64,000 bases of DNA from Acidimicrobiia bacterium (GTDB lineage: Bacteria; Actinomycetota; Acidimicrobiia; Spongiisociales; UBA5794). The notes under the pieces were generated by a model. That model made no database searches and had not been told where the DNA came from. It worked only from the letters and a program-made list of their open reading frames with translations. Shown here piece after piece: positions 1 through 64,000 of this stretch. Position 1 is the first letter of the stretch, and each line of letters opens with the position of its first letter. The position numbers and the translations under genes are program-made. Location of the stretch: contig JANTHO010000004.1 of assembly GCA_024762335.1 (NCBI GenBank), positions 5,614 through 69,613 on the forward strand. Reading direction: 5' to 3'.

Positions 1-38
1 GTAGGGCCGCGCGCGGCTGATACGTCGGGTTCCCCCCA

Positions 39-89
39 CGACACGAACCCAGGGTTCTCTGCGCCCTATATGACGTTCTGAGCCCGCGG
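39..89 (+). repeat. 51-bp dispersed repeat, copy 1 (singlet)
   Basis: CGACACGAACCCAGGGTTCTCTGCGCCCTATATGACGTTCTGAGCCCGCGG; matches nine other copies in the window. Confidence 0.95.
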
Positions 90-114
90 AATGCCGGGGC
101 GGTACTGTGGTGGC

Positions 115-627
115 GTGAATGCGACGATTCGTGCAGCCGACACGGGGGACCTCGGGCGCATCAACGAGATCTACAACGGGTACATCATCGGTTCGCACAT
201 CTCGTTCGATCTCGAGCCCTGGAGCCTCGGTCGGAGGGAAAGGTGGTGGCGGCGCTACACCGATAGCGGGCCATATCGAGTGCTTGTCGCTGAGGTCGGC
301 GGGCGGGTCGTCGGTGCGGCATACAGCAGTCCGTACCGGACGAAAGCGGCGTATCAGACCTCCGTCGAGACCACCATCGTCATCGATCCGATGTTCGTCC
401 GGCGCGGAATCGGCTTTCGTCTGCTTGCGACACTGCTCGAGAACCTTCGGGAAGCGGGCGTCCATCGCGCCTACGCAGTCGTGGCACTCCCGAACGAGGC
501 CTCGATCCGTCTCCACGAAGCACTGGGGTACCGGCGCGTCGGCACACTCGACGAAGTGGGCTTCAAGATGGGCAGATTCTGGTCGACACTGATCTTGGAG
601 AAGCGGATCGACGATCCCGGTGAGTGA
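115..627 (+). CDS. GNAT N-acetyltransferase (phosphinothricin acetyltransferase/YncA-MddA-like)
   Basis: Motifs YNGYI..SHISFD, AYSSPYRTKAAY..SVET, RRGIG, NEASIRLHEALGY, VGFKMGRFW. GTG start at 115 is 6 nt after TACTGT (ORF track start at 91). Confidence 0.88.
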   Translation: MNATIRAADTGDLGRINEIYNGYIIGSHISFDLEPWSLGRRERWWRRYTDSGPYRVLVAEVGGRVVGAAYSSPYRTKAAYQTSVETTIVIDPMFVRRGIGFRLLATLLENLREAGVHRAYAVVALPNEASIRLHEALGYRRVGTLDEVGFKMGRFWSTLILEKRIDDPGE

Positions 628-662
628 ACGAGAAGCTCGCAGACTCCGGTAGGTTGCATCCT

Positions 663-757
663 GGAGGTGTCCGGACGCCTGGTGGGTCCCCCGGTCTTCA
701 AAACCGGTGAGGGTGCGAGAGTGCCCTGGCGGGTTCGATTCCCGTCCACCTCCGCCA
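663..757 (+). tRNA. selC: tRNA-Sec (anticodon UCA)
   Basis: Acceptor GGAGGTGT/CCACCTCC-G-CCA; extended D stem GGAC..GTCC; anticodon arm CCGGT-CTTCAAA-ACCGG; long variable arm AGGGTGC-GAGA-GTGCCCT; T arm GCGGG-TTCGATT-CCCGT; 95 nt. Confidence 0.95.
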
Positions 758-820
758 CCCACGGCAGTGCCGCGCCCGTACCGGAGCGAACGATGCCGAC
801 GAAGATCGAAACGAGACGGT

Positions 821-1423
821 GTGACCAACAGATCCGAATCCAGATCAGGCGGACCACCTCCACCATGGCCCGACGGGAATCCGGACGTCATCCCAACCGG
901 AACGCCGCGAGGGTGGAAACGTGCACGCCTGGCGATCGACGGAGACGTGCACGTCGCTGCACTGTATTCGGACGAGCAGGAAGACCTCTGGTCGGTGACC
1001 GGTGTCGCGTTCTGTCATATGGGAGGGAACCCGTTCGAACCGGGGCATCTGCAGCATTGCAGTTGCGGACTCCGGGTATGGGATTCGCGATCGAAACTGG
1101 ATCGCGATCTGTCGTGCGGCGTTGCCGCGTCGATCTATCCCGTCGCCGTCCTGTGCGCTGTTGAATGGCATCCACCGAGTGTCCAGGAGCCGAGATGCCG
1201 CCGCGTGGCTGCCGCAACGCTCCTGGGTGTCTCGGTCCGCAACTACTGCCTCCGCTGTGCACGGAGGGGCGTTCGAGGCTTCATCAAAGGGAGGGCGATC
1301 GGGCGAACGACACACGAACTGTGGGGAGTGTGCGAGCACTGTGCTGACGACACGTGGATCACGATCAATGAAGCGTCGGCGAGCCTGGGGGTGCCGATCG
1401 TCGTCGACCCCTGGCTGCCCTGA
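821..1423 (+). CDS. Cys/His-rich hypothetical protein (putative metal-binding)
   Basis: Frame of ORF 707..1423. The true start must lie after the tRNA; GTG at 821 is a guess. Motifs HLQHCSCG, CLRC, CEHC, terminal SLGVPIVVD. Confidence 0.45.
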   Translation: MTNRSESRSGGPPPPWPDGNPDVIPTGTPRGWKRARLAIDGDVHVAALYSDEQEDLWSVTGVAFCHMGGNPFEPGHLQHCSCGLRVWDSRSKLDRDLSCGVAASIYPVAVLCAVEWHPPSVQEPRCRRVAAATLLGVSVRNYCLRCARRGVRGFIKGRAIGRTTHELWGVCEHCADDTWITINEASASLGVPIVVDPWLP

Positions 1424-1464
1424 CCTGCCCTGGAGCACCGCCCCCGACGACTACGATCTCGTCC

Positions 1465-2250
1465 ATGGATGGCCAACCCCTCATTCCTTCGCTGGACGAT
1501 GCCGACCTCACCCGCCGCATCCCGAAGCGTGAAGCACTCGAACGTCTCAAGACGGCCCAGACACGGATGGTTCAACTCCGCCTCCAACTCGGCGGCAAGC
1601 TCGGTACCGGTGAGCTCGGACCGCCCGTCTGCTTCGTCTTCGAGGGGTGGGATGCATCCGGGAAGGGTGGGGCCATCAAGCGACTCGTCACGCCGATGGA
1701 TCCGCGCCACGTCCGGGTCATCACCATCGCCGCACCGACGGACGACGAGCTTCGCCATCACTGGCTCCAGCGGTTCTGGCCCCATCTCCCCGGCTGGGGC
1801 GGCGTGGCGGTCCTCGACCGTTCCTGGTACGGCCGGGTGCTCGTCGAGCGGGTCGAAGGCTTCGCAGAGGTCGAGCAGTGGCGCCGCGCCTACACGGAGA
1901 TCATCGACTTCGAACGAACACTCGTCGCCGAAGGCATGGTGTTCGCCAAATTCTGGATGCATGTCTCATCCGGGGAGCAGCTCCGCAGGTTCGAGGAGCG
2001 GAGAACGAATCCGCTGAAGCAGTGGAAGCTGACCGACGAGGACTGGCGGAACCGCGACAAACGTGTTCAGTATGAGATCGCCGTTGAGGAGATGCTGGCC
2101 CGTACGTCATGGGACCGTGCCCCGTGGTTCGTGGTTCCAGGCGAGTCGAAACGGCTCGCGCGCGTCGAGGTGCTCGAGACCGCGATCGCGGTCATCGAAG
2201 CGGGCATGCGGCTCCACGGGATGGAACCCGTGCCGCCGCTGCCGGCGTAG
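1465..2250 (+). CDS. ppk2: Polyphosphate kinase 2 family protein
   Basis: Walker A FEGWDASGKGGAIKR, Walker B DRSWYGRVLVERVEG, lid KQWKLTDEDWRNR. Confidence 0.93.
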   Translation: MDGQPLIPSLDDADLTRRIPKREALERLKTAQTRMVQLRLQLGGKLGTGELGPPVCFVFEGWDASGKGGAIKRLVTPMDPRHVRVITIAAPTDDELRHHWLQRFWPHLPGWGGVAVLDRSWYGRVLVERVEGFAEVEQWRRAYTEIIDFERTLVAEGMVFAKFWMHVSSGEQLRRFEERRTNPLKQWKLTDEDWRNRDKRVQYEIAVEEMLARTSWDRAPWFVVPGESKRLARVEVLETAIAVIEAGMRLHGMEPVPPLPA

Positions 2251-2269
2251 CAGCCGAAGGCCTCCCGGC

Positions 2270-4054
2270 CTACTTCTCGTACAGCTTCTCGATGTCGTCG
2301 CCGTACTTTGCCATCACCGCACGACGCTTGACCTTCAGGCTCGGTGTGAGAAGACCGTTCTCGGGAGCGAACTCCTCCGGTTCGAGGACGAAACCGCGCA
2401 CCTTCTCGTAGCCCTTGATGTCCGACGAGCGCCGATCGATCTCACGCCGGAACAGGTCGGTGAGTTCCTCGCTCTGAAGGAGTGCATCCTGCGAGAGATC
2501 GGTGAGCCCATGTTGCTCCGCCCACTTGGTCACCGCTTCCATGTCCGGGACGATGACTGCGACGTTGTACGGGCGCTGCTCCCCGTAGACCATGACGTTC
2601 GAGACGTAGCCGGACAGCTGGATCTGCTCCTCGATGGGGCCGGGTACGACGTATTTGCCGTTCTCCAGCTTGTACTGCTCCTTGATGCGACCCCTGATGA
2701 AGATGAACCCATCCTCGTCTTTGTATCCGAGATCGCCGGAGCGGAAGCCGTGGTCGGCCGTGAAGACCTTCTCGTTCTCCTCCGGCAGGTTGTAGTAGCC
2801 GAGCATGACGTTCGGACCGTGGATGACGATCTCACCGATCACAGAATCGCCGGTGACATCGGTGTCGATGTCGATGTGGACCCCGGGTATCTCCCTGCCG
2901 ACCGATCCGATCCGACGACTCCCCGGCCAGTTCCCACTCGCGACCGGGGACGTCTCGGTCAGGCCGTAGCCCTCGTAGACGGTCATCCCGAGCGCTGAGA
3001 TGAACTCGGCGACCTCGACGTTGATCGCCGCACCGCCTGAGATCGAGTACTTGAGCCGCCCACCGAATCCCTCTCGCACCTTCGAGAAAACGAGCTTGTC
3101 GTAGAGGTTGTGCTGGAGCTCGACCCACTTCGTGGTCTTGCCTTCCGCAGCGAGCGCCGCCCGCTTCTTCTCATTTGCCATCGCCCGATCGAAGATCGCC
3201 TTGGTGACACCGCCCTTTGCGGCCATCATCTTCTGGAGGCCGTCGTACACGCGGTTGTACACGGTTGGCACCGACACCAGGATCGTCGGCTTGACCTCCG
3301 GCAGGTCCTCCATGAGGGTCCTCGCGCTCGTCAGCCCCGCCGATGCTCCCGCAGCGATCAAGAAATGCAGTTCGACCGTCTGCCCGAACGAGTGTGCCCA
3401 CGGGAGGAACGACGCGAAGCGGTCATCGGCTGTGATCGGGAACAGATCGGGGAACACGTTGACGTTGCTCGTGATGTTGCCGTGCGACAGCATCACTCCC
3501 TTCGGGTTGCCGGTCGTCCCGGATGTGTAAATGAGCCCGGCGAGGTCGTTGGATTCGGGACTCGTGGTCCCGACCGGGGCTTCAGCACCGCGAGCCAGGA
3601 GTTCCGCCCAGGTGATGGCGCCGCCCCCCGCTTCGCCGTTGATCACGACGATCTGTTCCAGAGATGGAAGATTGTCGAGGTGGTCTTCGAGCTGGGCGCG
3701 AATTCCGTCATCTGCGACGATCGCTACCTTCGCCGCGGCGTTGCCGATGATGAACTCCCATTCCTTTGAGAGCTGCGCCTCGTACATCGGTACCCAGGCG
3801 GCACCGAGACCGTACGTGGCGTACGCACCTACGGCCCATTCGACGCGGTTATCGGAGATGGCGGCGACGCGATCCCCCTGCTCGACACCGAGCCCGGCGA
3901 GACCGGCACGGGCGAAATCGACCTGTTCACCGAAGTCCCGATAGGACATCCACGTCCAACCGCTCTCATCTTTCGTCCCGAACAACGGGTTGTCGGCGAA
4001 TCGACCGATGCTCGATTCATACAGGTCGACGAGATTGCGAAACTCCGTGCCCAC
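2270..4054 (-). CDS. fadD: Long-chain fatty-acid-CoA ligase (AMP-dependent synthetase)
   Basis: YTSGTTGNPKG, YEGYGLTETSP, FRSGDLG, GRIKE, TPSLKVKR. GTG at 4054 follows a GGAGG RBS. Confidence 0.92.
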   Translation of the reverse strand: MGTEFRNLVDLYESSIGRFADNPLFGTKDESGWTWMSYRDFGEQVDFARAGLAGLGVEQGDRVAAISDNRVEWAVGAYATYGLGAAWVPMYEAQLSKEWEFIIGNAAAKVAIVADDGIRAQLEDHLDNLPSLEQIVVINGEAGGGAITWAELLARGAEAPVGTTSPESNDLAGLIYTSGTTGNPKGVMLSHGNITSNVNVFPDLFPITADDRFASFLPWAHSFGQTVELHFLIAAGASAGLTSARTLMEDLPEVKPTILVSVPTVYNRVYDGLQKMMAAKGGVTKAIFDRAMANEKKRAALAAEGKTTKWVELQHNLYDKLVFSKVREGFGGRLKYSISGGAAINVEVAEFISALGMTVYEGYGLTETSPVASGNWPGSRRIGSVGREIPGVHIDIDTDVTGDSVIGEIVIHGPNVMLGYYNLPEENEKVFTADHGFRSGDLGYKDEDGFIFIRGRIKEQYKLENGKYVVPGPIEEQIQLSGYVSNVMVYGEQRPYNVAVIVPDMEAVTKWAEQHGLTDLSQDALLQSEELTDLFRREIDRRSSDIKGYEKVRGFVLEPEEFAPENGLLTPSLKVKRRAVMAKYGDDIEKLYEK

Positions 4055-4144
4055 GCTTCCTCCTGGATCGCTCAAGAGTCAACGATAGCGACTGCGTCCA
4101 CAGGATGAGCAGAGGGAGCCACGGCGACGAGATATCCTGACACC

Positions 4145-4642
4145 ATGATCGCAGACAAGACGTTTGGACAGGCGATACGCGAAGCCCGTCTTGCGAAAGG
4201 CATGTCGATGGGCCAGCTCGCTGCCAAGGTCGAGCGTTCGACGGCTTCGGTACGTCGATGGGAACGGGACGAGGGTCGCCCGGCCGAAACCGTCGTCCAG
4301 CGTCTCGTGGAAGTGCTCGACCTCGGCGATGATGAATATGCTCCCGTTCATCCGAACGTGCCGTCCGCCGCGGTCGAGCCGGAGCCGAGCGTCTCGGGCG
4401 CAACCCGCGCCACAGCACAGGCACCTGCAGACACGACTGGCATTCCATCAGTGTCGCCTGCGAAACCTGCCAACTGGTTCGACCGGTTGCGCGATCCCAA
4501 TCAACCGTGGCTCGGATACATCCGGGCGGGGCTCACCATCGTCGTGCTCCTGGCGCTCGGCTGGGTGCTGATCTGGGCGCTCGCGGGGTTGACCGGCGCG
4601 CTGGGGGACATCTGGGAGTCGCTCTGGTCCGGAGCGGGCTGA
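4145..4642 (+). CDS. XRE-family HTH protein with Pro/Ala linker and C-terminal transmembrane helix
   Basis: IREARLAKGMSMGQLAAKVERSTASVRRWERD (HTH_3-like) and a hydrophobic C-terminus; TATCCT lies 6 nt upstream of ATG. Confidence 0.8.
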   Translation: MIADKTFGQAIREARLAKGMSMGQLAAKVERSTASVRRWERDEGRPAETVVQRLVEVLDLGDDEYAPVHPNVPSAAVEPEPSVSGATRATAQAPADTTGIPSVSPAKPANWFDRLRDPNQPWLGYIRAGLTIVVLLALGWVLIWALAGLTGALGDIWESLWSGAG

Positions 4643-4646
4643 GGGT

Positions 4647-5363
4647 TCAGGTGAGGGCCCGGACGATGAGCCCGACGGCGCCGAGCAGGGACAAACCGAG
4701 CACACCGTTGCGGACGAACTTGTGCGAGATTCGATTCTTGATCCTCAGACTGGTCAAGTATCCGGCGAACAAAGCCGGGAAGAGGATCGTCGCGACACGA
4801 AGATCCGAGAGTGAGATGTACCCCGCAGCGATGCGCGTGCCGAGGGTGATCGTGAGGCCGATGGAGAAGACGGCGGCGAGGTTCGAGCGGACCGTGGGGC
4901 CATCGTCTCCCGAATACAGCAACGCCAGCGGCGGACCGCCGATCGAAGCGATCAGGGACGATGCCCCGGAAAGGACGCCGGCACCGAATTCCGATGCCGG
5001 ATTGCGCGTCACGTGAAAACCGAATGCGACGATCGCCACCGCGACGATGACCGCGCCGGCGATCGCGAGATCGAGCGTCCGCTGGGTCGCCACGGCGAGA
5101 AGTCCGAGACCCAGAATTGCCCCCGGGACCCGCCCACCGACAATCCATGCGATGTTGGACGGCGCGATATGCCGACGTTCTCTCCACGCCATCGTGAGCG
5201 TGAGGGGGATGGTGATGAGCAGTTGAGGGACGGGGGCCAGCGCCGGGTCGATGAGAGCCAGGATCGGAACCGACACCATGGCGAAACCCATCCCGACGAC
5301 CCCTTGGATCATGGCGGCGATGAACGTCACGAGAAGTGCAGCGATGAGAGCCGGGATGGACAT
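4647..5363 (-). CDS. TSUP (TauE/SafE) family membrane exporter
   Basis: IQGVVGMGFAMV and SIGGPPLAL motifs; about 8 TM helices; ATG at 5363 is 7 nt after TATCGT. Confidence 0.88.
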   Translation of the reverse strand: MSIPALIAALLVTFIAAMIQGVVGMGFAMVSVPILALIDPALAPVPQLLITIPLTLTMAWRERRHIAPSNIAWIVGGRVPGAILGLGLLAVATQRTLDLAIAGAVIVAVAIVAFGFHVTRNPASEFGAGVLSGASSLIASIGGPPLALLYSGDDGPTVRSNLAAVFSIGLTITLGTRIAAGYISLSDLRVATILFPALFAGYLTSLRIKNRISHKFVRNGVLGLSLLGAVGLIVRALT

Positions 5364-5525
5364 CCTGTGAACGATAGGGCCGTGCCCTCCCGAAGCATCT
5401 GCTACCGCCGCCCCGCGATCTCGACCAGCCAATGTCGAATCTGGTCGGAGCCAGATCGATTCCGATGGTGAAGAGATTGATGTCTATCGCGCGATCCGAC
5501 AACGCGCACGGCGGCGGGTCGAGAC

Positions 5526-6452
5526 TTAGCCGCGATCGCAGACGTCGGGGGCGAAGATACCAATCACGATCGAATCCGGATTCGTGCCGCCGACCGGCCC
5601 CCAAAGGAGGAGGTTCCCCGAATCGGCCCCGCGCAATTCGAAGATGTCCCCCAACGTGGGATGAACGGAGAACGTGACATCTTCGTTCTCATAGACCTGT
5701 TGCAGGCGCTCGACCGTCTCACCGGCCTTGAAGCCGCTCAATGTTGTGAGGTCCATCGCGGGGGAATCGAGACCGCCGAGGCTGATGTCCTGACGGTACC
5801 CGTTGAAGACCTGGCTCGTTCCGTCGCTTGTCAGAATGACCGCGAACGGGCCGAAGCGGACGATCCGCTCGAGATCGCCGGTGCAGACTCCCCATTGGCC
5901 GGTCGACACCTGCCACGGGATGTCCTCATCCGCCTCGCCGAAGCTCGATACCAACCGGCCGACCGAGATGTCGGCAGGATCGCCAAACTTCAGATCGGGT
6001 ACGTCGTTGATCTGGATACCGATCCGATCGCCCTTGAGCTTCATCTTGTCGACGGGTATGGGGTTCCCGACGGGTGGATAGGGCTTCGAAGGGGGCGTGA
6101 CCACCTCGCTCGTCGTCGATGTGGTTGAAGAATCCCCGGGGACGGTCGTTTCGGTGTCGTCACCGGCGATCGTGGTTGTGGTCGCCTCGGCTTCCGTGGT
6201 CGTGTCGTCGCTCTTGAGAAGTTGGAAGACGGCGACGGAGAGCGCGACGAGGAGGAGGCCGACGACGAGGCCGGTGAGGAGGGGGGATCCGGGTGGGGTT
6301 GCCGGTGGAGTCCGCGGGTCTTCGAGGGGCGGAATCGGATCATCGCCCGACATGTCCGTCAAGTCCGAATACGGGTCGGTCCATCCGGGCGGGTTGCCGT
6401 ACGGGTCTCTCGGGTCGCTCACGTCGTATCGGTCCTCCAGGCGGTTCCCCAT
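5526..6452 (-). CDS. Membrane-anchored protein with Thr-rich linker and uncharacterised external domain (paralog of 8515..9534)
   Basis: Single TM, poly-Thr linker, C-terminal domain ending LLWGPV...GIFAPDVC. Confidence 0.8.
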   Translation of the reverse strand: MGNRLEDRYDVSDPRDPYGNPPGWTDPYSDLTDMSGDDPIPPLEDPRTPPATPPGSPLLTGLVVGLLLVALSVAVFQLLKSDDTTTEAEATTTTIAGDDTETTVPGDSSTTSTTSEVVTPPSKPYPPVGNPIPVDKMKLKGDRIGIQINDVPDLKFGDPADISVGRLVSSFGEADEDIPWQVSTGQWGVCTGDLERIVRFGPFAVILTSDGTSQVFNGYRQDISLGGLDSPAMDLTTLSGFKAGETVERLQQVYENEDVTFSVHPTLGDIFELRGADSGNLLLWGPVGGTNPDSIVIGIFAPDVCDRG

Positions 6453-6482
6453 ATCATACGGGCAACAGAGGCTTGCGTCGTG

Positions 6483-8453
6483 TCAGGAGCGCCCGGTCTT
6501 CGCCGAGATCGACGAACCGGCCTCAGCGTTGCCGTCCTCGAGTAGCGACGGGTAGAACTCCGCCAGCACTTCATCGAAGGGGGTGACCGCTCTCAGGATC
6601 GACTGGCCCGCCTTCGTTCGTCCCAGACGCACCGGCACCACGAGCCGATTGATCGTTGCAACGTCTATGTCGCGAAGACTCCATGCGAGCGAGATCGCGT
6701 CGCTGATGCCGAGACCCTCGTCGACGGTGAACGCGTTCGACAGGTCTTCGATCTTCGCTGCGAGATCCGATGGCGAGTCGAAGTTTCGGAGCTTCTTGGC
6801 CAGTTGGATGAGGACATCCTGCTGATGCTGGTTTCGCATGAGGTCGCCCGCTCCCGGCACGGATCGCCACTTGCCGTCGACCAGTTGCTGCGTGTGACGA
6901 GAACGGACCCAGGCCAGCGCGGTTGCTCCATCTGCGTTGATGCAGCCTCCGGGGATATCGAGGAACGACTTCTTGTCCCGCATCGGATACTCGGTGCAGA
7001 TTTCGACCCCGCCCACACCGTCGATCACCTGGGAGAAGCCGTCGAATGTGAAGATGGCGAAGTTGTCCACCTTGATTCCCGTGAAATCTTCGACCGTGAG
7101 AGCGAGCATCGTGGCGGCGTTGGTGTCGCCGCAATCGCGGAACGTGGCGTTGATTCGGGAGAAGCCGTTCGTGCAGCGGTTCGGAACGTAGAGGTCACGT
7201 GGTAGCGAGACCATGAAGGGTGCAAGACTCTCGTCGGCTGGGAGGACGGTGAGGAGTACCACGTCGGCGAGGTCGGCCGCCTCATCTCCGCCAATGAGGA
7301 GGAAGGAACGATACGCACCTTCGATCGTGGGTGCTGCGACTACGACTTCTTCGAGCGGTGGCGCTTCCGGATCGTCTTCGACGATGTCGGCGACAGGTGG
7401 GATCGAGGTCGACGGTAGGACGGCCGCTGCTTGGGACGTATCGAACGCCTGACGGTCGACCCCCGACCACGACCCGTAGAGATTGAGCCCGGTGAATCCT
7501 GCATAGACGAGTGCGATCGCGACGAACGCTCCGGTGGCACGCTTCGCCATCCGCACGACGGGAAGCCGCCAGAACGATGGGGGCTTGGTTCGATTCTCGA
7601 CGTATCCGATCACGGGGGCTCCCGCGGCGACCAGCCGGTCTCGGGTGTCGATGACCATCGCATCCGTGGCACTGTCGGTGACGACCAGGATCGTCCCGTC
7701 CGCGTGGGCCGCAAGCGGCGCCGTCGCCCCATCCCACGCGATCGGCGGAACGTCGATGAGTACGGTGTCGGCACGCTCTGCGATGCGGTCGATCGATGCC
7801 GCCAGGTCCGGGCCGTCGAGCAAAGTTTCCGGGGCTACCGCTGCAGAACCGGACGGGACGATCGGGAGTGCCGACTCGGGACCGATCTCCCACATGCGAG
7901 CGGCGTCTGCGAGGGATGTCGAACCGTCCGCAAGGTCGGTGAGTCCGGGTTCGGAACCGGTCGAGAGGAACCGGGACACGCCGTGGCCGGACACGTCCCC
8001 GTCGATCAGGGCGACTCTTCGCCCACGCTGTGTGGCGGCAATCGCGAGATTGAGGGCTACGGTCGATGCACCTTCGCCCGGGCCCGGCGACGAGACGAGG
8101 AGCACCTGCCCGCTCGTATGGCCCTCGAGTTCTTCGAGCGTCGTCGCGTACGCGTTGCTCGTGTCCGAATCTGGTTCGGCGATCGTCGGCGCCGGACTTC
8201 CCGCATCGTCCGGGATCGATCCGAGCCGCGGCACACCGAGCAGCCGGGCGAAGTTGGGCGGACCGCCGACCGACCACCAGATCAGCCAGACGATTCCCGT
8301 GACCGACGCCGAAACGATCGCTGATGCGAGTACGCCCCTGTTGGTGTCCCACGCGATGAGCCCGAGGATGAACACGATGACGCCGGCGAGGACGGAAAGA
8401 ACGTTGGGGAGCGAGAAGACCCGACGCCACCATGATGTGTTCGTGGAACTCAA
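6483..8453 (-). CDS. Fusion of CpsD/CapB (BY-kinase-like P-loop) domain and LCP (LytR-CpsA-Psr) domain
   Basis: N-half: LGSIP, VLLVSSPGPGEGAST, RVALIDGD, VLIDVPP. C-half after a TM: SLPRDLYV, RINA, FTFDGFSQVIDGVGGV, ALAWVRSRH, GDLMRNQHQQ. Confidence 0.88.
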   Translation of the reverse strand: MSSTNTSWWRRVFSLPNVLSVLAGVIVFILGLIAWDTNRGVLASAIVSASVTGIVWLIWWSVGGPPNFARLLGVPRLGSIPDDAGSPAPTIAEPDSDTSNAYATTLEELEGHTSGQVLLVSSPGPGEGASTVALNLAIAATQRGRRVALIDGDVSGHGVSRFLSTGSEPGLTDLADGSTSLADAARMWEIGPESALPIVPSGSAAVAPETLLDGPDLAASIDRIAERADTVLIDVPPIAWDGATAPLAAHADGTILVVTDSATDAMVIDTRDRLVAAGAPVIGYVENRTKPPSFWRLPVVRMAKRATGAFVAIALVYAGFTGLNLYGSWSGVDRQAFDTSQAAAVLPSTSIPPVADIVEDDPEAPPLEEVVVAAPTIEGAYRSFLLIGGDEAADLADVVLLTVLPADESLAPFMVSLPRDLYVPNRCTNGFSRINATFRDCGDTNAATMLALTVEDFTGIKVDNFAIFTFDGFSQVIDGVGGVEICTEYPMRDKKSFLDIPGGCINADGATALAWVRSRHTQQLVDGKWRSVPGAGDLMRNQHQQDVLIQLAKKLRNFDSPSDLAAKIEDLSNAFTVDEGLGISDAISLAWSLRDIDVATINRLVVPVRLGRTKAGQSILRAVTPFDEVLAEFYPSLLEDGNAEAGSSISAKTGRS

Positions 8454-8514
8454 CGGTCCCCCCGGGATCGAATACGGATCCGTTCGAGTCTACTTCTGCA
8501 AGCAGGTACCGGAC

Positions 8515-9534
8515 TCAACTCGTGCACACGTCGGGAGCGTAGATGCCCTCGACACGGCCGGAGGGCTCGGTCGACGTGACCGGACCCCACAGGAGGAGAC
8601 CGTCTCCGTCTGCGAGTTGGAAGAGATCGGTGCCGGCGGCAGAGATGTAGTCGACTCTGTATGACTTGTAGATGTCTTCCAGGGTCTTCACCGTGTCCCC
8701 CACCCGAAGACCCGACGGGGTCGACAGATCGAGCTGCATGGTCGGCACCGAAATCGCGTCGAACCGATAGCCAGCGAACGTTCCGTCGGCGATCGTTCCC
8801 GACACGACCGCGGTGAGGCCGTCCCATCGAACGAACCGGCCGTCATCGCCTTCACACAGACCGAGCTCCTCGCCGGCTGCACCCGTCTCACTCGGTTCAC
8901 CGATGCTCGATACGAGACGTCCGAGCGCCTCGTCAGCGGGCTCGCCGAACGCGATGGGGCCGATGCCTCCCGACTTGAGGGTGAGAGAGGAGAGGGGAAT
9001 TGGGTCGCCTACGGATGCGATCGTCCCGGGGGAGGGGATGGTCGTCGATGGCACAGTCGTGCTGGTCGTGGTTGGTGTCGTCGTCGTGGTGGTGGTGGGC
9101 GGTTGCGTCGTGGTGGTGGGGATCGTGGTTGCGGCCGGAATGGTCGTTTCGGGAGCGGCCGTTGTCGCGCCGGTGCCGTCGAGGAACCCAAGGGCGAAGA
9201 GGGCGATCACGATGACGGCGGCGCCGGCGATCAGCACCGGGATGAGCCAGATGAAGTTGCGGCTTTCGTCGGATGCGGTCTCGGGGCCGGTTTCTGGAGG
9301 GGGCTCCGACACTCCCGGGTCTCCTTCGGTCGGGCTCGGCGACGGTACGGGATTCGTCGCGGTCGCTCCTCCGGAGGCGGCAGCGACCCCGGCCATCACG
9401 GGAGCCGCCTGCTCGGCGGGAGCACCGACACGCACATCGATCCACGGGCGCCCGCAATGAGGGCAGCGTGACTCGTCGGCCGGTCGCGCCGTTCCGCAGT
9501 AGATGCACAGGGGAAGATGGGTCGACGTTGACAT
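8515..9534 (-). CDS. Zinc-ribbon + TM + Thr-rich linker + uncharacterised external domain (paralog of 5526..6452)
   Basis: CIYC..CPHC at N-terminus, one TM, poly-Thr, C-terminal LLWGPV...GIYAPDVC; ATG at 9534 is 8 nt after TATCCT. Confidence 0.8.
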   Translation of the reverse strand: MSTSTHLPLCIYCGTARPADESRCPHCGRPWIDVRVGAPAEQAAPVMAGVAAASGGATATNPVPSPSPTEGDPGVSEPPPETGPETASDESRNFIWLIPVLIAGAAVIVIALFALGFLDGTGATTAAPETTIPAATTIPTTTTQPPTTTTTTTPTTTSTTVPSTTIPSPGTIASVGDPIPLSSLTLKSGGIGPIAFGEPADEALGRLVSSIGEPSETGAAGEELGLCEGDDGRFVRWDGLTAVVSGTIADGTFAGYRFDAISVPTMQLDLSTPSGLRVGDTVKTLEDIYKSYRVDYISAAGTDLFQLADGDGLLLWGPVTSTEPSGRVEGIYAPDVCTS

Positions 9535-9672
9535 GGGTGTTGAGGATACGTACGGGTGTTGAGAATGCACGGATTTCGGACGGCGGTTCGTCCGGGGTCG
9601 GACCCACGATGCCGAATCGGTGGTTTCGCGGTACCGTGAGCCCATCGTCACGAGCATCGGGAGGAGGCCGGC

Positions 9673-10101
9673 ATGAACGATCAACGATCAGACACGGCAG
9701 ACTGGGTGGTCCCTGCGATTCTCGTGGGTGTCGGTGTCGCGCTGCTCGGTGCATTCATCATCGTGCTCGTCCTGACGGACACCGGACGGGCTCAACCCGA
9801 AGGTCTCGTCGAGGAACTCGATGTGTACACGCGGTGCCTCACTGATCACGGCGCGAACGTGCCGCGTATCGAAACGCGAAGGGATGGAGGATTCTCCGTA
9901 ACGGTGCCGGGGTCGATGATCGAAGAAGGGCTTGACACCGATGCGATACGCGAGGCCTACGACCAGTGTGCCGACGTCGCTCCCGACCTGTTCGGAGGGC
10001 TGGCCGGGCTGCTGACCGACGGCGTGCTCGGTGGCTGGTCGCACGGGATCCCGGGCGGGTTGTTCGACGACGCCATCCAGGAAGTGATCGAAGGCGTCTG
10101 A
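9673..10101 (+). CDS. Hypothetical membrane-anchored protein
   Basis: GGAGG RBS, N-terminal TM, two Cys (CLTDHG, YDQC), normal amino-acid composition. Confidence 0.7.
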   Translation: MNDQRSDTADWVVPAILVGVGVALLGAFIIVLVLTDTGRAQPEGLVEELDVYTRCLTDHGANVPRIETRRDGGFSVTVPGSMIEEGLDTDAIREAYDQCADVAPDLFGGLAGLLTDGVLGGWSHGIPGGLFDDAIQEVIEGV

Positions 10102-10224
10102 TCGAGGCGGCAGGTCGCGATATCGCAATGTGAGCGAGTGCGGTGCTATCCGGCGATCGTCCGTACTCTTGGGGAGACGGAACGAGGCGCCGTCCGACCG
10201 CGGGCGACCTCCGAAGATTCGGGG

Positions 10225-10253
10225 TTCACAAATCGTTCCAGATGTGTGATATT
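10225..10253 (+). promoter_or_regulatory. Possible sigma70-type promoter for the sigma-factor gene
   Basis: TTCACA-17 bp-GATATT in a locally AT-rich patch upstream of ATG 10331. Confidence 0.3.
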
Positions 10254-10330
10254 GAGTTGCTGCTCGGTCTGTGGAGCGCTTCATCGGACCGTGTCGGGTG
10301 CACTGGATGACGTTGGTGGAGGATCACGCG

Positions 10331-11380
10331 ATGACAAACCGCTCGAATTCGAGCAAAGCCGTCCTGAATCGGGCGGCCCGTGAACGTGAGGAAGCGAAGG
10401 AGCGTGTCGATCGTGACACGCTGCAGCGCACACGGCGCGAACGGGACCGTTCGAAGCTCACCGACGAGCGGGGACGTCTCACGACTGATCTCGTCAGCCA
10501 GTATCTGACGGCGATCGGAGAGTACGAGCTGCTGACGGCTGAGAAGGAAGTCGACTACGCCCAGAAGATCGAGAGCGGTCAGACGGCGCAGGATCGGCTC
10601 GACGGCGGCGAGTACAAAGGACGTGCGGAACAGATCGCGCTTCGCCGCCAGGCCAGACGCGGGCAGGAGGCGAAGGATGCGTTCCTCACGGCGAATCTCC
10701 GCCTCGTCGTCGCAAACGCCAGGCGGTATGCGAACACATCGGGAATCGACTTCCTCGATCTCATTCAGGAAGGCAACCTCGGGTTGATTCGCGCCGTCGA
10801 GAAATTCGATTGGCGTAAGGGGTTCAAGTTCTCGACGTATGCGACGTGGTGGATTCGCCAGGCCATCACCCGCGCGATCGCCGACAAGTCTCGGACAGTA
10901 CGAATCCCGGTTCATCTCCACGACACGCTCGCCGCCGTTCGAGCCGCCCAGGCGAGCCTCAAGGCCGAGCTCGGCCGTGATCCGAAACCCGAAGAGATCG
11001 CCGAGGAAGCGGGCGTCGACGTCACGAAGGTCGAGCTCGCGTTGAGCGTCGCCGACACGGTTTCGCTCGAGCAGCCCATCGGCGAAGACGGTGCTCAGCT
11101 CGGCGACTTCATTGAGGATGAAGAGGCCGTCGACCCAGTGCGCGTGACCGAAGAGCTGGACATCGCCAACAGCCTCCGGAAGTCGATCGAGCGTCTCCCG
11201 GAGCGGGAGGGCCGCATCCTCGCGTTGCGATACGGCTTCTACGACGGTGTGCCTCGCACGCTCGAGGAGATCGGCGACGAGTTCAATCTGACCCGTGAGC
11301 GGATTCGTCAGTTGGAGAAACTCGCGCTGTGCCGTCTCCGGCATCCGAGCTTCGGTATCCGCGAACAGGATCTCGTCTGA
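10331..11380 (+). CDS. RpoD-like sigma-70 factor lacking region 1.1 (group 2-type)
   Basis: Region 1.2 VSQYLTAIG; region 2 [46 protein letters not shown]; region 4 [18 protein letters not shown]; GGAGG RBS. Confidence 0.93.
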
Positions 11381-11460
11381 TTCTCTGAGAACCGCATCGA
11401 TCGACATGGGTCCGCCTTCGATGGCTAGCCTTCGATGTGGAACTTCTGGAGGGAGTCCTC

Positions 11461-11829
11461 ATGCGTGTCGAAGCACTCGTCGGCGGGGCATCCGACGTCG
11501 TCGGTCCTGAGACCACCCTCGGCGATGCCGCCGGGGTGTTGATCGCTCGCGGAGTCGGGGCATTGGCGGTCGTGGACGGAAGGAAGTTCGTCGGGATCAT
11601 CACCGACAGAGATCTGGTGAGGGCGATGGCCGACGGGGTCGATCCGGACGAACCGGTGGCTTCATGGATGACCGATGGGCCCGATACGGTCCCACCGGGT
11701 GTGAGCGTTTCGGAAGCCGCCGACTGGCTGCTCGAGACCGGGTACCGGCATCTCCCGGTTGCCGTCGGCGACGAACTGCTCGGGATCGTCGATATCCGCG
11801 ACGTCCTCTGGGCCCTCCGCAAAGCCTAA
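11461..11829 (+). CDS. CBS-domain pair protein
   Basis: GIITDRDL, YRHLPV, GIVDIRDV; GGAGGGAG RBS before ATG 11461. Confidence 0.88.
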   Translation: MRVEALVGGASDVVGPETTLGDAAGVLIARGVGALAVVDGRKFVGIITDRDLVRAMADGVDPDEPVASWMTDGPDTVPPGVSVSEAADWLLETGYRHLPVAVGDELLGIVDIRDVLWALRKA

Positions 11830-11880
11830 CGACACGAACCCAGGGTTCTCTGCGCCCTATATGCGGTCTCGGGCCCGCGG
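11830..11880 (+). repeat. 51-bp dispersed repeat, copy 2 (left inverted repeat of nuclease gene)
   Basis: CGACACGAACCCAGGGTTCTCTGCGCCCTATATGCGGTCTCGGGCCCGCGG, starting immediately after the CBS gene TAA. Confidence 0.95.
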
Positions 11881-11937
11881 TATGGTTGGTCGATCAGACC
11901 TCTAGCTTCGGGGGCCGATTTGTGGCAGCTTGTTGCC

Positions 11938-12870
11938 ATGAATCCAGATCGAACTGCAGGCACGATCGCCGCTCGACAAGGCGGCGCCATCCGTCCCGAA
12001 CAGGCATTTGCCTGTGGCTTCACACGAGGTCAGATCGACCAGCGCGTCAGGGACGGACGTTGGCGATCGATCGGTCGATTTGGATATCGGGTCATCGAGA
12101 TGCCGGGATCGATGAACCTGGTGCGAGCAGCCGTTGCGACGCTGCCGGATGCCGTGGTGTCTCACGATACGGCGGCCGAGATGCACGGCTTGTCCAAACT
12201 CCGCAGAGGCGTTGCCTCAGTCCTGGTGCACTCGCGTACGACCCATGTCTTTCCGGGGGTGATTGTCCACCGGTGCCACGATCTTCTCGACGAACACTTC
12301 GTCGAGATCGACGGTCTCCCGGTCACGACGGCAGCGCGAACGATCGTTGATCTTGCCCCGTTTCTCACGGCGAGGCACCTCACGGCTGTGCTCGCCTCGG
12401 CTGTGACCGAACAGCACGTCTCCGCAGATGCGGTGCAGAATGTTGTGGGTCAGGTTGCGAGACGCGGCAAGCCCGGCATTCAGAAGATCCGACGGATTCT
12501 CGAGGAACGTGAGCTGGGGCCGAGAGACGGCACGCAGCTTGAGCGCAAAGGGGCCGAGGTGCTTCGGGCCGGCGGCCTGCCTACGCCGCGATTCGAATAT
12601 CCGATCCCCTGGGATCCAACCCGACGATTCGATGCTGCCTACCCGAAAGGGCGTCTCGCTATCGAGTGGGATTCCCGTCGTTGGCACGAACTCGTGGAGG
12701 CGTTCGCCCGTGATCGACAACGGGATCGCGAAGCCATGCTTCACGGATGGAGACTGATCCGGTTCACATGGGTGGATGTCGCCCGGCACCAGCGTGACGT
12801 CGTGGAAACGGTACGACAGTTGCTGCTCGCCGATCCGGCGTCGACGTCACTCTCTCATACCGCGGGCTGA
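11938..12870 (+). CDS. AbiEi-antitoxin-like N-terminus + DUF559/Vsr-like PD-(D/E)xK endonuclease domain protein
   Basis: ARQGGAI..Q...G....I..RV..GRW; VVSHDTAAEMHGL; GLPVTTAARTIVDLA; RFDAAYP..RLAIEWDSRRWH..RDRQRD....GW.LIRFTW. Confidence 0.85.
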   Translation: MNPDRTAGTIAARQGGAIRPEQAFACGFTRGQIDQRVRDGRWRSIGRFGYRVIEMPGSMNLVRAAVATLPDAVVSHDTAAEMHGLSKLRRGVASVLVHSRTTHVFPGVIVHRCHDLLDEHFVEIDGLPVTTAARTIVDLAPFLTARHLTAVLASAVTEQHVSADAVQNVVGQVARRGKPGIQKIRRILEERELGPRDGTQLERKGAEVLRAGGLPTPRFEYPIPWDPTRRFDAAYPKGRLAIEWDSRRWHELVEAFARDRQRDREAMLHGWRLIRFTWVDVARHQRDVVETVRQLLLADPASTSLSHTAG

Positions 12871-12910
12871 CAACGCCATATAGGGCGCAGAGAACCCTGG
12901 GTTCGTGTCG
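12860..12910 (-). repeat. 51-bp dispersed repeat, copy 3 (right inverted repeat of nuclease gene)
   Basis: CCGCGGGCTGACAACGCCATATAGGGCGCAGAGAACCCTGGGTTCGTGTCG. It contains the nuclease TGA stop and abuts the ATPase gene stop at 12911. Confidence 0.95.
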
Positions 12911-15259
12911 TCAGGGCTTGGGGATCCAGACGAGGGCGATATCCGAGATCGCGATGTCGTTCTTCTCGAGACCGATCCCCACCTCTTCGATGACGGCGGC
13001 CTTCTCATCCCACTCGGCGACGAGATCGGCGACCTCCCTCTGGAATTCATCCTGGATCTGCTGATACTCATCGACCTTCTCATCAACTCTCCGGGATGCA
13101 TCGGCTGCTCTTCGTTCAGCCGCCCGGCGCTGCTTCATCGATGTGGTCACGCTGCGTGAACGGCTGCGCCCTGAGAGCAGGTCGAAGACAGCTCCGGCCA
13201 TCATGTCAAGGTCGCCTGCGCTGGCGTCGTGACTCGCCGCTTCGGCTCGCGCCCCGGCCTTGTCGATGGCGGCCTGGATGCGGCGCAATTTCTTCTCATA
13301 GCGGCGTCCGACGGCTTCGGCAGCATCATCTGACTGCTCGTCTGCTTTGAGGCCGCACCGTTCAGCGAAGCTGTCTCGAGACTCTCCGACCCGCGAGTAC
13401 ATCTTCAGCTCGGGGTTCTTGAAGATCATGATCCTTCCGTCGCGATGCAGCCGCTCCTTGAAACCTGCCTCGAGCGACCTCCAATATCCCTTCGAGTCGA
13501 TGCGAACGTCGGGGAGGAGGTGCGGAGCCGGGATGGCGGGATTCTCCGTCAGGTCCCTCGGGTCGTAGTCCACCTCGATCGCTCCCGACGGATCATCGGA
13601 AAGTGGATGGAGCACGGCTTCCCACTCGGCGCTGTAGTCAACTCCGGCACGGACGTCGTCGTAGCGCGCACGGACACGTACCACAGCGGCCGCTTCGAAA
13701 TGGTCCGGGACATTCGACGCCCCCACTGAAGTGGCCCACGACGCTGCCGGATCGAGGTAGAACACCGGGATTCCCTCCGCGACGGGGGGCATGACGGGGA
13801 CCTCCGTGTCTCCGGTCAGAGTGCCCTGGTGAGTCGGGGTTGTGATCGGAGGGACGGTCGATCCGGATGAGGTCTCGCCATTCTCCGTGAGCAATGAGAT
13901 CTGGCTCGTGGTGAGCGGTCCGCGCAGGTACGACATCGCCCACCGTGTCGTGAACACGACGGGCTCTGCATCGTGTGTGTTGTGGAGGAGGAAGGAACGT
14001 TTCGACAGCCCGGAGATCTGGTCGCTCAGCGCAGCGACATCCGCATCCCCTGACGCCGACTCGAGGGCTTCGACGATGCGGGCCTTGTCCCGTTCGGTCT
14101 GGAGTCGCCCGATGCACCACGTCCCGGCGTTCGACATGGCCTTGTAGTCGAGATCGACGGGATTCTGCGTGGAGAGCAGCATGCCGACGCCGAAGGCCCT
14201 CGCCTGCTTCAGCAGCGTCAGGATCGGGCGCTTTGCAGGAGGATTCGCCGTTGGAGGGACGAAGCCGAACACCTCGTCCATGTAGGCCATGGCCCGGAGC
14301 TCACCAGTTCCCTGTTGGCGCCGCATCCAGGTGATCAGCTTCGAGAGCACCAATGTCACGACGAATTGACGTTCCTGCTCCGAGAGGTGCGCGATGTAGA
14401 TGACCGCGGCCTGTGGCTTGCCGTCGCTGTCCCAGAACAGCGACGCGATGTCGATCGGCGCTCCTTCCATCCAGGTGGCGAAACCGGGAGACGCCAGGAG
14501 ACCGTTGAGCTTCATCGCAAGGTCCAGCCGGTCGTCGGGCGGAAAGAACGTGTCCACATCGAACACGCCGAGCTTGCGAATGGGTGGTCGCTGTATCCAA
14601 CCGAGCAGGATGTCGATACCGAGAGACTGGTCGTTTCTCCACGCGTACTCGACGAGGTTGGCGATGAGGATGCTCTCCCGTGAGGAGACGGGGTCTGCGT
14701 CGATGCCGACCATGCCGAGCAACCCGGCGGTGAATCCCTGGATCTCGTCACGCAGCGCTTCGGCATTGTCGCCGAATGGTTCCCCGGGTGCTGCGAGGGA
14801 CCCGATGACGTTGAGTGGCACACCGGCGGTCGAACCGGGTGTGTAGATGGTGATCCCGGCGCGGTCGCGAAGTGCTCTGATGTCATCACCGTCCAGCCCC
14901 CACGTGGCGAGACCGTTGGACCAACGTTCCGCGGTACTTCGTGCTGCTTCGGCGGTCGAACCGGAGCCGTCGGAGACCGAGGACGGATCGATCCACGGTT
15001 CGAAGTCCTCCGGGGCGAGGTTCGGAAAGGTCAGAGCGAGGTTCGTCATGTCGCCCTTGGGATCGAGGATCAGGGAGGGAATGCCGGACCGAAGGGCCTC
15101 TTCGAGGAAGATCACGCCCAGACCGGTCTTGCCCGACCCCGTCATGCCGACGATGACGCCGTGGGTGGTCAAGTCTTTCGAGTCGTACAGCACCCGTTCG
15201 GACGCGACGGGTTCACCCGTCTCAGGATCGACAGGGGCACCGAGGTAGAAGTCACTCAT
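12911..15259 (-). CDS. HerA/FtsK-like P-loop ATPase (DUF87/DUF853-type) with C-terminal coiled coil
   Basis: HGVIVGMTGSGKTG, LILDPKGD, AYMDEVFG, LKQARAFGVG..LSTQNPVDLDYK; ATG is 6 nt after TACCGT. Confidence 0.88.
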   Translation of the reverse strand: MSDFYLGAPVDPETGEPVASERVLYDSKDLTTHGVIVGMTGSGKTGLGVIFLEEALRSGIPSLILDPKGDMTNLALTFPNLAPEDFEPWIDPSSVSDGSGSTAEAARSTAERWSNGLATWGLDGDDIRALRDRAGITIYTPGSTAGVPLNVIGSLAAPGEPFGDNAEALRDEIQGFTAGLLGMVGIDADPVSSRESILIANLVEYAWRNDQSLGIDILLGWIQRPPIRKLGVFDVDTFFPPDDRLDLAMKLNGLLASPGFATWMEGAPIDIASLFWDSDGKPQAAVIYIAHLSEQERQFVVTLVLSKLITWMRRQQGTGELRAMAYMDEVFGFVPPTANPPAKRPILTLLKQARAFGVGMLLSTQNPVDLDYKAMSNAGTWCIGRLQTERDKARIVEALESASGDADVAALSDQISGLSKRSFLLHNTHDAEPVVFTTRWAMSYLRGPLTTSQISLLTENGETSSGSTVPPITTPTHQGTLTGDTEVPVMPPVAEGIPVFYLDPAASWATSVGASNVPDHFEAAAVVRVRARYDDVRAGVDYSAEWEAVLHPLSDDPSGAIEVDYDPRDLTENPAIPAPHLLPDVRIDSKGYWRSLEAGFKERLHRDGRIMIFKNPELKMYSRVGESRDSFAERCGLKADEQSDDAAEAVGRRYEKKLRRIQAAIDKAGARAEAASHDASAGDLDMMAGAVFDLLSGRSRSRSVTTSMKQRRAAERRAADASRRVDEKVDEYQQIQDEFQREVADLVAEWDEKAAVIEEVGIGLEKNDIAISDIALVWIPKP

Positions 15260-15298
15260 ACTCGAACGGTAGTGGTGTTCGTGGTGGCGTTCACTGAA

Positions 15299-15349
15299 CC
15301 GCGGGCCCGAGACCGCATATAGGGCGCAGAGAACCCTGGGTTCGTGTCG
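15299..15349 (-). repeat. 51-bp dispersed repeat, copy 4 (singlet; exact reverse complement of copy 2)
   Basis: CCGCGGGCCCGAGACCGCATATAGGGCGCAGAGAACCCTGGGTTCGTGTCG, abutting the TAA stop at 15350. Confidence 0.95.
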
Positions 15350-16357
15350 TTAGAGGCCGAGGCGTTGGCGGATGACGGAGAACGCGTCATCCGACTCCTC
15401 TGGGATCATGAAGGAGAAGCCCCGGTGACCCGTGAGCTTCTTCACCAGCTCCACCGACGCCGTTGTGTTCGTGGCCATCCCCGCGACGACGTCCGGTTCG
15501 TAGCCGAAACCGGCGATCACGCCCGAGACAGCGTACGGATCCGACGCGCACAACACGGTGCACCGGACGTTCTCCCCGAGCTCTTCGAGCACAATCTCAC
15601 CGTTGTACGGCTCGAGCGGGGATGCGCCGGCCTCCGCCACGACCACATCCGGGCGTCGGGAGGCAACGAGGGCGAGCAGGTCGCGGAGCCTCGAGCGAAA
15701 GAAGTCCGGATCGGCGATCGTCGACGGGAGGCCAACGTCCACGAAGTCGTAGATGTCGTCTGCGCCGGAGTCCCACATGGCAAGCACATCCCGGTAGCGC
15801 CCGGCCCCGGTGAGTTTCGTTCCGACGATGTGCAAGCCGAGTTCCTTGAGATGCCGGATGATGCGCTTGGCGGCCGTCGTCTTGCCCGCCGACATCGACG
15901 TTCCGATCACGATGACGGTCGGTATGTCGTAGATGACATCGGGAACCGGTGGGACGAAGTCGCCCATCGTCATCTTGCGACCGCCACGGGTCACGTGGCC
16001 CACATAGCGGAGGCGCATCAGCGGCGGCATGAGCGGAGCGATGGAGGTGACACGCCCGAACAGGCCGGCTGCCGTGAGAGCGTTGAACATGCCGTCGTCT
16101 CCGATGTGAGTCCAGTCGCCGACCGCTTCGAGTGTGGCCCTTCGAATTCCCCACGCTCCGACGACGAGATCCCCTTCGACCACTTCGATCATGCGTCCAT
16201 TGCGAAGCTCGACGCGTGAATACATTCCGGCCCGGCCGACGACTCGCCCGACGACGTAGTCGCCGGCGTCCCAGTCGTCGCGATTCCACGGTTCGATGTT
16301 GAACGGGTCCTCGGCGAGGTTCGAGATGCGTGTCAGGGACGAGAAGAAGTACTTCAT
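15350..16357 (-). CDS. DUF1611-like P-loop protein
   Basis: VIGTSMSAGKTT, KLTGAGRYRD, GADDIYDFVDVGLPST; translationally coupled to the upstream M20 gene. Confidence 0.7.
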   Translation of the reverse strand: MKYFFSSLTRISNLAEDPFNIEPWNRDDWDAGDYVVGRVVGRAGMYSRVELRNGRMIEVVEGDLVVGAWGIRRATLEAVGDWTHIGDDGMFNALTAAGLFGRVTSIAPLMPPLMRLRYVGHVTRGGRKMTMGDFVPPVPDVIYDIPTVIVIGTSMSAGKTTAAKRIIRHLKELGLHIVGTKLTGAGRYRDVLAMWDSGADDIYDFVDVGLPSTIADPDFFRSRLRDLLALVASRRPDVVVAEAGASPLEPYNGEIVLEELGENVRCTVLCASDPYAVSGVIAGFGYEPDVVAGMATNTTASVELVKKLTGHRGFSFMIPEESDDAFSVIRQRLGL

Positions 16358-17544
16358 CGTCGTTCTCCTCCGTGTCGCTGATCGAGCGGTTCCATCAATA
16401 GCGCGGCGAGCAACGCCGTGCGGGGGACGAGATTCGTGATGTCGATGCGTTCTCCGGGTGCGTGAGCTCCATCGCCGATGACTCCCAAGCCGTCGAGCGT
16501 CGCCGTGTATCGGCTCGTGGTGTTGCCGTCCGATCCGCCTCCCGCGGTCACCCCGGTGATGTCCATTCCGAGGGTGGCGCCGATTCGTCGGGCTCGTTCG
16601 AAAAGGATTTCGTTGCGCTCGGACCGAACCATCGGTGGGCGGCCGAAGCCGCCGGTGACGGTGACGGCGGCGCCGGGCGTCGATGCCCTGATGGAGCGGA
16701 TCTCGTCGTCGATCCGTTCGGCATCCTCGTCGCTCAGAACCCGTACATCGACGACCGCCCGGCTCGACGGCGCGATGACGTTCGGCTGGATTCCCCCCTC
16801 GATCGTGCCGACGTTCACCGTGATATCGCGGGCTCGGTCGTTGAGGGAGAACAGTCGTTGGATGATGCTCGACAACTCGAAGATCGCGCTCACGCCCGAG
16901 TCGGGGTCGAGGCCCGCGTGGGCCGCCTTGCCGTGAACCGTCACCGTGTAGCGAGCGATCCCCTTCCTCGCCGTCTTGAGGGACCCGTTGGGCCCCATCC
17001 CCGGTTCGCAGATGAACGCCCGTGCCGAGATCCGGGCCAGGCGAGCGATCGTCGCACCCGATTCGCGGCTTCCGATCTCCTCGTCGGTGTTGAGCAGAAC
17101 GAGGGGGCTCGCCGGAAGATCAACACCAAGCTCGTACAGCGTGCGCAGGGCGAAGACGATCTGTACGAGGCCGGCCTTCATGTCGAACACCCCGGGCCCC
17201 TTCGCCGTGTGTCCGGCGACGGTCCAGGGTCGAGTAGCCAGCGTTCCCTTCGGCCAGACCGTGTCGACATGCCCGACGACGAGCTGCGCCGGATGACATC
17301 GCGGATGGCGCCCCGGCCGGGCGAAGAGGTAGCCGCCGGAGTGATGCGGCGGTGACAGCCGATGCCGGTAGCCGATCTGGGTGAATTCGACGCCGAGACG
17401 TTCGAGTACCGGACGGGTCGCCGATGGATCGTCGGACGGGCTCTCCATGGAGACGAGTTCCTCACACAGTTCGAGCAGGGACTCCTCGTGGACACGGAGA
17501 AGCTCGAGGATCGTGGCAGGGTGGACGGTCGTCGTGACGTTCAT
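16354..17544 (-). CDS. M20 family metallopeptidase (glutamate carboxypeptidase G2-like)
   Basis: VGHVDTVW, GPGVFDMKAG, TDEEIGS, GKAAHAG, GGGSDGN, DGLG..GDGAH; ATGA overlap with the upstream gene fixes the start at 17544. Confidence 0.9.
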   Translation of the reverse strand: MNVTTTVHPATILELLRVHEESLLELCEELVSMESPSDDPSATRPVLERLGVEFTQIGYRHRLSPPHHSGGYLFARPGRHPRCHPAQLVVGHVDTVWPKGTLATRPWTVAGHTAKGPGVFDMKAGLVQIVFALRTLYELGVDLPASPLVLLNTDEEIGSRESGATIARLARISARAFICEPGMGPNGSLKTARKGIARYTVTVHGKAAHAGLDPDSGVSAIFELSSIIQRLFSLNDRARDITVNVGTIEGGIQPNVIAPSSRAVVDVRVLSDEDAERIDDEIRSIRASTPGAAVTVTGGFGRPPMVRSERNEILFERARRIGATLGMDITGVTAGGGSDGNTTSRYTATLDGLGVIGDGAHAPGERIDITNLVPRTALLAALLMEPLDQRHGGERR

Positions 17545-18137
17545 CTCGACCATCCGGAGTAGAAGGGGAAGCTCCTGGCGTCATCGATGACCGCGAATCG
17601 ACCCGGACTCAGATAGGTGAGGAGTGGGGCGTCGGAGACGACGTGTTCGTCCTCGCGGTCGAGCGACCGTAGGGCGGCTTCATCGATCGATGCGGCAACA
17701 ACGCGTCCGATGACCAGGCTGTTCGGGCCGAGCTCGTCGACGGTGCGCTCAAGCGTACATTCGAGATGGATCCGTGCCCCACGAACGAGGAACCCGTTCA
17801 CGAACTCGGCGCGGACGGTCGGTATGGAACCGAGCGTGGGCTTCGTGCCTTCGTCGGTTCGAGGGGCCGCGGTGAAGCTTGCCGTGACGACCTGCTCCGG
17901 AGTCGGGTACGAGACGGTGAACACCCCGGTTCGCTTCGCATTCCGGTATGTGGCGTGGTCCTCACAGCAGACGAACCCGAAGTAGTTGTCCCATGAGACC
18001 GGGCCGGCCATGTGCTTCGGCGCGAAGTCGACCGTTCCGTCCGGTTCGGTGGTTCCGATGATGACGAGCGGGTGAACGAGAAAGAAGCGGTCCCAGATCG
18101 GGACGGTGCAATCGATGGAGATGGATTCGCCGCTCAT
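17541..18137 (-). CDS. Flavin reductase-like (split-barrel) protein
   Basis: LVIIGT, DFAPK, HATYRNAKRTGVFTVS, HLECTL, SLVIGRV. Confidence 0.8.
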   Translation of the reverse strand: MSGESISIDCTVPIWDRFFLVHPLVIIGTTEPDGTVDFAPKHMAGPVSWDNYFGFVCCEDHATYRNAKRTGVFTVSYPTPEQVVTASFTAAPRTDEGTKPTLGSIPTVRAEFVNGFLVRGARIHLECTLERTVDELGPNSLVIGRVVAASIDEAALRSLDREDEHVVSDAPLLTYLSPGRFAVIDDARSFPFYSGWSR

Positions 18138-18209
18138 GGTCCCTCTGCTCCGAGCGTACCGGGTGCGAAGGCCGCCCGCCAGGGGTCATGGGATGAGGAG
18201 GTTCGTGGT

Positions 18210-19223
18210 CTACTCGGCTGCAATCAGCGGGCGGTCGAGGTGGCGATAGTCGCCGGTTCGGAGATGGCACGCTGCTTCGTGGCCTTCACCGTTGATTGAT
18301 CGCAGTTCGGGTTCGTAGACGTCGCAGAGCCCCTTCTCGGCGATCGGGCACCGTGTGTTGAAGCCACAGCCGGTGGGTGGGTTGAGCGGACTGGGGAGGT
18401 CACCCTCGAGGAGGATGCGCTTCCGGTGCACCGTCGGATCGGGAACGGGGATCGCCGACAGCAACGCCTCGGTGTAGGGGTGGGTGGGGCGGTTGAAGAT
18501 GTCGTCACGGTTGGCGATCTCGACGATCTTCCCGAGGTACATCACGGCGATCCGGTCGCACAGATGCTCGACGACGCTGAGATCGTGAGCGATGAACAGC
18601 AGGGTCAGGTCCAGTTCGCGCTGGAGCTGCTTGAGCAGGTTCAAGATCTGCGACTGAATCGATACGTCGAGTGCCGAAACCGGTTCGTCGAGTACGAGGA
18701 ACCGGGGATTGACGGCGAGTGCCCTGGCGATGCCGATGCGCTGACGCTGCCCCCCGGAGAACTCGTGCGGATAGCGGTTGGCGTGGTACGGCTCGAGGCC
18801 GACGAGTTCGAGCACATCCGCCACCCTGCGGCCCCGCTGCTTTCGGGAGAGACCCTGGACGCGAAGGCCTTCGGCGATCGAGTCCCCGACGCTCGTGCGT
18901 GGATCGAGCGAGCCGAACGGGTCCTGGAACACCACCTGGGCATCTCTCCGATACCCTTTCAGATCCTTCTGCGACAGTTGGAGGACGTCGTTGCCGTCGA
19001 ATACGACCGATCCGGCGTTGGGTTCCTCGAGTCGGAGGATGGCCCTGCCGAACGTCGACTTCCCGCAACCCGACTCGCCGACGAGGCCGAGCGCCTCGCC
19101 CCGATAGATATCGAGATCGACACGGTCGATGGCCTTGACGAGACCGAGCACCTTCTGGAACGCGCCGCCCTTGACCGGGTACGTCTTGACGAGGCCGCGA
19201 ACGCTCATGAGGGGCTCGGTCAC
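18210..19223 (-). CDS. dppF: Oligo/dipeptide ABC transporter ATP-binding protein
   Basis: [39 protein letters not shown]-terminal CGFNTRCP...C...ACH. Confidence 0.92.
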   Translation of the reverse strand: MTEPLMSVRGLVKTYPVKGGAFQKVLGLVKAIDRVDLDIYRGEALGLVGESGCGKSTFGRAILRLEEPNAGSVVFDGNDVLQLSQKDLKGYRRDAQVVFQDPFGSLDPRTSVGDSIAEGLRVQGLSRKQRGRRVADVLELVGLEPYHANRYPHEFSGGQRQRIGIARALAVNPRFLVLDEPVSALDVSIQSQILNLLKQLQRELDLTLLFIAHDLSVVEHLCDRIAVMYLGKIVEIANRDDIFNRPTHPYTEALLSAIPVPDPTVHRKRILLEGDLPSPLNPPTGCGFNTRCPIAEKGLCDVYEPELRSINGEGHEAACHLRTGDYRHLDRPLIAAE

Positions 19224-20218
19224 GAGACACCCTCCTCATAGAGGAAACAACGGGTCGTGTGGCCGTCCTCGACGGTCCGCAACTCCGGGCGCTGCTCCGT
19301 GCAGATGCTGAGTCTGGCCTCTTCCCTGGCACGGCAACGGGGGGCGAATCGGCACCCACTGGGAAGGTCGATCAAGTTGGGGACCCGTCCTGGAATGACT
19401 TCGAGCCAGTCCTTTCGTGCTCCGGCGACCGGGATCGATCCGATGAGGCCCTTCGTGTACGGATGCTTGGGATCGGCGAAGAGCGTCTCCACGTCGGCCT
19501 CCTCGACGATCTCGCCGGCGTACATCACGGCCACACGGTCGGCGAGTTCGGCCACGACGCCGAGGTCGTGTGTGATGAGGATGATCGACGTGTCGAACTC
19601 GTCCCGGATCTCGCGCATGAGGTCGAGGATCTGTGCCTGGATGGTGACGTCGAGCGCCGTCGTCGGTTCGTCGGCGATCAGGAGCTCCGGACCGGCCGCC
19701 AGGGCCATTGCGATCATGACGCGTTGAGCCATGCCGCCGGACAGTTCATGGGGGTAGGCCTTGACCCGCTGCTCGGGATCCGGGATGCCGACCCTTCTGA
19801 GCATCTCGACGGCGCGGACGTACCCTTCTTTCGTCTTGATCCCTTCATGTATCTCGTAGACCTCGGCGATCTGCGACCCGGCGGTGAACACCGGATTGAG
19901 CGAGCCGACCGGCTGCTGGAAGATCATCGAGATGCGATCACCTCGGATCGAACGCATCTCCTTCTCGGAGAGTTCGAGGAGGTCGTCGCCGTGGAATTGC
20001 ACGGTGCCGCCGACGATCTTCCCGGGATCCTGGATGAGTCGGAGGATGGACATCGATGTGACGGACTTGCCGCACCCGGACTCGCCGACCAGGCCGAGGA
20101 TCTCGCCCTTGTCGACGGTCAGGTCGACGCCGTCGACGGCTTTGACCACACCGTCGCGGGTGAAGAAGTGCGTTTCGAGCCCCCGGACCTCGAGCACCGT
20201 CTCAGGCTTCGTGGTCAT
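19220..20218 (-). CDS. dppD: Oligo/dipeptide ABC transporter ATP-binding protein
   Basis: [36 protein letters not shown]; start MTTKPET overlaps the upstream stop. Confidence 0.92.
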
Positions 20219-21204
20219 TTCCCGAGCCTCGGATCGATGGCATCGCGGAGGCCGTCGCCGAGCAGATTGAACCCGAGGACGTTCCACATGATCATCAGAC
20301 CGGCGAAGAACACGAGGTGCGGGGCCGTGAACACCTGGTTGCGTTCGGCTGCGAGCATCGATCCCCATTCGGGTGTGGGAGGCTGGACCCCGAGTCCGAG
20401 GAACGACAGCGATGCGATCTCGAGCACGGCGGTGGCGACGCCGAGCGTGGCCAGAACGATCAGCGGTGTCAACGTGTTCGGGAAGATCCGGTGGGCGAGG
20501 ATGCGCCAGCGGGTGACCCCGAGGGCGCGGTCGGCCGAAACGTACTCCTGTTCGCGGATGCTCAGCACGGAGGAACGGACGATACGGGCATATTGGGGGA
20601 TCGTCACGATCGCGATCGCGAGGATCGCGTTGATCAGACCCGGCCCGAGCACAGTGACAACGGCGATCGCGAGTAACAGGGACGGGAACGACAACAAGAC
20701 GTCCATGACGCGCATCAGGATGTTGTCGGTCCATCCGCCGAAGAAACCGGAGAGGAGGCCGACGATCGTCCCCCAGAACACCGCGAACAGCACGGCGGCG
20801 AACGCTGCGATCAGCGAGATCCGGGATCCATAGACGATCCTGGAGAAGTAGTCGCGGCCGTTGCCGTCGATCCCGAGGATGTGTTGGGGTGTTTCCGGGT
20901 CGCACCCCAGCAGATGGATGCACGGCGGATCACGGGGAGCGACTCCCTCATCGAACAGCACCTGGTTCGGATCGTACGGTGCGATGACCGGGGCGAAGAC
21001 GGCCAGGATCAGCAGGACGGAGAGGAGCGTGAGGCCCACGATCGCCGATTTCTTGCGAACGATCTCGCGTCCCGCTGTGCGCCACAGCCCGCCGGTCGTG
21101 GTCGCCGAAACGTCGCCGCCGCTGAGATCGATACGCACCTCGTCCCTGACCTCGTCGGAGGCTTCCATGCTCTCCAGCGGCTGTTCGTCGTGATGGTCGG
21201 TCAT
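20215..21204 (-). CDS. dppC: Oligo/dipeptide ABC transporter permease
   Basis: [58 protein letters not shown]. Confidence 0.92.
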
Positions 21205-22262
21205 GACACACGCACCCTCGGGTCGAGGTAGGTATAGAGAAGGTCGACGAGCAGGTTCACGATCACGAAACTCACCGCCACGACGAGCGTGAACCCTTGA
21301 ACCACCGTGTAGTCACGCGAGGTGATCGCGTCGAACAGGGTCTTTCCAACTCCGGTGAGATTGAAAATCGTTTCAGTGAGGATGGCCCCGCCGAGGAGGA
21401 GCCCGAACGAGAGACCGATGATCGTCACGACCGGAAGCATGGCGTTCCGGAGCGCATGTTTGAGCACCACGGTGCGTTCCCTGAGACCCTTCGCCCGTGC
21501 CGTACGGATGTAGTCGAGGCCGAGGACGTCGAGGAGCGACGATCGTGTCATCCGTGCGACGATCGCCATCGGGATCGTCGCGAGCGCGACTGCCGGCAGG
21601 ATGAGGTGCAGGAAGGCGCTTGAGAACACGTCCCACTGGAACGTGACGAGCGCGTTCATCAGTGTGAATTCCGAGAGGAATTCGGTGAATCCGTTCATCG
21701 GCAGATGCCACAACTCGTAGAACGGAACGGGGATCAGTCCCGCGTCGAGCTTGCCGGACGGGGGTAACGCCAGAGGCGTGTCGCGTAAGAAGACGGCGAA
21801 AATGTATTGCAGCATCAGGCCCAGCCAGAACACCGGCATGGCGACGCCGATGTTGGCGCCGATCATCGTCGCAACGTCGGTCTTGGAGTTGTGGCGGTAT
21901 CCGGAGACGATGCCGAGCGGTACGCCGACGATCACGGCGATGAAGAGTGCGGCTCCGGCGAGTTCAATCGTCGTGGGGAGTCGCTGGATCAACAGGTCGG
22001 TGACGGGAACACCGAAGCGGAACGACTCGCCGAGGTCTCCGGAAGCAATGTCTTTGAGGTAGATGCCGAACTGGACGTAGATCGGGTCGTTCAGACCGTA
22101 CCGCTCGTTGTAGGCGTCGCAGATTTCATCGGTGGCCCGTTCACCGAGCGCCGCCCGACACGGGTCGCCGGGAATCATCCGTGCGAGTGCGAACACGAGG
22201 GCCAGGATCCCGATGATTACCGGGATCGAAGAGATGAAACGGCGGAGTAGGAAACGGCCCAT
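21201..22262 (-). CDS. dppB: Oligo/dipeptide ABC transporter permease
   Basis: PGDP, RLPTTIEL, HLILPA, DYIRTARAKG, RDYTVVQG, DLLYTYLDPRV. Confidence 0.92.
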   Translation of the reverse strand: MGRFLLRRFISSIPVIIGILALVFALARMIPGDPCRAALGERATDEICDAYNERYGLNDPIYVQFGIYLKDIASGDLGESFRFGVPVTDLLIQRLPTTIELAGAALFIAVIVGVPLGIVSGYRHNSKTDVATMIGANIGVAMPVFWLGLMLQYIFAVFLRDTPLALPPSGKLDAGLIPVPFYELWHLPMNGFTEFLSEFTLMNALVTFQWDVFSSAFLHLILPAVALATIPMAIVARMTRSSLLDVLGLDYIRTARAKGLRERTVVLKHALRNAMLPVVTIIGLSFGLLLGGAILTETIFNLTGVGKTLFDAITSRDYTVVQGFTLVVAVSFVIVNLLVDLLYTYLDPRVRVS

Positions 22263-22282
22263 GAGTCAAGAGACTAGAGAAA

Positions 22283-22314
22283 GATCTGTGGGGTGCAATC
22301 GCACCCCACAGATC
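22283..22314 (-). terminator. Perfect 14-bp hairpin between the binding-protein and permease genes (terminator or mRNA-stabilising stem)
   Basis: GATCTGTGGGGTGC-AATC-GCACCCCACAGATC, followed by TTTCTCT on the minus strand. Confidence 0.75.
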
Positions 22315-22333
22315 ATCACTCGTTGTCGGTCGA

Positions 22334-24064
22334 TCAGCCTGCGTTGTTCTTGAAGCCGAACAGGGCATCCCAGTACGTGAAGTTGCCATCACGACCGGTG
22401 TGGTTCGGGCTGTTCAAGTCCCACTGGGCGTCGTAGCTGGCCACGACGTCGTTGGCGTCGAATGCGCTGCCGTCGTGGAACGTCACTCCCTTGCGGAGGT
22501 GGAACGTCCACAGCGTGCCGTCCTCATTCGGCTCGTAGGTTTCGGCGAGAGCGGGAACGACGTTGGTGCCGCCGATCTCGTAGGCGAGGAGCGATTCTGT
22601 GATCTGCTCACAGGCACGCAGGCTCTCGCCGTCGGTCTCATCTGCGCAGTACAGGCCGATGGGCTCGGCGTTCTGCATCCACACGAACGTGTCGCGTCCA
22701 CCCGGATCCATCACAGCGAAGTACTCGTTGCCGAGCGGGCTCGCTTGTGCATTGGTGACGTCGGCACGGTAGCCAACGCCCGAACCGCCGTGGGCGATCG
22801 GAACCATCGGAACGTGCTGCTTGATGAGCGCGGTCGCCTTCTCGTAGATGTCGAGACGTGCGGCCGGGTCGGGCGTCGAAGCGCCTTCGTCGAGCAGGTC
22901 CCAGATGTCTTCGAAACCGGCGCCGAACTGATCGGACGCGGTCCTTCCAAAGTGGAAGTCGAGGAAGTTGGTGGCGTCCGGATAGTCCGCGCCCCAACCG
23001 AGCATGTACATGGTCAGCTCACCGGCGTCGCTGGCGTCGAGGAAGGCCCCGGACTCCATGACTTCGATGTTGACCTTGACGCCGATGTCTGCGAGCTGTG
23101 CCTGGATGTCCTGGCCGACGGTTGCCGGCGAGGGCAGGTAGCTGCGGACGACGTCTCGGTAGTTCAATGTCACTTCGAAACCGTCGGGGTATCCCGCTTC
23201 GGCGAGCAGCGCCTTGGCGCCCTCGACGTCCTGGTCGTACCACTTGGGCTCCGGCGTGTATCCGAAGATCGGTTCCGGCATGAACTGGTCTGCGACCTTC
23301 GAACCTGGTGGGTAGAAGTTGTCGACGATCCGCTGACGGTCGAGCGCCATGCCGATGGCCTGGCGGACCCGCTCGTCGGTGAACGGCTCCTTGTCCCGGT
23401 TCATGCCGAGATAGAAGATGTTCGTGCCTGCCCGCTCCTTCAGCTGAAGGTCGGGGGAGTCCGAGATCAGAGCGAAGTCGTCACGGCCCGGGTTGTCGAT
23501 ACCGTCGACGGTGCCCGCCTGGAGTTCGACGAAGCGCTGAGCGGCTTCCGAGCTCCACTTGAACACGAGCGTGTCGGTGATCGCCTGATTGCCCCAGTAG
23601 TTGGGGTTCTTTTCCATGACGAGCTGGTTGCCCTTGTCCCACTGCTTGAGCATGTAGGGACCGGTGCCGACTGGTGCGTCCACGAGTGCGCCGCCGCCGC
23701 CATTGGCGTCGAGGTACTCCTGCGGGACGATGCCGAACGCAGAGAACGCAACCTTCGCCGGGAATGCGACGTCCTGGGTGCACAACTGGATCTCGACGGT
23801 GTTCTCATCTACCGCCTTGATGTAGTTGATGTTGCTGGTGTTCGTCGGGTCGTCGCAATCTGCTTCAACCATCATGCCGGCGAACTCTGCGCCTGCGGCG
23901 GTGGTCGTTGTTGCTTCCGTTCCTCCGCTTGCGGCGGTGGTTGTTGTTGCCTCGGTTCCTCCGCTTGCGGCGGTGGTGGTCGTCTCCTCAGAGCTCGACC
24001 CACATGCTGCCGCGATGAGTGCCATCACGAAGACGAGGACAAGTAGTTTGCTGAATCGTTTCAA
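22334..24064 (-). CDS. dppA: Family-5 (DppA/OppA-like) lipoprotein solute-binding protein, circularly permuted
   Basis: TTG start after GGAAGGAGG RBS; lipobox IAAAC; PVGTGPY, RVRQAI, GWGADYPDA. The usual N-terminal block PALAE..DG..WTFHLRKGVTFHDG lies at the C-terminus. Confidence 0.9.
   Translation of the reverse strand: MKRFSKLLVLVFVMALIAAACGSSSEETTTTAASGGTEATTTTAASGGTEATTTTAAGAEFAGMMVEADCDDPTNTSNINYIKAVDENTVEIQLCTQDVAFPAKVAFSAFGIVPQEYLDANGGGGALVDAPVGTGPYMLKQWDKGNQLVMEKNPNYWGNQAITDTLVFKWSSEAAQRFVELQAGTVDGIDNPGRDDFALISDSPDLQLKERAGTNIFYLGMNRDKEPFTDERVRQAIGMALDRQRIVDNFYPPGSKVADQFMPEPIFGYTPEPKWYDQDVEGAKALLAEAGYPDGFEVTLNYRDVVRSYLPSPATVGQDIQAQLADIGVKVNIEVMESGAFLDASDAGELTMYMLGWGADYPDATNFLDFHFGRTASDQFGAGFEDIWDLLDEGASTPDPAARLDIYEKATALIKQHVPMVPIAHGGSGVGYRADVTNAQASPLGNEYFAVMDPGGRDTFVWMQNAEPIGLYCADETDGESLRACEQITESLLAYEIGGTNVVPALAETYEPNEDGTLWTFHLRKGVTFHDGSAFDANDVVASYDAQWDLNSPNHTGRDGNFTYWDALFGFKNNAG
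23895..23986. repeat. 36-bp tandem repeat (about 2.5 units) encoding the (TTTTAASGGTEA)n linker
   Basis: gcggcggtggtcgttgttgcttccgttcctccgctt / gcggcggtggttgttgttgcctcggttcctccgctt / partial third unit. Confidence 0.85.
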
Positions 24065-24166
24065 GGGTGCCTCCTTCCCCTGTTTGGGGCCGATCCGCTG
24101 GATCGGTCGATTCAACGCTAGTCGTTCGCGAGGGACCAATGTTCCAACAATCGGCGATCGCTCATT

Positions 24167-24217
24167 CCGCGGGCCCGGGACGCCATATAGGGCGCAGAGA
24201 ACCCTGGGTTCGTGTCG
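24167..24217 (-). repeat. 51-bp dispersed repeat, copy 5 (singlet)
   Basis: CCGCGGGCCCGGGACGCCATATAGGGCGCAGAGAACCCTGGGTTCGTGTCG between divergent genes. Confidence 0.95.
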
Positions 24218-24245
24218 GGGTAGGGTTTGCGGGTTGCGCGAAGGG

Positions 24246-25076
24246 GTGCCCATCCGTACGACGATTGTCATGATCACGATCTCGGCGCTGATCTCGGTGC
24301 TGGCGTTCGTCGCGACCGTGGCCTTCTGGATCCAGCGATCGGCAGGCGACGAAGCGGCGTTCAGCGCCAACGCTACCGAGGTGCTCGCCATGGACTCTTC
24401 GCAGCAGGCGCTAGCGGAACGGTTGATGGACGAGGCGATCGATGCCGTCCCCCTGTTGGCGCTCGTTCGCGGTGCCGGCGAGCAGGCGACGGTCGTACTG
24501 CTCGACTCGGGAGCGTTCGACGAGGCGATGAGCCGCGTCATCATCGAAGCGCACCGGCACGTCGTGTCCGGAGAAGAGGGTCCGTTCACCGCCGACCTGA
24601 CCGACGTGCGTGATGTTCTCGTTGCACCGATCGCCCGTATCTCACCGGACCTTGCGGACCGGATACCGGTCGAAGTGTTCGAGAACGTTGTGATTCTCGA
24701 CTCCGGGGCTCTGCCGCTCCTCGGATTGCTGGCACGCGGACTCCCGGCGATCGTGATCTTCTCTGCTGCAGCCGCGGTCTTCCTAGCGGTCGCTCTGGTG
24801 ATGCTGGCGGATCGGCGGTCGATCGCGCTCGTCGCAGTGGGCCTCGCCGTGGCACTCGCAGGTCTCGGAGCGATGGTGTGGGGGACCGTCGGCGGGTCCG
24901 TCGCCGCCGACCGTATCGATGACGATCTGACGCGGGTTCTCGTCGTCAACGGCTACGCCGTGATCAGCCCGTGGCTCCGATCGGCTGGTTCCGTCCTCAT
25001 GGCCATCGGAGCCGTCTTCGCTGCGAGCGGGGTGGTCGTCTTCGCCGCACGGAGAGGAAGCGTCCGGGGTTCGTGA
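24246..25076 (+). CDS. Hypothetical integral membrane protein
   Basis: N-terminal TM, soluble domain and three C-terminal TMs; start uncertain (GTG 24246 or ATG 24270). Confidence 0.7.
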   Translation: MPIRTTIVMITISALISVLAFVATVAFWIQRSAGDEAAFSANATEVLAMDSSQQALAERLMDEAIDAVPLLALVRGAGEQATVVLLDSGAFDEAMSRVIIEAHRHVVSGEEGPFTADLTDVRDVLVAPIARISPDLADRIPVEVFENVVILDSGALPLLGLLARGLPAIVIFSAAAAVFLAVALVMLADRRSIALVAVGLAVALAGLGAMVWGTVGGSVAADRIDDDLTRVLVVNGYAVISPWLRSAGSVLMAIGAVFAASGVVVFAARRGSVRGS

Positions 25077-25147
25077 TCCCCACGCGAGAGGACGGGCCCA
25101 CGAACTCTGTCGCGGACCCGTCCTTCTCGTTGTACTCGGCGTTGCTG

Positions 25148-26065
25148 CTATCCGGTGACGCCGATCGCTTTCAGCCATTCGGCTGCGACGGTCTCCGGAT
25201 CCTTGCCGTCGATTCCGACGAACTTGTTGAGGGAGATCAGTTCGGCCGTCGTCAATTTCAGCGACACCTTGTTGAGGGTCTCGCCCAGTCCGTCGCCGTA
25301 GGCATCGACGATTTCGGTGCGTACGACCGGGGCCAGATTCTCGGCCGGCTGCAGTCCCTTGTCGTCCTCGAGGAGAACGAAGTCCTTCGCGAGGATGGTT
25401 CCGTCGCTGGTAAACATGAGTCCGACCTGGATCTCGTCACCTTCGAGGGCGGCGACCGTGATCGGGCCACCGACGTCGAGTGGGCGGAACTCCTGGAAGC
25501 TCAGCCCGTATACGCTCTCGAGGCCCTTGAGGCAGAACTCCCGTTCCGGACATTCGGGTGGGCCGCCGAGGACGAGCGTGTCGTTGTACGCCGCCAGGTC
25601 CGAGACCTTCGCGACCCCCAGTTCGTCGGCCGTTGCCTTCGTCACCACGAAGCCGTTCTTGTCCTGTGCCGCCGCGTAATCGAGGACCGTGAGGCCCTTC
25701 GGCTCCAGGGCGACCCGCAGCGCGGCGTGGGTCTCATCCGAGTCGGATGTTGCTGAGCCGCCGAGGAACGTCAGCATGGTTCCGATGTACTCCGGCACGA
25801 GATCGAGCTCTCCGGACTCGAGGGCCGGTTCGTAGATCTCCCGGTTCCCAACGTTCAGTTTCCGTTCGACCTGGTATCCGTCCGATTCGAGCGCCTGTGC
25901 GTAGATCTCGGCAACGAGCGCGTTCTCGCTGAAGTTCGCCGATCCGATCGTGATCGTCGGTCCTTCGATGGTTCCACCATCGCCACCCGACCCGCACGCG
26001 GCCGCGATGAGCGCGAACGCGGCGATGGCCGCCCCGGCGATGGTTCTGCGGCGTATGTTCCGCAT
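25148..26065 (-). CDS. Osmoprotectant (glycine betaine/choline) ABC substrate-binding lipoprotein
   Basis: Lipobox IAAAC; IGSANFSEN, DLVPEYIGT, LEDDK.LQPAEN; GGGAGGAG RBS. Confidence 0.9.
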   Translation of the reverse strand: MRNIRRRTIAGAAIAAFALIAAACGSGGDGGTIEGPTITIGSANFSENALVAEIYAQALESDGYQVERKLNVGNREIYEPALESGELDLVPEYIGTMLTFLGGSATSDSDETHAALRVALEPKGLTVLDYAAAQDKNGFVVTKATADELGVAKVSDLAAYNDTLVLGGPPECPEREFCLKGLESVYGLSFQEFRPLDVGGPITVAALEGDEIQVGLMFTSDGTILAKDFVLLEDDKGLQPAENLAPVVRTEIVDAYGDGLGETLNKVSLKLTTAELISLNKFVGIDGKDPETVAAEWLKAIGVTG

Positions 26066-26152
26066 GGGTCTCCTCCCATTTCGTTGTATGTCGATCAACC
26101 TAGCGAGAGGAACCCGCCAACGGTCGAAGTTCTTCCCGATTCCTGGGTCGGA

Positions 26153-26863
26153 TCAGGCGACGACGGATTCGACTTCGACCGGGCGGGAGCGGAGCGTCAC
26201 CGGCACGAGACGGTGCTCGAGCCACCCGAGGAGCACTTCGGTGATGATCGCGAGTCCCGCGACGAGTACCGCTCCGGCGAAGACGGTGACGTTGTCCTGG
26301 ATCGCGAACCCGTCGACGATGAAACGGCCGAGTCCTCCCCAACCGACGAGCGCTCCGAGGGTGGCGGTTGCGACCACCTGAACGGCGGCGACACGCCCGG
26401 CGGCGAGGATCACCGGCGAGGCCATCGGTAGTTCGACCGAGGAGAGCACTTCCCGATCGGTCATGCCCATGCCCCGCGACGCCTCAACCAGATCGGGGTC
26501 CACTTCGGCGACACCGGTGTAGGCGTTTGTGAACATCGGTGGCACGGCGAGGAACAGGAGGGCGAGGAACGTCGGCCAGAAGCCGATTCCGAGGCCGAGG
26601 CGGATGCTGATCGGCAGGAATAGGACGACGATCGCGAACGACGGGATCGCCCGTCCGATGTTCACGAACGCCACGACGAAGGTCCCGCCGATCCGCCGAT
26701 GGGCGAGCCAGACGGCCGGCGGGATCGCGAGGATCGCGGATGCTGCGGTTGCGGCCGCCGTGATCTGGACGTGCTCACGGAGACGGTTGAGGATCCCCGA
26801 CGATCCGAGCCAGTTCGCGGAGTCGGCGAACCACGCGACCACTTGACCGAGGAAGTCGATCAC
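26153..26863 (-). CDS. Osmoprotectant ABC permease
   Basis: NIGRAIPS, EASRGMGMT, VELPMASPVI, GWGGLGRFI. Confidence 0.9.
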   Translation of the reverse strand: MIDFLGQVVAWFADSANWLGSSGILNRLREHVQITAAATAASAILAIPPAVWLAHRRIGGTFVVAFVNIGRAIPSFAIVVLFLPISIRLGLGIGFWPTFLALLFLAVPPMFTNAYTGVAEVDPDLVEASRGMGMTDREVLSSVELPMASPVILAAGRVAAVQVVATATLGALVGWGGLGRFIVDGFAIQDNVTVFAGAVLVAGLAIITEVLLGWLEHRLVPVTLRSRPVEVESVVA

Positions 26864-27543
26864 AGCGCAACCCTTCGTCGCGACCACGGCGTGGCGATCC
26901 GTTGGATGCCGACCAGGGACAGGTCGACGGCGACGGCGAGGGCGACCGAGACGACGGTGCCGACGATGATCTGGGTTGTACCGATCGGGGAGTAGAAGAG
27001 GCTCAGGCCCCTGAGGATGAAGAACCCGAGACCCCCCTGGCCGATCAGGGCGGTCACCGTCACGAGTCCGATCGTCGTGACGGCGGCGATCCTGATCCCG
27101 GCGATGATCACCGGGAGGGCGAGTGGGAGTTCCACAGAGAAGAACAAGCCGCGATCCGTGTAGCCCATGCCGCGAGCCGACTCCACCGTGGCGGCTGGGA
27201 CGGCATCGATCCCAGCGACCGTGTTGCGGATCAGGATCAGCAGCGTGTACGAGACGAGGCCGATCTCGGCCGTGAGGATCGACAGGCCGGTGATGGGCAC
27301 GAGGAACGCGAAGAGCGCCAGGCTCGGGATCGTGTACAGGAATCCCGTGAACCAGGTAATGGGCGTGTAGGTGCGCCGGAAGCGAAGAGCGATCACCGAG
27401 AGAACGAGGCTGATCAGCATGCCGACGAACACGGCGATGCCGGTGAGGATGAGGTGCTCGACGGTTCGATCCCAGATGTCGTCCAGGTGGCCGGCGACCC
27501 AGGACCAGGAGAAGAAGCCGTCCGATGCTTGCAGGAAGATCAC
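26860..27543 (-). CDS. Osmoprotectant ABC permease
   Basis: YTIPSLALFA, ESARGMG, VELPLALPVIIAGIRIA, GQGGLG. Confidence 0.9.
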   Translation of the reverse strand: MIFLQASDGFFSWSWVAGHLDDIWDRTVEHLILTGIAVFVGMLISLVLSVIALRFRRTYTPITWFTGFLYTIPSLALFAFLVPITGLSILTAEIGLVSYTLLILIRNTVAGIDAVPAATVESARGMGYTDRGLFFSVELPLALPVIIAGIRIAAVTTIGLVTVTALIGQGGLGFFILRGLSLFYSPIGTTQIIVGTVVSVALAVAVDLSLVGIQRIATPWSRRRVAL

Positions 27544-28628
27544 CGGAGGATCTCGCGACTCACGGCGTCTGCAGTGACGACGCCGAGCATCACCGGTCCG
27601 TCGAAGACACCAGCGACCGATGTGTGCGACGACACGATGGCGTCGAGCGCCTCTTTGAGCGATGACTCCGGGGTGAGGCGTGTCTGGAACGCTTCGGTCG
27701 GTGCATGTGTGACGCCATCGGTGGGAACGTCGTCGACACGGACCCACCCATCCACGGCCGATCCGTCGCGCACGGCCACCCAGTCGGTTCCGTACTCGCG
27801 GGCGGTGGCGACGGCCCGGGCCCGGGAAGCAGAACGTTCCACGACGGGTCCGGCCTCGAGGTCGAGATCCGAGATCGGGATCAGGGAGAGCCGCTTGATG
27901 CCCCGGTCCGTTCCGAGGAAGTCGGCGACGAACGCGTTCGCGGGGTCGCGCAGGATCTCGCCGGGAGGACCGTACTGCTCGAGGTGGCCGCCCTCGCTGA
28001 GGATCGCGACGCGGTCTCCCAACTTGATCGCCTCGTCGATGTCATGGGTGACGAGGGCGATGGTCTTCTGCAGGCGTTGCTGAAGCGCCAGGAGTTCGTC
28101 CTGGAGGTGGGCCCGCACGATCGGGTCGACGGCGCCGAACGGTTCATCCATCAGCAGTACCGGGGGATCGGCCGCCAGTGCCCGTGCCACACCGACCCGC
28201 TGCCGCTGGCCGCCGGAGAGCTCCGCGGGGTAGCGATCGAGCATGTCCGGGTCGAGCGCGACGAGCTCGGTGAGTTCGTCCACTCGATCGGCGATTCGCG
28301 TCTTGTCCCAACCGAGGAGACCGGGAACGGTGCCGATGTTCTGACGGATCGTGCGGTGGGGGAAGAGGCCGACCTGCTGGATGACGTAGCCGATGCTCCG
28401 ACGCAGCTCGTGCACGGGAGCCGCCTCGACCGATCGACCGCCGATTTCGATCGTTCCCGCTGTGGGCTCGATGAGACGGTTGATCATCTTCAGCGTTGTC
28501 GTCTTCCCGCAACCGGAGGGGCCGACGAGCACGGCGACTTCCCCGCGATCGATGTGGAGATTGAGCCGATCGACGGCCGGGTCGGCGTTGCCGGGGAAGG
28601 TCTTCGTCAGGTCTCTGAGGTCGATCAT
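27540..28628 (-). CDS. Osmoprotectant ABC ATP-binding protein (ProV/OpuCA-like, C-terminal CBS)
   Basis: GPSGCGKTT, YPAELSGGQRQR, LMDEPFGAVDP, VTHDIDEA. Confidence 0.92.
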   Translation of the reverse strand: MIDLRDLTKTFPGNADPAVDRLNLHIDRGEVAVLVGPSGCGKTTTLKMINRLIEPTAGTIEIGGRSVEAAPVHELRRSIGYVIQQVGLFPHRTIRQNIGTVPGLLGWDKTRIADRVDELTELVALDPDMLDRYPAELSGGQRQRVGVARALAADPPVLLMDEPFGAVDPIVRAHLQDELLALQQRLQKTIALVTHDIDEAIKLGDRVAILSEGGHLEQYGPPGEILRDPANAFVADFLGTDRGIKRLSLIPISDLDLEAGPVVERSASRARAVATAREYGTDWVAVRDGSAVDGWVRVDDVPTDGVTHAPTEAFQTRLTPESSLKEALDAIVSSHTSVAGVFDGPVMLGVVTADAVSREILR

Positions 28629-29164
28629 GGACCGTGAACGGCGCCGATGACGGCCCGTACCGCATCGTCGACGGTGTCGGCCAGGATCACGAGAGACCCG
28701 TCGGTGCGGAGCTCGTCGGTGAGGAGCGGGACGAGGCGGCGCCACTGCTCTCCGACTGCGACGACCGGTTTGGGCGTCGCCCCGGTGAAGCGGGCCACGT
28801 ACGCGAGGTTCCATGCGACGAGCAGTTCGGTTGCCGTACCGAGCGATCCGGGGAGAGCGATCGATGCCACCGAGAGATCGACCATCTCATGGATGCGTTC
28901 GAGGAGCGACGCGGTCCTCGTCTCTTCGGTCAGATGCGCGTTCCCTCCCGGTCGATCGGGAAACACGTCGGGGACGGTGACACCGATCACCCGGCCGCCC
29001 GCTTGGCGGGCACCGAGCGACACGGCTTCCATCAGCCCGGCATACCCACCGGTCGCGACGGCGTAGCCGGCCTCAGCGAGCAGGCGACCACAACGAACCC
29101 CATCCTCGTAGACGGGCTCACCGGGGAGCGGCGCGGAGGCCCCGAAGACGGCAACGACATCCAT
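28625..29164 (-). CDS. LOG-family nucleotide-binding protein
   Basis: VATGGYAGLMEAV..GA, ALPGSLGTATE; ATG is 8 nt after TAGCCT. Confidence 0.85.
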   Translation of the reverse strand: MDVVAVFGASAPLPGEPVYEDGVRCGRLLAEAGYAVATGGYAGLMEAVSLGARQAGGRVIGVTVPDVFPDRPGGNAHLTEETRTASLLERIHEMVDLSVASIALPGSLGTATELLVAWNLAYVARFTGATPKPVVAVGEQWRRLVPLLTDELRTDGSLVILADTVDDAVRAVIGAVHGP

Positions 29165-29201
29165 ACGAACCGAGGCTAGCGCAGCCCACTCCCCTCCGTC
29201 C

Positions 29202-29252
29202 CGACACGAACCCAGGGTTCTCTGCGTCCCATATGACGTTGTCAGCCCGCGG
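29202..29252 (+). repeat. 51-bp dispersed repeat, copy 6 (left arm of empty doublet)
   Basis: CGACACGAACCCAGGGTTCTCTGCGTCCCATATGACGTTGTCAGCCCGCGG. Confidence 0.93.
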
Positions 29253-29271
29253 TTCACGAGGTGTCTCCATT

Positions 29272-29322
29272 CCGCGGGCCCGGGACGCCATATACAAAGC
29301 AGAGAACCCTGGGTTCGTGTCG
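29272..29322 (-). repeat. 51-bp dispersed repeat, copy 7 (right arm of empty doublet, 19-nt spacer)
   Basis: CCGCGGGCCCGGGACGCCATATACAAAGCAGAGAACCCTGGGTTCGTGTCG. Confidence 0.93.
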
Positions 29323-29343
29323 GGGAGGGGTAGGGTCGCCGGC

Positions 29344-31377
<2,034 letters not shown>

Positions 31378-31398
31378 GCATTGGCGACGGCCATCGGG

Positions 31399-31737
31399 TT
31401 ACTCGCAGTTGAACGTCACATCCGTCTCCGTCGCCTGGATCGGATCGACGGTCTCTGCGACGATGAACCTGCCGCTGCCGTGCGCACAGTCGCCCCGGTC
31501 GCGCTTCCACACCTTCAACAGGACGACCCTGTCGATGCCGGCAGCACCCGGAAGATCTCCGATCCCCACATCACGAATCTCGTCGTTGACGAGTTCGATG
31601 ATGTCCGGAGTGTGGAGCGCCGCGCGTTCCCGTTCGAGATCGGCGATCGCCTCCTTCTTCCTCGTGCTCCCCATACGGGACAGCACCACCGTCGCGACCA
31701 GAAGGAGGATGACGCCCACGATGACGAAGCCGATCAT
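31399..31737 (-). CDS. Small membrane-anchored hypothetical protein
   Basis: N-terminal TM; ATGA overlap with the manC stop. Confidence 0.7.
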   Translation of the reverse strand: MIGFVIVGVILLLVATVVLSRMGSTRKKEAIADLERERAALHTPDIIELVNDEIRDVGIGDLPGAAGIDRVVLLKVWKRDRGDCAHGSGRFIVAETVDPIQATETDVTFNCE

Positions 31738-33170
31738 CCCTCTCTCCTCGCCCTGCCGTAGGCATCGACGTACCGCTTGAGATCATCCTCCCCGACGTAA
31801 CTCCCGACGTCGACCTCGATGACCTCGAGGATCTCCGAATCCGATGCGTTCTCCATGCGGTGCACCTCACGGGCCGGGATGAACACCGACTCATGCTCCG
31901 GGACGAGGCGGGTCGTCTCGCCGATGCGTATTCGTGCCGTTCCGCGCACGACGATCCAGTGTTCGGAGCGATGCTCATGCGTCTGCAGGGAGAGCTTCTC
32001 CCCGGGCTCGATCCTGAGCCGGAGAACCCGGTACCCGGGACCGGCGGCGAGCGTTGCGAAACCTCCCCATGGACGGACGTCGCACCCGTCGGTCACTACT
32101 TCCGATCGCCCTTCGGCTTTCAACCGATCGACGATCGCCTTGACATCCTGTGAGCGGTCGCGGCGGCTGACCAGCGTTGCGTCCGGGGTGTCGATGATCA
32201 CGACATCGTCGACGCCGATCGCCGCGAGAAGACGGCCGTTGCTCCTCAGGTAGCTGTGCTGAACGTCGAGCATCTCGACATCTCCGACGACGACGTTTCC
32301 ATCCCCGTCGTGCTTGCCGATCTCCCACAGGGCGCCCCATGAGCCGACATCGCTCCAGCCAGTGTGGATCGGTACAACGGCGGCGGCGTCCGTCCGCTCC
32401 ATCACGGCGTAGTCGATCGAGATCGAGGGGGCCTCGGCGAACGCCCCGGCATCGAGTCGGATTATGGAGTCGTCCCGTTCCGCCTTGTCGACGGCGGCCC
32501 TAGTCGCTTCCAGTACGTCGGGGGCGTGGGCGGCGAGTTCATCGAGGAAGCGTGAGGCCCGGAACATGAACATGCCGCTGTTCCAGAGATAGTGGCCGCT
32601 CGCGAGGTACTCCTCTGCGGTAGACGCATCGGGTTTCTCCCGAAACTCGGTGACGGTGCGTACACCGTCGGCGAGTCGCTCACCGAAACGGATATATCCG
32701 TATCCGGTCTCCGGTCCGGCGGGTTCGATTCCGAAGGTGATGAGGTATCCGTTGTCGGCAAAACCGGCGGCGAGCGCAACCGCCTCCGTGAACGCCTCTT
32801 CATTGCGGATGACGTGATCGGCTGGCATGACGAACAGGATCGGGTCGGCGCCATCTCTCGTGAGGTGCAGGGCCGCTGCTGCGGTCGCCGGGGCGGTGTT
32901 CCTGGCGACCGGCTCGAGGATCACGGGCGCTTCACGATGTCCGGCGAGGGCGAGTTCCCTGCGGATCCCCGGCTCGTGATCCTCGTTGCACACGATGAGT
33001 GGCGTTCCGCTGTCGTTGAGCGCATCGGATCGTTGCACGGTCGTGAGGAACATCGTTCGGTCGTCGACGAGGGGGAGGAGTTGCTTCGGCTGTTTGCTTC
33101 GCGAAGCCGGCCAGAGTCGGCTTCCCGATCCGCCTGAGAGGATCACGGGGGTGATGGATCGATCGGTCAT
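31734..33170 (-). CDS. manC: Mannose-1-phosphate guanylyltransferase / mannose-6-phosphate isomerase (type II bifunctional)
   Basis: ILSGGSGSRLWP.SR..PKQ, LEPVARNTAPA, GYGYI, SIDYAVME, WSDVGSW, C-terminal cupin RPWG..LSLQTH..RSEHW. Confidence 0.93.
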   Translation of the reverse strand: MTDRSITPVILSGGSGSRLWPASRSKQPKQLLPLVDDRTMFLTTVQRSDALNDSGTPLIVCNEDHEPGIRRELALAGHREAPVILEPVARNTAPATAAAALHLTRDGADPILFVMPADHVIRNEEAFTEAVALAAGFADNGYLITFGIEPAGPETGYGYIRFGERLADGVRTVTEFREKPDASTAEEYLASGHYLWNSGMFMFRASRFLDELAAHAPDVLEATRAAVDKAERDDSIIRLDAGAFAEAPSISIDYAVMERTDAAAVVPIHTGWSDVGSWGALWEIGKHDGDGNVVVGDVEMLDVQHSYLRSNGRLLAAIGVDDVVIIDTPDATLVSRRDRSQDVKAIVDRLKAEGRSEVVTDGCDVRPWGGFATLAAGPGYRVLRLRIEPGEKLSLQTHEHRSEHWIVVRGTARIRIGETTRLVPEHESVFIPAREVHRMENASDSEILEVIEVDVGSYVGEDDLKRYVDAYGRARREG

Positions 33171-33213
33171 GGGAGCAATGTATCGGTTCGCCGGACCAGC
33201 GCCAACCCGTGGG

Positions 33214-35235
33214 TCATGAGGACGGCCGCCAGTCGCGGTCTGGTAGCTGCGTCGGCTCCATGAGATGGCCTGCATCGATGCGGGCGTCACCGGTCCCGAA
33301 GAAGGTCAAGCGATCACCCGGTTCGACCCGTGTATTGCCGTGGGGGATGAGCACCTTCGTGCCACGCCGGATCGAGACGAGGATCGCCCCTTCGGGCCAC
33401 GGGATGTCCTTGATCGCTTCGTTCGCAATCGGCGATGCAGTCACGACGGTGGACTCGAAGAACGCGGCATCCGGCTGCGACCGGAGGCGAACGCGCTCCC
33501 GATAGAGTGCGCGGCCGGTCGCCGTTCCGAGGGCGTGGTGATAGGCGCGCACCACGGATTCCCGGCGGAACATGCCGACGAGGCGGGTCGGGTCGGCGTC
33601 TTCGACGACGGGAAGCCGCCCCAGACCGAACGACGCCATTCGCGCGAGTGCAGCCGAGACCGGCATTCCGGGGGTCGTCGTGATGGGCTTCGTCGTCATG
33701 ACGTCGCTCACGGTGAGATCGGCTGCGTCTTCGCCGGCTCCCTCCAGGTCGCTCAAACCGACGACGCCGATGAGTTGACCATCTTCGACGACGGGCAGTC
33801 CGTGGTGGTGGTGCCGATCGAACATCTCGGCCAGTTCGGGCAGCGACATCGACGGGGTCGCGGTCTCATCGGTGATCGTCATCACATCGCCGACGTCGAC
33901 GGTGTCGAGGAGGTCGATGTCCTGCATCGTTGGGAGATGGATTCCGGCGCGTGTCAGGGCGATCGTGTACGCCGAGTCCGAGTGGAGACGATCGCCCAGG
34001 AATGTCGCGAGCGCTGCGCCGAGCATCAGGGGAAGGACGAGGCCGTAGTCGCCGGTGATCTCGAAGACGATGATGACCGACGTGAGCGGCGCACGGGCCA
34101 CCGCTGCGAATGTGGCCGCCATGCCGACGACGGCGAAGGCACCCGGATCGATGCGAGACAGGGTCCAGACGGGATCGACCAGGTTCGCGAACCCGGCACC
34201 AATCGATCCGCCGATGAAGAGCGCGGCCATGAACGTGCCGACGGAGCCGCCGCCGGCTCGGGTGAGCGACGTCGCGACGATCTTCAGGACGGCGAGCAGG
34301 AACAGGGACCACCAGATGAGTTCCGTATCGCTCGTTGCGGCGAGGAGGTCCGATAGGAATTGCTGGCCGGTTCCGAGCGCGAGTGGCTCACCGATGCCGA
34401 TGGTGGCGACGCCGAGACCGGCACCGACGGGGATGAGCCATCCGGGGAGGCGCGCCGGGAGGCGGAAGCCGCTCGTCTTCTCCAACACGCGGAGGAAGAG
34501 GACGCCGAAGAGGACGGCCACGAGTGCCAGGGCTGCGAAGAGAACCAGCTGGCGGGGGTCGTGGAGTTCATGGGCGGGTGACGTGAGGATGCTCTCCTGG
34601 CCGATGAGGAGATGTGTCGTGACGGCGGCGATCACGGACGTGATGACGATGGCGTTCAGGTGGCGGACCGAAAACGACCGGAGGATCACCTCCATGGCGA
34701 AGAGCATTCCGGCGATCGGGGCGTTGAACGACGCTCCGATTCCCGCTCCCGCCCCCGCCGCGACGAGGCTCCTCACATGATCCTGCCCGAAGCCGGTGTA
34801 TCGGGAGAACGACGACCCGATCGCACCGCCGATGAGGGCGATCGGCCCCTCACGCCCTCCGGAACCTCCGGCACCCAGAGTTGCCGCTGTGGCGATGATC
34901 TTCGTCGGGATGAGCCGGGTCGGCATATACCCGCCGTGGAGCCCGGCGGCGACCATCGTCTCGGTCACACCGCCGCTTGCGACGCCGGGTCCAAAGCGGC
35001 GGTCGAGACCCCAGGCGATCAGCAGGCCGGCCGGAATCGCTAGGAGCAGGAACCACTTGCCCCATCCGAGGAGGTCGTCGACGGTTCCGAAGATGTCGTG
35101 TGCATACTTGATGGTCCACACGAGAATCGCGGCGCCGAGGCCGACGAGAACGCCGAGGACGAACGCCGCGAGTAGAAAAGCCGCCGTGCCGCGTTGTGTG
35201 AAGATATGTGAGATCCACCGGCGGAACTTCGGCAT
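33214..35235 (-). CDS. ClC chloride channel/transporter with CBS pair and C-terminal RCK_C (TrkA-C) domain
   Basis: GREGP, FNAPIAG, GTFMAALFIG, RAPLTSVII..E.TG.Y, CBS HGLPV, C-terminal ILVSIRRG..VLIPHG...GDRL. Confidence 0.9.
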   Translation of the reverse strand: MPKFRRWISHIFTQRGTAAFLLAAFVLGVLVGLGAAILVWTIKYAHDIFGTVDDLLGWGKWFLLLAIPAGLLIAWGLDRRFGPGVASGGVTETMVAAGLHGGYMPTRLIPTKIIATAATLGAGGSGGREGPIALIGGAIGSSFSRYTGFGQDHVRSLVAAGAGAGIGASFNAPIAGMLFAMEVILRSFSVRHLNAIVITSVIAAVTTHLLIGQESILTSPAHELHDPRQLVLFAALALVAVLFGVLFLRVLEKTSGFRLPARLPGWLIPVGAGLGVATIGIGEPLALGTGQQFLSDLLAATSDTELIWWSLFLLAVLKIVATSLTRAGGGSVGTFMAALFIGGSIGAGFANLVDPVWTLSRIDPGAFAVVGMAATFAAVARAPLTSVIIVFEITGDYGLVLPLMLGAALATFLGDRLHSDSAYTIALTRAGIHLPTMQDIDLLDTVDVGDVMTITDETATPSMSLPELAEMFDRHHHHGLPVVEDGQLIGVVGLSDLEGAGEDAADLTVSDVMTTKPITTTPGMPVSAALARMASFGLGRLPVVEDADPTRLVGMFRRESVVRAYHHALGTATGRALYRERVRLRSQPDAAFFESTVVTASPIANEAIKDIPWPEGAILVSIRRGTKVLIPHGNTRVEPGDRLTFFGTGDARIDAGHLMEPTQLPDRDWRPSS

Positions 35236-35368
35236 GGCCGCAACGGTACTGCAAACGCGCACCGATGGTCCTCTGCTGCGCGACGGCCGGGTTTTCGTTG
35301 TTCGCGATCGAATGAATAGGCTGAGCGGCCACACGGCGTGAGTCCGATGAACGATCCAGGAGGATCAG

Positions 35369-37075
35369 ATGAAGTTCCGTCCCCTCGTCGACCACGAGAC
35401 CGGTGAGCGGTATCTGCCGGTTGCTAAGCGCGGAGATGCGCTGCTCCATGATCGTTTCCTGAACAAGGGGGCATCGTTCAGTCGCGAGGAGCGTCGGGCG
35501 TTCGGTCTGCGCGGCCTTCTCCCGGATCACATTCCGACGATCGGAGAACAGCTCGCGCGTGTGCAGACGCAGATCGATGCCAAGGTCACGGATCTCGACA
35601 AGAACATCTACCTCAACAGCCTGATGGATCGCAACGAGGTGCTTTTCTACCGCTACATCCTCGATCATCTCGAAGAGACGGTTCCGATCATCTACACGCC
35701 GACCGTCGCGGCCACCTGCAAGCATTGGAGCCGCCTCTACCGGGCAGCGCACGGCTTGTACATCACGCCGCGTGACCGGGGACACGTGGCCGAGGTGCTC
35801 CTTGCCAGCGCTGTCGAGCAGCCGCCGGTGATCGTCGTCACCGACAACGAACGGATTCTCGGAATCGGAGATCAGGGAGCCGGCGGACTCGGCATCCCGA
35901 TCGGCAAGCTCTCTCTTTACACGGCTGCCGCCGGGATCAGCCCGGCGAGATGCCTCCCTATCTCGATCGATGTCGGCACCAACAACGCCGAACTCCTCGA
36001 AGATCCGCTCTACCTCGGGTATCGAGAGCCGCGGCTTCGCGGCGAGCCGTACGACGAACTGATCGAAGAGTTCGTGCACGCGGTCAAGGAGGTCTTCCCC
36101 GATGCGCTTCTCCAGTGGGAGGATTTTGCGAATCTGACGTCGTTCGACAATCTCGAGCGGTACCGGGATTTCCTGCCGTCGTTCAACGACGATATCCAGG
36201 GGACCGCTGCGATGGTCGTGTCGGGCCTCATCAGCGCAACCCGCCAGATCGGGGGGACGCTGACCGATCACCGGATCGTGATCGCCGGCGCCGGATCCGC
36301 CGGATACGGGATTCGCGAGCAGATTGCCCGGGCGATGGCGGATGCCGGCATGGACATCGACGAGGCGAGAGCGCGGCATTACGTCCTCGACAGCAGGGGT
36401 CTTGTAGTCGACGACCGGCGCAACCTGACGCCCGTCAAGAAACGCCTTGCAACCCCGGTCGGCGAGATTGCCGACTGGGACACGGAGGCAGGTCTGCCGT
36501 CGCTGACGGAAGTCATCCGGTACGTGAAGCCGACTGTGCTGATCGGCGTGTCGGGAACTGCCGGGCTGTTCGGTCGGAAGGCGGTTCAAGCGATGGCGGC
36601 GGAGGTCAATCGCCCGATCATTCTCCCCCTGTCGAACCCGACTGCGAATACCGAGGTCACACCGAAGTCGGCAATCACATGGACGGAAGGCCGTGCGATC
36701 GTGGCGACCGGCAGTCCGTTTGCACCGGTCAAGTACAAGGGCGTAGAGCATCGGATCGGCCAGGCCAACAACGTGTTCATCTTTCCCGGGATGGGACTCG
36801 GCGTCATCACCGTGCGGGCGAAGAAGGTCACGGATCACATGTTCCTGGCCGCCGCATATGCGCTTGCCGACGAGGTCGACGATGAGCTGCTCGCGGCCGG
36901 CCAGATTTATCCGGACATCTGTGACGTTCGGGAGGTCTCGCGCAAGGTCGCGAGCGCTGTGGCCCGTGCGGCGATCGAGGACGGGGTGGCCGAGCCACTC
37001 GACGATCTCGAGAGTGCGATCGACGCCGAGATGTGGACTCCCGAGTATCTCCCGTACCGGCCTGCAGGCGACTGA
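35369..37075 (+). CDS. maeA: NAD-dependent malic enzyme
   Basis: LNKG, PIIYTPTV, VTDNERILGIGDQG, LQWEDF, FNDDIQGT, GAGSAG, PLSNPT, GQANN.FIFPG. Confidence 0.94.
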   Translation: MKFRPLVDHETGERYLPVAKRGDALLHDRFLNKGASFSREERRAFGLRGLLPDHIPTIGEQLARVQTQIDAKVTDLDKNIYLNSLMDRNEVLFYRYILDHLEETVPIIYTPTVAATCKHWSRLYRAAHGLYITPRDRGHVAEVLLASAVEQPPVIVVTDNERILGIGDQGAGGLGIPIGKLSLYTAAAGISPARCLPISIDVGTNNAELLEDPLYLGYREPRLRGEPYDELIEEFVHAVKEVFPDALLQWEDFANLTSFDNLERYRDFLPSFNDDIQGTAAMVVSGLISATRQIGGTLTDHRIVIAGAGSAGYGIREQIARAMADAGMDIDEARARHYVLDSRGLVVDDRRNLTPVKKRLATPVGEIADWDTEAGLPSLTEVIRYVKPTVLIGVSGTAGLFGRKAVQAMAAEVNRPIILPLSNPTANTEVTPKSAITWTEGRAIVATGSPFAPVKYKGVEHRIGQANNVFIFPGMGLGVITVRAKKVTDHMFLAAAYALADEVDDELLAAGQIYPDICDVREVSRKVASAVARAAIEDGVAEPLDDLESAIDAEMWTPEYLPYRPAGD

Positions 37076-37085
37076 ACCAAGCGAG

Positions 37086-38747
37086 CTATGAAACCGTCGC
37101 GGTGACTGGGACTGCGACGAGCGTCATCCTGAAGATGGTCTCGTGGCCGTCGTGGTCGTAGACCAGGTCTCCGCCCATGTGGCGGGCGAGGCGGCGTGAC
37201 ACGGTGAGGCCGAGTCCTACGGAAGCGGTTGTGCCCTCGCGCTGTCGTGCCCTCGTGTACGGCTCGAATATGGCGGCGCGGCTCGAGGGGGCCAATGGCT
37301 CTCCGTCGTCCCGCACCTCGAGAATCCCGTTGGGTCCATCGCTGTCGATGATCACCCGGGCGTTCGGTCCTCCGTAGCGGCGTGCGTTCGTGACCATGTT
37401 GCGGATGATCTGGCGGACGCGGTGGGGATCGGCGATGACCTCAGGGTGTCCGTTCACCTCCACGGGGATGTCGGGATCGATCGCGTGGGTGACCGCCTCC
37501 GCTTCCACCGACAGGTCGACGGGTCTCGACTCCACGATCAGGTTGCCGGCGTCGGCGCGGGCTGCAACGAGGAGGTCCTCGACGATGCGCGATGCTTCAA
37601 GGCTCTGATCGGCGACCAGACCGAGAAGTTCGCTTCTCTCGGCGTCATCGATCAAGCTGCTTTCGTCGCGCAACTCCTGGGCGATCCCCACCACCGCCGT
37701 GAGCGGCGTCCGTAATTCGTGAGAGATGGTCGCGACAAACTGGCTTTGAGAGTCGATGAGGCGCTGCAACTTGCGTTCCGCCTCCCGTTGACGCGTGACG
37801 TCGATGATCGCGACGGTGACGTTGCTCAGGTCGCGCTCACCATCGACCACAGGGGCGCTCCACACCAGGAGAGCTTCGATCGGCCGTCCCGTCATCGTGA
37901 GCCCGCCCTTGAGTTCGACCGAAACCTTCTCTTCACCGTCGGCTGTTGCGAGGAACTGGGGAATGAACGATTCGAGCGCACCCCTCGAGAACGTTTCCAT
38001 CCCGAAATTGCCGAGGAGAAGGACACGGTCGGGGGCTTCCGTGAGCAGGAGGGCGGCTTCGTTCACGTCGGTGACGGTCACGAGAGCGGCGAGACGCCTG
38101 ACCTCTTCCGGGTTGGACTGCAGATACCCCTCGAGGTTCGAAACGCCGGCAGTCGTCAGTGCAGAGAGCTCGCTTTCCACAGCCGTGAAATCCTCCTTCC
38201 ACAGCGAGATCGGTGCATGCTCGAAGAGGTTGCGGTACCGCTCTTCCCTCCGGCCGAACTCTCTGCGCACTCCGGCGAGGAGCGTTGCACCGAACGCGAC
38301 GGCGACGGTCCCGGTGATCGCCTGGAGAGCCGGTACCTCGGCGGCGCCCCACTCGATCAGGTTGATGAAGATCAGGATCGAGTAGCCGGCGATGTAGACG
38401 ATCGCCAGCCGTTGTGGGACGAAGAGTGCGCCGATGATTCCGACGATTGCCAGCGGGAGGATGGCCAAGTGGGCGAGGGGGTCGAAGGGGAGCAGATAAT
38501 TCTGGACGGTGATCGCAAGGGCGATGCTGAGGAGGATCGGCAGGATCCGCGGCGCGTGGCGTCTGAGCATCGCTAGTCCTGCGATCGCGACCAGGGTCGG
38601 TCCGATGGCTCCGAGGGCGGTCGTTTCGTTGCCGCTGAGCAGTCCACTGATGACGAAACCGGCGGAAGCAGTCGCGGCGAGCACCGTAGCCAGTTGAACT
38701 AGCGACCGTTCGATGGCGAACGGAAGTTGGTCGTAGCTCGGATGCAT
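37086..38747 (-). CDS. Membrane-bound PAS sensor histidine kinase
   Basis: About 5-6 TMs, PAS (LFEHAPISLWKED), H-box ISHELRTPL, N-box NMVTNARRYG, VRDDG, GLGL. Confidence 0.88.
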   Translation of the reverse strand: MHPSYDQLPFAIERSLVQLATVLAATASAGFVISGLLSGNETTALGAIGPTLVAIAGLAMLRRHAPRILPILLSIALAITVQNYLLPFDPLAHLAILPLAIVGIIGALFVPQRLAIVYIAGYSILIFINLIEWGAAEVPALQAITGTVAVAFGATLLAGVRREFGRREERYRNLFEHAPISLWKEDFTAVESELSALTTAGVSNLEGYLQSNPEEVRRLAALVTVTDVNEAALLLTEAPDRVLLLGNFGMETFSRGALESFIPQFLATADGEEKVSVELKGGLTMTGRPIEALLVWSAPVVDGERDLSNVTVAIIDVTRQREAERKLQRLIDSQSQFVATISHELRTPLTAVVGIAQELRDESSLIDDAERSELLGLVADQSLEASRIVEDLLVAARADAGNLIVESRPVDLSVEAEAVTHAIDPDIPVEVNGHPEVIADPHRVRQIIRNMVTNARRYGGPNARVIIDSDGPNGILEVRDDGEPLAPSSRAAIFEPYTRARQREGTTASVGLGLTVSRRLARHMGGDLVYDHDGHETIFRMTLVAVPVTATVS

Positions 38748-38815
38748 GCATATTCATCGGCAGGAAGCCGGCGAAAGTGAAGGAAGAAGGGGGGGAGATT
38801 CGATCGATTTTCTGC

Positions 38816-39856
38816 TCAGCCGTCGCGCTGGACGGTGAAGAGTTCTGGACTCGATCCCTCGCTCACCGTGACATATGATCCGTCGGCGAGGAACGCGATG
38901 GATTCTCCCTGGATCTCTTCCGGGCTCGGCGCTTGGCAAGGGTCCGCGGCGAGTGCGTCGGCGACTGTTCCGCCGGGGGCAAGATGCCACATCCAGACGG
39001 AGGTGTAACCCCGGAACGCAATCGTGGATCCGTCCCAGGAGAGATCGGCGCCGCTCACCTCCGCGCCGAGATCGAGCACGGTGACAAGTTCGAGCGTTTC
39101 AACCGTCGATCGATCGACCGTGGCGTCGCCGCGGTAGACCCGCGCTTCGTCCCGATCCTTCGTCACGATGTAGATGGAGTCGTCGGCAACGAAGAGTGCC
39201 TCTGCGTTGTAGACGCCGTCTGGGTAGGCGTACTCGAGAGCCACCGCTCCGTCGATTGTGCCGTCGAGGGCGAACGGGTCCGGTTCCCGAACGCGATACA
39301 CCGTGATTTTCCCGCCGCGGATGGCGAAATTGTCGCCGATATCGCCGACGTAGAGCATCGACGTCTCCGGATCCGATCCCGGTCCGGCCGCCATGTCTTC
39401 CCAGTCGAACGCGAGGGCGCCGGCGATGTCGAATCCACCCATATCGCTGCCGTCGGGGCCGATCGCGTAGATTCGCGCACCGTCACGGGAGTCGTTGTGG
39501 GCCCACAGGACTCCCGGCCGGGTACGGCTTGCCGCCATCCCGGATGTCTCGACGAGTTCGGTTGAGGCGACGGTGCCTGTCGCTGTGACCGTGGTGTACG
39601 GGTCGCAGGCCGTGGTTCCCGGGGGCAGCGTTGCCGGTGAGGGCGCCGTTGTTGAAGTCGTTGCGTCTTCCTGCTGTGTCGTCGGCGGCGCCTCAGTAGC
39701 TGTGTCGGATGGAAGGGTCGAGACGTCGGCGACCGTCTGGGTCGTCGTGGTGGATGCCGGGGGTGATGCGTCGTGGCGCGTTGCCATGAGCGTCAGCGCG
39801 ACTGCGATTGCAGCAGCCGCGATGACGAGCAGGGTGATCAGCGATCGGCGTTCCAC
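38816..39856 (-). CDS. Secreted/anchored protein with Thr-rich linker and probable beta-propeller
   Basis: ETSGMAAS..LWAHNDS, DWEDMA.GP, LYVGDIGDN, YNAEAL, QGESIAF; GTG is 6 nt after TACCCT. Confidence 0.72.
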   Translation of the reverse strand: MERRSLITLLVIAAAAIAVALTLMATRHDASPPASTTTTQTVADVSTLPSDTATEAPPTTQQEDATTSTTAPSPATLPPGTTACDPYTTVTATGTVASTELVETSGMAASRTRPGVLWAHNDSRDGARIYAIGPDGSDMGGFDIAGALAFDWEDMAAGPGSDPETSMLYVGDIGDNFAIRGGKITVYRVREPDPFALDGTIDGAVALEYAYPDGVYNAEALFVADDSIYIVTKDRDEARVYRGDATVDRSTVETLELVTVLDLGAEVSGADLSWDGSTIAFRGYTSVWMWHLAPGGTVADALAADPCQAPSPEEIQGESIAFLADGSYVTVSEGSSPELFTVQRDG

Positions 39857-40051
39857 CGTTGCAGGGTACGGTGATCGCCGCGATGCCGGTAAGTGCTCTG
39901 TCCACAGACGTTCGCGGCGTTCTGCCGGCCAGGAACCCCGCTCGCGGCGTTCTCGTCCTCGACGCATTCACGAATGCGCCTTCGTCCTGCGGCCTTGCGA
40001 GCGGTGCCCCTGACTCGGCATCGACACCGCGACCGTCCATGGACAGAGCAC

Positions 40052-41386
40052 TCAGTCGGCCAGCATGCGCAGAGCGATCGCTTCTCCGAGGATGCCGTGT
40101 TCGAGGTCGGCGAGGCTCAGACTCTCGTTCGGCCCGTGGATCTGGCTCCCCGGATCCATCACACCGGTCAGCAGGATCGACGCATCGGGATACGCCTCCT
40201 CGAACGCGGCGACAAACGGGATCGATCCACCGACACCGATCTCGACCGTGTCGTGACCGTACGCGATGCGGAACGCCTCCTTGAAGATGAGCGACGCCTT
40301 GTCCGTCGCGTTCAGATCGAACGCAGCCCCGAGCGCCCCCGGCGTGACTGTGATTTCGGCGCCCCACGGGACGGCGTTCTCGAGGTGGGCGACGAGCGCA
40401 TCTTTGGCGGCCTCGGGGTCCTGGCCGGGGGCGAGACGCATGGAAACCTTCGCCCGTGCAACCGGAACCAGTTGGTTGATCGCGTGACTGATGGGCGGGG
40501 CATCGATTGCGAGCACTGCGATTGCCGGCTTGTGCCACAGACGGTCGGTGAGGGCGCCCTCACCGAGAAGTCGGAGGCCGTCGACGGTTCCTGCCTGCTC
40601 TCGAAGTTCGCTTTCGGAGAGATCAAGGCCAGTGCCTTGCGTCGATACGAGGCCCTCGATAGCCACGTTCCCGCTGTCGTCGTGGAGGGAAGCGATGACC
40701 CGGGACATGGCCGTGATCGCATCGGGGATGGGACCGCCGAACATGCCGGAATGGACGGCGCTCTCCAGGGTCCGCACTTCGATCACGCAGTCGACAAGAC
40801 CCCGGAGCGACGTTGTCAACGCGGGGACGCCGACGCCCCAGTTGCCGGCGTCGCCGATGACGATCACATCGGCTTCGAGGAGTTCCTTGTTCTGTTCGAG
40901 GTATGCCTCGAGGTTCGCCGAGCCGATCTCCTCTTCGCCTTCCATGAAGATCTTCACTCCGACCGGCACCTCACCGCCGAACGCGCGAACGGCCGCGAGA
41001 TGCATCACGACGCCGCACTTATCGTCGGCCGTACCCCGGCCGAGGAGGCGTCCGTCACGCTCGATCGGATCGAACGGCGTCGAATCCCATTCTTCATCCG
41101 GTCCCGGAGGCTGGACATCGTGATGGGCATAGAGCAGGACGGTCGGGGCCCCCTCCGGTGCCGGGATCTCCCCGTAGACGGCGGGATGGGCCCCCTCGAT
41201 TTCGAGGAGGTGGACGTCGCTGAAGCCGGTCGCTTCGAGCAGTGACACGATCTTTTCGGCGGAGCGTCTGACCTGTCCCGGGTCGAAGCCGGGGGCGGAG
41301 ACGGACGGGATGCGGACGAGCTCCTCGAGTTCGGCGCGTGCCTGTGGAAAGCCGTCTTTGACTGCGGATGCGAGATCGGTATGCAT
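40052..41386 (-). CDS. M20A dipeptidase (ArgE/DapE/CNDP-like)
   Basis: YAHHDVQP, GRGTADDK, EGEEEIGS, HSGMFGG, GGSIP, HGPNES. Confidence 0.9.
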   Translation of the reverse strand: MHTDLASAVKDGFPQARAELEELVRIPSVSAPGFDPGQVRRSAEKIVSLLEATGFSDVHLLEIEGAHPAVYGEIPAPEGAPTVLLYAHHDVQPPGPDEEWDSTPFDPIERDGRLLGRGTADDKCGVVMHLAAVRAFGGEVPVGVKIFMEGEEEIGSANLEAYLEQNKELLEADVIVIGDAGNWGVGVPALTTSLRGLVDCVIEVRTLESAVHSGMFGGPIPDAITAMSRVIASLHDDSGNVAIEGLVSTQGTGLDLSESELREQAGTVDGLRLLGEGALTDRLWHKPAIAVLAIDAPPISHAINQLVPVARAKVSMRLAPGQDPEAAKDALVAHLENAVPWGAEITVTPGALGAAFDLNATDKASLIFKEAFRIAYGHDTVEIGVGGSIPFVAAFEEAYPDASILLTGVMDPGSQIHGPNESLSLADLEHGILGEAIALRMLAD

Positions 41387-41777
41387 GTCGACAAGTATCA
41401 AGTACGCGGCGTCGAGTAGCAAGTCCGAACCGATCGCGGGGCCATCGTCGCGTCGGGAGTGTGGCGAGGGTTCTTGGGGATGGTGGCTCGTCGGGGTACG
41501 GTTCTCGTGCTGGCCGGAGCGGGCGGACCCACCGGAGGTGGATCCGATGAAGACCGACATGGCCGTCATCATGCGGCGCCTGGCCGAGGTTCCCGCCGTC
41601 AAAGGCAATGTCCGCAGTCCAGGTAGGGGTTCGGGCAGCGGCCCGGGAATCTCGCGTTATCAGCGACGATCGGCGAACCTGAGTGAACGGGATTGCTCTG
41701 TCGAACTGACGGACGGTGGGGATGTCCGGTTCGATCTGACCGGAAGCTGAGCGCCCGCATCCCATAGAATGTTGACC

Positions 41778-42218
41778 ATGGGCGGCCAACGACAGGAGCA
41801 GCGCTTCCCGCGCGACGAGGTTGGTGACATCATCGACATCGCCGCGCGGCTCGATGAACTCGTTGACGATCCGATCGATCAAGGCCTCACCCTGGAGCAA
41901 CTCTTCCACGTCGCCGACGAGGTCGGCATTTCGCGCGACGCCGTTGAACGCGCGATCGTCGATCAGACGCGGAGAAAGGCATCCGATCGACGGGAAGCAA
42001 GGAAGCGGGTACGCCGCCGGATGCGCTTCATCCGACACGCCATGGTGTTTGCCGTCGTGATATCGGCACTTCTCCTTATCGACGTGTTGAACGGTGGCGG
42101 CTGGTGGTTCTACTACGTCGCGGCGCTATGGGGCGCCGTGCTCGCGATTCAGGGCATGCGATTCCTGACGAGAAGGAGAGGTCCCCTCGAGCAGGCGATG
42201 CTCGAACGAGAGGACTGA
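41778..42218 (+). CDS. Small membrane protein with C-terminal 2TM domain
   Basis: LFHVADEVGIS helix, FIRHAMVFAV...GWWFYYVAALWG; ATG is 7 nt after TAGAAT. Confidence 0.78.
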   Translation: MGGQRQEQRFPRDEVGDIIDIAARLDELVDDPIDQGLTLEQLFHVADEVGISRDAVERAIVDQTRRKASDRREARKRVRRRMRFIRHAMVFAVVISALLLIDVLNGGGWWFYYVAALWGAVLAIQGMRFLTRRRGPLEQAMLERED

Positions 42219-43154
42219 CTACGCGAATCGAGTTGGTTCGCGGAGGGACCCGGAGGCTCCCATCGATCCGGCGAGCTGCGCCGGAGTCGCGACGGGAAGC
42301 CGGATGATGGTCGTGCTCCAGCCGAGGGTCCGCGTCGCTGCGACCGTCCCCCCTTGACTCTCGACGAGCGCGGGCACGATCGTCCTCGAGAGGGAGCCTT
42401 CTTCGTCGAGCACGCCTCCGGCCCTCACATTCACGTGCTGGTGTCGAGGCCGATCGTCCGCGATTGACAAGATCCCGATCCCGTTTCGTTCGGCGACGTC
42501 GACTCTCGCTCTCGTGGCGCCACCATCGGTTGCGGTGTGGAGGATGTCGAGCAGGGCGATCCTGATCGTCATCGGATCACCCCAGACCGAAGTCTCGTTC
42601 GTGTCGACCGAGATCTCGAGCGATCCGTGGCGCAGCATTGCCACAGCACGTTCCGTTTGGTGATCGAGCGACACCACCGATTGCCGCGGCTGATGAGTGC
42701 CCGCATTGAATTGGGCGGTTGCTGCGAGGTTGCCGGTCATCCGGACGAGGTCGACGGCGTCGCGCGAGAGCGCGCCGAGCAGCTCCCGCATGTTGTCGGT
42801 CTCCCCGTCGCCTGCCACGTTGAGTCGCGTGGCAAGGCTCGACGCGGCAAGGACCAGGGCACGCATTTCGTCGGTGAATCGAGCGAGGCGACGTTCCATC
42901 GTCCGCTTTCCGACACGTTCGTCTTCGAGCTCCTCCTCGAGACGTGAGATCTGGCTCCTCGACGTGCTTCGCCCCGTCGCTCGGGCACCTGCGGCGACGA
43001 CGGGGATCATGACTCCGAGCGCGACGATGGAACCGATCCGATGCGCCCCGTTTGCGGTCAGTGCGAGAGCGACGAGGACGGTGGCGATCGCTACCAGGAG
43101 CAGTCCTGAAGCGAGCGGTGATGCTCGGGCGGCTTGTTTCGTTTCGTGGTTCAT
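42219..43154 (-). CDS. Degenerate histidine-kinase-like protein (no phosphoacceptor His)
   Basis: 2 TMs, coiled coil, FTDEMRAL at the H-box position, GDPMTIRIALLDILHTA (N-box position), ILSIADD. Confidence 0.62.
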   Translation of the reverse strand: MNHETKQAARASPLASGLLLVAIATVLVALALTANGAHRIGSIVALGVMIPVVAAGARATGRSTSRSQISRLEEELEDERVGKRTMERRLARFTDEMRALVLAASSLATRLNVAGDGETDNMRELLGALSRDAVDLVRMTGNLAATAQFNAGTHQPRQSVVSLDHQTERAVAMLRHGSLEISVDTNETSVWGDPMTIRIALLDILHTATDGGATRARVDVAERNGIGILSIADDRPRHQHVNVRAGGVLDEEGSLSRTIVPALVESQGGTVAATRTLGWSTTIIRLPVATPAQLAGSMGASGSLREPTRFA

Positions 43155-43269
43155 GTTCCTGCGTCCTCACGAGTGGAATCGGCAGGACCGCAACCCGCAC
43201 TTGAAGGTGGTTCTTCGGTCTCCACGTGGGGCTAGTCACCTGTCGGGGTGTTGGCCCGCAGGTCCCGGC

Positions 43270-44592
43270 TCAGCGCCAGATCTCGCCGAAGTCGACCGAC
43301 TGCAGCCAGTAGGCCCCGGGCTGTCCGCTGCGGCTGCGATACCACGTAGTCTCCGTGTCGCCTGTGTGGCGGGCGGACACCATCGGGCGCGGAAACCAGG
43401 TCCCGTTGCCGTGCGAAGCATTGGATAGGACGGCGAAGCGAAGGCCCGCCGTGATGCCGATCGCACCGCTCGACCGGGTCTCGGGACCCAATGCCCCGTC
43501 CACCGTCGCCGTTCCGCTCGTGTCGTTGCGCCCAATCGATCCGTCGGCCATGAACCGGTAGTCGACATGGAGGCGGGGGTGTGTGTGGACATAGACGTCG
43601 GCCCGGCGCGACCCGACGTAGTGCGCTCCGACTGCGACCTGGGTCTCGACACCGTTCTGGTGTACGCCGTCGCCGAGGGTGAAGACCTGACCCTCCCAGC
43701 CGTTCCCGAGCCCCTGCTCCCAGGTGTTGCCGTACGCCAGCACGAACGTGTTGTCGCGATCAACGGCGGTGATGGGCTGTGTTGTGTACTCGTTCGTCGA
43801 GTCCGCCCCGTTGCCTCCGTCGGATCCGTCGACCAAGACCCGCTGGATCGTCCATTCGGTCCCCCACTCCACGACATAGATCGTGAACGTCGTGTCACCG
43901 GCGAGATTGCCGTTCTTGTTGCGACGTTGGAGGTTGATCGTTCCAGATCCGGTCGGCCAAAGGCGTGACCACGCCGATGCGTGCTCTTTCGCATTGAGGG
44001 CGGATGTCTCAACTCCTCCGCCATAGATCCCGCCGTACAGTCCGACTTGATCGATGTTGCTCCATCCAGGTGAGCTGGAACCGGCGGCTTCGGTCGTCGA
44101 GCCACCCATCGTTACGGACACGACATCGAGGAGACGGAACCCGGCCGTGCCGTTGCTGTCGAGGCTCTCGATGACCGTCACCTGGCCCTGCCACGACATC
44201 AGGGATCCCTGGGGGCCATCGGCGGTCTGTCGATGGAGCCGCAGGATGTCTTGGGCGGTCGTGACGCCGAAATTGCCGTGAGGATCACCGGCGACCCGCG
44301 CATAGTCCGAGGACGGAAATCCGCCCTGTGAAGTGACGTTGCTGTTCCACGCCCCACCCCGCATGACGACGAAGTAGTCGTCCGAGAGGGCCTGCTGGAG
44401 TTGCAGGTCATAGGTCGTGCCGGTGAAGACGTTCTCGTCGATCTCGTAGGTCGTCACCCGGATCGGCTGACGTGTCGTGAACACGTTGGAGCCGTTGCTC
44501 GTGGCATGCACGAACGACGCGCCGGCGGTCGGAAGAGCCGCCAGCATGCCGAGCAGGAGACCAATCGCTGCGACCGTGACCCTCGACTTCAT
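43270..44592 (-). CDS. Secreted protein with SipW-type signal (ASF...SN.SN.F) and beta-rich body
   Basis: Signal peptide followed by ASFVHATSNGSNVFTT; ATGA-coupled to sipW. Confidence 0.75.
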   Translation of the reverse strand: MKSRVTVAAIGLLLGMLAALPTAGASFVHATSNGSNVFTTRQPIRVTTYEIDENVFTGTTYDLQLQQALSDDYFVVMRGGAWNSNVTSQGGFPSSDYARVAGDPHGNFGVTTAQDILRLHRQTADGPQGSLMSWQGQVTVIESLDSNGTAGFRLLDVVSVTMGGSTTEAAGSSSPGWSNIDQVGLYGGIYGGGVETSALNAKEHASAWSRLWPTGSGTINLQRRNKNGNLAGDTTFTIYVVEWGTEWTIQRVLVDGSDGGNGADSTNEYTTQPITAVDRDNTFVLAYGNTWEQGLGNGWEGQVFTLGDGVHQNGVETQVAVGAHYVGSRRADVYVHTHPRLHVDYRFMADGSIGRNDTSGTATVDGALGPETRSSGAIGITAGLRFAVLSNASHGNGTWFPRPMVSARHTGDTETTWYRSRSGQPGAYWLQSVDFGEIWR

Positions 44593-45221
44593 GGAGAACT
44601 CACCTCGAGATCACGGTTGGTCGCATCATCGCCTTCCGCCCAAGGGTCGCATTCGATCGACGTGGCGCATCTGGCGGTGAAGACGCCGGCGCCGACGGCG
44701 GCGATGATCATGATCGCGAGAAGCCATCGACCTTCGGCGAGCCAGACCCTGAGAAGTCCGACGTACGGGACGACCCAGCGTCCGACGCCTCTGACATTCT
44801 CGGGGGGAATCGGGGTGACGTCGTCGATGCCGTTGGCATCGCCTCTGGTGATGTAGTTGCCGTCGGCGTCGGTACCGACGATACGGTGTGTGACAAGGTC
44901 GCCTCGCGCGGGATCCTCAAACACGACGATGGTGCCGTCGGCGATGGCGGTGTTGTCGTGGTCGACGGCGATGACGGCGTCGCCTGGGTGGAGTCTCGGC
45001 ATCATCGAACCGGATGTGATGGCGACCGTTGTGGCTCCGGGGATCACGATCGGAATGATTGCCACGACGGCGAGCGTGCCGAAGATCACGAGGGCCACGA
45101 TCGCGACGACTCCCAGGTAGAACCTGGCCTCGTCTCCGCGCTTCGTGGCTGCGCGACTGCCCCCGGGATCCGGTCGGCCCGGATCCCGGGAGAAATCTCG
45201 TCGGTCTGCGATAACCGTCAT
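44589..45221 (-). CDS. sipW: Signal peptidase I, SipW/ER-type (S26B)
   Basis: ITSGSMMP (Ser), VTHRIV (His rather than Lys), ITRGDAN..D, VPYVG. Confidence 0.88.
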   Translation of the reverse strand: MTVIADRRDFSRDPGRPDPGGSRAATKRGDEARFYLGVVAIVALVIFGTLAVVAIIPIVIPGATTVAITSGSMMPRLHPGDAVIAVDHDNTAIADGTIVVFEDPARGDLVTHRIVGTDADGNYITRGDANGIDDVTPIPPENVRGVGRWVVPYVGLLRVWLAEGRWLLAIMIIAAVGAGVFTARCATSIECDPWAEGDDATNRDLEVSSP

Positions 45222-45245
45222 TGGCGTCTTGCGTCGATCTGCCGC

Positions 45246-45800
45246 CTAGTTGCTGGTCGCGGTCCAGGTGAACGCTGCAGTTGCGTTCGTGCCCTGTAGA
45301 GCGTTGTCCCCCGTGTCGGAACCGGTGCTGGTGAACGTCCAGGCGACGTTGTAGTAGTACGTCGTGCCGGCGGATGTGGCGGTCCAACTTCCGGCATCGT
45401 TCGTGAAGGTATCGAGTCCACCCGTGTAGACAGGCGTCGTTGTGCCGTCTCCGCAGGTCGTTCCATCCGACTTGTCGATCACGACATCAATCGCTGTTTC
45501 GAGACCGGTGCTTCCCGTCGTGTCGATGGCCGAGAGAACGACGTCGGAGCTGACGGTTCCGTTGTAGATCACGCCGATACATGCGTCGCCGGTATCGCCG
45601 GGCTTGAGCGGTCCCTCGGTGAACATCGCCGTTCCGGGCTGGTGGTCGTCGGTGAGAACGACGGTGCCGGCGTCCCAGGCGTTGTTGGGATTCGACGTCG
45701 TATCGGTGAACGCTGCTCGCGATACGGTCATGATCATCATCATGGCGAGCAGGACGCCGCCGATCACAGCGGTCGCTTTGAGTGTGGTTGCTCGGGTCAT
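45246..45800 (-). CDS. TasA/CalY (camelysin)-like secreted protein
   Basis: Signal peptide then AAFTDTTSNPNNAWDAGTV, LKPGD, DNALQG....FTWTA; GAGG RBS. Confidence 0.8.
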   Translation of the reverse strand: MTRATTLKATAVIGGVLLAMMMIMTVSRAAFTDTTSNPNNAWDAGTVVLTDDHQPGTAMFTEGPLKPGDTGDACIGVIYNGTVSSDVVLSAIDTTGSTGLETAIDVVIDKSDGTTCGDGTTTPVYTGGLDTFTNDAGSWTATSAGTTYYYNVAWTFTSTGSDTGDNALQGTNATAAFTWTATSN

Positions 45801-45904
45801 CGCAGATCCTCTCATGGGGTCTTGGCAATTTACGAAATGTTGTATCGGGTGATTGCCGCCGCGCTTGAGGCATCAATCCCATTTGAGTCGATCGGACTAG
45901 TCCC

Positions 45905-45955
45905 CGACACGAACCCAGGGTTCTCTGCTTTCTATATGGCGTCTCCAGCCCGCGG
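45905..45955 (+). repeat. 51-bp dispersed repeat, copy 8 (left arm of empty doublet)
   Basis: CGACACGAACCCAGGGTTCTCTGCTTTCTATATGGCGTCTCCAGCCCGCGG. Confidence 0.93.
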
Positions 45956-45984
45956 AATAGAGGAGGTCGTGAAGGCCGGGCGAG

Positions 45985-46035
45985 CCGCGGGCTCACAACG
46001 CCATATACAGGGTCGAGAACCCTGGGTTCGTGACG
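45985..46035 (-). repeat. 51-bp dispersed repeat, copy 9 (right arm of empty doublet, 29-nt spacer)
   Basis: CCGCGGGCTCACAACGCCATATACAGGGTCGAGAACCCTGGGTTCGTGACG. Confidence 0.9.
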
Positions 46036-46053
46036 GGGGTAGCCTTGGCGAGT

Positions 46054-46485
46054 ATGGAAGTTCCGTTCACCGTTGCTGTGGAGATCCCCCTTGTCGGGGA
46101 CGAGCGCCGCAAGAACTGGGCCAAGAAAGTCACGAACGTTGACGACTCGCTCGCGACCGGGTGGGCGTTCGACGGGGACTTCATCGCCACCGGCGGGATC
46201 CAAGACGTCGAGCCGGGTTCGGTCGTACTCGTATACGGGGAAAAGGGAAGTCGCGCCAACCCGGCGATCGAGGCCAGGGTCTACACGGTCAACAGCGATG
46301 CGACATTGAGCCTTCGGGCCAGCGCTCGAGGGCGGGCGTGGGCGAGAACGCTTCGTGACTCGATCGAGGATCTTCTCGCTGAAGCGGACGATGCCCCGAT
46401 CGAGCACCTGGGGTGGACCCCGGATCTTCTTCGCTATTCGGACGAAGCGATCAACGAAGAGGTGCGACGCCGCGGCCTGAGTTGA
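46054..46485 (+). CDS. Hypothetical cytoplasmic protein
   Basis: Normal composition (RKNWAK, FDGDF, YGEKGSR); ATG is 8 nt after TAGCCT. Confidence 0.72.
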   Translation: MEVPFTVAVEIPLVGDERRKNWAKKVTNVDDSLATGWAFDGDFIATGGIQDVEPGSVVLVYGEKGSRANPAIEARVYTVNSDATLSLRASARGRAWARTLRDSIEDLLAEADDAPIEHLGWTPDLLRYSDEAINEEVRRRGLS

Positions 46486-46645
46486 GCCGTCGCCGGGAAG
46501 CGGCTCTCACGGCTATCCCCTTCGTCCCATAGAAGCAGGGTCCCGGTGCTCCGGCGGGCAGCTGACGTGCCGAACCAGTGGATGTGCCCCGCGGTCGGGT
46601 CCCGATTTGCTTCAGGCATGTATTCGGTCGACCGACAAACAGAGC

Positions 46646-48115
46646 ATGATGCGCTTCTCCGTGATCGTGTTCGTCGTCGCTCTTGCACTCGTCTCCCTGC
46701 CGGCCATTTCCTCCGCCGATGATGGTTCGACGACAGCGACCACGATGGGTACGGCGACGACCACTACCACGACGACAGCGGCTCCCACCACGACGACAAC
46801 CACCACGACGATTGCGCCGCCCCCCGCCGAAGGTGAGAGCCCACCGCCGTCGGTCGACGACTCCGGGGCCGACACATCTAACCCCGCCGTCGAACGCCGG
46901 GTTCCCAAGCACCAGGTCCGCCGGATCAACGTCACCAAGAAGCTCGTCTTCCCCGTCGTAGGGCCGAACTACTACTACCCGGGTTTCGGGGCATGTCGGG
47001 ACAACTGCGAGCGCGAACACCACGGAATCGACATCATGACCTACGGGTGGAAAGGCGTTCCCGTCGTAGCGGCACACGACGGGACGATCCGGAAGGTTCG
47101 CGACGATCGTGACTGGTGCACCGTGGAGGTCACAGCCTCGGACGGCTGGTACACCCGGTACGTCCACCTCAACAACGACACGCCGGGGTACGACGACCAG
47201 GACTACGAGTGCTTGCTGCCGGGGATCGAACCCGGAGCAGAGGTCGAGGCCGGACAGATCATCGGCTGGGTCGGTGACTCAGGGAACGCCGAGTGGACTC
47301 CACCTCACGTTCATTTCGAACTGCGGACACCCAACGGCTACCCGGTCGATCCGTACAAGTCGCTGAAGAAGGCCGAGCGGATCAGCTACCAGCGGGTCGG
47401 GAACGGCGATCCCATCGAGACCGCCGCCGAGATCGCGATCTATTCGTATCGGAACGGTTCCGGCATCGTCAACGTGATGGCAACAACCGACTACGCCTTG
47501 CTCCGAGCCGGTGGCTACGCCGGCCTCGACCTGTCTGGACCGCTCCTGCTGACCGAGCCGGACCGGCTGTCTGAGGCCGCTGCGGCGGCCATCGAGAGAC
47601 TCGCCGCGGACCGGGTGATCACGCTCGGTGACGGTTTGAGCTCCACCGTGATCGAGCAACTCGAGCAGCGGTTCCGGATTGTTGCCGACCAGGAGCTTCC
47701 GCGACGCACAGTCGAATCATCCGTCGAACCGGACACGGGTGAGATTGTGGACAACCCTGCTGCGGCACTTGCTCCGTTTTCGATCGTCGTTGTAGGTGAC
47801 CGCTCCGAGATGCCGGACAACACTGCGGATGATCTGGGTCGAGCAGCGATGGCCATCCCGACGACGATCCTCGACGACACGGAATCGGCCCGTCGGATCG
47901 GCCGGAACACATACCAGGGGCCCGGTCGCCACGGCACCCGATACGTTCTCTACTACCAGACGGGTGATGGCTACACGAAGATCCGCGCCAAGGAAACTCC
48001 GGAGATCCCGCCAGATTATGGAGTGATCGTCGTCGAGGCTCGCAAGGCGTCGGAAGCAACGTTCACGTTCCTCCAGAGCCTTGCCCGTCTTCCCGTCATG
48101 CCGCTCTGGCGCTGA
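46646..48115 (+). CDS. Secreted M23 metallopeptidase with Thr-rich linker and degenerate cell-wall-binding-2-like segment
   Basis: HHGIDI (HxxxD), YVHLN, GWVGDSGNA..TPPHVHFE; then DPIETAAEIA...GPLLLT..DRL...IERL. Confidence 0.82.
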   Translation: MMRFSVIVFVVALALVSLPAISSADDGSTTATTMGTATTTTTTTAAPTTTTTTTTIAPPPAEGESPPPSVDDSGADTSNPAVERRVPKHQVRRINVTKKLVFPVVGPNYYYPGFGACRDNCEREHHGIDIMTYGWKGVPVVAAHDGTIRKVRDDRDWCTVEVTASDGWYTRYVHLNNDTPGYDDQDYECLLPGIEPGAEVEAGQIIGWVGDSGNAEWTPPHVHFELRTPNGYPVDPYKSLKKAERISYQRVGNGDPIETAAEIAIYSYRNGSGIVNVMATTDYALLRAGGYAGLDLSGPLLLTEPDRLSEAAAAAIERLAADRVITLGDGLSSTVIEQLEQRFRIVADQELPRRTVESSVEPDTGEIVDNPAAALAPFSIVVVGDRSEMPDNTADDLGRAAMAIPTTILDDTESARRIGRNTYQGPGRHGTRYVLYYQTGDGYTKIRAKETPEIPPDYGVIVVEARKASEATFTFLQSLARLPVMPLWR

Positions 48116-48358
48116 TCAGTCGCTGCAGAACCGGATGATCTTTTCCTGGGCGGCCTCCATGACCTTCATCTGAAGGCCGTTCAGAGCCCGAGCGAGCGCC
48201 AGATCCTCCCCGATGACCGGAATCGGCTCGTCGGATGGGTTTCTTCGTGCACGGCCCTTCGACTCGAAGTGCTCACCCATGAGGTCGAGCTTCGTCGTGA
48301 CCGTTGTCGTAGAGATGTCTTCTTCGATGGATACATCGATCGTGATGTGCTTCTCCAT
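48116..48358 (-). CDS. DUF1876 (Rv2632c-like, dsRBD-fold) protein
   Basis: G.ARRNPSDEPIPVIGEDLALARAL; GGAGG RBS. Confidence 0.85.
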   Translation of the reverse strand: MEKHITIDVSIEEDISTTTVTTKLDLMGEHFESKGRARRNPSDEPIPVIGEDLALARALNGLQMKVMEAAQEKIIRFCSD

Positions 48359-48447
48359 GCGTTCCTCCACGGTTGCCGTAGCTCAATCGTGCCAGGGGCA
48401 GGTCGACTTGGCTAGGGCCGTTTGCGGAGAACGGGCGAAGCCGGAAG

Positions 48448-49227
48448 TCAGGCGGTCGATTCCGGTGCAGTCACGATCCCGAACGACGGACCCTGCGGGT
48501 CGCTGATGACGGCCATCCGGCCGAACTGCGTGTCCCACGGCTCTCGCGGGATTGTGGCCCCCAGCGTGCGGGCTCGCTCGACCGCTTCGTCGGTGCCGTC
48601 GACGGCGAACCAAACGAACCAGTGCGCGGGCACCTCATCTGGGAGGATTCCGGTGACGTCGTAGATTCCGCCGTTCGACCTGCCTCCAACGGTCACAACG
48701 GTGTACTCGAAATCGTCGAACGTCTGCACGTCGACACCCCAACCGAGAAGGTCTGCGTAGAAGGCCGTCGCCGCGTCGGTGTCTCGACACGCCAATTCGT
48801 TCCACGTCATCGCCCCTGGGACGTTGAACGTTCCGGCGCCGCCGTGCTGCCCCGGTTGCCAGAAGCCAACCGCTGCACCGACCGGGTCGATGATGAACAG
48901 CATCCGCCCGGCATCGGGGACGTCCATGGGTTCCATCAACAGTGTTGCTCCGAGCTCCCGTGCCCTGGCTGCAACCGCGTCGACGTCGTGGACGATCACA
49001 TACGAGGACCACACCGGCGGCTGTCCTGCTTCGATGTCTTCGTCCCGGAGCTGCCCCATGCCCGCAACCGGCTGGTCACCGAGCATGAACATCGTGTATG
49101 GCATGGAGTCCCCGGCCGGTGGCTCGATGGCGGTCCATCCGAACATTCCGGTGTAGAAATCTCTCGCCCGGTCGGTGTCCGGGACTGCAACGTCGGCCCA
49201 GCCGAAGGTGCCGTTGGGCAAGCTCAT
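48448..49227 (-). CDS. Two-domain VOC/glyoxalase protein (Rv0577/CFP32-like)
   Basis: GTFGWADV..FYTGMFGW, WSSY, DPVGA..FWQ, GAMTWNEL, HWFVWF, SDPQG. Confidence 0.88.
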   Translation of the reverse strand: MSLPNGTFGWADVAVPDTDRARDFYTGMFGWTAIEPPAGDSMPYTMFMLGDQPVAGMGQLRDEDIEAGQPPVWSSYVIVHDVDAVAARARELGATLLMEPMDVPDAGRMLFIIDPVGAAVGFWQPGQHGGAGTFNVPGAMTWNELACRDTDAATAFYADLLGWGVDVQTFDDFEYTVVTVGGRSNGGIYDVTGILPDEVPAHWFVWFAVDGTDEAVERARTLGATIPREPWDTQFGRMAVISDPQGPSFGIVTAPESTA

Positions 49228-49323
49228 GTGGTTCTTCTCACTTCCGTCGCCTCCAGTGAGCGTACGCGCGATTTGAATGGTCGGCACGAACTCTTTCGGC
49301 TTTGCGTCCATTGCCGGTACCGT

Positions 49324-50460
49324 ATGGGGATCATGTTCGTCCGGCCGATCCTCCGTTCGTCGATGTTCGTCTCGGTAGCGATGGCGCTGGTCGCGGTCAC
49401 CGTGTTCGTCCAAGCCCCGCAGGCGACGGCGGCTTCGGCTCCCGACTTCTGCAGTTCGGTCGGGGCGTACTCCGAAGCGCGGTACGGCGTGTTGGTCCCC
49501 GGGATGATGCCGGCACAGGATCCCGGAATCATCGCCGACGATCCCGACGCGGAGACGTCTCCGCTCGCTCCGGTCCGCTTCCCCGACGAGACGGGTCTGT
49601 GGGCGGCTTCGGGAATTCACGGCGATGACCTCGTCGTTGCCGTGGCCGAGCCGGAGGCTCGGAACGCCATCTTCACGGACCTCGGACCAGGACGGCACGA
49701 CCGCTCGGTCTCAGACTCGATCGTGCGCCTCTACTGCGGTCTGCTCGGTCGGCATCCAGAAGCCCTCGACCTCGACTATTGGGCCCGCCGGTACTGGAAC
49801 GGTGTGCCGCTCGTCTCAATCGCCGAGGCCTTCACGACGAGCAGCGAGTTCGTCGAACGGTTCGGCGATCCGACCGATGAGGAACTGGTCACACTGCTCT
49901 ACCGGTCGGTTCTCCAACGCGAGCCCCGCGACGGAGCCATCGAACCGTTCAGTGAGCTGCTGCGCTCTGGGGAAATGACCCGTGGCGAGCTCGTTGTTGC
50001 CTTCACGGACTCGCCCGAATTCGTCGCCATGACCGGAACCGTCACTCCCGAGAAGCCACCGCTGCCGTATCCGGCCGTCGGTTCAGGCAGGCGCATCATC
50101 TACGCAAACCGGGAAGCGCGGGTGTGGTTCGTCGACGCCACCGGTGAACTCGTCAAGACTCACCAGGTGTCCGGGAGGCGGGGAGTGCCGACGCCGGATC
50201 GCTACCGGGTGTACTCGAAGTCGCGGCATGCGTGGGCGCCGCACGACAACGTCACGATGGAGTACATGGTGCGATTCGCGAGGGAAGAGTGGCCGTACGG
50301 ATTCCATTCGATTCCAATCCATGAGGATCGTTCACCGTTCCAGACGAAAGAGCAACTCGGGACGTTGCGATCCGGCGGCTGCGTCCGTCAGGACTTCGAC
50401 GACGCCAAGTGGACCTTCGAATGGGCCCACGTCGGCGACCGCGTGATCATGCTGCCGTAA
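49324..50460 (+). CDS. Secreted DUF4214 + L,D-transpeptidase protein
   Basis: RLYCGLLGR.P...DYW, FTTSSEF, LYRSVLQREP, FTDSPEF; catalytic GFHSIP...SGGCVR; start 49324 or 49333. Confidence 0.85.
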   Translation: MGIMFVRPILRSSMFVSVAMALVAVTVFVQAPQATAASAPDFCSSVGAYSEARYGVLVPGMMPAQDPGIIADDPDAETSPLAPVRFPDETGLWAASGIHGDDLVVAVAEPEARNAIFTDLGPGRHDRSVSDSIVRLYCGLLGRHPEALDLDYWARRYWNGVPLVSIAEAFTTSSEFVERFGDPTDEELVTLLYRSVLQREPRDGAIEPFSELLRSGEMTRGELVVAFTDSPEFVAMTGTVTPEKPPLPYPAVGSGRRIIYANREARVWFVDATGELVKTHQVSGRRGVPTPDRYRVYSKSRHAWAPHDNVTMEYMVRFAREEWPYGFHSIPIHEDRSPFQTKEQLGTLRSGGCVRQDFDDAKWTFEWAHVGDRVIMLP

Positions 50461-50472
50461 CGGCGGGCTCTG

Positions 50473-51330
50473 CTACACCACGACGACGTCGGCGAATCCG
50501 GCGGCTCGGAAACGATCTCCGATCGTGACCATCTGATCCGGGCTCGACTCGACGAGATAGTCGAAACCCCTTCGTACCCCGTGTCTTCTGAATCCGATGA
50601 CGACGACGCGCGTCCCGGGGTCGATCGCACGGAGCCACGCGGCGGTCCGATCGACGGTCCCGTCGTCGTCGTTGTATCCCGGCATGATGAGGAGACGTAC
50701 TTCATGGAGTCGACCGATTCCGGCGAGGTGGCGAATCGAGTCGAGAACGGGCATGTTCGACGCCGCCGTGAGCTGGACATGGGTCGCATCATCGAGTGCT
50801 TTGAGGTCGATCATGGCGCCGTCCATCACCGGTGCGAGCCGATCCCAGACGTGCCGAGGCGCCGAACCGTTCGAGTCGATGAATGTCGTGAGATGGGAAA
50901 GCTCCGGGTCGGCCTTCACCGTCGAGAACAGCTCGAAGATGAAATCTGCCTGGAGGGTCGCTTCGCCGCCGGACACGGTGATGCCGGAGATGAACTTCGC
51001 CGTCTCGCGGATCTGTTCGACGAGATCTTCAACGGTGGTCTCATAGGCGAGCGGGGTTGCGTCGAACGGGCAGACGTCGATGCAAACGTCGCAGCTCGTG
51101 CATGTCTCCCGATCGACCACGACGAACGGTCCCGGTTCGATGGTCAAAGCGTCTTCCGGACAAGGCCGGACGCAGAGGCCGCAGTGGTTGCAGTCGGTGA
51201 TCGTGTACGGGTTGTGGCAGCCGGCGCAATCGAAATTGCAGCCCTGTACGAAGATCACGAACCGGTTCCCCGGCCCGTCCACCGTCGAGAAGCGCAGAAC
51301 CTTATTGAGGCGGCCGAGTGTGGTGTTCAC
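50473..51330 (-). CDS. yjjW: YjjW-family glycyl-radical enzyme activating radical-SAM protein
   Basis: FSTVDGPGNRFVIFVQGCNFDCAGCHNP, ferredoxin insert CNHCGLC..C / CTSCDVC..C, ITVSGGEAT, FIDSNG, MIDLK. Confidence 0.9.
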   Translation of the reverse strand: MNTTLGRLNKVLRFSTVDGPGNRFVIFVQGCNFDCAGCHNPYTITDCNHCGLCVRPCPEDALTIEPGPFVVVDRETCTSCDVCIDVCPFDATPLAYETTVEDLVEQIRETAKFISGITVSGGEATLQADFIFELFSTVKADPELSHLTTFIDSNGSAPRHVWDRLAPVMDGAMIDLKALDDATHVQLTAASNMPVLDSIRHLAGIGRLHEVRLLIMPGYNDDDGTVDRTAAWLRAIDPGTRVVVIGFRRHGVRRGFDYLVESSPDQMVTIGDRFRAAGFADVVVV

Positions 51331-52855
51331 GGATGAGGACGCGTTTGGTCGTGCGATCGAGGACATGCGAGTTCTTGACCGAGCCGGCGCCGAACACGGT
51401 CGACGAATGCCTCCCGCCTTCGTCGGCGAATGCCTCAATGTCGGATTTGCGGACGAGGTAGCCGGTGATCCGGATGAAACCGTTGGAATCGAGATTGAAC
51501 GTGAAGTCCCGCATGCCCTCTTCGAAGGCTCCCCTGATGATGTCGACGACGGCCTGCGGGTTCCTGCGGGCGGTGTCCTCGACGTGGAAGATGTCACTCA
51601 CACCCGCCATGAAGACGTCGTGGTGGGGCGCGACGCATGCGATGTGCTCGTACATCGATGGTTCCGTTCCGATGGGGATGCGTGTTCCTGCCGTCACTTC
51701 GAGGTCGATGTCGATGCCCGACTGCGAATGCAGCATGCAATGTCCGGCGTTTCCTTCGCAGTACGGCATCTCGCGTTCGGCAACCTGGTCGGCGACCGCT
51801 CGAACGATGCGATGGGAGAGGGCGTTCGCCTCGTCGTCATGACCGTAGGTTCCGTTGCGGCCGGCGTTCGCCATCAGCACGTCGACGCATTCGGCGAGTC
51901 CGAACACGCCGTACATCGCAGAGAAGCGGTCGAGCGAGATCAAACCCTCGCGAACAAGGAAGTCATGTTCGTAGAACCGGGCCTCTTCGACGAGATACCG
52001 GATTCGCGCCTCGATGAGTTCGGCGTTGAGTTCCACATAGTGCGGCAAGGTTTCGGCGAAGAACGCCTCGGTGTCGCCGGTGTGGAGGAGTGCAACTTCC
52101 TTCAGATTGATGCGGTTGAGGGTGTGCGAACCGCCCCCGATCCGCAGCGAGTTGTAGCAACTGACCGCCGCGTAGTCCTCATCTCCGAAATCGCGAACCA
52201 TGAGTGGATGGTTGACGAAGTGAGGTTTCGCGGTCTCGAAGACCGTTTCGACCGCGTCACGCACGAGATCGTCGGGGGTGACATCCGGGTCGACCTTGAA
52301 CGTCAGGTTCGGCACGACCTGCAGCAACTCACGTTCCACGCGCAAGATGGTGCGGATGATGCGGCCGTCCGCGGGGCCGATGTCCGCATGAGCGAACGCG
52401 TCGGGGAGGATCCGATCGATCGCGATCCAGAAGCGTTTGATCGACTCGTACAGATGCTCATCTGAGACACCGGCGAGGTACGGTGCGAGCACCTTGTCGA
52501 GATCGCCGAGATAGACCGGGTAGCCGGTGATGGACGGGACCTGGGTGTACATGATGAGCAGAAAACTGAGCGCATCGTCGAGAGTCTCCGGCGGTTCGAG
52601 CTCCAGGAATTCGGACCCGTTCCGCAGGGCCTTGGCGTAGTCGGGCAGGATGTATCGAGCCCGGTAGGGGGCGTGACCTTCGTACATATCGCAGATGACG
52701 CGCTTGTTGAGCGCTTCGCTTGCTTCCTCCGAGAGCGGTGGGTAGCCGAGGGCCTCTTCGGCGAGTCCTGCCAGATAGTGACGTCGCTGATGGAAAGTCA
52801 GATGAGGGTCGTTCACGATTGCTCGCGCCCGAACCTGAAACTCTTCGTTGTTCAT
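51302..52855 (-). CDS. yjjI: YjjI-family (DUF3029) short glycyl-radical enzyme
   Basis: ICDMYEGHAPYRARY.LPDY, VPSITGYPVYLG, PDAFAHA.IGP, VSCYNSL, glycyl loop RITGY; GGGAGG RBS before ATG 52855. Confidence 0.9.
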   Translation of the reverse strand: MNNEEFQVRARAIVNDPHLTFHQRRHYLAGLAEEALGYPPLSEEASEALNKRVICDMYEGHAPYRARYILPDYAKALRNGSEFLELEPPETLDDALSFLLIMYTQVPSITGYPVYLGDLDKVLAPYLAGVSDEHLYESIKRFWIAIDRILPDAFAHADIGPADGRIIRTILRVERELLQVVPNLTFKVDPDVTPDDLVRDAVETVFETAKPHFVNHPLMVRDFGDEDYAAVSCYNSLRIGGGSHTLNRINLKEVALLHTGDTEAFFAETLPHYVELNAELIEARIRYLVEEARFYEHDFLVREGLISLDRFSAMYGVFGLAECVDVLMANAGRNGTYGHDDEANALSHRIVRAVADQVAEREMPYCEGNAGHCMLHSQSGIDIDLEVTAGTRIPIGTEPSMYEHIACVAPHHDVFMAGVSDIFHVEDTARRNPQAVVDIIRGAFEEGMRDFTFNLDSNGFIRITGYLVRKSDIEAFADEGGRHSSTVFGAGSVKNSHVLDRTTKRVLIREHHTRPPQ

Positions 52856-52946
52856 GCCGCCTCCCGCATGACCCCCATCATATGGGATGGATGTTGACTC
52901 GGCCCCAACTATTCCGCTGTGTTCCACCGCACCTACCATTCTGTCC

Positions 52947-54764
52947 ATGGCCGCCCGCACCGAACATCGCTCCGAGCCGCCCCGGCTGTGGGACGTGCTC
53001 AAAGGGGGAAGCCGCCTGATCCGGCGCTTCGTGCACTGGCATCCCTGGTCGTTCACGCTCGCCGTTCTCGGTGCCGCCCTGTTCGTGTCGGCGATCGTGG
53101 CGTCCGCGGTCGTCGTTGGGAAGATCACCGACCTCGTGATCATCCCGGTTCTCGAAGGCGGAGAGGAGATCGGAAACAAGGTCGAGCTGGCCGTCCTCGC
53201 TGTGATGGGGGTCGCACTGTGGAAGGCCATCGGGATCACGCTGCGCAGGACGGCGGCGAGCGCCCTCCAGTTCCGAACACGGGCCGACGCCCGTGAAAAA
53301 CTCATCGAACATCAGCTGCGGCTGCAGCTGGCATGGCACGACCGTCGTTCGACCGGTGATCTGCTCTCCGTCAGCGAGGTCGATACGCAGACCGGCACGT
53401 TCGTACTCGCCCCGCTGCCGTACGCGACCGGTGCGTCGCTGCTGCTCATCGGAACCATCGTCCTCGTATTCGCGACGCACTGGGTCCTGGGCATCATCGC
53501 TCTCGTCGGGTTGCTGTTGCTCGTATCGATCGACATCAGGGGGGCGTTCTCGCTGTTCACCGATTTCGAAGAAGCGCAGTACGAGCGGGGCGCCGTCAGC
53601 GAGATTGCCCACGAGAGCATCGACGGCGCCCTCACCGTCAAGGCGCTCGGCCGGGAGAAGGAGGAGACGGAACGGTTCAGCCGGGCCGCATCCACGCTGC
53701 AGGAACGGCTGATCGACATTGGTGTCCGGTTCGCTGGTTTCCGGGCGATCGTCGAATCATTGCCCGCCGCGATGACGATCATCATCCTCGTTGTCGGCGC
53801 GGTCCTGGCGACGAACGGTGCCATCACCGCCGGACAGATCGTCTCCGTGGCGTACCTCCTCACGCTGATGGCGTTCCCGCTGCAACTGATCGGGTTCGTC
53901 ATCTTCGAGATGGCGCACAGTCAGGCTGCGTGGACCCGGGTGCAGGAGATCCTCGACGCCGAGGAACTGGTCGACCATGGCACGCTCGAAGCACGCACCG
54001 TCGCGGACGGGGCCGAACTCGAATCGAAGGACGTTCACTTCTCATACACCGACGGCGAGCCGGTCCTGAGCGACATCCAATTCGAGATCCCCGCCGGCCA
54101 CACCGTCGCCGTCGTTGGACCGACCGCCTCGGGGAAGTCGACGCTCGCCATGCTGCTGGCCCGCCTGTGGGATCCCGACGGTGGATCCATCCGGATCGAC
54201 GGCCGCGATGTTCGGGAGTTCGCTCGCACCGAACTGGCACTCGAGGTTGCTTACGTCGCCCAGGAGTCGTTCCTCTTCGACGACACCGTGTGGGGCAACG
54301 TGACGCTCGGATCGGACGTGCCTGAAGAGGATGTCCTCCGTGCGATGCGCCTCGCCGGTGTCGAACGGTTCATCACCGAACTCCCCGACGGCTACGACAC
54401 ACGTATCGGCGAGCGGGGGACCGCCCTCTCGGGAGGCCAGCGTCAGCGGATCGCACTCGCACGGGCTCTCGTGCGGAGGCCCCGGGTCCTCGTACTCGAC
54501 GATGCCACGTCGGCGGTCGATCCGTCCGTCGAGATCGAGATCCTCCGCGGGCTCCAGGGGGCCGAACTGCCGTCGACGGTCGTCATCGTCGCATACCGGC
54601 GGTCATCGATCATGCTCACCGACGAGGTCGTCTTCATGGAAGAGGGACGGGTCGTCGCTCACGGAAGTCATGAGGAACTCCTCGCGTCCCAACCCGGATA
54701 TGAGCGGCTCCTTCGCGCATACGAAGAGGATGCCGCACGGCGCGAAGAGGAGCGGGGCGAATGA
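52947..54764 (+). CDS. Heterodimeric ABC exporter subunit (TMD+NBD, degenerate catalytic site)
   Basis: GPTASGKST, LSGGQRQR, Walker B LDD (no Glu), H-loop VAY (no His); ATG is 7 nt after TACCAT. Confidence 0.9.
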   Translation: MAARTEHRSEPPRLWDVLKGGSRLIRRFVHWHPWSFTLAVLGAALFVSAIVASAVVVGKITDLVIIPVLEGGEEIGNKVELAVLAVMGVALWKAIGITLRRTAASALQFRTRADAREKLIEHQLRLQLAWHDRRSTGDLLSVSEVDTQTGTFVLAPLPYATGASLLLIGTIVLVFATHWVLGIIALVGLLLLVSIDIRGAFSLFTDFEEAQYERGAVSEIAHESIDGALTVKALGREKEETERFSRAASTLQERLIDIGVRFAGFRAIVESLPAAMTIIILVVGAVLATNGAITAGQIVSVAYLLTLMAFPLQLIGFVIFEMAHSQAAWTRVQEILDAEELVDHGTLEARTVADGAELESKDVHFSYTDGEPVLSDIQFEIPAGHTVAVVGPTASGKSTLAMLLARLWDPDGGSIRIDGRDVREFARTELALEVAYVAQESFLFDDTVWGNVTLGSDVPEEDVLRAMRLAGVERFITELPDGYDTRIGERGTALSGGQRQRIALARALVRRPRVLVLDDATSAVDPSVEIEILRGLQGAELPSTVVIVAYRRSSIMLTDEVVFMEEGRVVAHGSHEELLASQPGYERLLRAYEEDAARREEERGE

Positions 54765-56515
54765 ACCGCTCCACCGGCAACGTTCTCCGCAGGGCATTCC
54801 GCGTCGCTCCTGCCCTCTCGAAGGGGCTCTGGCTCACCCTCACTCTCGCCGTGTTGGGAACGGCTCTCCAGCTCGTCGTGCCGGTCACCGTCCAGCGGAT
54901 CATCGACTCGGTCCTGCTCGCAAGCGGCGGCGTCGACGTGACGTCTGCGGTCACGTCCGGAGCAATCGCACTTCTAGCCGTCGGCCTCGCGATGTGGGCA
55001 AGACGCACCTCCCTCGCGAGGCTCGCTCGATCGTCCGTCACCGGCCTCACCGACCTCCGCATCACGACGTTCAGACATCTCCACAAACTCTCGATGCTCC
55101 ACGTTCAGGCCGAACGCCGCGGCGCCCTCGTCAGCCGTGTCACCTCCGACATCGAGACGATGCAACAGTTCATGGAGTGGGGCGGCGTGGGGATGATATT
55201 GGGAGCCGCCCAGATCTCCCTCGCCGTCATCGTCATGCTCGTCTACGAGTGGCGGCTCGCCCTGATGATCGCCGCCGGCGTCGTGGTGTATTCGCTCCTG
55301 CTGATCTGGTTCCAGCGGATCCTCCGCCGCGCCCACGACAACGTTCGTGAACGGGTGGCCGACTCGCTGTCCGTCATCGGTGAAGCCACCGCCGGACTCC
55401 CGACGGTTCGCGCATTCGGCATGGAATCCGTGGTAATGCGGAAGGTCACGAGGGCACTCGATCGCCAGTACCGGGCCGAGTACGGCGCAGGGGCACTCGC
55501 CGCGGTGCTGTTCTCATCGGCAGAGCTGTTCGCAGGCGTCATCACGGCGTCCGTGGTGGGTGTCGGCGTCACCTTCGGCCTGTCGTGGGGTCTCAGCGCC
55601 GGAACGCTCGTGGCGTTCCTGTTCCTCGTGACCCTGCTCGTCGAACCGGTCCAGATGCTCGTCGAGACAATCAACCAGGCCCAGTCGGCCGGCGCCGGGC
55701 TGCGCAAAGTCCTTGCGCTCATCGACACACCGATCGAAATCGAAGATCCCGTCGACGGCGTGGCACTGCCGGACCGGCCGCTCGACGTCTCCTTCGACGG
55801 AGTGCGTTTCCGCTATCCAACCGGGGACGATGTGCTCACCAATGTGACGGTCTCGATCGGCGCCGGAGAGCGAGTCGCTGTTGTGGGCGAGACCGGATCG
55901 GGCAAGACGACGTTCGCGAAGTTGGCAACCCGGCTACTGGACCCTGCCGACGGAGCGATCAGCATCGCCGGGGTGCCGGTGGATCATGTGCGTTTCGATT
56001 CGCTCCGCTCCCGGGTCTCATACGTGCCACAGGAGGGGTTCCTGTTCGATGGAACGATCGCCGACAACGTCCGTTACGGGAATCCGAGCGCAGACGATGC
56101 GGCGGTCCGTGAGGGATTTGCCGACCTCGGTCTTCTGGAGTGGATCGACTCGCTCCCGGCAGGGATCGACACACAGGTGGGCGAGCGGGGGAGCAACCTC
56201 TCAGCCGGTGAGCGTCAGCTTGTTGCCGTGGTACGGGCATGGATCGCGAATCCGGATCTTCTCGTGCTCGACGAGGCCACATCGGCCGTCGATCCTGCAC
56301 TCGAAGTGCAGATCCGCAGGGCGATCGATCGGCTCACGACCGGACGCACGTCCATCACCGTGGCCCACCGTCTGTCGACGGCGGAAGCATCCGACACGGT
56401 CCTCGTCTTCGACGAGGGGCTGCTCGTCGAGCGCGGCGCACACGACGAGCTGGTCGCGGCAGGCGGTGTTTACGCCGATCTCCACCGGGATTGGGAAGGC
56501 GCCGTTTCCGAGTAG
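54761..56515 (+). CDS. Heterodimeric ABC exporter subunit (TMD+NBD, consensus catalytic site)
   Basis: GETGSGKTT, LSAGERQ, LDEATS, VAHR; ATGA overlap with its partner. Confidence 0.9.
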   Translation: MNRSTGNVLRRAFRVAPALSKGLWLTLTLAVLGTALQLVVPVTVQRIIDSVLLASGGVDVTSAVTSGAIALLAVGLAMWARRTSLARLARSSVTGLTDLRITTFRHLHKLSMLHVQAERRGALVSRVTSDIETMQQFMEWGGVGMILGAAQISLAVIVMLVYEWRLALMIAAGVVVYSLLLIWFQRILRRAHDNVRERVADSLSVIGEATAGLPTVRAFGMESVVMRKVTRALDRQYRAEYGAGALAAVLFSSAELFAGVITASVVGVGVTFGLSWGLSAGTLVAFLFLVTLLVEPVQMLVETINQAQSAGAGLRKVLALIDTPIEIEDPVDGVALPDRPLDVSFDGVRFRYPTGDDVLTNVTVSIGAGERVAVVGETGSGKTTFAKLATRLLDPADGAISIAGVPVDHVRFDSLRSRVSYVPQEGFLFDGTIADNVRYGNPSADDAAVREGFADLGLLEWIDSLPAGIDTQVGERGSNLSAGERQLVAVVRAWIANPDLLVLDEATSAVDPALEVQIRRAIDRLTTGRTSITVAHRLSTAEASDTVLVFDEGLLVERGAHDELVAAGGVYADLHRDWEGAVSE

Positions 56516-56560
56516 GCCATGATCCGCCGGCGTCTGATCGAGATGTCGGACACACTTCAT

Positions 56561-56586
56561 GTGACCGATTTGATCCGTGCCGCGTC
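56561..56586 (+). promoter_or_regulatory. Possible ECF-sigma promoter GTGACC-N16-CGTC
   Basis: Spacing and CGTC -10 resemble ECF promoters; lies just upstream of the operon encoding an ECF sigma. Confidence 0.3.
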
Positions 56587-56622
56587 ATACCGGGTGAACG
56601 AAAGCTACAAAGGAGTTCTTCG

Positions 56623-56829
56623 ATGAAGAATGAAGCGAGTTGGGATCGGATCGTACGCGTCGTCGCCGGTGTTGCCCTGGTCGGGTTCGGTCTTGGTGTC
56701 TTTGCGTCGCCGTGGAGCTGGATCGCTGCCGTGGTCGGTGCGGTACTGCTCGTGACCGGTATCGTCGGCACCTGCCCGCTCTACGCCCTGCTCCGCATCC
56801 GGACCAACGGCGGCGAAGCGAGCAACTGA
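56623..56829 (+). CDS. DUF2892 (YgaP-like) membrane protein
   Basis: MKNE..WDRIVRVVAG...TGIVGTCPLYALL.I.T; AAGGAG RBS. Confidence 0.9.
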   Translation: MKNEASWDRIVRVVAGVALVGFGLGVFASPWSWIAAVVGAVLLVTGIVGTCPLYALLRIRTNGGEASN

Positions 56830-56858
56830 ATCCGGCGGCGAACCCCTGGAGCAACGCG

Positions 56859-57296
56859 ATGAAGACGGCGCGACCCCAAATTCTCTACTTCTACGGACCG
56901 GACTGTCCGGTGTGCAAGACGATGGCGCCGTTCATCGACGAAGCGGGCGAGAAGTTTGAGGGTCGCGTCGATCTGAAGAAGGTGAACACCGCGACGGATC
57001 GGCAACTTGCGAGCCGATACCGGGTGATGGCGGTCCCCACGACGGTCGCTCTCTCCGGCGGCAACGAAGTGACGAGGATCGTGGGGGCGAGAACGCCCGG
57101 TGGTCTGCGGCGCCTCTTCGAGTCGGCGGAGACCGGCGAAGTTCTCGAATCGGGGATTTCGCCGACCGACCGTTGGATCAGGATCGGCGTCGCTGCTGGA
57201 TTCGCTGGATTCGCTGTGTGGACCGGCGTGTGGCTCCTGTGGATCCTCGCTGTCGCGGCGCTCGTGTTTGCGTTCTGGGACAAGCTTCGGCGGTGA
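56859..57296 (+). CDS. Thioredoxin-like protein (CPVC) with C-terminal DUF2892-like membrane hairpin
   Basis: FYGPDCPVCKTM, YRVMAVPT; tail DRWIRIG...2 TMs. Confidence 0.82.
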   Translation: MKTARPQILYFYGPDCPVCKTMAPFIDEAGEKFEGRVDLKKVNTATDRQLASRYRVMAVPTTVALSGGNEVTRIVGARTPGGLRRLFESAETGEVLESGISPTDRWIRIGVAAGFAGFAVWTGVWLLWILAVAALVFAFWDKLRR

Positions 57297-57331
57297 CCGT
57301 TGTGCGGGCGACCCGATAGCGTCGTGATGAG

Positions 57332-57850
57332 ATGCACCAGCGCAGGGAACCGCAACTCGATCCCGGTCGGCTCTTCGACACGTTTGTCGACGGCGTCTAC
57401 ACGCTTGCCTACCGGATCGTACGTGACCGCCACCACGCGGAGGATGTCGTCCAGGAGACGTTCATCAAAGTCGTTCGGTCCATCGGAACGTACCGGGGCG
57501 ACGGTCCGATCGCCGCGTGGATCTACCGCATCGCGTATCGCGAAGCGATCACGGTCACACGGCGGCGAACCGAGGAGCCGGTCGACCCGGTTGAGGCACT
57601 GGTCCGGGCCGAACGGGCCGGCGGAAGCGTCGAGGAGCAGGTGTTGGCGGGAGAACTCGCCATCCGGCTCGACGAGGCGATCGGCACGCTCACGGAACCG
57701 GTCCGGGCGGCGTTCGTACTGCGGGACGTCGAAGGGCTCTCGACCGCGGACGTCGCTGTCGCCCTCGACGTTTCGGAATCGGCAGTCAAGATGCGGCTCG
57801 CCCGTGCCCGGGAGTCGCTCCGCATGCAACTGGAGGAGTATCTGAGATGA
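57332..57850 (+). CDS. ECF sigma-70 factor
   Basis: AEDVVQETF, AWIYRIA, LRDVEGLSTADVA..L.VSESAVKMRLARAR. Confidence 0.92.
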   Translation: MHQRREPQLDPGRLFDTFVDGVYTLAYRIVRDRHHAEDVVQETFIKVVRSIGTYRGDGPIAAWIYRIAYREAITVTRRRTEEPVDPVEALVRAERAGGSVEEQVLAGELAIRLDEAIGTLTEPVRAAFVLRDVEGLSTADVAVALDVSESAVKMRLARARESLRMQLEEYLR

Positions 57851-58074
57851 AGATCCAGTGCGATCAACTCGCGTCGTTGCTCCCCGAATTCTTCGATGGG
57901 ACCCTCTCAACAGACCAGACGGACGCCGCACTCGACCATTTCGCGACCTGCGAGAGTTGCCGGCTCACGGTCGATGAGCTCGAAGGCGTCCGGACATTGG
58001 CGGGCGAGTACGGGCGCCTCGAACTCCCATCCGATGCAAAGGACCGGATCCGGCGATCGATTGGCCTCGATTGA
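57847..58074 (+). CDS. Soluble zinc-binding anti-sigma factor (zf-HC2/ZAS)
   Basis: N-terminal Cys, LPEFFDG, HFATCESC (HxxxCxxC); coupled to the sigma gene; no TM. Confidence 0.88.
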   Translation: MKIQCDQLASLLPEFFDGTLSTDQTDAALDHFATCESCRLTVDELEGVRTLAGEYGRLELPSDAKDRIRRSIGLD

Positions 58075-58312
58075 GGAGACCCGGACGCGCAGAAGCCCCC
58101 ACGGATGGGAGCTTCTGTGAACCCTGTGAGGTGGACCGATGCGGTCTATGTTGGATCATCCCGCATTGGGTACTACTTACCCCGCCGGCCGTCCCACCGG
58201 TTCTCTACCATTATCGGCACGAGGCACCCGAACATGTGGGGTTTTCTCCGCTCGCCGGCTGATTTGATTCGGGCGACCTACGCGCCGGTGCCGCCGCATT
58301 GGAGGTGGCCAC

Positions 58313-59194
58313 ATGCTTGAACTCGTCGACGTCACGAAACGATTCGGCGACGTTGTTGCGCTCGACCACGCAGGGTTCACGGTCGATCCGGGTCGCATCT
58401 CTGGCTTCCTCGGTCCGAACGGGGCGGGGAAGACCACGGCGATGCGTGCGGTGTTCGGACTGATCCGGCCCGACTCCGGGACGGTGCGATGGAACGGCGC
58501 CCCCGTCGGGCCCGCCGAGCGCATCCGGTTCGGATACATGCCGGAGGAGCGGGGCCTGTATCCCAAGATGAAGGTCCGTGACCAGCTCGTCCATTTTGCC
58601 CGCCTATCCGGGCTCTCGAAGAGTGAGGCGAACGATGTCGTCGACCACTGGCTCGGCGTGCTCGGGCTCGCTGATCGCGGCGATGCGAAGCTGGACGATC
58701 TGTCGCACGGCAACCAGCAACGGGCACAGCTCGCGACGGCGCTCGCTCACAACCCGGATCTGCTCATTCTCGACGAGCCGTTCGCCGGGCTCGATCCGAT
58801 CGGGGTCGAGTCGCTTGCGGAAACGCTTCGCGGACTGGCATCCGACGGTGTGACGATCGTCTTCTCCAGTCATCAGCTCGATCTCGTCGAGGACGTGTGT
58901 GAGGACGTCGCCATAATCAACGACGGACGGGTCGTCCTCGCGGGCCGTCTCGACGAGATCAAGAACCAGTCCTCGAGACGGCGGCTCTCGATCGACGTCG
59001 ACGGAGAACCGTGGATCCCGGACCTGCCCGGAGTTGAAGTGGTTGATGGTCCCGGACCCTCGCATTGCATCGTGGACGATGACGCCCCGGTCGGCGACCT
59101 GATCGCTGCGGCCAGCGCGGCGGGGACGGTGAATCGATTCGTGTTCGAGCCGCCGAGGCTTACCGACCTGTTCCGCGAGGCGGTGACGCCGTGA
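58313..59194 (+). CDS. ABC-2 transporter ATP-binding protein (YhaQ/NatA-like)
   Basis: GPNGAGKTT, GYMPEERGLYPKM, LSHGNQQR, LDEPFAGLDP, SSHQL. Confidence 0.9.
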   Translation: MLELVDVTKRFGDVVALDHAGFTVDPGRISGFLGPNGAGKTTAMRAVFGLIRPDSGTVRWNGAPVGPAERIRFGYMPEERGLYPKMKVRDQLVHFARLSGLSKSEANDVVDHWLGVLGLADRGDAKLDDLSHGNQQRAQLATALAHNPDLLILDEPFAGLDPIGVESLAETLRGLASDGVTIVFSSHQLDLVEDVCEDVAIINDGRVVLAGRLDEIKNQSSRRRLSIDVDGEPWIPDLPGVEVVDGPGPSHCIVDDDAPVGDLIAAASAAGTVNRFVFEPPRLTDLFREAVTP

Positions 59195-60381
59195 ACCCGT
59201 GGCGCCAAGTCGGTTTGCTCGCGAAGCGGGAGTTCATCCAGCGGGCCACGAGCAAGCCGTTCCTCATCACGATGGCGCTCCTCGCGGTTGTGATCCTCGC
59301 GATCGGCCCGGCCGTCAACCTGTTCACGGGGGGCGAGGGTGAATCGACGAAGGTCGGAACTGTCGGTGACACGCCGCCGGGATTCGAAGGCGAACTGCAG
59401 AACCAGGCGACGCTCTTCGACATGACGGTCGAAACCGTCGCCTATTCGGATCGATCTGAAGCGGAGACCGCGCTGACCGAAGGTGACGTGGCGGTCGTCC
59501 TCGCCGGTGGTAACGAGATCATCTTCCACACAGACGCCTCATCGCGTCTCACGGCGCTCCTCCACAGCACGGTGAACACGACGGTGAAGGCGGAGGTTCT
59601 GTCCGAACTCGGCGTCCCGGAGAACGAAATCGCCTCCGTGCTCGCTCCGGTGCCCGTGGAGGTCACGACCCTCGACGAAGCCGATGTGCAGGATGAGGCG
59701 AAGAAGGGGGCGGCATTCTTCGGTGCGATTGCCCTGTACATCTCGATCATCATGTTCGGGCAGTTCGTGGCGATGGGCACGGTCGAGGAGAAGCAGAACC
59801 GGGTTGTCGAGGTCGTGCTTTCCCGCGTTCGACCGTGGCAGGTGCTCGTCGGGAAGGTTGTCGGGATCGGCGCGCTCGGTCTGCTGCAACTCGCGATTCT
59901 TGCCGGTGCCGCGTACGCGTCTGCGCAACTCGCCGACCTCGCCGACATCGATGTTGCCGCGATCGGCCTGCCCATCATCGCTTCGGTGTTCTTCTGGTTC
60001 ATCCTCGGCTACACGTTCTATGCGTTCCTGTATGCGGCGGTCGGTTCCACCGTGTCGCGGCAGGAGGATCTGCAGGGGGCCATCATGATTCCGATCGCTC
60101 TGATTCTGCCCGGGTACATTCTGGCGATCGTGGCTGCAGAGAACCCGGATGGGCCGATTCCGACGATTGGATCGTGGCTCCCTCCGTGGGCCCCGTTTGT
60201 GATGCCGGTACGGATCGCCGCAGGGGTCGCCCAACCGTGGGAGCTTGGTGTGGCGATCCTCGGCACGATGATCGGAGCGGTTCTGCTCGTTTGGGTCGGA
60301 TCGCGGATCTATGCCGGGGCCCTGCTCCGCACGAGCGGGAAGGTCAAGTTCCGGGAAGCCTGGCGGGCCGCCGCCGAGTAG
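59191..60381 (+). CDS. ABC-2 transporter permease (YhaP/NatB-like)
   Basis: AKREF, VEEKQNRVVEVVLS, GKVVG, PFVMPVR. Confidence 0.9.
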   Translation: MNPWRQVGLLAKREFIQRATSKPFLITMALLAVVILAIGPAVNLFTGGEGESTKVGTVGDTPPGFEGELQNQATLFDMTVETVAYSDRSEAETALTEGDVAVVLAGGNEIIFHTDASSRLTALLHSTVNTTVKAEVLSELGVPENEIASVLAPVPVEVTTLDEADVQDEAKKGAAFFGAIALYISIIMFGQFVAMGTVEEKQNRVVEVVLSRVRPWQVLVGKVVGIGALGLLQLAILAGAAYASAQLADLADIDVAAIGLPIIASVFFWFILGYTFYAFLYAAVGSTVSRQEDLQGAIMIPIALILPGYILAIVAAENPDGPIPTIGSWLPPWAPFVMPVRIAAGVAQPWELGVAILGTMIGAVLLVWVGSRIYAGALLRTSGKVKFREAWRAAAE

Positions 60382-60392
60382 CGATCTCTATA

Positions 60393-60443
60393 CCGCGGGC
60401 TGGCAACGCCATATAGGGCGCAGAGAACCCTGGGTTCGTGTCG
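60393..60443 (-). repeat. 51-bp dispersed repeat, copy 10 (singlet)
   Basis: CCGCGGGCTGGCAACGCCATATAGGGCGCAGAGAACCCTGGGTTCGTGTCG; one mismatch to copy 3; lies between convergent genes. Confidence 0.95.
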
Positions 60444-60445
60444 GG

Positions 60446-62641
60446 TTAGGTGATGAACCACTGGACGGCGCGTGTGACGGGGCCCGGCTTCTCAAGGGTC
60501 GGTGTGTGCACGAGGAGGGCCGGGCAGTCGACCGCCTCGGCGATGCGGTCGGCCAGGTCGACCACCACGTGGAACCGGTGTGTCGGTGCCCCGAGAACGA
60601 CGAGGTTCGCTCCCCGCGAGAGGCCCGTCAACGTATCGACCAGATCATCCGTCGGCCGGATCCGGTCATCCCAGGGAACAGTGAGTACGGCGCCGAGTCG
60701 CTCGTGATACCGGTGGATCGACTCGCCCTGCTCGGGGGGCGCGTCGGGAGGAGTGAGATGTACGAACCGGATCTCGGCATCCTCGTACCGGGCGATGTGG
60801 TCGGCGATCTCGATCTTGACGGGGTCATAGGGGCCGCCGGTTCCCAGGACGGCGATCCGGTCGATCCGATCGACGGCCCGATTGCGGAGGAATACCGAGT
60901 CGCAGGTGAGATGCTCGCTGAGCCACCGCAGATCGCGGGTCACGTGACGCGTCGCTCTGAGTTCCTGGGGCAGGTCGGCGATGAATAGGTCGACGCCCTC
61001 GCGTTCGGCGAAGGCGTGAACCATGCCGCGGCGGTCCTCATCTGTGTACTGATCCGTCGTGACCTCGATACCGAGCGCGCGGGCTCTGGCCCGATCCTCG
61101 TCCGTCGGGATCATCCGACGGGTGCGTGCATCGAAGTTGATGATGTGGATCCGTCCACCCGGTGCCGCCGCCAACCGCATGGCGAGACGGAAAAGCGTGT
61201 GCTGTCGACTCGGTCGAGTCGGGCGCCGAATCAGCACGAGGATGTGCCGCCGACCCCCGGCCCTCACCGCGTCCCCCGCTTGTTGAATGAGGCGGGTGTC
61301 CTCCCGCAGTCGCAGCGCGTCGCGCCCAGCGGACTCCTTCACTGCCCGCGACTGTCCGAAGACGCGGTACCAGGCAATGCCGGCGACCACGAACACCACT
61401 GCCCCGAGAAGAGGAATCGTTCCCATCTGGGTCAGGAGGAGCAGGGCGGCAACGATTCCGAAGATCTGGGGTGCCGGATACCAGGGTGCTCGGAACTTCG
61501 GCCGGTACCAGTCGAGGCGTGCTTCGCGAAACGCGATGTGTGCCAGGTTGATCAAGGCGAATACGAGCAACTGAAATGCTGAGGCGAGCTTCGCCAATTC
61601 GATCAACGGAACGAACAGAACCAGCGCAATGAGAACGGTACCGGACATCAAGATGCCTGCGATCGGCCCGCCGGATCGCCGACCCACCGTTGCGAGTATC
61701 GGTGGGGCAAGCGAGTGGCGGGCCATGGCGAACGGGTACCGGGACGATGCGATCACGCCTGCGTTCGCCATCGAGATCAAAGCGATCACGGCGACACCCG
61801 CGATGATCGTTACACCGGCGGAACTCATGAAGTGCTGTGCGGCCAATGTCATGGGCTCTTCTGAGTGAGAGAGTTCGTCTGCCGGAGACACTCCGACGAT
61901 GACTGCGGCGATCGCGGGATACAGGATCATCATGACACCGACGGACAGCAGCATGCCCATGGGGATATTGCGGTCGGGTTGACGGATCTCTTCGGCGATC
62001 GACGCAACCTTCGTGACCCCGGCGTAGGAAACGAAGACGACGGCAGTCGCCGAAAGCAGACCTTTCATGCCGAATGCGAGAAACGGATCGAACGCCTCCG
62101 ATCGGATGTGAGGTGCGCCCAGTCCGACGAAACCGATCAAGACGACGATGACACCCGTCACCAACGCCATCTGGACCTTCGCCGTTTGGCGGATACCGGC
62201 GAGGTTCACGCCGATCAGGATCAGCGCCAGGATCGCTGCCACCGGTCGCTCGGGATGCAGCACGAAGTACTCCAGGTACGCGGACAGCCCGACGAGTGCG
62301 AATGCTGCCTTGAACACGAGGGAGAACCACACTCCGAATCCCGCCACGGTTCCCATGAGCGGCCCCATCGCCCGGTCGATGAAGAGGTAGGTACCGCCGG
62401 CTTCCGGCATGGCGGTCGCCATCTCCGCTTTCGACAAGGCGGCCGGAGCGACGACGACGCCTGCGAGGAAGAATGCGAGGATCACGGCCGGACCGGCGAT
62501 CTTGAAGGCGAGTCCGGGAAGGACGAAGATGCCGGAGCCGATCATCGCTCCGATGGAAATCGTCAACACGGCGTAGAGGCCGAGCGAGCGGTGGAGCGAG
62601 CCGGTTGGTTCGGACCCCGGGGCGGATTCGTGGCTGGTCAA
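60446..62641 (-). CDS. APC-family amino acid permease with C-terminal USP-like domains
   Basis: GAMIGSGIFVLPG, AEMATAMPEAGG.Y, FVSYAG..KVASIAEE, SSRYPFAM; tail RIAV..GGP...DLVVLGA; TTG start. Confidence 0.87.
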   Translation of the reverse strand: MTSHESAPGSEPTGSLHRSLGLYAVLTISIGAMIGSGIFVLPGLAFKIAGPAVILAFFLAGVVVAPAALSKAEMATAMPEAGGTYLFIDRAMGPLMGTVAGFGVWFSLVFKAAFALVGLSAYLEYFVLHPERPVAAILALILIGVNLAGIRQTAKVQMALVTGVIVVLIGFVGLGAPHIRSEAFDPFLAFGMKGLLSATAVVFVSYAGVTKVASIAEEIRQPDRNIPMGMLLSVGVMMILYPAIAAVIVGVSPADELSHSEEPMTLAAQHFMSSAGVTIIAGVAVIALISMANAGVIASSRYPFAMARHSLAPPILATVGRRSGGPIAGILMSGTVLIALVLFVPLIELAKLASAFQLLVFALINLAHIAFREARLDWYRPKFRAPWYPAPQIFGIVAALLLLTQMGTIPLLGAVVFVVAGIAWYRVFGQSRAVKESAGRDALRLREDTRLIQQAGDAVRAGGRRHILVLIRRPTRPSRQHTLFRLAMRLAAAPGGRIHIINFDARTRRMIPTDEDRARARALGIEVTTDQYTDEDRRGMVHAFAEREGVDLFIADLPQELRATRHVTRDLRWLSEHLTCDSVFLRNRAVDRIDRIAVLGTGGPYDPVKIEIADHIARYEDAEIRFVHLTPPDAPPEQGESIHRYHERLGAVLTVPWDDRIRPTDDLVDTLTGLSRGANLVVLGAPTHRFHVVVDLADRIAEAVDCPALLVHTPTLEKPGPVTRAVQWFIT

Positions 62642-62698
62642 GTTGGGTGCAACCTACCCAGGTTGCGGTGCGTTGGGAACTTGGAGACGGCCGCCATC

Positions 62699-64000
62699 TC
62701 AGTCGAGTACCCACCGGGATCGTGATGCCCGTGCCGTGTCGACGTCGACGAGAGACAGCAGCGTCCCGCCGATGACGAAGAACGCGCCAAGGAAGAGGAT
62801 CGAGAGCCGGGTCGATCCCGTGAAGATATCGACCGCGGCGAAGATCAACGGACCGAAGATGGCACTGAATTTCGAGAAGACCGAGTAGAAGCCGAAGAAC
62901 TCGGCCGATGCGTCCTCCGGGATCATCGAGCCGTACAGCGATCGGGACAACGCCTGCACGCCGCCGAGGACGAGGCCGGCCAGCGCTCCGAGAGCGAGGA
63001 ACCACGACGGCCGGGCAGCGGGAACGAAGTAGCCGCCGACCGCGACGAGGGCCCAGCCCGCGATCGACACCAGAATCGCCCGCTTCGTGCCGACGTGACC
63101 TGCGAGCCATCCGAACAGGAGTGCGCCGAAGAAGGCGACGAGTTGGATGACGACGAACACAGCAGCGATCGTCGTCGTCGAGAGCTCGAGGGTCTCGGAT
63201 GCATAGACGGGGGTGATCTTGATGATCGTCTGTACCCCGTCGTTGTAGAACAGGAATGCGACGACGAACAGGAGGAGCTGCGGGAATCCGATCAGTTGGC
63301 GTGTGGTGCGTATCGTTCGTCCGATTCCGAGGCGTGCGTAGGCGGCGATCGGCGAGCGGGCCCGGTATGTGTCGGGGAGCGGCCGTGCGGTTCCCCGGTC
63401 GCGGAGACGGGTGAAGGCGAACGTGGCGAAACCGGCCCACCACAACGCAGCCGAGACAATGACGATCCGCCGCGCCGTGTTCTCGTCGATCCCGATCCGG
63501 TCGGCATAGAACAGCAGGGCCAGGGACAGAACGAGATGGATTCCCCCGCCGGCGTAGCCGAGCGCGAACCCTTTCGCCGAGACCCGGTCGATCGTGTCGG
63601 CAGTGGTGAGCTCCGGGAGGAACCCTTCGTACATCACGTTCGCCGCGACGAATCCGACCTGGGCGGTCAGCGCAACGATGACCGCAAGCGTGAGATCGCC
63701 GGCGCCCGGAACGGCGACGAGCGCTGCGAACACGGCGCCGGTGTACGCGAACGTTTGTAGCAGGCGCTTCTTCGAATTCGAGTAATCGGCGACGGCGCCC
63801 AGGATCGGCATCGCCAGGAACAGGAGAACGGCACCGAACCCAACGACGATTCCGAAGAACGCTTCGGCGCCCACGTCGATGCCGAATAGGGAGAGCCCTT
63901 CGTCCGGGAAGATCGTGTCCCCGAAGTAGATGGCGAACACAAGGCTGCCTGCCGTGATGTACGCTGAGTTCGCCCAGTCGTACATCGCCCATCCGAAGAT
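62699..64000 (-). CDS. MFS transporter, UMF1/ATG22-like (5' end beyond the window)
   Basis: GWAMYDWANSAY, PILGAVADY, SAKGFALGYAGG, YNDGVQT, QALSRSLY, EFFGFY. Confidence 0.88.
   Translation of the reverse strand: MFGWAMYDWANSAYITAGSLVFAIYFGDTIFPDEGLSLFGIDVGAEAFFGIVVGFGAVLLFLAMPILGAVADYSNSKKRLLQTFAYTGAVFAALVAVPGAGDLTLAVIVALTAQVGFVAANVMYEGFLPELTTADTIDRVSAKGFALGYAGGGIHLVLSLALLFYADRIGIDENTARRIVIVSAALWWAGFATFAFTRLRDRGTARPLPDTYRARSPIAAYARLGIGRTIRTTRQLIGFPQLLLFVVAFLFYNDGVQTIIKITPVYASETLELSTTTIAAVFVVIQLVAFFGALLFGWLAGHVGTKRAILVSIAGWALVAVGGYFVPAARPSWFLALGALAGLVLGGVQALSRSLYGSMIPEDASAEFFGFYSVFSKFSAIFGPLIFAAVDIFTGSTRLSILFLGAFFVIGGTLLSLVDVDTARASRSRWVLD

Follow-up and report, generated by a model that had tools for sequence, protein, structure and literature searches.

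Results

Gene layout and operon context

The window, that is, the whole 64,000-nucleotide stretch of DNA that we analyzed, carries on its minus strand a gene for a family-5 substrate-binding protein (SBP) followed by the genes of a DppBCDF-type ABC importer (Table 1). The reading frame starts with TTG, 5 nt past the ribosome-binding site GGAAGGAGG, and its translated product begins with LKRFSKLLVLVFVMALIAAAC. A basic and then hydrophobic N-region precedes ...LIAAAC21, which fits the lipobox pattern, and Cys21 is the predicted lipid-attachment site. This cysteine is kept in at least 90% of 56 homologues, whose starts coincide in position. The Thr-rich tether behind it has a pLDDT of 31–48 in the AlphaFold2 (AF2) model, differs in length between homologues, and contains at the DNA level a 36-bp tandem repeat of 2.4 copies (23890–23977). 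It is followed by a family-specific segment, residues 61–78, that holds the invariant Cys70 and is modeled at a pLDDT of ~95 with a short strand at 65–67.

The collinear core takes in what is left of the N-lobe, then the first hinge crossover, the C-lobe, the second crossover, and the closing N-lobe strands; C95, R307, Y309, and D360 all fall within it. The eight residues VMDPGGRD, nearly invariant in the permuted family, then link the ancestral C-terminus (...SPLGNEYFA) to the ancestral N-terminus (TFVWMQ...). The relocated block carries the invariant Cys473 and Cys485 and the stretch LAETYEPNEDGTLWTFHLRKGVTFHDG, which resembles the PROSITE family-5 signature; in the phmmer alignment, the signature-like stretch LAETYEPNEDGTLWTFHLRKGVTF pairs with the signature region of DppA.

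The original prediction had described an otherwise intact dppABCDF operon, and the flanking dppB, dppC, dppD, and dppF are indeed intact. The OppC_N permease pair and the oligo_HPY ATPase pair associate the binding protein with an Opp/Dpp-type translocator. In 72 of 80 related loci dppB lies immediately downstream of the permuted gene, dppC is present in 69 of them, and the dppB and dppC identities track those of the binding proteins. A strong hairpin separates dppB from the binding-protein gene. Its probable role is that of an attenuator or mRNA stabilizer inside the operon, lifting the output of the binding protein above that of the permease. An M20 peptidase and an S9 oligopeptidase are encoded nearby.

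Table 1 Features of the binding-protein gene and its operon (positions in the window)
Feature	Position	Strand	Basis or content
Permuted binding-protein ORF	22334–24064	minus (24064 to 22334)	576-aa product (translation)
Ribosome-binding site GGAAGGAGG	24070–24078	minus	Sequence read directly
Signal peptide and lipobox, residues 1–21, ...LIAAAC	24002–24064	minus	Translation
Thr-rich tether, residues 22–60, TTTTAASGGTEA repeated	23885–24001	minus	Predicted disordered, flexible
New N-terminal segment, residues 61–78, FAGMMVEADCDDPTNTSN	23831–23884	minus	Outside the DppA alignment, without DppA counterpart
Collinear core, residues 79–450 = DppA 124–502	22715–23830	minus	phmmer E ~4e-53
Arg307 codon, equivalent of DppA Arg355	23144–23146	minus	Gap-free alignment, offset +48
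Asp360 codon, equivalent of DppA Asp408	22985–22987	minus	Same gap-free DppA alignment as Arg307
Junction linker VMDPGGRD, residues 451–458	22691–22714	minus	Between the two DppA-aligned stretches
Relocated ancestral N-terminal block, residues 459–568 = DppA 2–118	22361–22690	minus	phmmer E 2e-13 to 1.5e-12
New C-terminal tail FGFKNNAG, residues 569–576, and TGA stop	22334–22360	minus	Translation
Hairpin, 14 pairs (9 G-C), then TTTCTCT	22283–22314	minus	Terminator-like scan
dppB/oppB-type permease	21201–22262	minus	PF00528, PF19300
dppC/oppC-type permease	20215–21204	minus	PF00528, PF12911 OppC_N
dppD ATPase	19220–20218	minus	PF00005, PF08352 oligo_HPY
dppF ATPase	18210–19223	minus	PF00005, PF08352 oligo_HPY

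Swapped order of the DppA-like segments

Searching the PDB with phmmer, we found that residues 79–450 align to DppA 124–502 (1dpp/1dpe, mature numbering; E ~4e-53) and that residues 459/489–568 align to DppA 2/33–118 (E ~5e-13), with E values of 2e-13 to 1.5e-12 for the relocated block against the N-termini of DppA and HbpA. The two stretches abut in DppA and jointly cover residues 2–502 of its 507 a single time, leaving nothing duplicated. Relative to DppA, the chain is broken at 119–123 and joined at 502–507/1–2, and the length is canonical when the tether is left out. HbpA/GbpA (3m8u), Yersinia DppA (5f1q), and 8z1y give the identical swapped pattern in two pieces. Pfam family PF00496 (SBP_bac_5) likewise matches in two stretches, at 304.5 bits against a gathering cut-off of 32.4: positions 62–365 correspond to residues 76–376 and positions 1–56 to approximately residues 500–556. 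Instead of the canonical collinear order of PF00496 and cluster C, the core thus comes first and the N-terminal block second.

A natural circular permutation with new termini, in which the opening block of family 5 comes last, after SPLGNEYF, had been predicted from the letters of the DNA, with a split alignment against PF00496 or DppA proposed as the check. Both alignments bear this out, with DppA 2–118 matched by residues 459–568. A collinear full-length alignment, which had been named as evidence to the contrary, was obtained with none of the 103 matching PDB family-5 chains. Nor did we find any PDB chain that matches across the junction, and there is no solved structure of a permuted member; all the solved structures matched here keep the canonical chain order. 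Judged from these alignments, the product is a cluster C/family 5 (DppA/OppA) protein that has been circularly permuted in nature. The four cysteines singled out at the outset (C70, C95, C473, and C485) are all there, and none of them varies among 56 homologues. The placement of the new N-terminus has to be amended: it does lie within the N-lobe, but in the three-domain scheme of DppA it belongs to domain II, the additional sub-domain of that lobe, and not to domain I itself.

The NCBIfam equivalog model for DppA (NF043070) scores 245.3 bits, far under its cut-off of 1005. For this reason the protein, although DppA-like and homologous to the PF00496 family, is not an orthologue of E. coli DppA. 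A canonical family-5 paralogue in the same genome (C69:3234-5274) was set aside as a comparator: BLASTP with the protein and with its doubled mature sequence gave one weak HSP at 24% identity, too distant to be useful, and the PDB phmmer alignments were used instead. We also considered a leftover duplicated segment, as the N-terminal FAGM (consensus FEGM) resembles the DppA FEGMG just before the break. The resemblance extends over only 4–5 residues and gets no support from two related metagenomic proteins, P0221 and P0269, and we do not rely on the idea.

Predicted fold

AF2 predicts a confident single fold (pLDDT 87.9, pTM 0.83), with a pLDDT of 81–98 in the moved block. The chain starts in a surface loop of the N-lobe, at the equivalent of approximately DppA 119–123, completes the N-lobe remainder, passes through hinge crossover 1 into the C-lobe, and returns through hinge crossover 2 to the ancestral C-terminus. 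From there the VMDPGGRD linker leads to the ancestral N-terminus, and the chain ends past the ancestral first ~120 residues. As the cut falls in an N-lobe loop, the hinge and the cleft should be untouched. Foldseek places the model on closed DppA/GbpA structures (5f1q, 3m8u, and 1dpp) with an rmsd of 1.9–2.2 Å over ~385 columns and a TM score near the maximum that a sequential aligner can reach. Because Foldseek aligns sequentially, only these collinear ~385 residues, three quarters of the fold, are superposed, and the predicted three-dimensional placement of the moved block is based on AF2 confidence.

Spread and selection

The original prediction had treated the protein as a single case. It is instead one member of a large family, chiefly from Chloroflexota. 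The same chain order occurs in at least 592 species genomes, and in hundreds of Chloroflexota and some Acidimicrobiia species the permuted form is the norm. Among the carriers is a cultured isolate, Ilumatobacter nonamiensis YM16-303, and some copies lie on contigs of megabase size; Caldilinea aerophila is another cultured carrier. Full-length homologues at 58–100% identity number more than 120, and 104 representatives of 50%-identity clusters match at E ≤ 1e-30. Of the best 150 matches, nearly all run as a single stretch over the junction, which in the full-length ones among them lies at the C-terminal end, the proteins being ~550–600 aa long. Matches were found in 34 of 251 sampled Acidimicrobiia genomes, and every one spans the junction.

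The dN/dS ratio is 0.08–0.13 overall and 0.06–0.10 in the moved block, with a range of 0.06–0.13 over segments; at the junction (residues 440–470), it is 0–0.09 against close orthologues. Homologues, synteny, and dN/dS together indicate that the order is inherited and under selection, as for a natural permutant.

These data also bear on the idea that the gene is an artefact or in decay, be it a mis-assembly, a chimeric call joining a tandem pair of SBP genes, or the decaying remains of a fusion (pseudogene). The source genome is a draft of 117 contigs, and tandem SBP5 fusions do occur elsewhere. However, order, length, and junction sequence are shared by at least 592 independently assembled species genomes, the gene is one uninterrupted reading frame with a ribosome-binding site, signal peptide, and lipobox, and dN/dS is ~0.1 in all segments. 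In addition, there is no residual duplicated segment, the two stretches covering DppA once, and the AF2 model of the permuted protein is confident. We consider an artefact or pseudogene exceedingly improbable and rejected both readings on the number of genomes, the intact reading frame, and the dN/dS. The assembly error that had been raised as a possible objection is excluded by the same genomes, in which synteny and purifying selection are kept.

Ligand

In DppA, R355 binds the α-carboxylate of the dipeptide and D408 its α-amino group (PMC8566422). The equivalent residues R307 and D360 lie in a gap-free alignment to DppA, and both are invariant in 56 homologues. Because these two clamps are retained, the protein is most likely a working receptor of dipeptides or short peptides for the adjacent DppBCDF, and its likely ligands are dipeptides or very short peptides, a specificity argument built on R307 and D360.

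It is also possible, although we find it somewhat doubtful, that a genuine permuted SBP binds another ligand: glutathione, haem, δ-aminolevulinate, tri- or tetrapeptides, cell-wall peptides, opine-like or amino-acid-derived compounds, or a metal chelate. Such a protein might also act chiefly as a sensor input and less as a transport receptor. The close DppA relatives matched in the PDB include glutathione or haem binders (3m8u, 3tpa). The top sequence match is the glutathione-binding HbpA/GbpA (3m8u), with NikA, SapA, and AgaA matching too, and the equivalog score is far under its cut-off; mycobacterial DppA accepts tri- and tetrapeptides and haem (PMC10954201). Some family members are fused to a Ser/Thr kinase, caspase-FHA, or other modules, so the permuted module can be a sensor domain. 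Against this, R307 and D360, whose DppA equivalents fix the dipeptide register, do not vary within the permuted family; the operon that the gene opens is a complete importer operon with peptidases near it, and the window's protein has no signaling domain.

Discussion

Proposed mechanism

Taken as a whole, the observations are very probably explained by a lipid-anchored permuted SBP that functions with the adjacent DppBCDF-type ABC importer. From the topology, we would expect no change in the inter-lobe cleft or at either hinge crossover; for that reason, Venus-flytrap closure should capture the ligand, and the protein should dock on DppBC, both as in canonical proteins. What would differ is the exit of the lipid tether, from the extra sub-domain (domain II) and not from strand 1 of domain I, and domain II itself would now be assembled from both chain ends. 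New disulfides had been put forward as a possibility in the original prediction; the invariance of the cysteines suggests family-specific ones, C70–C95 and C473–C485, that probably staple this domain.

Origin of the permutation

We propose that tandem SBP genes fused in frame, that the fusion then lost both its ends, and that the operon may afterwards have moved between Chloroflexota and Acidimicrobiia as one A-B-C unit. This route of duplication, fusion, and truncation is favored by the existence of tandem-fused SBP5 proteins and of two other permutants. In P0221 (1202 aa), a tandem fusion, residues 185–661 are collinear with the entire permuted protein, P0229 consists of four tandem modules, and two further chain orders were found, one in P0127/P0274 and one in P0269. 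The tandem fusions are only 23–42% identical to the window's protein; they establish that such fusions occur and not the ancestry of the permuted family. In a family tree rooted on P0221 residues 185–661, the outgroup branch was very long (9.25), and we drew no firm conclusion on the root or the direction of transfer.

Alternatively, the gene could have been split and its parts re-fused in the opposite order, or a recombination could have moved an N-terminal block to the 3′ end. A close (>50% identity) tandem-duplicated intermediate of the permuted family was not found, and the termini are family-specific additions (61–78 and 569–576) without obvious residual overlap, as such routes would have it. 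However, in-frame tandem SBP5 fusions from the same sequence space hold the permuted order internally (P0221 185–661; P0229), and a split two-gene form occurred at none of 80 loci. In P0127/P0274, a second rotation within the permuted family, the present termini are re-joined via a linker, as expected of a new round of tandem fusion. We view fission or recombination as rather improbable and retain fusion of tandem genes, with truncation, as the proposed route.

With at least three non-canonical chain orders at hand (the window's protein, P0127/P0274, and P0269), one could imagine that the family-5 SBPs of monoderm-type lineages that use lipoproteins (Chloroflexota and Acidimicrobiia) are a hot-spot of repeated circular permutation, and that its route is in-frame fusion of tandem SBP genes. 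The rotation may have been fixed as adaptive, a tether on a different N-lobe face altering how the receptor is presented to DppBC, and it may ease the appending of the module as a C-terminal sensor domain, as kinase, caspase-FHA, and SBP fusions exist. We offer this combination of hot-spot and adaptive fixation as a tentative view.

Significance

Few ABC-importer receptors are as well studied as the cluster C binding proteins, which also serve widely as scaffolds for biosensors. We found no description of a natural permutation of a family-5 SBP in the literature searched, an absence that is no proof; the work found there covers engineered sensors, general reviews, and the glycine-betaine/ModA/CysB set (PMC2395249), none of it on a natural family-5 case. 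The rotated clade is a natural experiment in how a hinged fold of 500 residues accommodates new termini, with tandem fusions as intermediates and further rotations available for comparison. It also supplies natural, pre-validated split points for engineered circularly permuted peptide sensors. Profile-based annotation labels such proteins "ABC transporter substrate-binding protein" and misses the rearrangement.

Comparison with known systems

The protein shares all fold segments with E. coli and Yersinia DppA (1DPP, 1DPE, 5F1Q, 8Z1Y) and HbpA/GbpA (3M8U) at ~30% identity. Like canonical DppA, it has the R355/D408 clamps, and its ~385 collinear residues overlay at ~2 Å; like canonical Dpp systems, it is accompanied by DppB/C permeases with OppC_N and DppD/F ATPases with oligo_HPY. 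Unlike DppA and HbpA, it carries the first ~120 residues last, with the old termini bridged by an 8-residue linker, the new termini in an N-lobe sub-domain, and four family-specific invariant cysteines. It further differs from them as a lipoprotein with a Thr-rich tether and by its equivalog score of 245 against 1005 bits.

With Mycobacterium tuberculosis (Mtb) DppA, known from the cryo-EM structure of DppABCD, it shares the character of an actinobacterial lipid-anchored cluster C SBP of a Dpp-type importer (PMC10954201). In that complex, the canonical N-terminal loop and lipid anchor follow DppB TMH2, and the authors proposed that recognition of the tether by DppB is a prerequisite of assembly (PMC10954201). 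The tether of the permuted protein exits at another point of the N-lobe via a ~40-residue linker, and by analogy the DppB TMH2 contact of the Mtb type should be unable to form identically. As the tether is attached elsewhere, the permuted clade offers a test of the proposal of a permease-recognized N-terminal tether made for Mtb DppABCD (PMC10954201).

A natural circular-permutation set is known among class II binding proteins, comprising OpuAC/ProX, molybdate-binding proteins, and CysB (CPSARST, PMC2395249). It is a precedent in that the bilobed SBP fold tolerates permutation with the position of the ligand site retained (PMC2395249). These are small two-domain proteins of another SBP cluster, without the extra domain, and they were detected structurally only, at <24% identity, whereas the permutation described here is evident from sequence and its order defines a large clade within family 5.

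Further comparisons are with metagenomic proteins of the same fold family, P0221, P0229, P0127/P0274, and P0269. P0127 is 52% identical and keeps the junction of the permuted family but is cut at a second site, at approximately residue 292 of the window's protein, and P0269 is cut near residue ~380. P0221 and P0229 contain two and four complete modules, respectively.

Results

The family-5 substrate-binding lipoprotein (SBP) of the window had originally been predicted to be a natural circular permutation of a DppA-like protein, and its chain order was confirmed. A phmmer search of all PDB chains gave 103 family-5 matches, the best being HbpA/GbpA 3m8u (2e-70) and E. coli DppA 1dpp, 1dpe, and 8z1y (~1e-68), and every alignment fell into two pieces with their order exchanged. 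Residues 79-450 (the core) correspond to residues 124-502 of mature DppA, and residues 459-568 (the relocated block, or N-block) to residues 2-118. As these pieces abut in DppA and jointly cover 2-502 of its 507 residues, the protein is DppA opened at its ~119-123 loop, with the old chain ends joined by eight residues (451-458, VMDPGGRD). The PF00496 profile splits likewise, with positions 62-365 on residues 76-376 and positions 1-56 on residues ~500-556. The canonical order of family 5 (PF00496) is not found in this protein, and its DppA equivalog score is far under the cut-off; the protein's homology to the family is beyond doubt. No PDB chain matched across the junction, so there is no solved structure for any permuted member.

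The AlphaFold2 model, built with 56 homologues, had a pLDDT of 87.9 (81-98 in the relocated block) and a pTM of 0.83. By Foldseek, it overlays closed DppA/GbpA (5f1q, 3m8u, and 1dpp) at 1.9-2.2 Å over ~385 columns, with TM-scores of 0.63 by query length and 0.70-0.71 by target length, near the maximum attainable by an aligner limited to the collinear part. Open-form DppA 1dpe overlays worse (6.1 Å). The placement of the relocated block is predicted from model confidence and the expected order of secondary-structure elements.

The permuted order is shared by more than 120 full-length homologues (58-100% identity). With the last 169 residues as a junction query, 754 matches reached E<=1e-10 and 104 of them E<=1e-30, counted as representatives of 50%-identity clusters; of the top 150 matches, almost all cover the junction in a single stretch, which forms the C-terminal end of the full-length ones (proteins of ~550-600 aa). 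Relatives occur in at least 592 species genomes, the best 80 coming foremost from Chloroflexota (Anaerolineae, Caldilineales, Ardenticatenaceae, Chloroflexia, and Brevefilum) and also from Acidimicrobiia, among them the isolate Ilumatobacter nonamiensis YM16-303. Within the class to which the window belongs, a relative was found in 34 of 251 sampled genomes, which represent 22 of 114 genera and fall mostly in the same order; all of these matches span the junction. In comparison with three close orthologues, dN/dS was 0.08-0.13 for the whole protein, 0.06-0.10 for the relocated block, and 0-0.09 for the junction. This breadth and the purifying values support a natural permutation; the gene is neither an artefact nor a relic.

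Among the best 80, the only record outside Chloroflexota and Actinomycetota was locus L087 (CAZTLS010000035.1, labelled Pleurocapsa sp. MAG). Its close grouping with an Anaerolineae sequence (support 99) makes a mis-binned contig more likely than a cyanobacterial copy. Searched with the junction query, six same-genus genomes (G012, G005, G009, G014, G016, and G020) gave relatives at two levels of identity, 84-93% and 51-58%. Both levels are represented once in G012, so the genus has a second, older permuted paralogue, which is absent from the window genome as assembled.

The operon is otherwise intact, as had been proposed: dppB, dppC, dppD, and dppF are all present, with OppC_N and oligo_HPY marks. 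In 72 of 80 related loci dppB lies directly downstream of the binding-protein gene, and dppC is present in 69; because their identities track that of the binding protein, A-B-C travel together. The hairpin following the SBP gene is likely an intra-operon attenuator or stabiliser setting the binding-protein:permease ratio, and the flanking genes give the operon a peptide-catabolism neighbourhood.

Features of the permuted SBP gene and its surroundings
Feature	Position	Strand	Remarks
Permuted SBP gene	22334-24064	-	single uninterrupted ORF, 576 codons
Start codon TTG	24062-24064	-	strong RBS GGAAGGAGG 5 nt before
36-bp tandem repeat	23890-23977		2.4 copies, 92% match; encodes TTTTAASGGTEA repeats of Thr-rich tether
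Perfect 14-bp hairpin	22283-22314	-	GATCTGTGGGGTGC...GCACCCCACAGATC, then TTTCTCT; strong; between SBP gene and dppB
M20 peptidase gene	16354-17553	-	flanks Dpp operon
Flavin reductase gene	17541-18137	-	flanks Dpp operon
S9 prolyl-oligopeptidase/oligopeptidase-B-like gene	29233-31377	+	flanks Dpp operon
Separate ABC importer operon	25148-28814	-	OpuAC-type glycine-betaine binding protein (25148-26098), two permeases, ATPase
Candidate ORF	23826-25076	+	416 aa, region ~24100-25100; no Pfam match; partial antisense overlap with SBP gene

The N-terminus consists of a signal peptide and lipobox (…LIAAAC21), followed by a Thr-rich, partly repeated tether (residues 22-60) that is predicted to be disordered. 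A poly-Thr tether is also carried by the genome's canonical family-5 paralogue (3234-5274 on contig C69), so Thr-rich linkers are a habit of this organism, and they may be O-glycosylation sites. The downstream two thirds of the candidate ORF look membrane protein-like.

Discussion

How such a permutation arises is suggested by related metagenome proteins. Two of them are single polypeptides with complete, tandem, in-frame family-5 modules, two in P0221 (1202 aa) and four in P0229 (2754 aa), the type of fusion expected as an intermediate in permutation by duplication. P0221 has the order N-block, core, N-block, core, and its residues 185-661 align collinearly with 84-570 of the permuted protein at 34% identity. 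Two further chain orders were seen, both with signal peptide and lipobox. In P0127/P0274, a second rotation has occurred inside the permuted family: P0127 (52% identical) keeps the junction, has a second cut near residue 292, and runs through residues 286-575 and then 82-292; six sequences make up its 90% cluster, among them another full-length one found on three contigs. In P0269 the cut lies close to residue 380, so that the last ~190 residues of the permuted order come first. Together, these sequences fit the classical duplication-fusion-truncation route, but none of the fusions found is closely related to the permuted family. In a quick ML tree, nine Actinomycetota sequences and the window protein formed two clades among Chloroflexota lineages, for which two label changes are needed and one is also allowed, the root lying unreliably on a very long outgroup branch. 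Inter-phylum transfer, in one direction or the other, is likely.

The permuted module also forms the C-terminal part of larger proteins (P0164, P0165, P0198, P0146, P0090, P0104-P0108, and P0114), where its partners include a Ser/Thr kinase, a caspase plus FHA, a double zinc ribbon, and other SBP classes (PF00497, PF02608, and PF01094/PF13458). This placement points to a role as sensor or multi-receptor module, mainly in Chloroflexota.

We take the DppA domains to be I (1-33, 183-262, and 479-507), II (34-182), and III (263-478), which would put the cut in the N-lobe's extra sub-domain, domain II. Such a cut would leave both hinge crossovers and the I/III cleft untouched, so flytrap closure and docking should match those of canonical proteins. 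In DppA, the cleft lies between domains I and III, and D408 and R355 fix the amino group and carboxylate of the dipeptide, respectively (PMC8566422). Their gap-free equivalents in the phmmer alignment, D360 and R307, are invariant in the permuted family, and we therefore expect, at somewhat better than even odds, that the ligands are dipeptides or very short peptides. Domain II would now be assembled from both chain ends, and the lipid tether would be attached at a different point than in canonical DppA. Four family-specific cysteines (C70, C95, C473, and C485), all invariant, plausibly form two local disulfides stapling the new ends.

Natural circular permutation has precedents among binding proteins in the glycine-betaine, molybdate, and CysB set (PMC2395249); the binding protein of the nearby OpuAC-type operon belongs to that class. 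We found no description of natural permutation for family 5 in the literature searched, and the protein combines an ordinary function with a topology that is unusual, widespread, and apparently undescribed. Finally, M. tuberculosis DppABCD has its canonical N-terminal loop and lipid anchor in contact with DppB, and the authors of that study propose that assembly needs this contact (PMC10954201). As the permuted family would be unable to make it in the same way, it offers a natural test of that idea.
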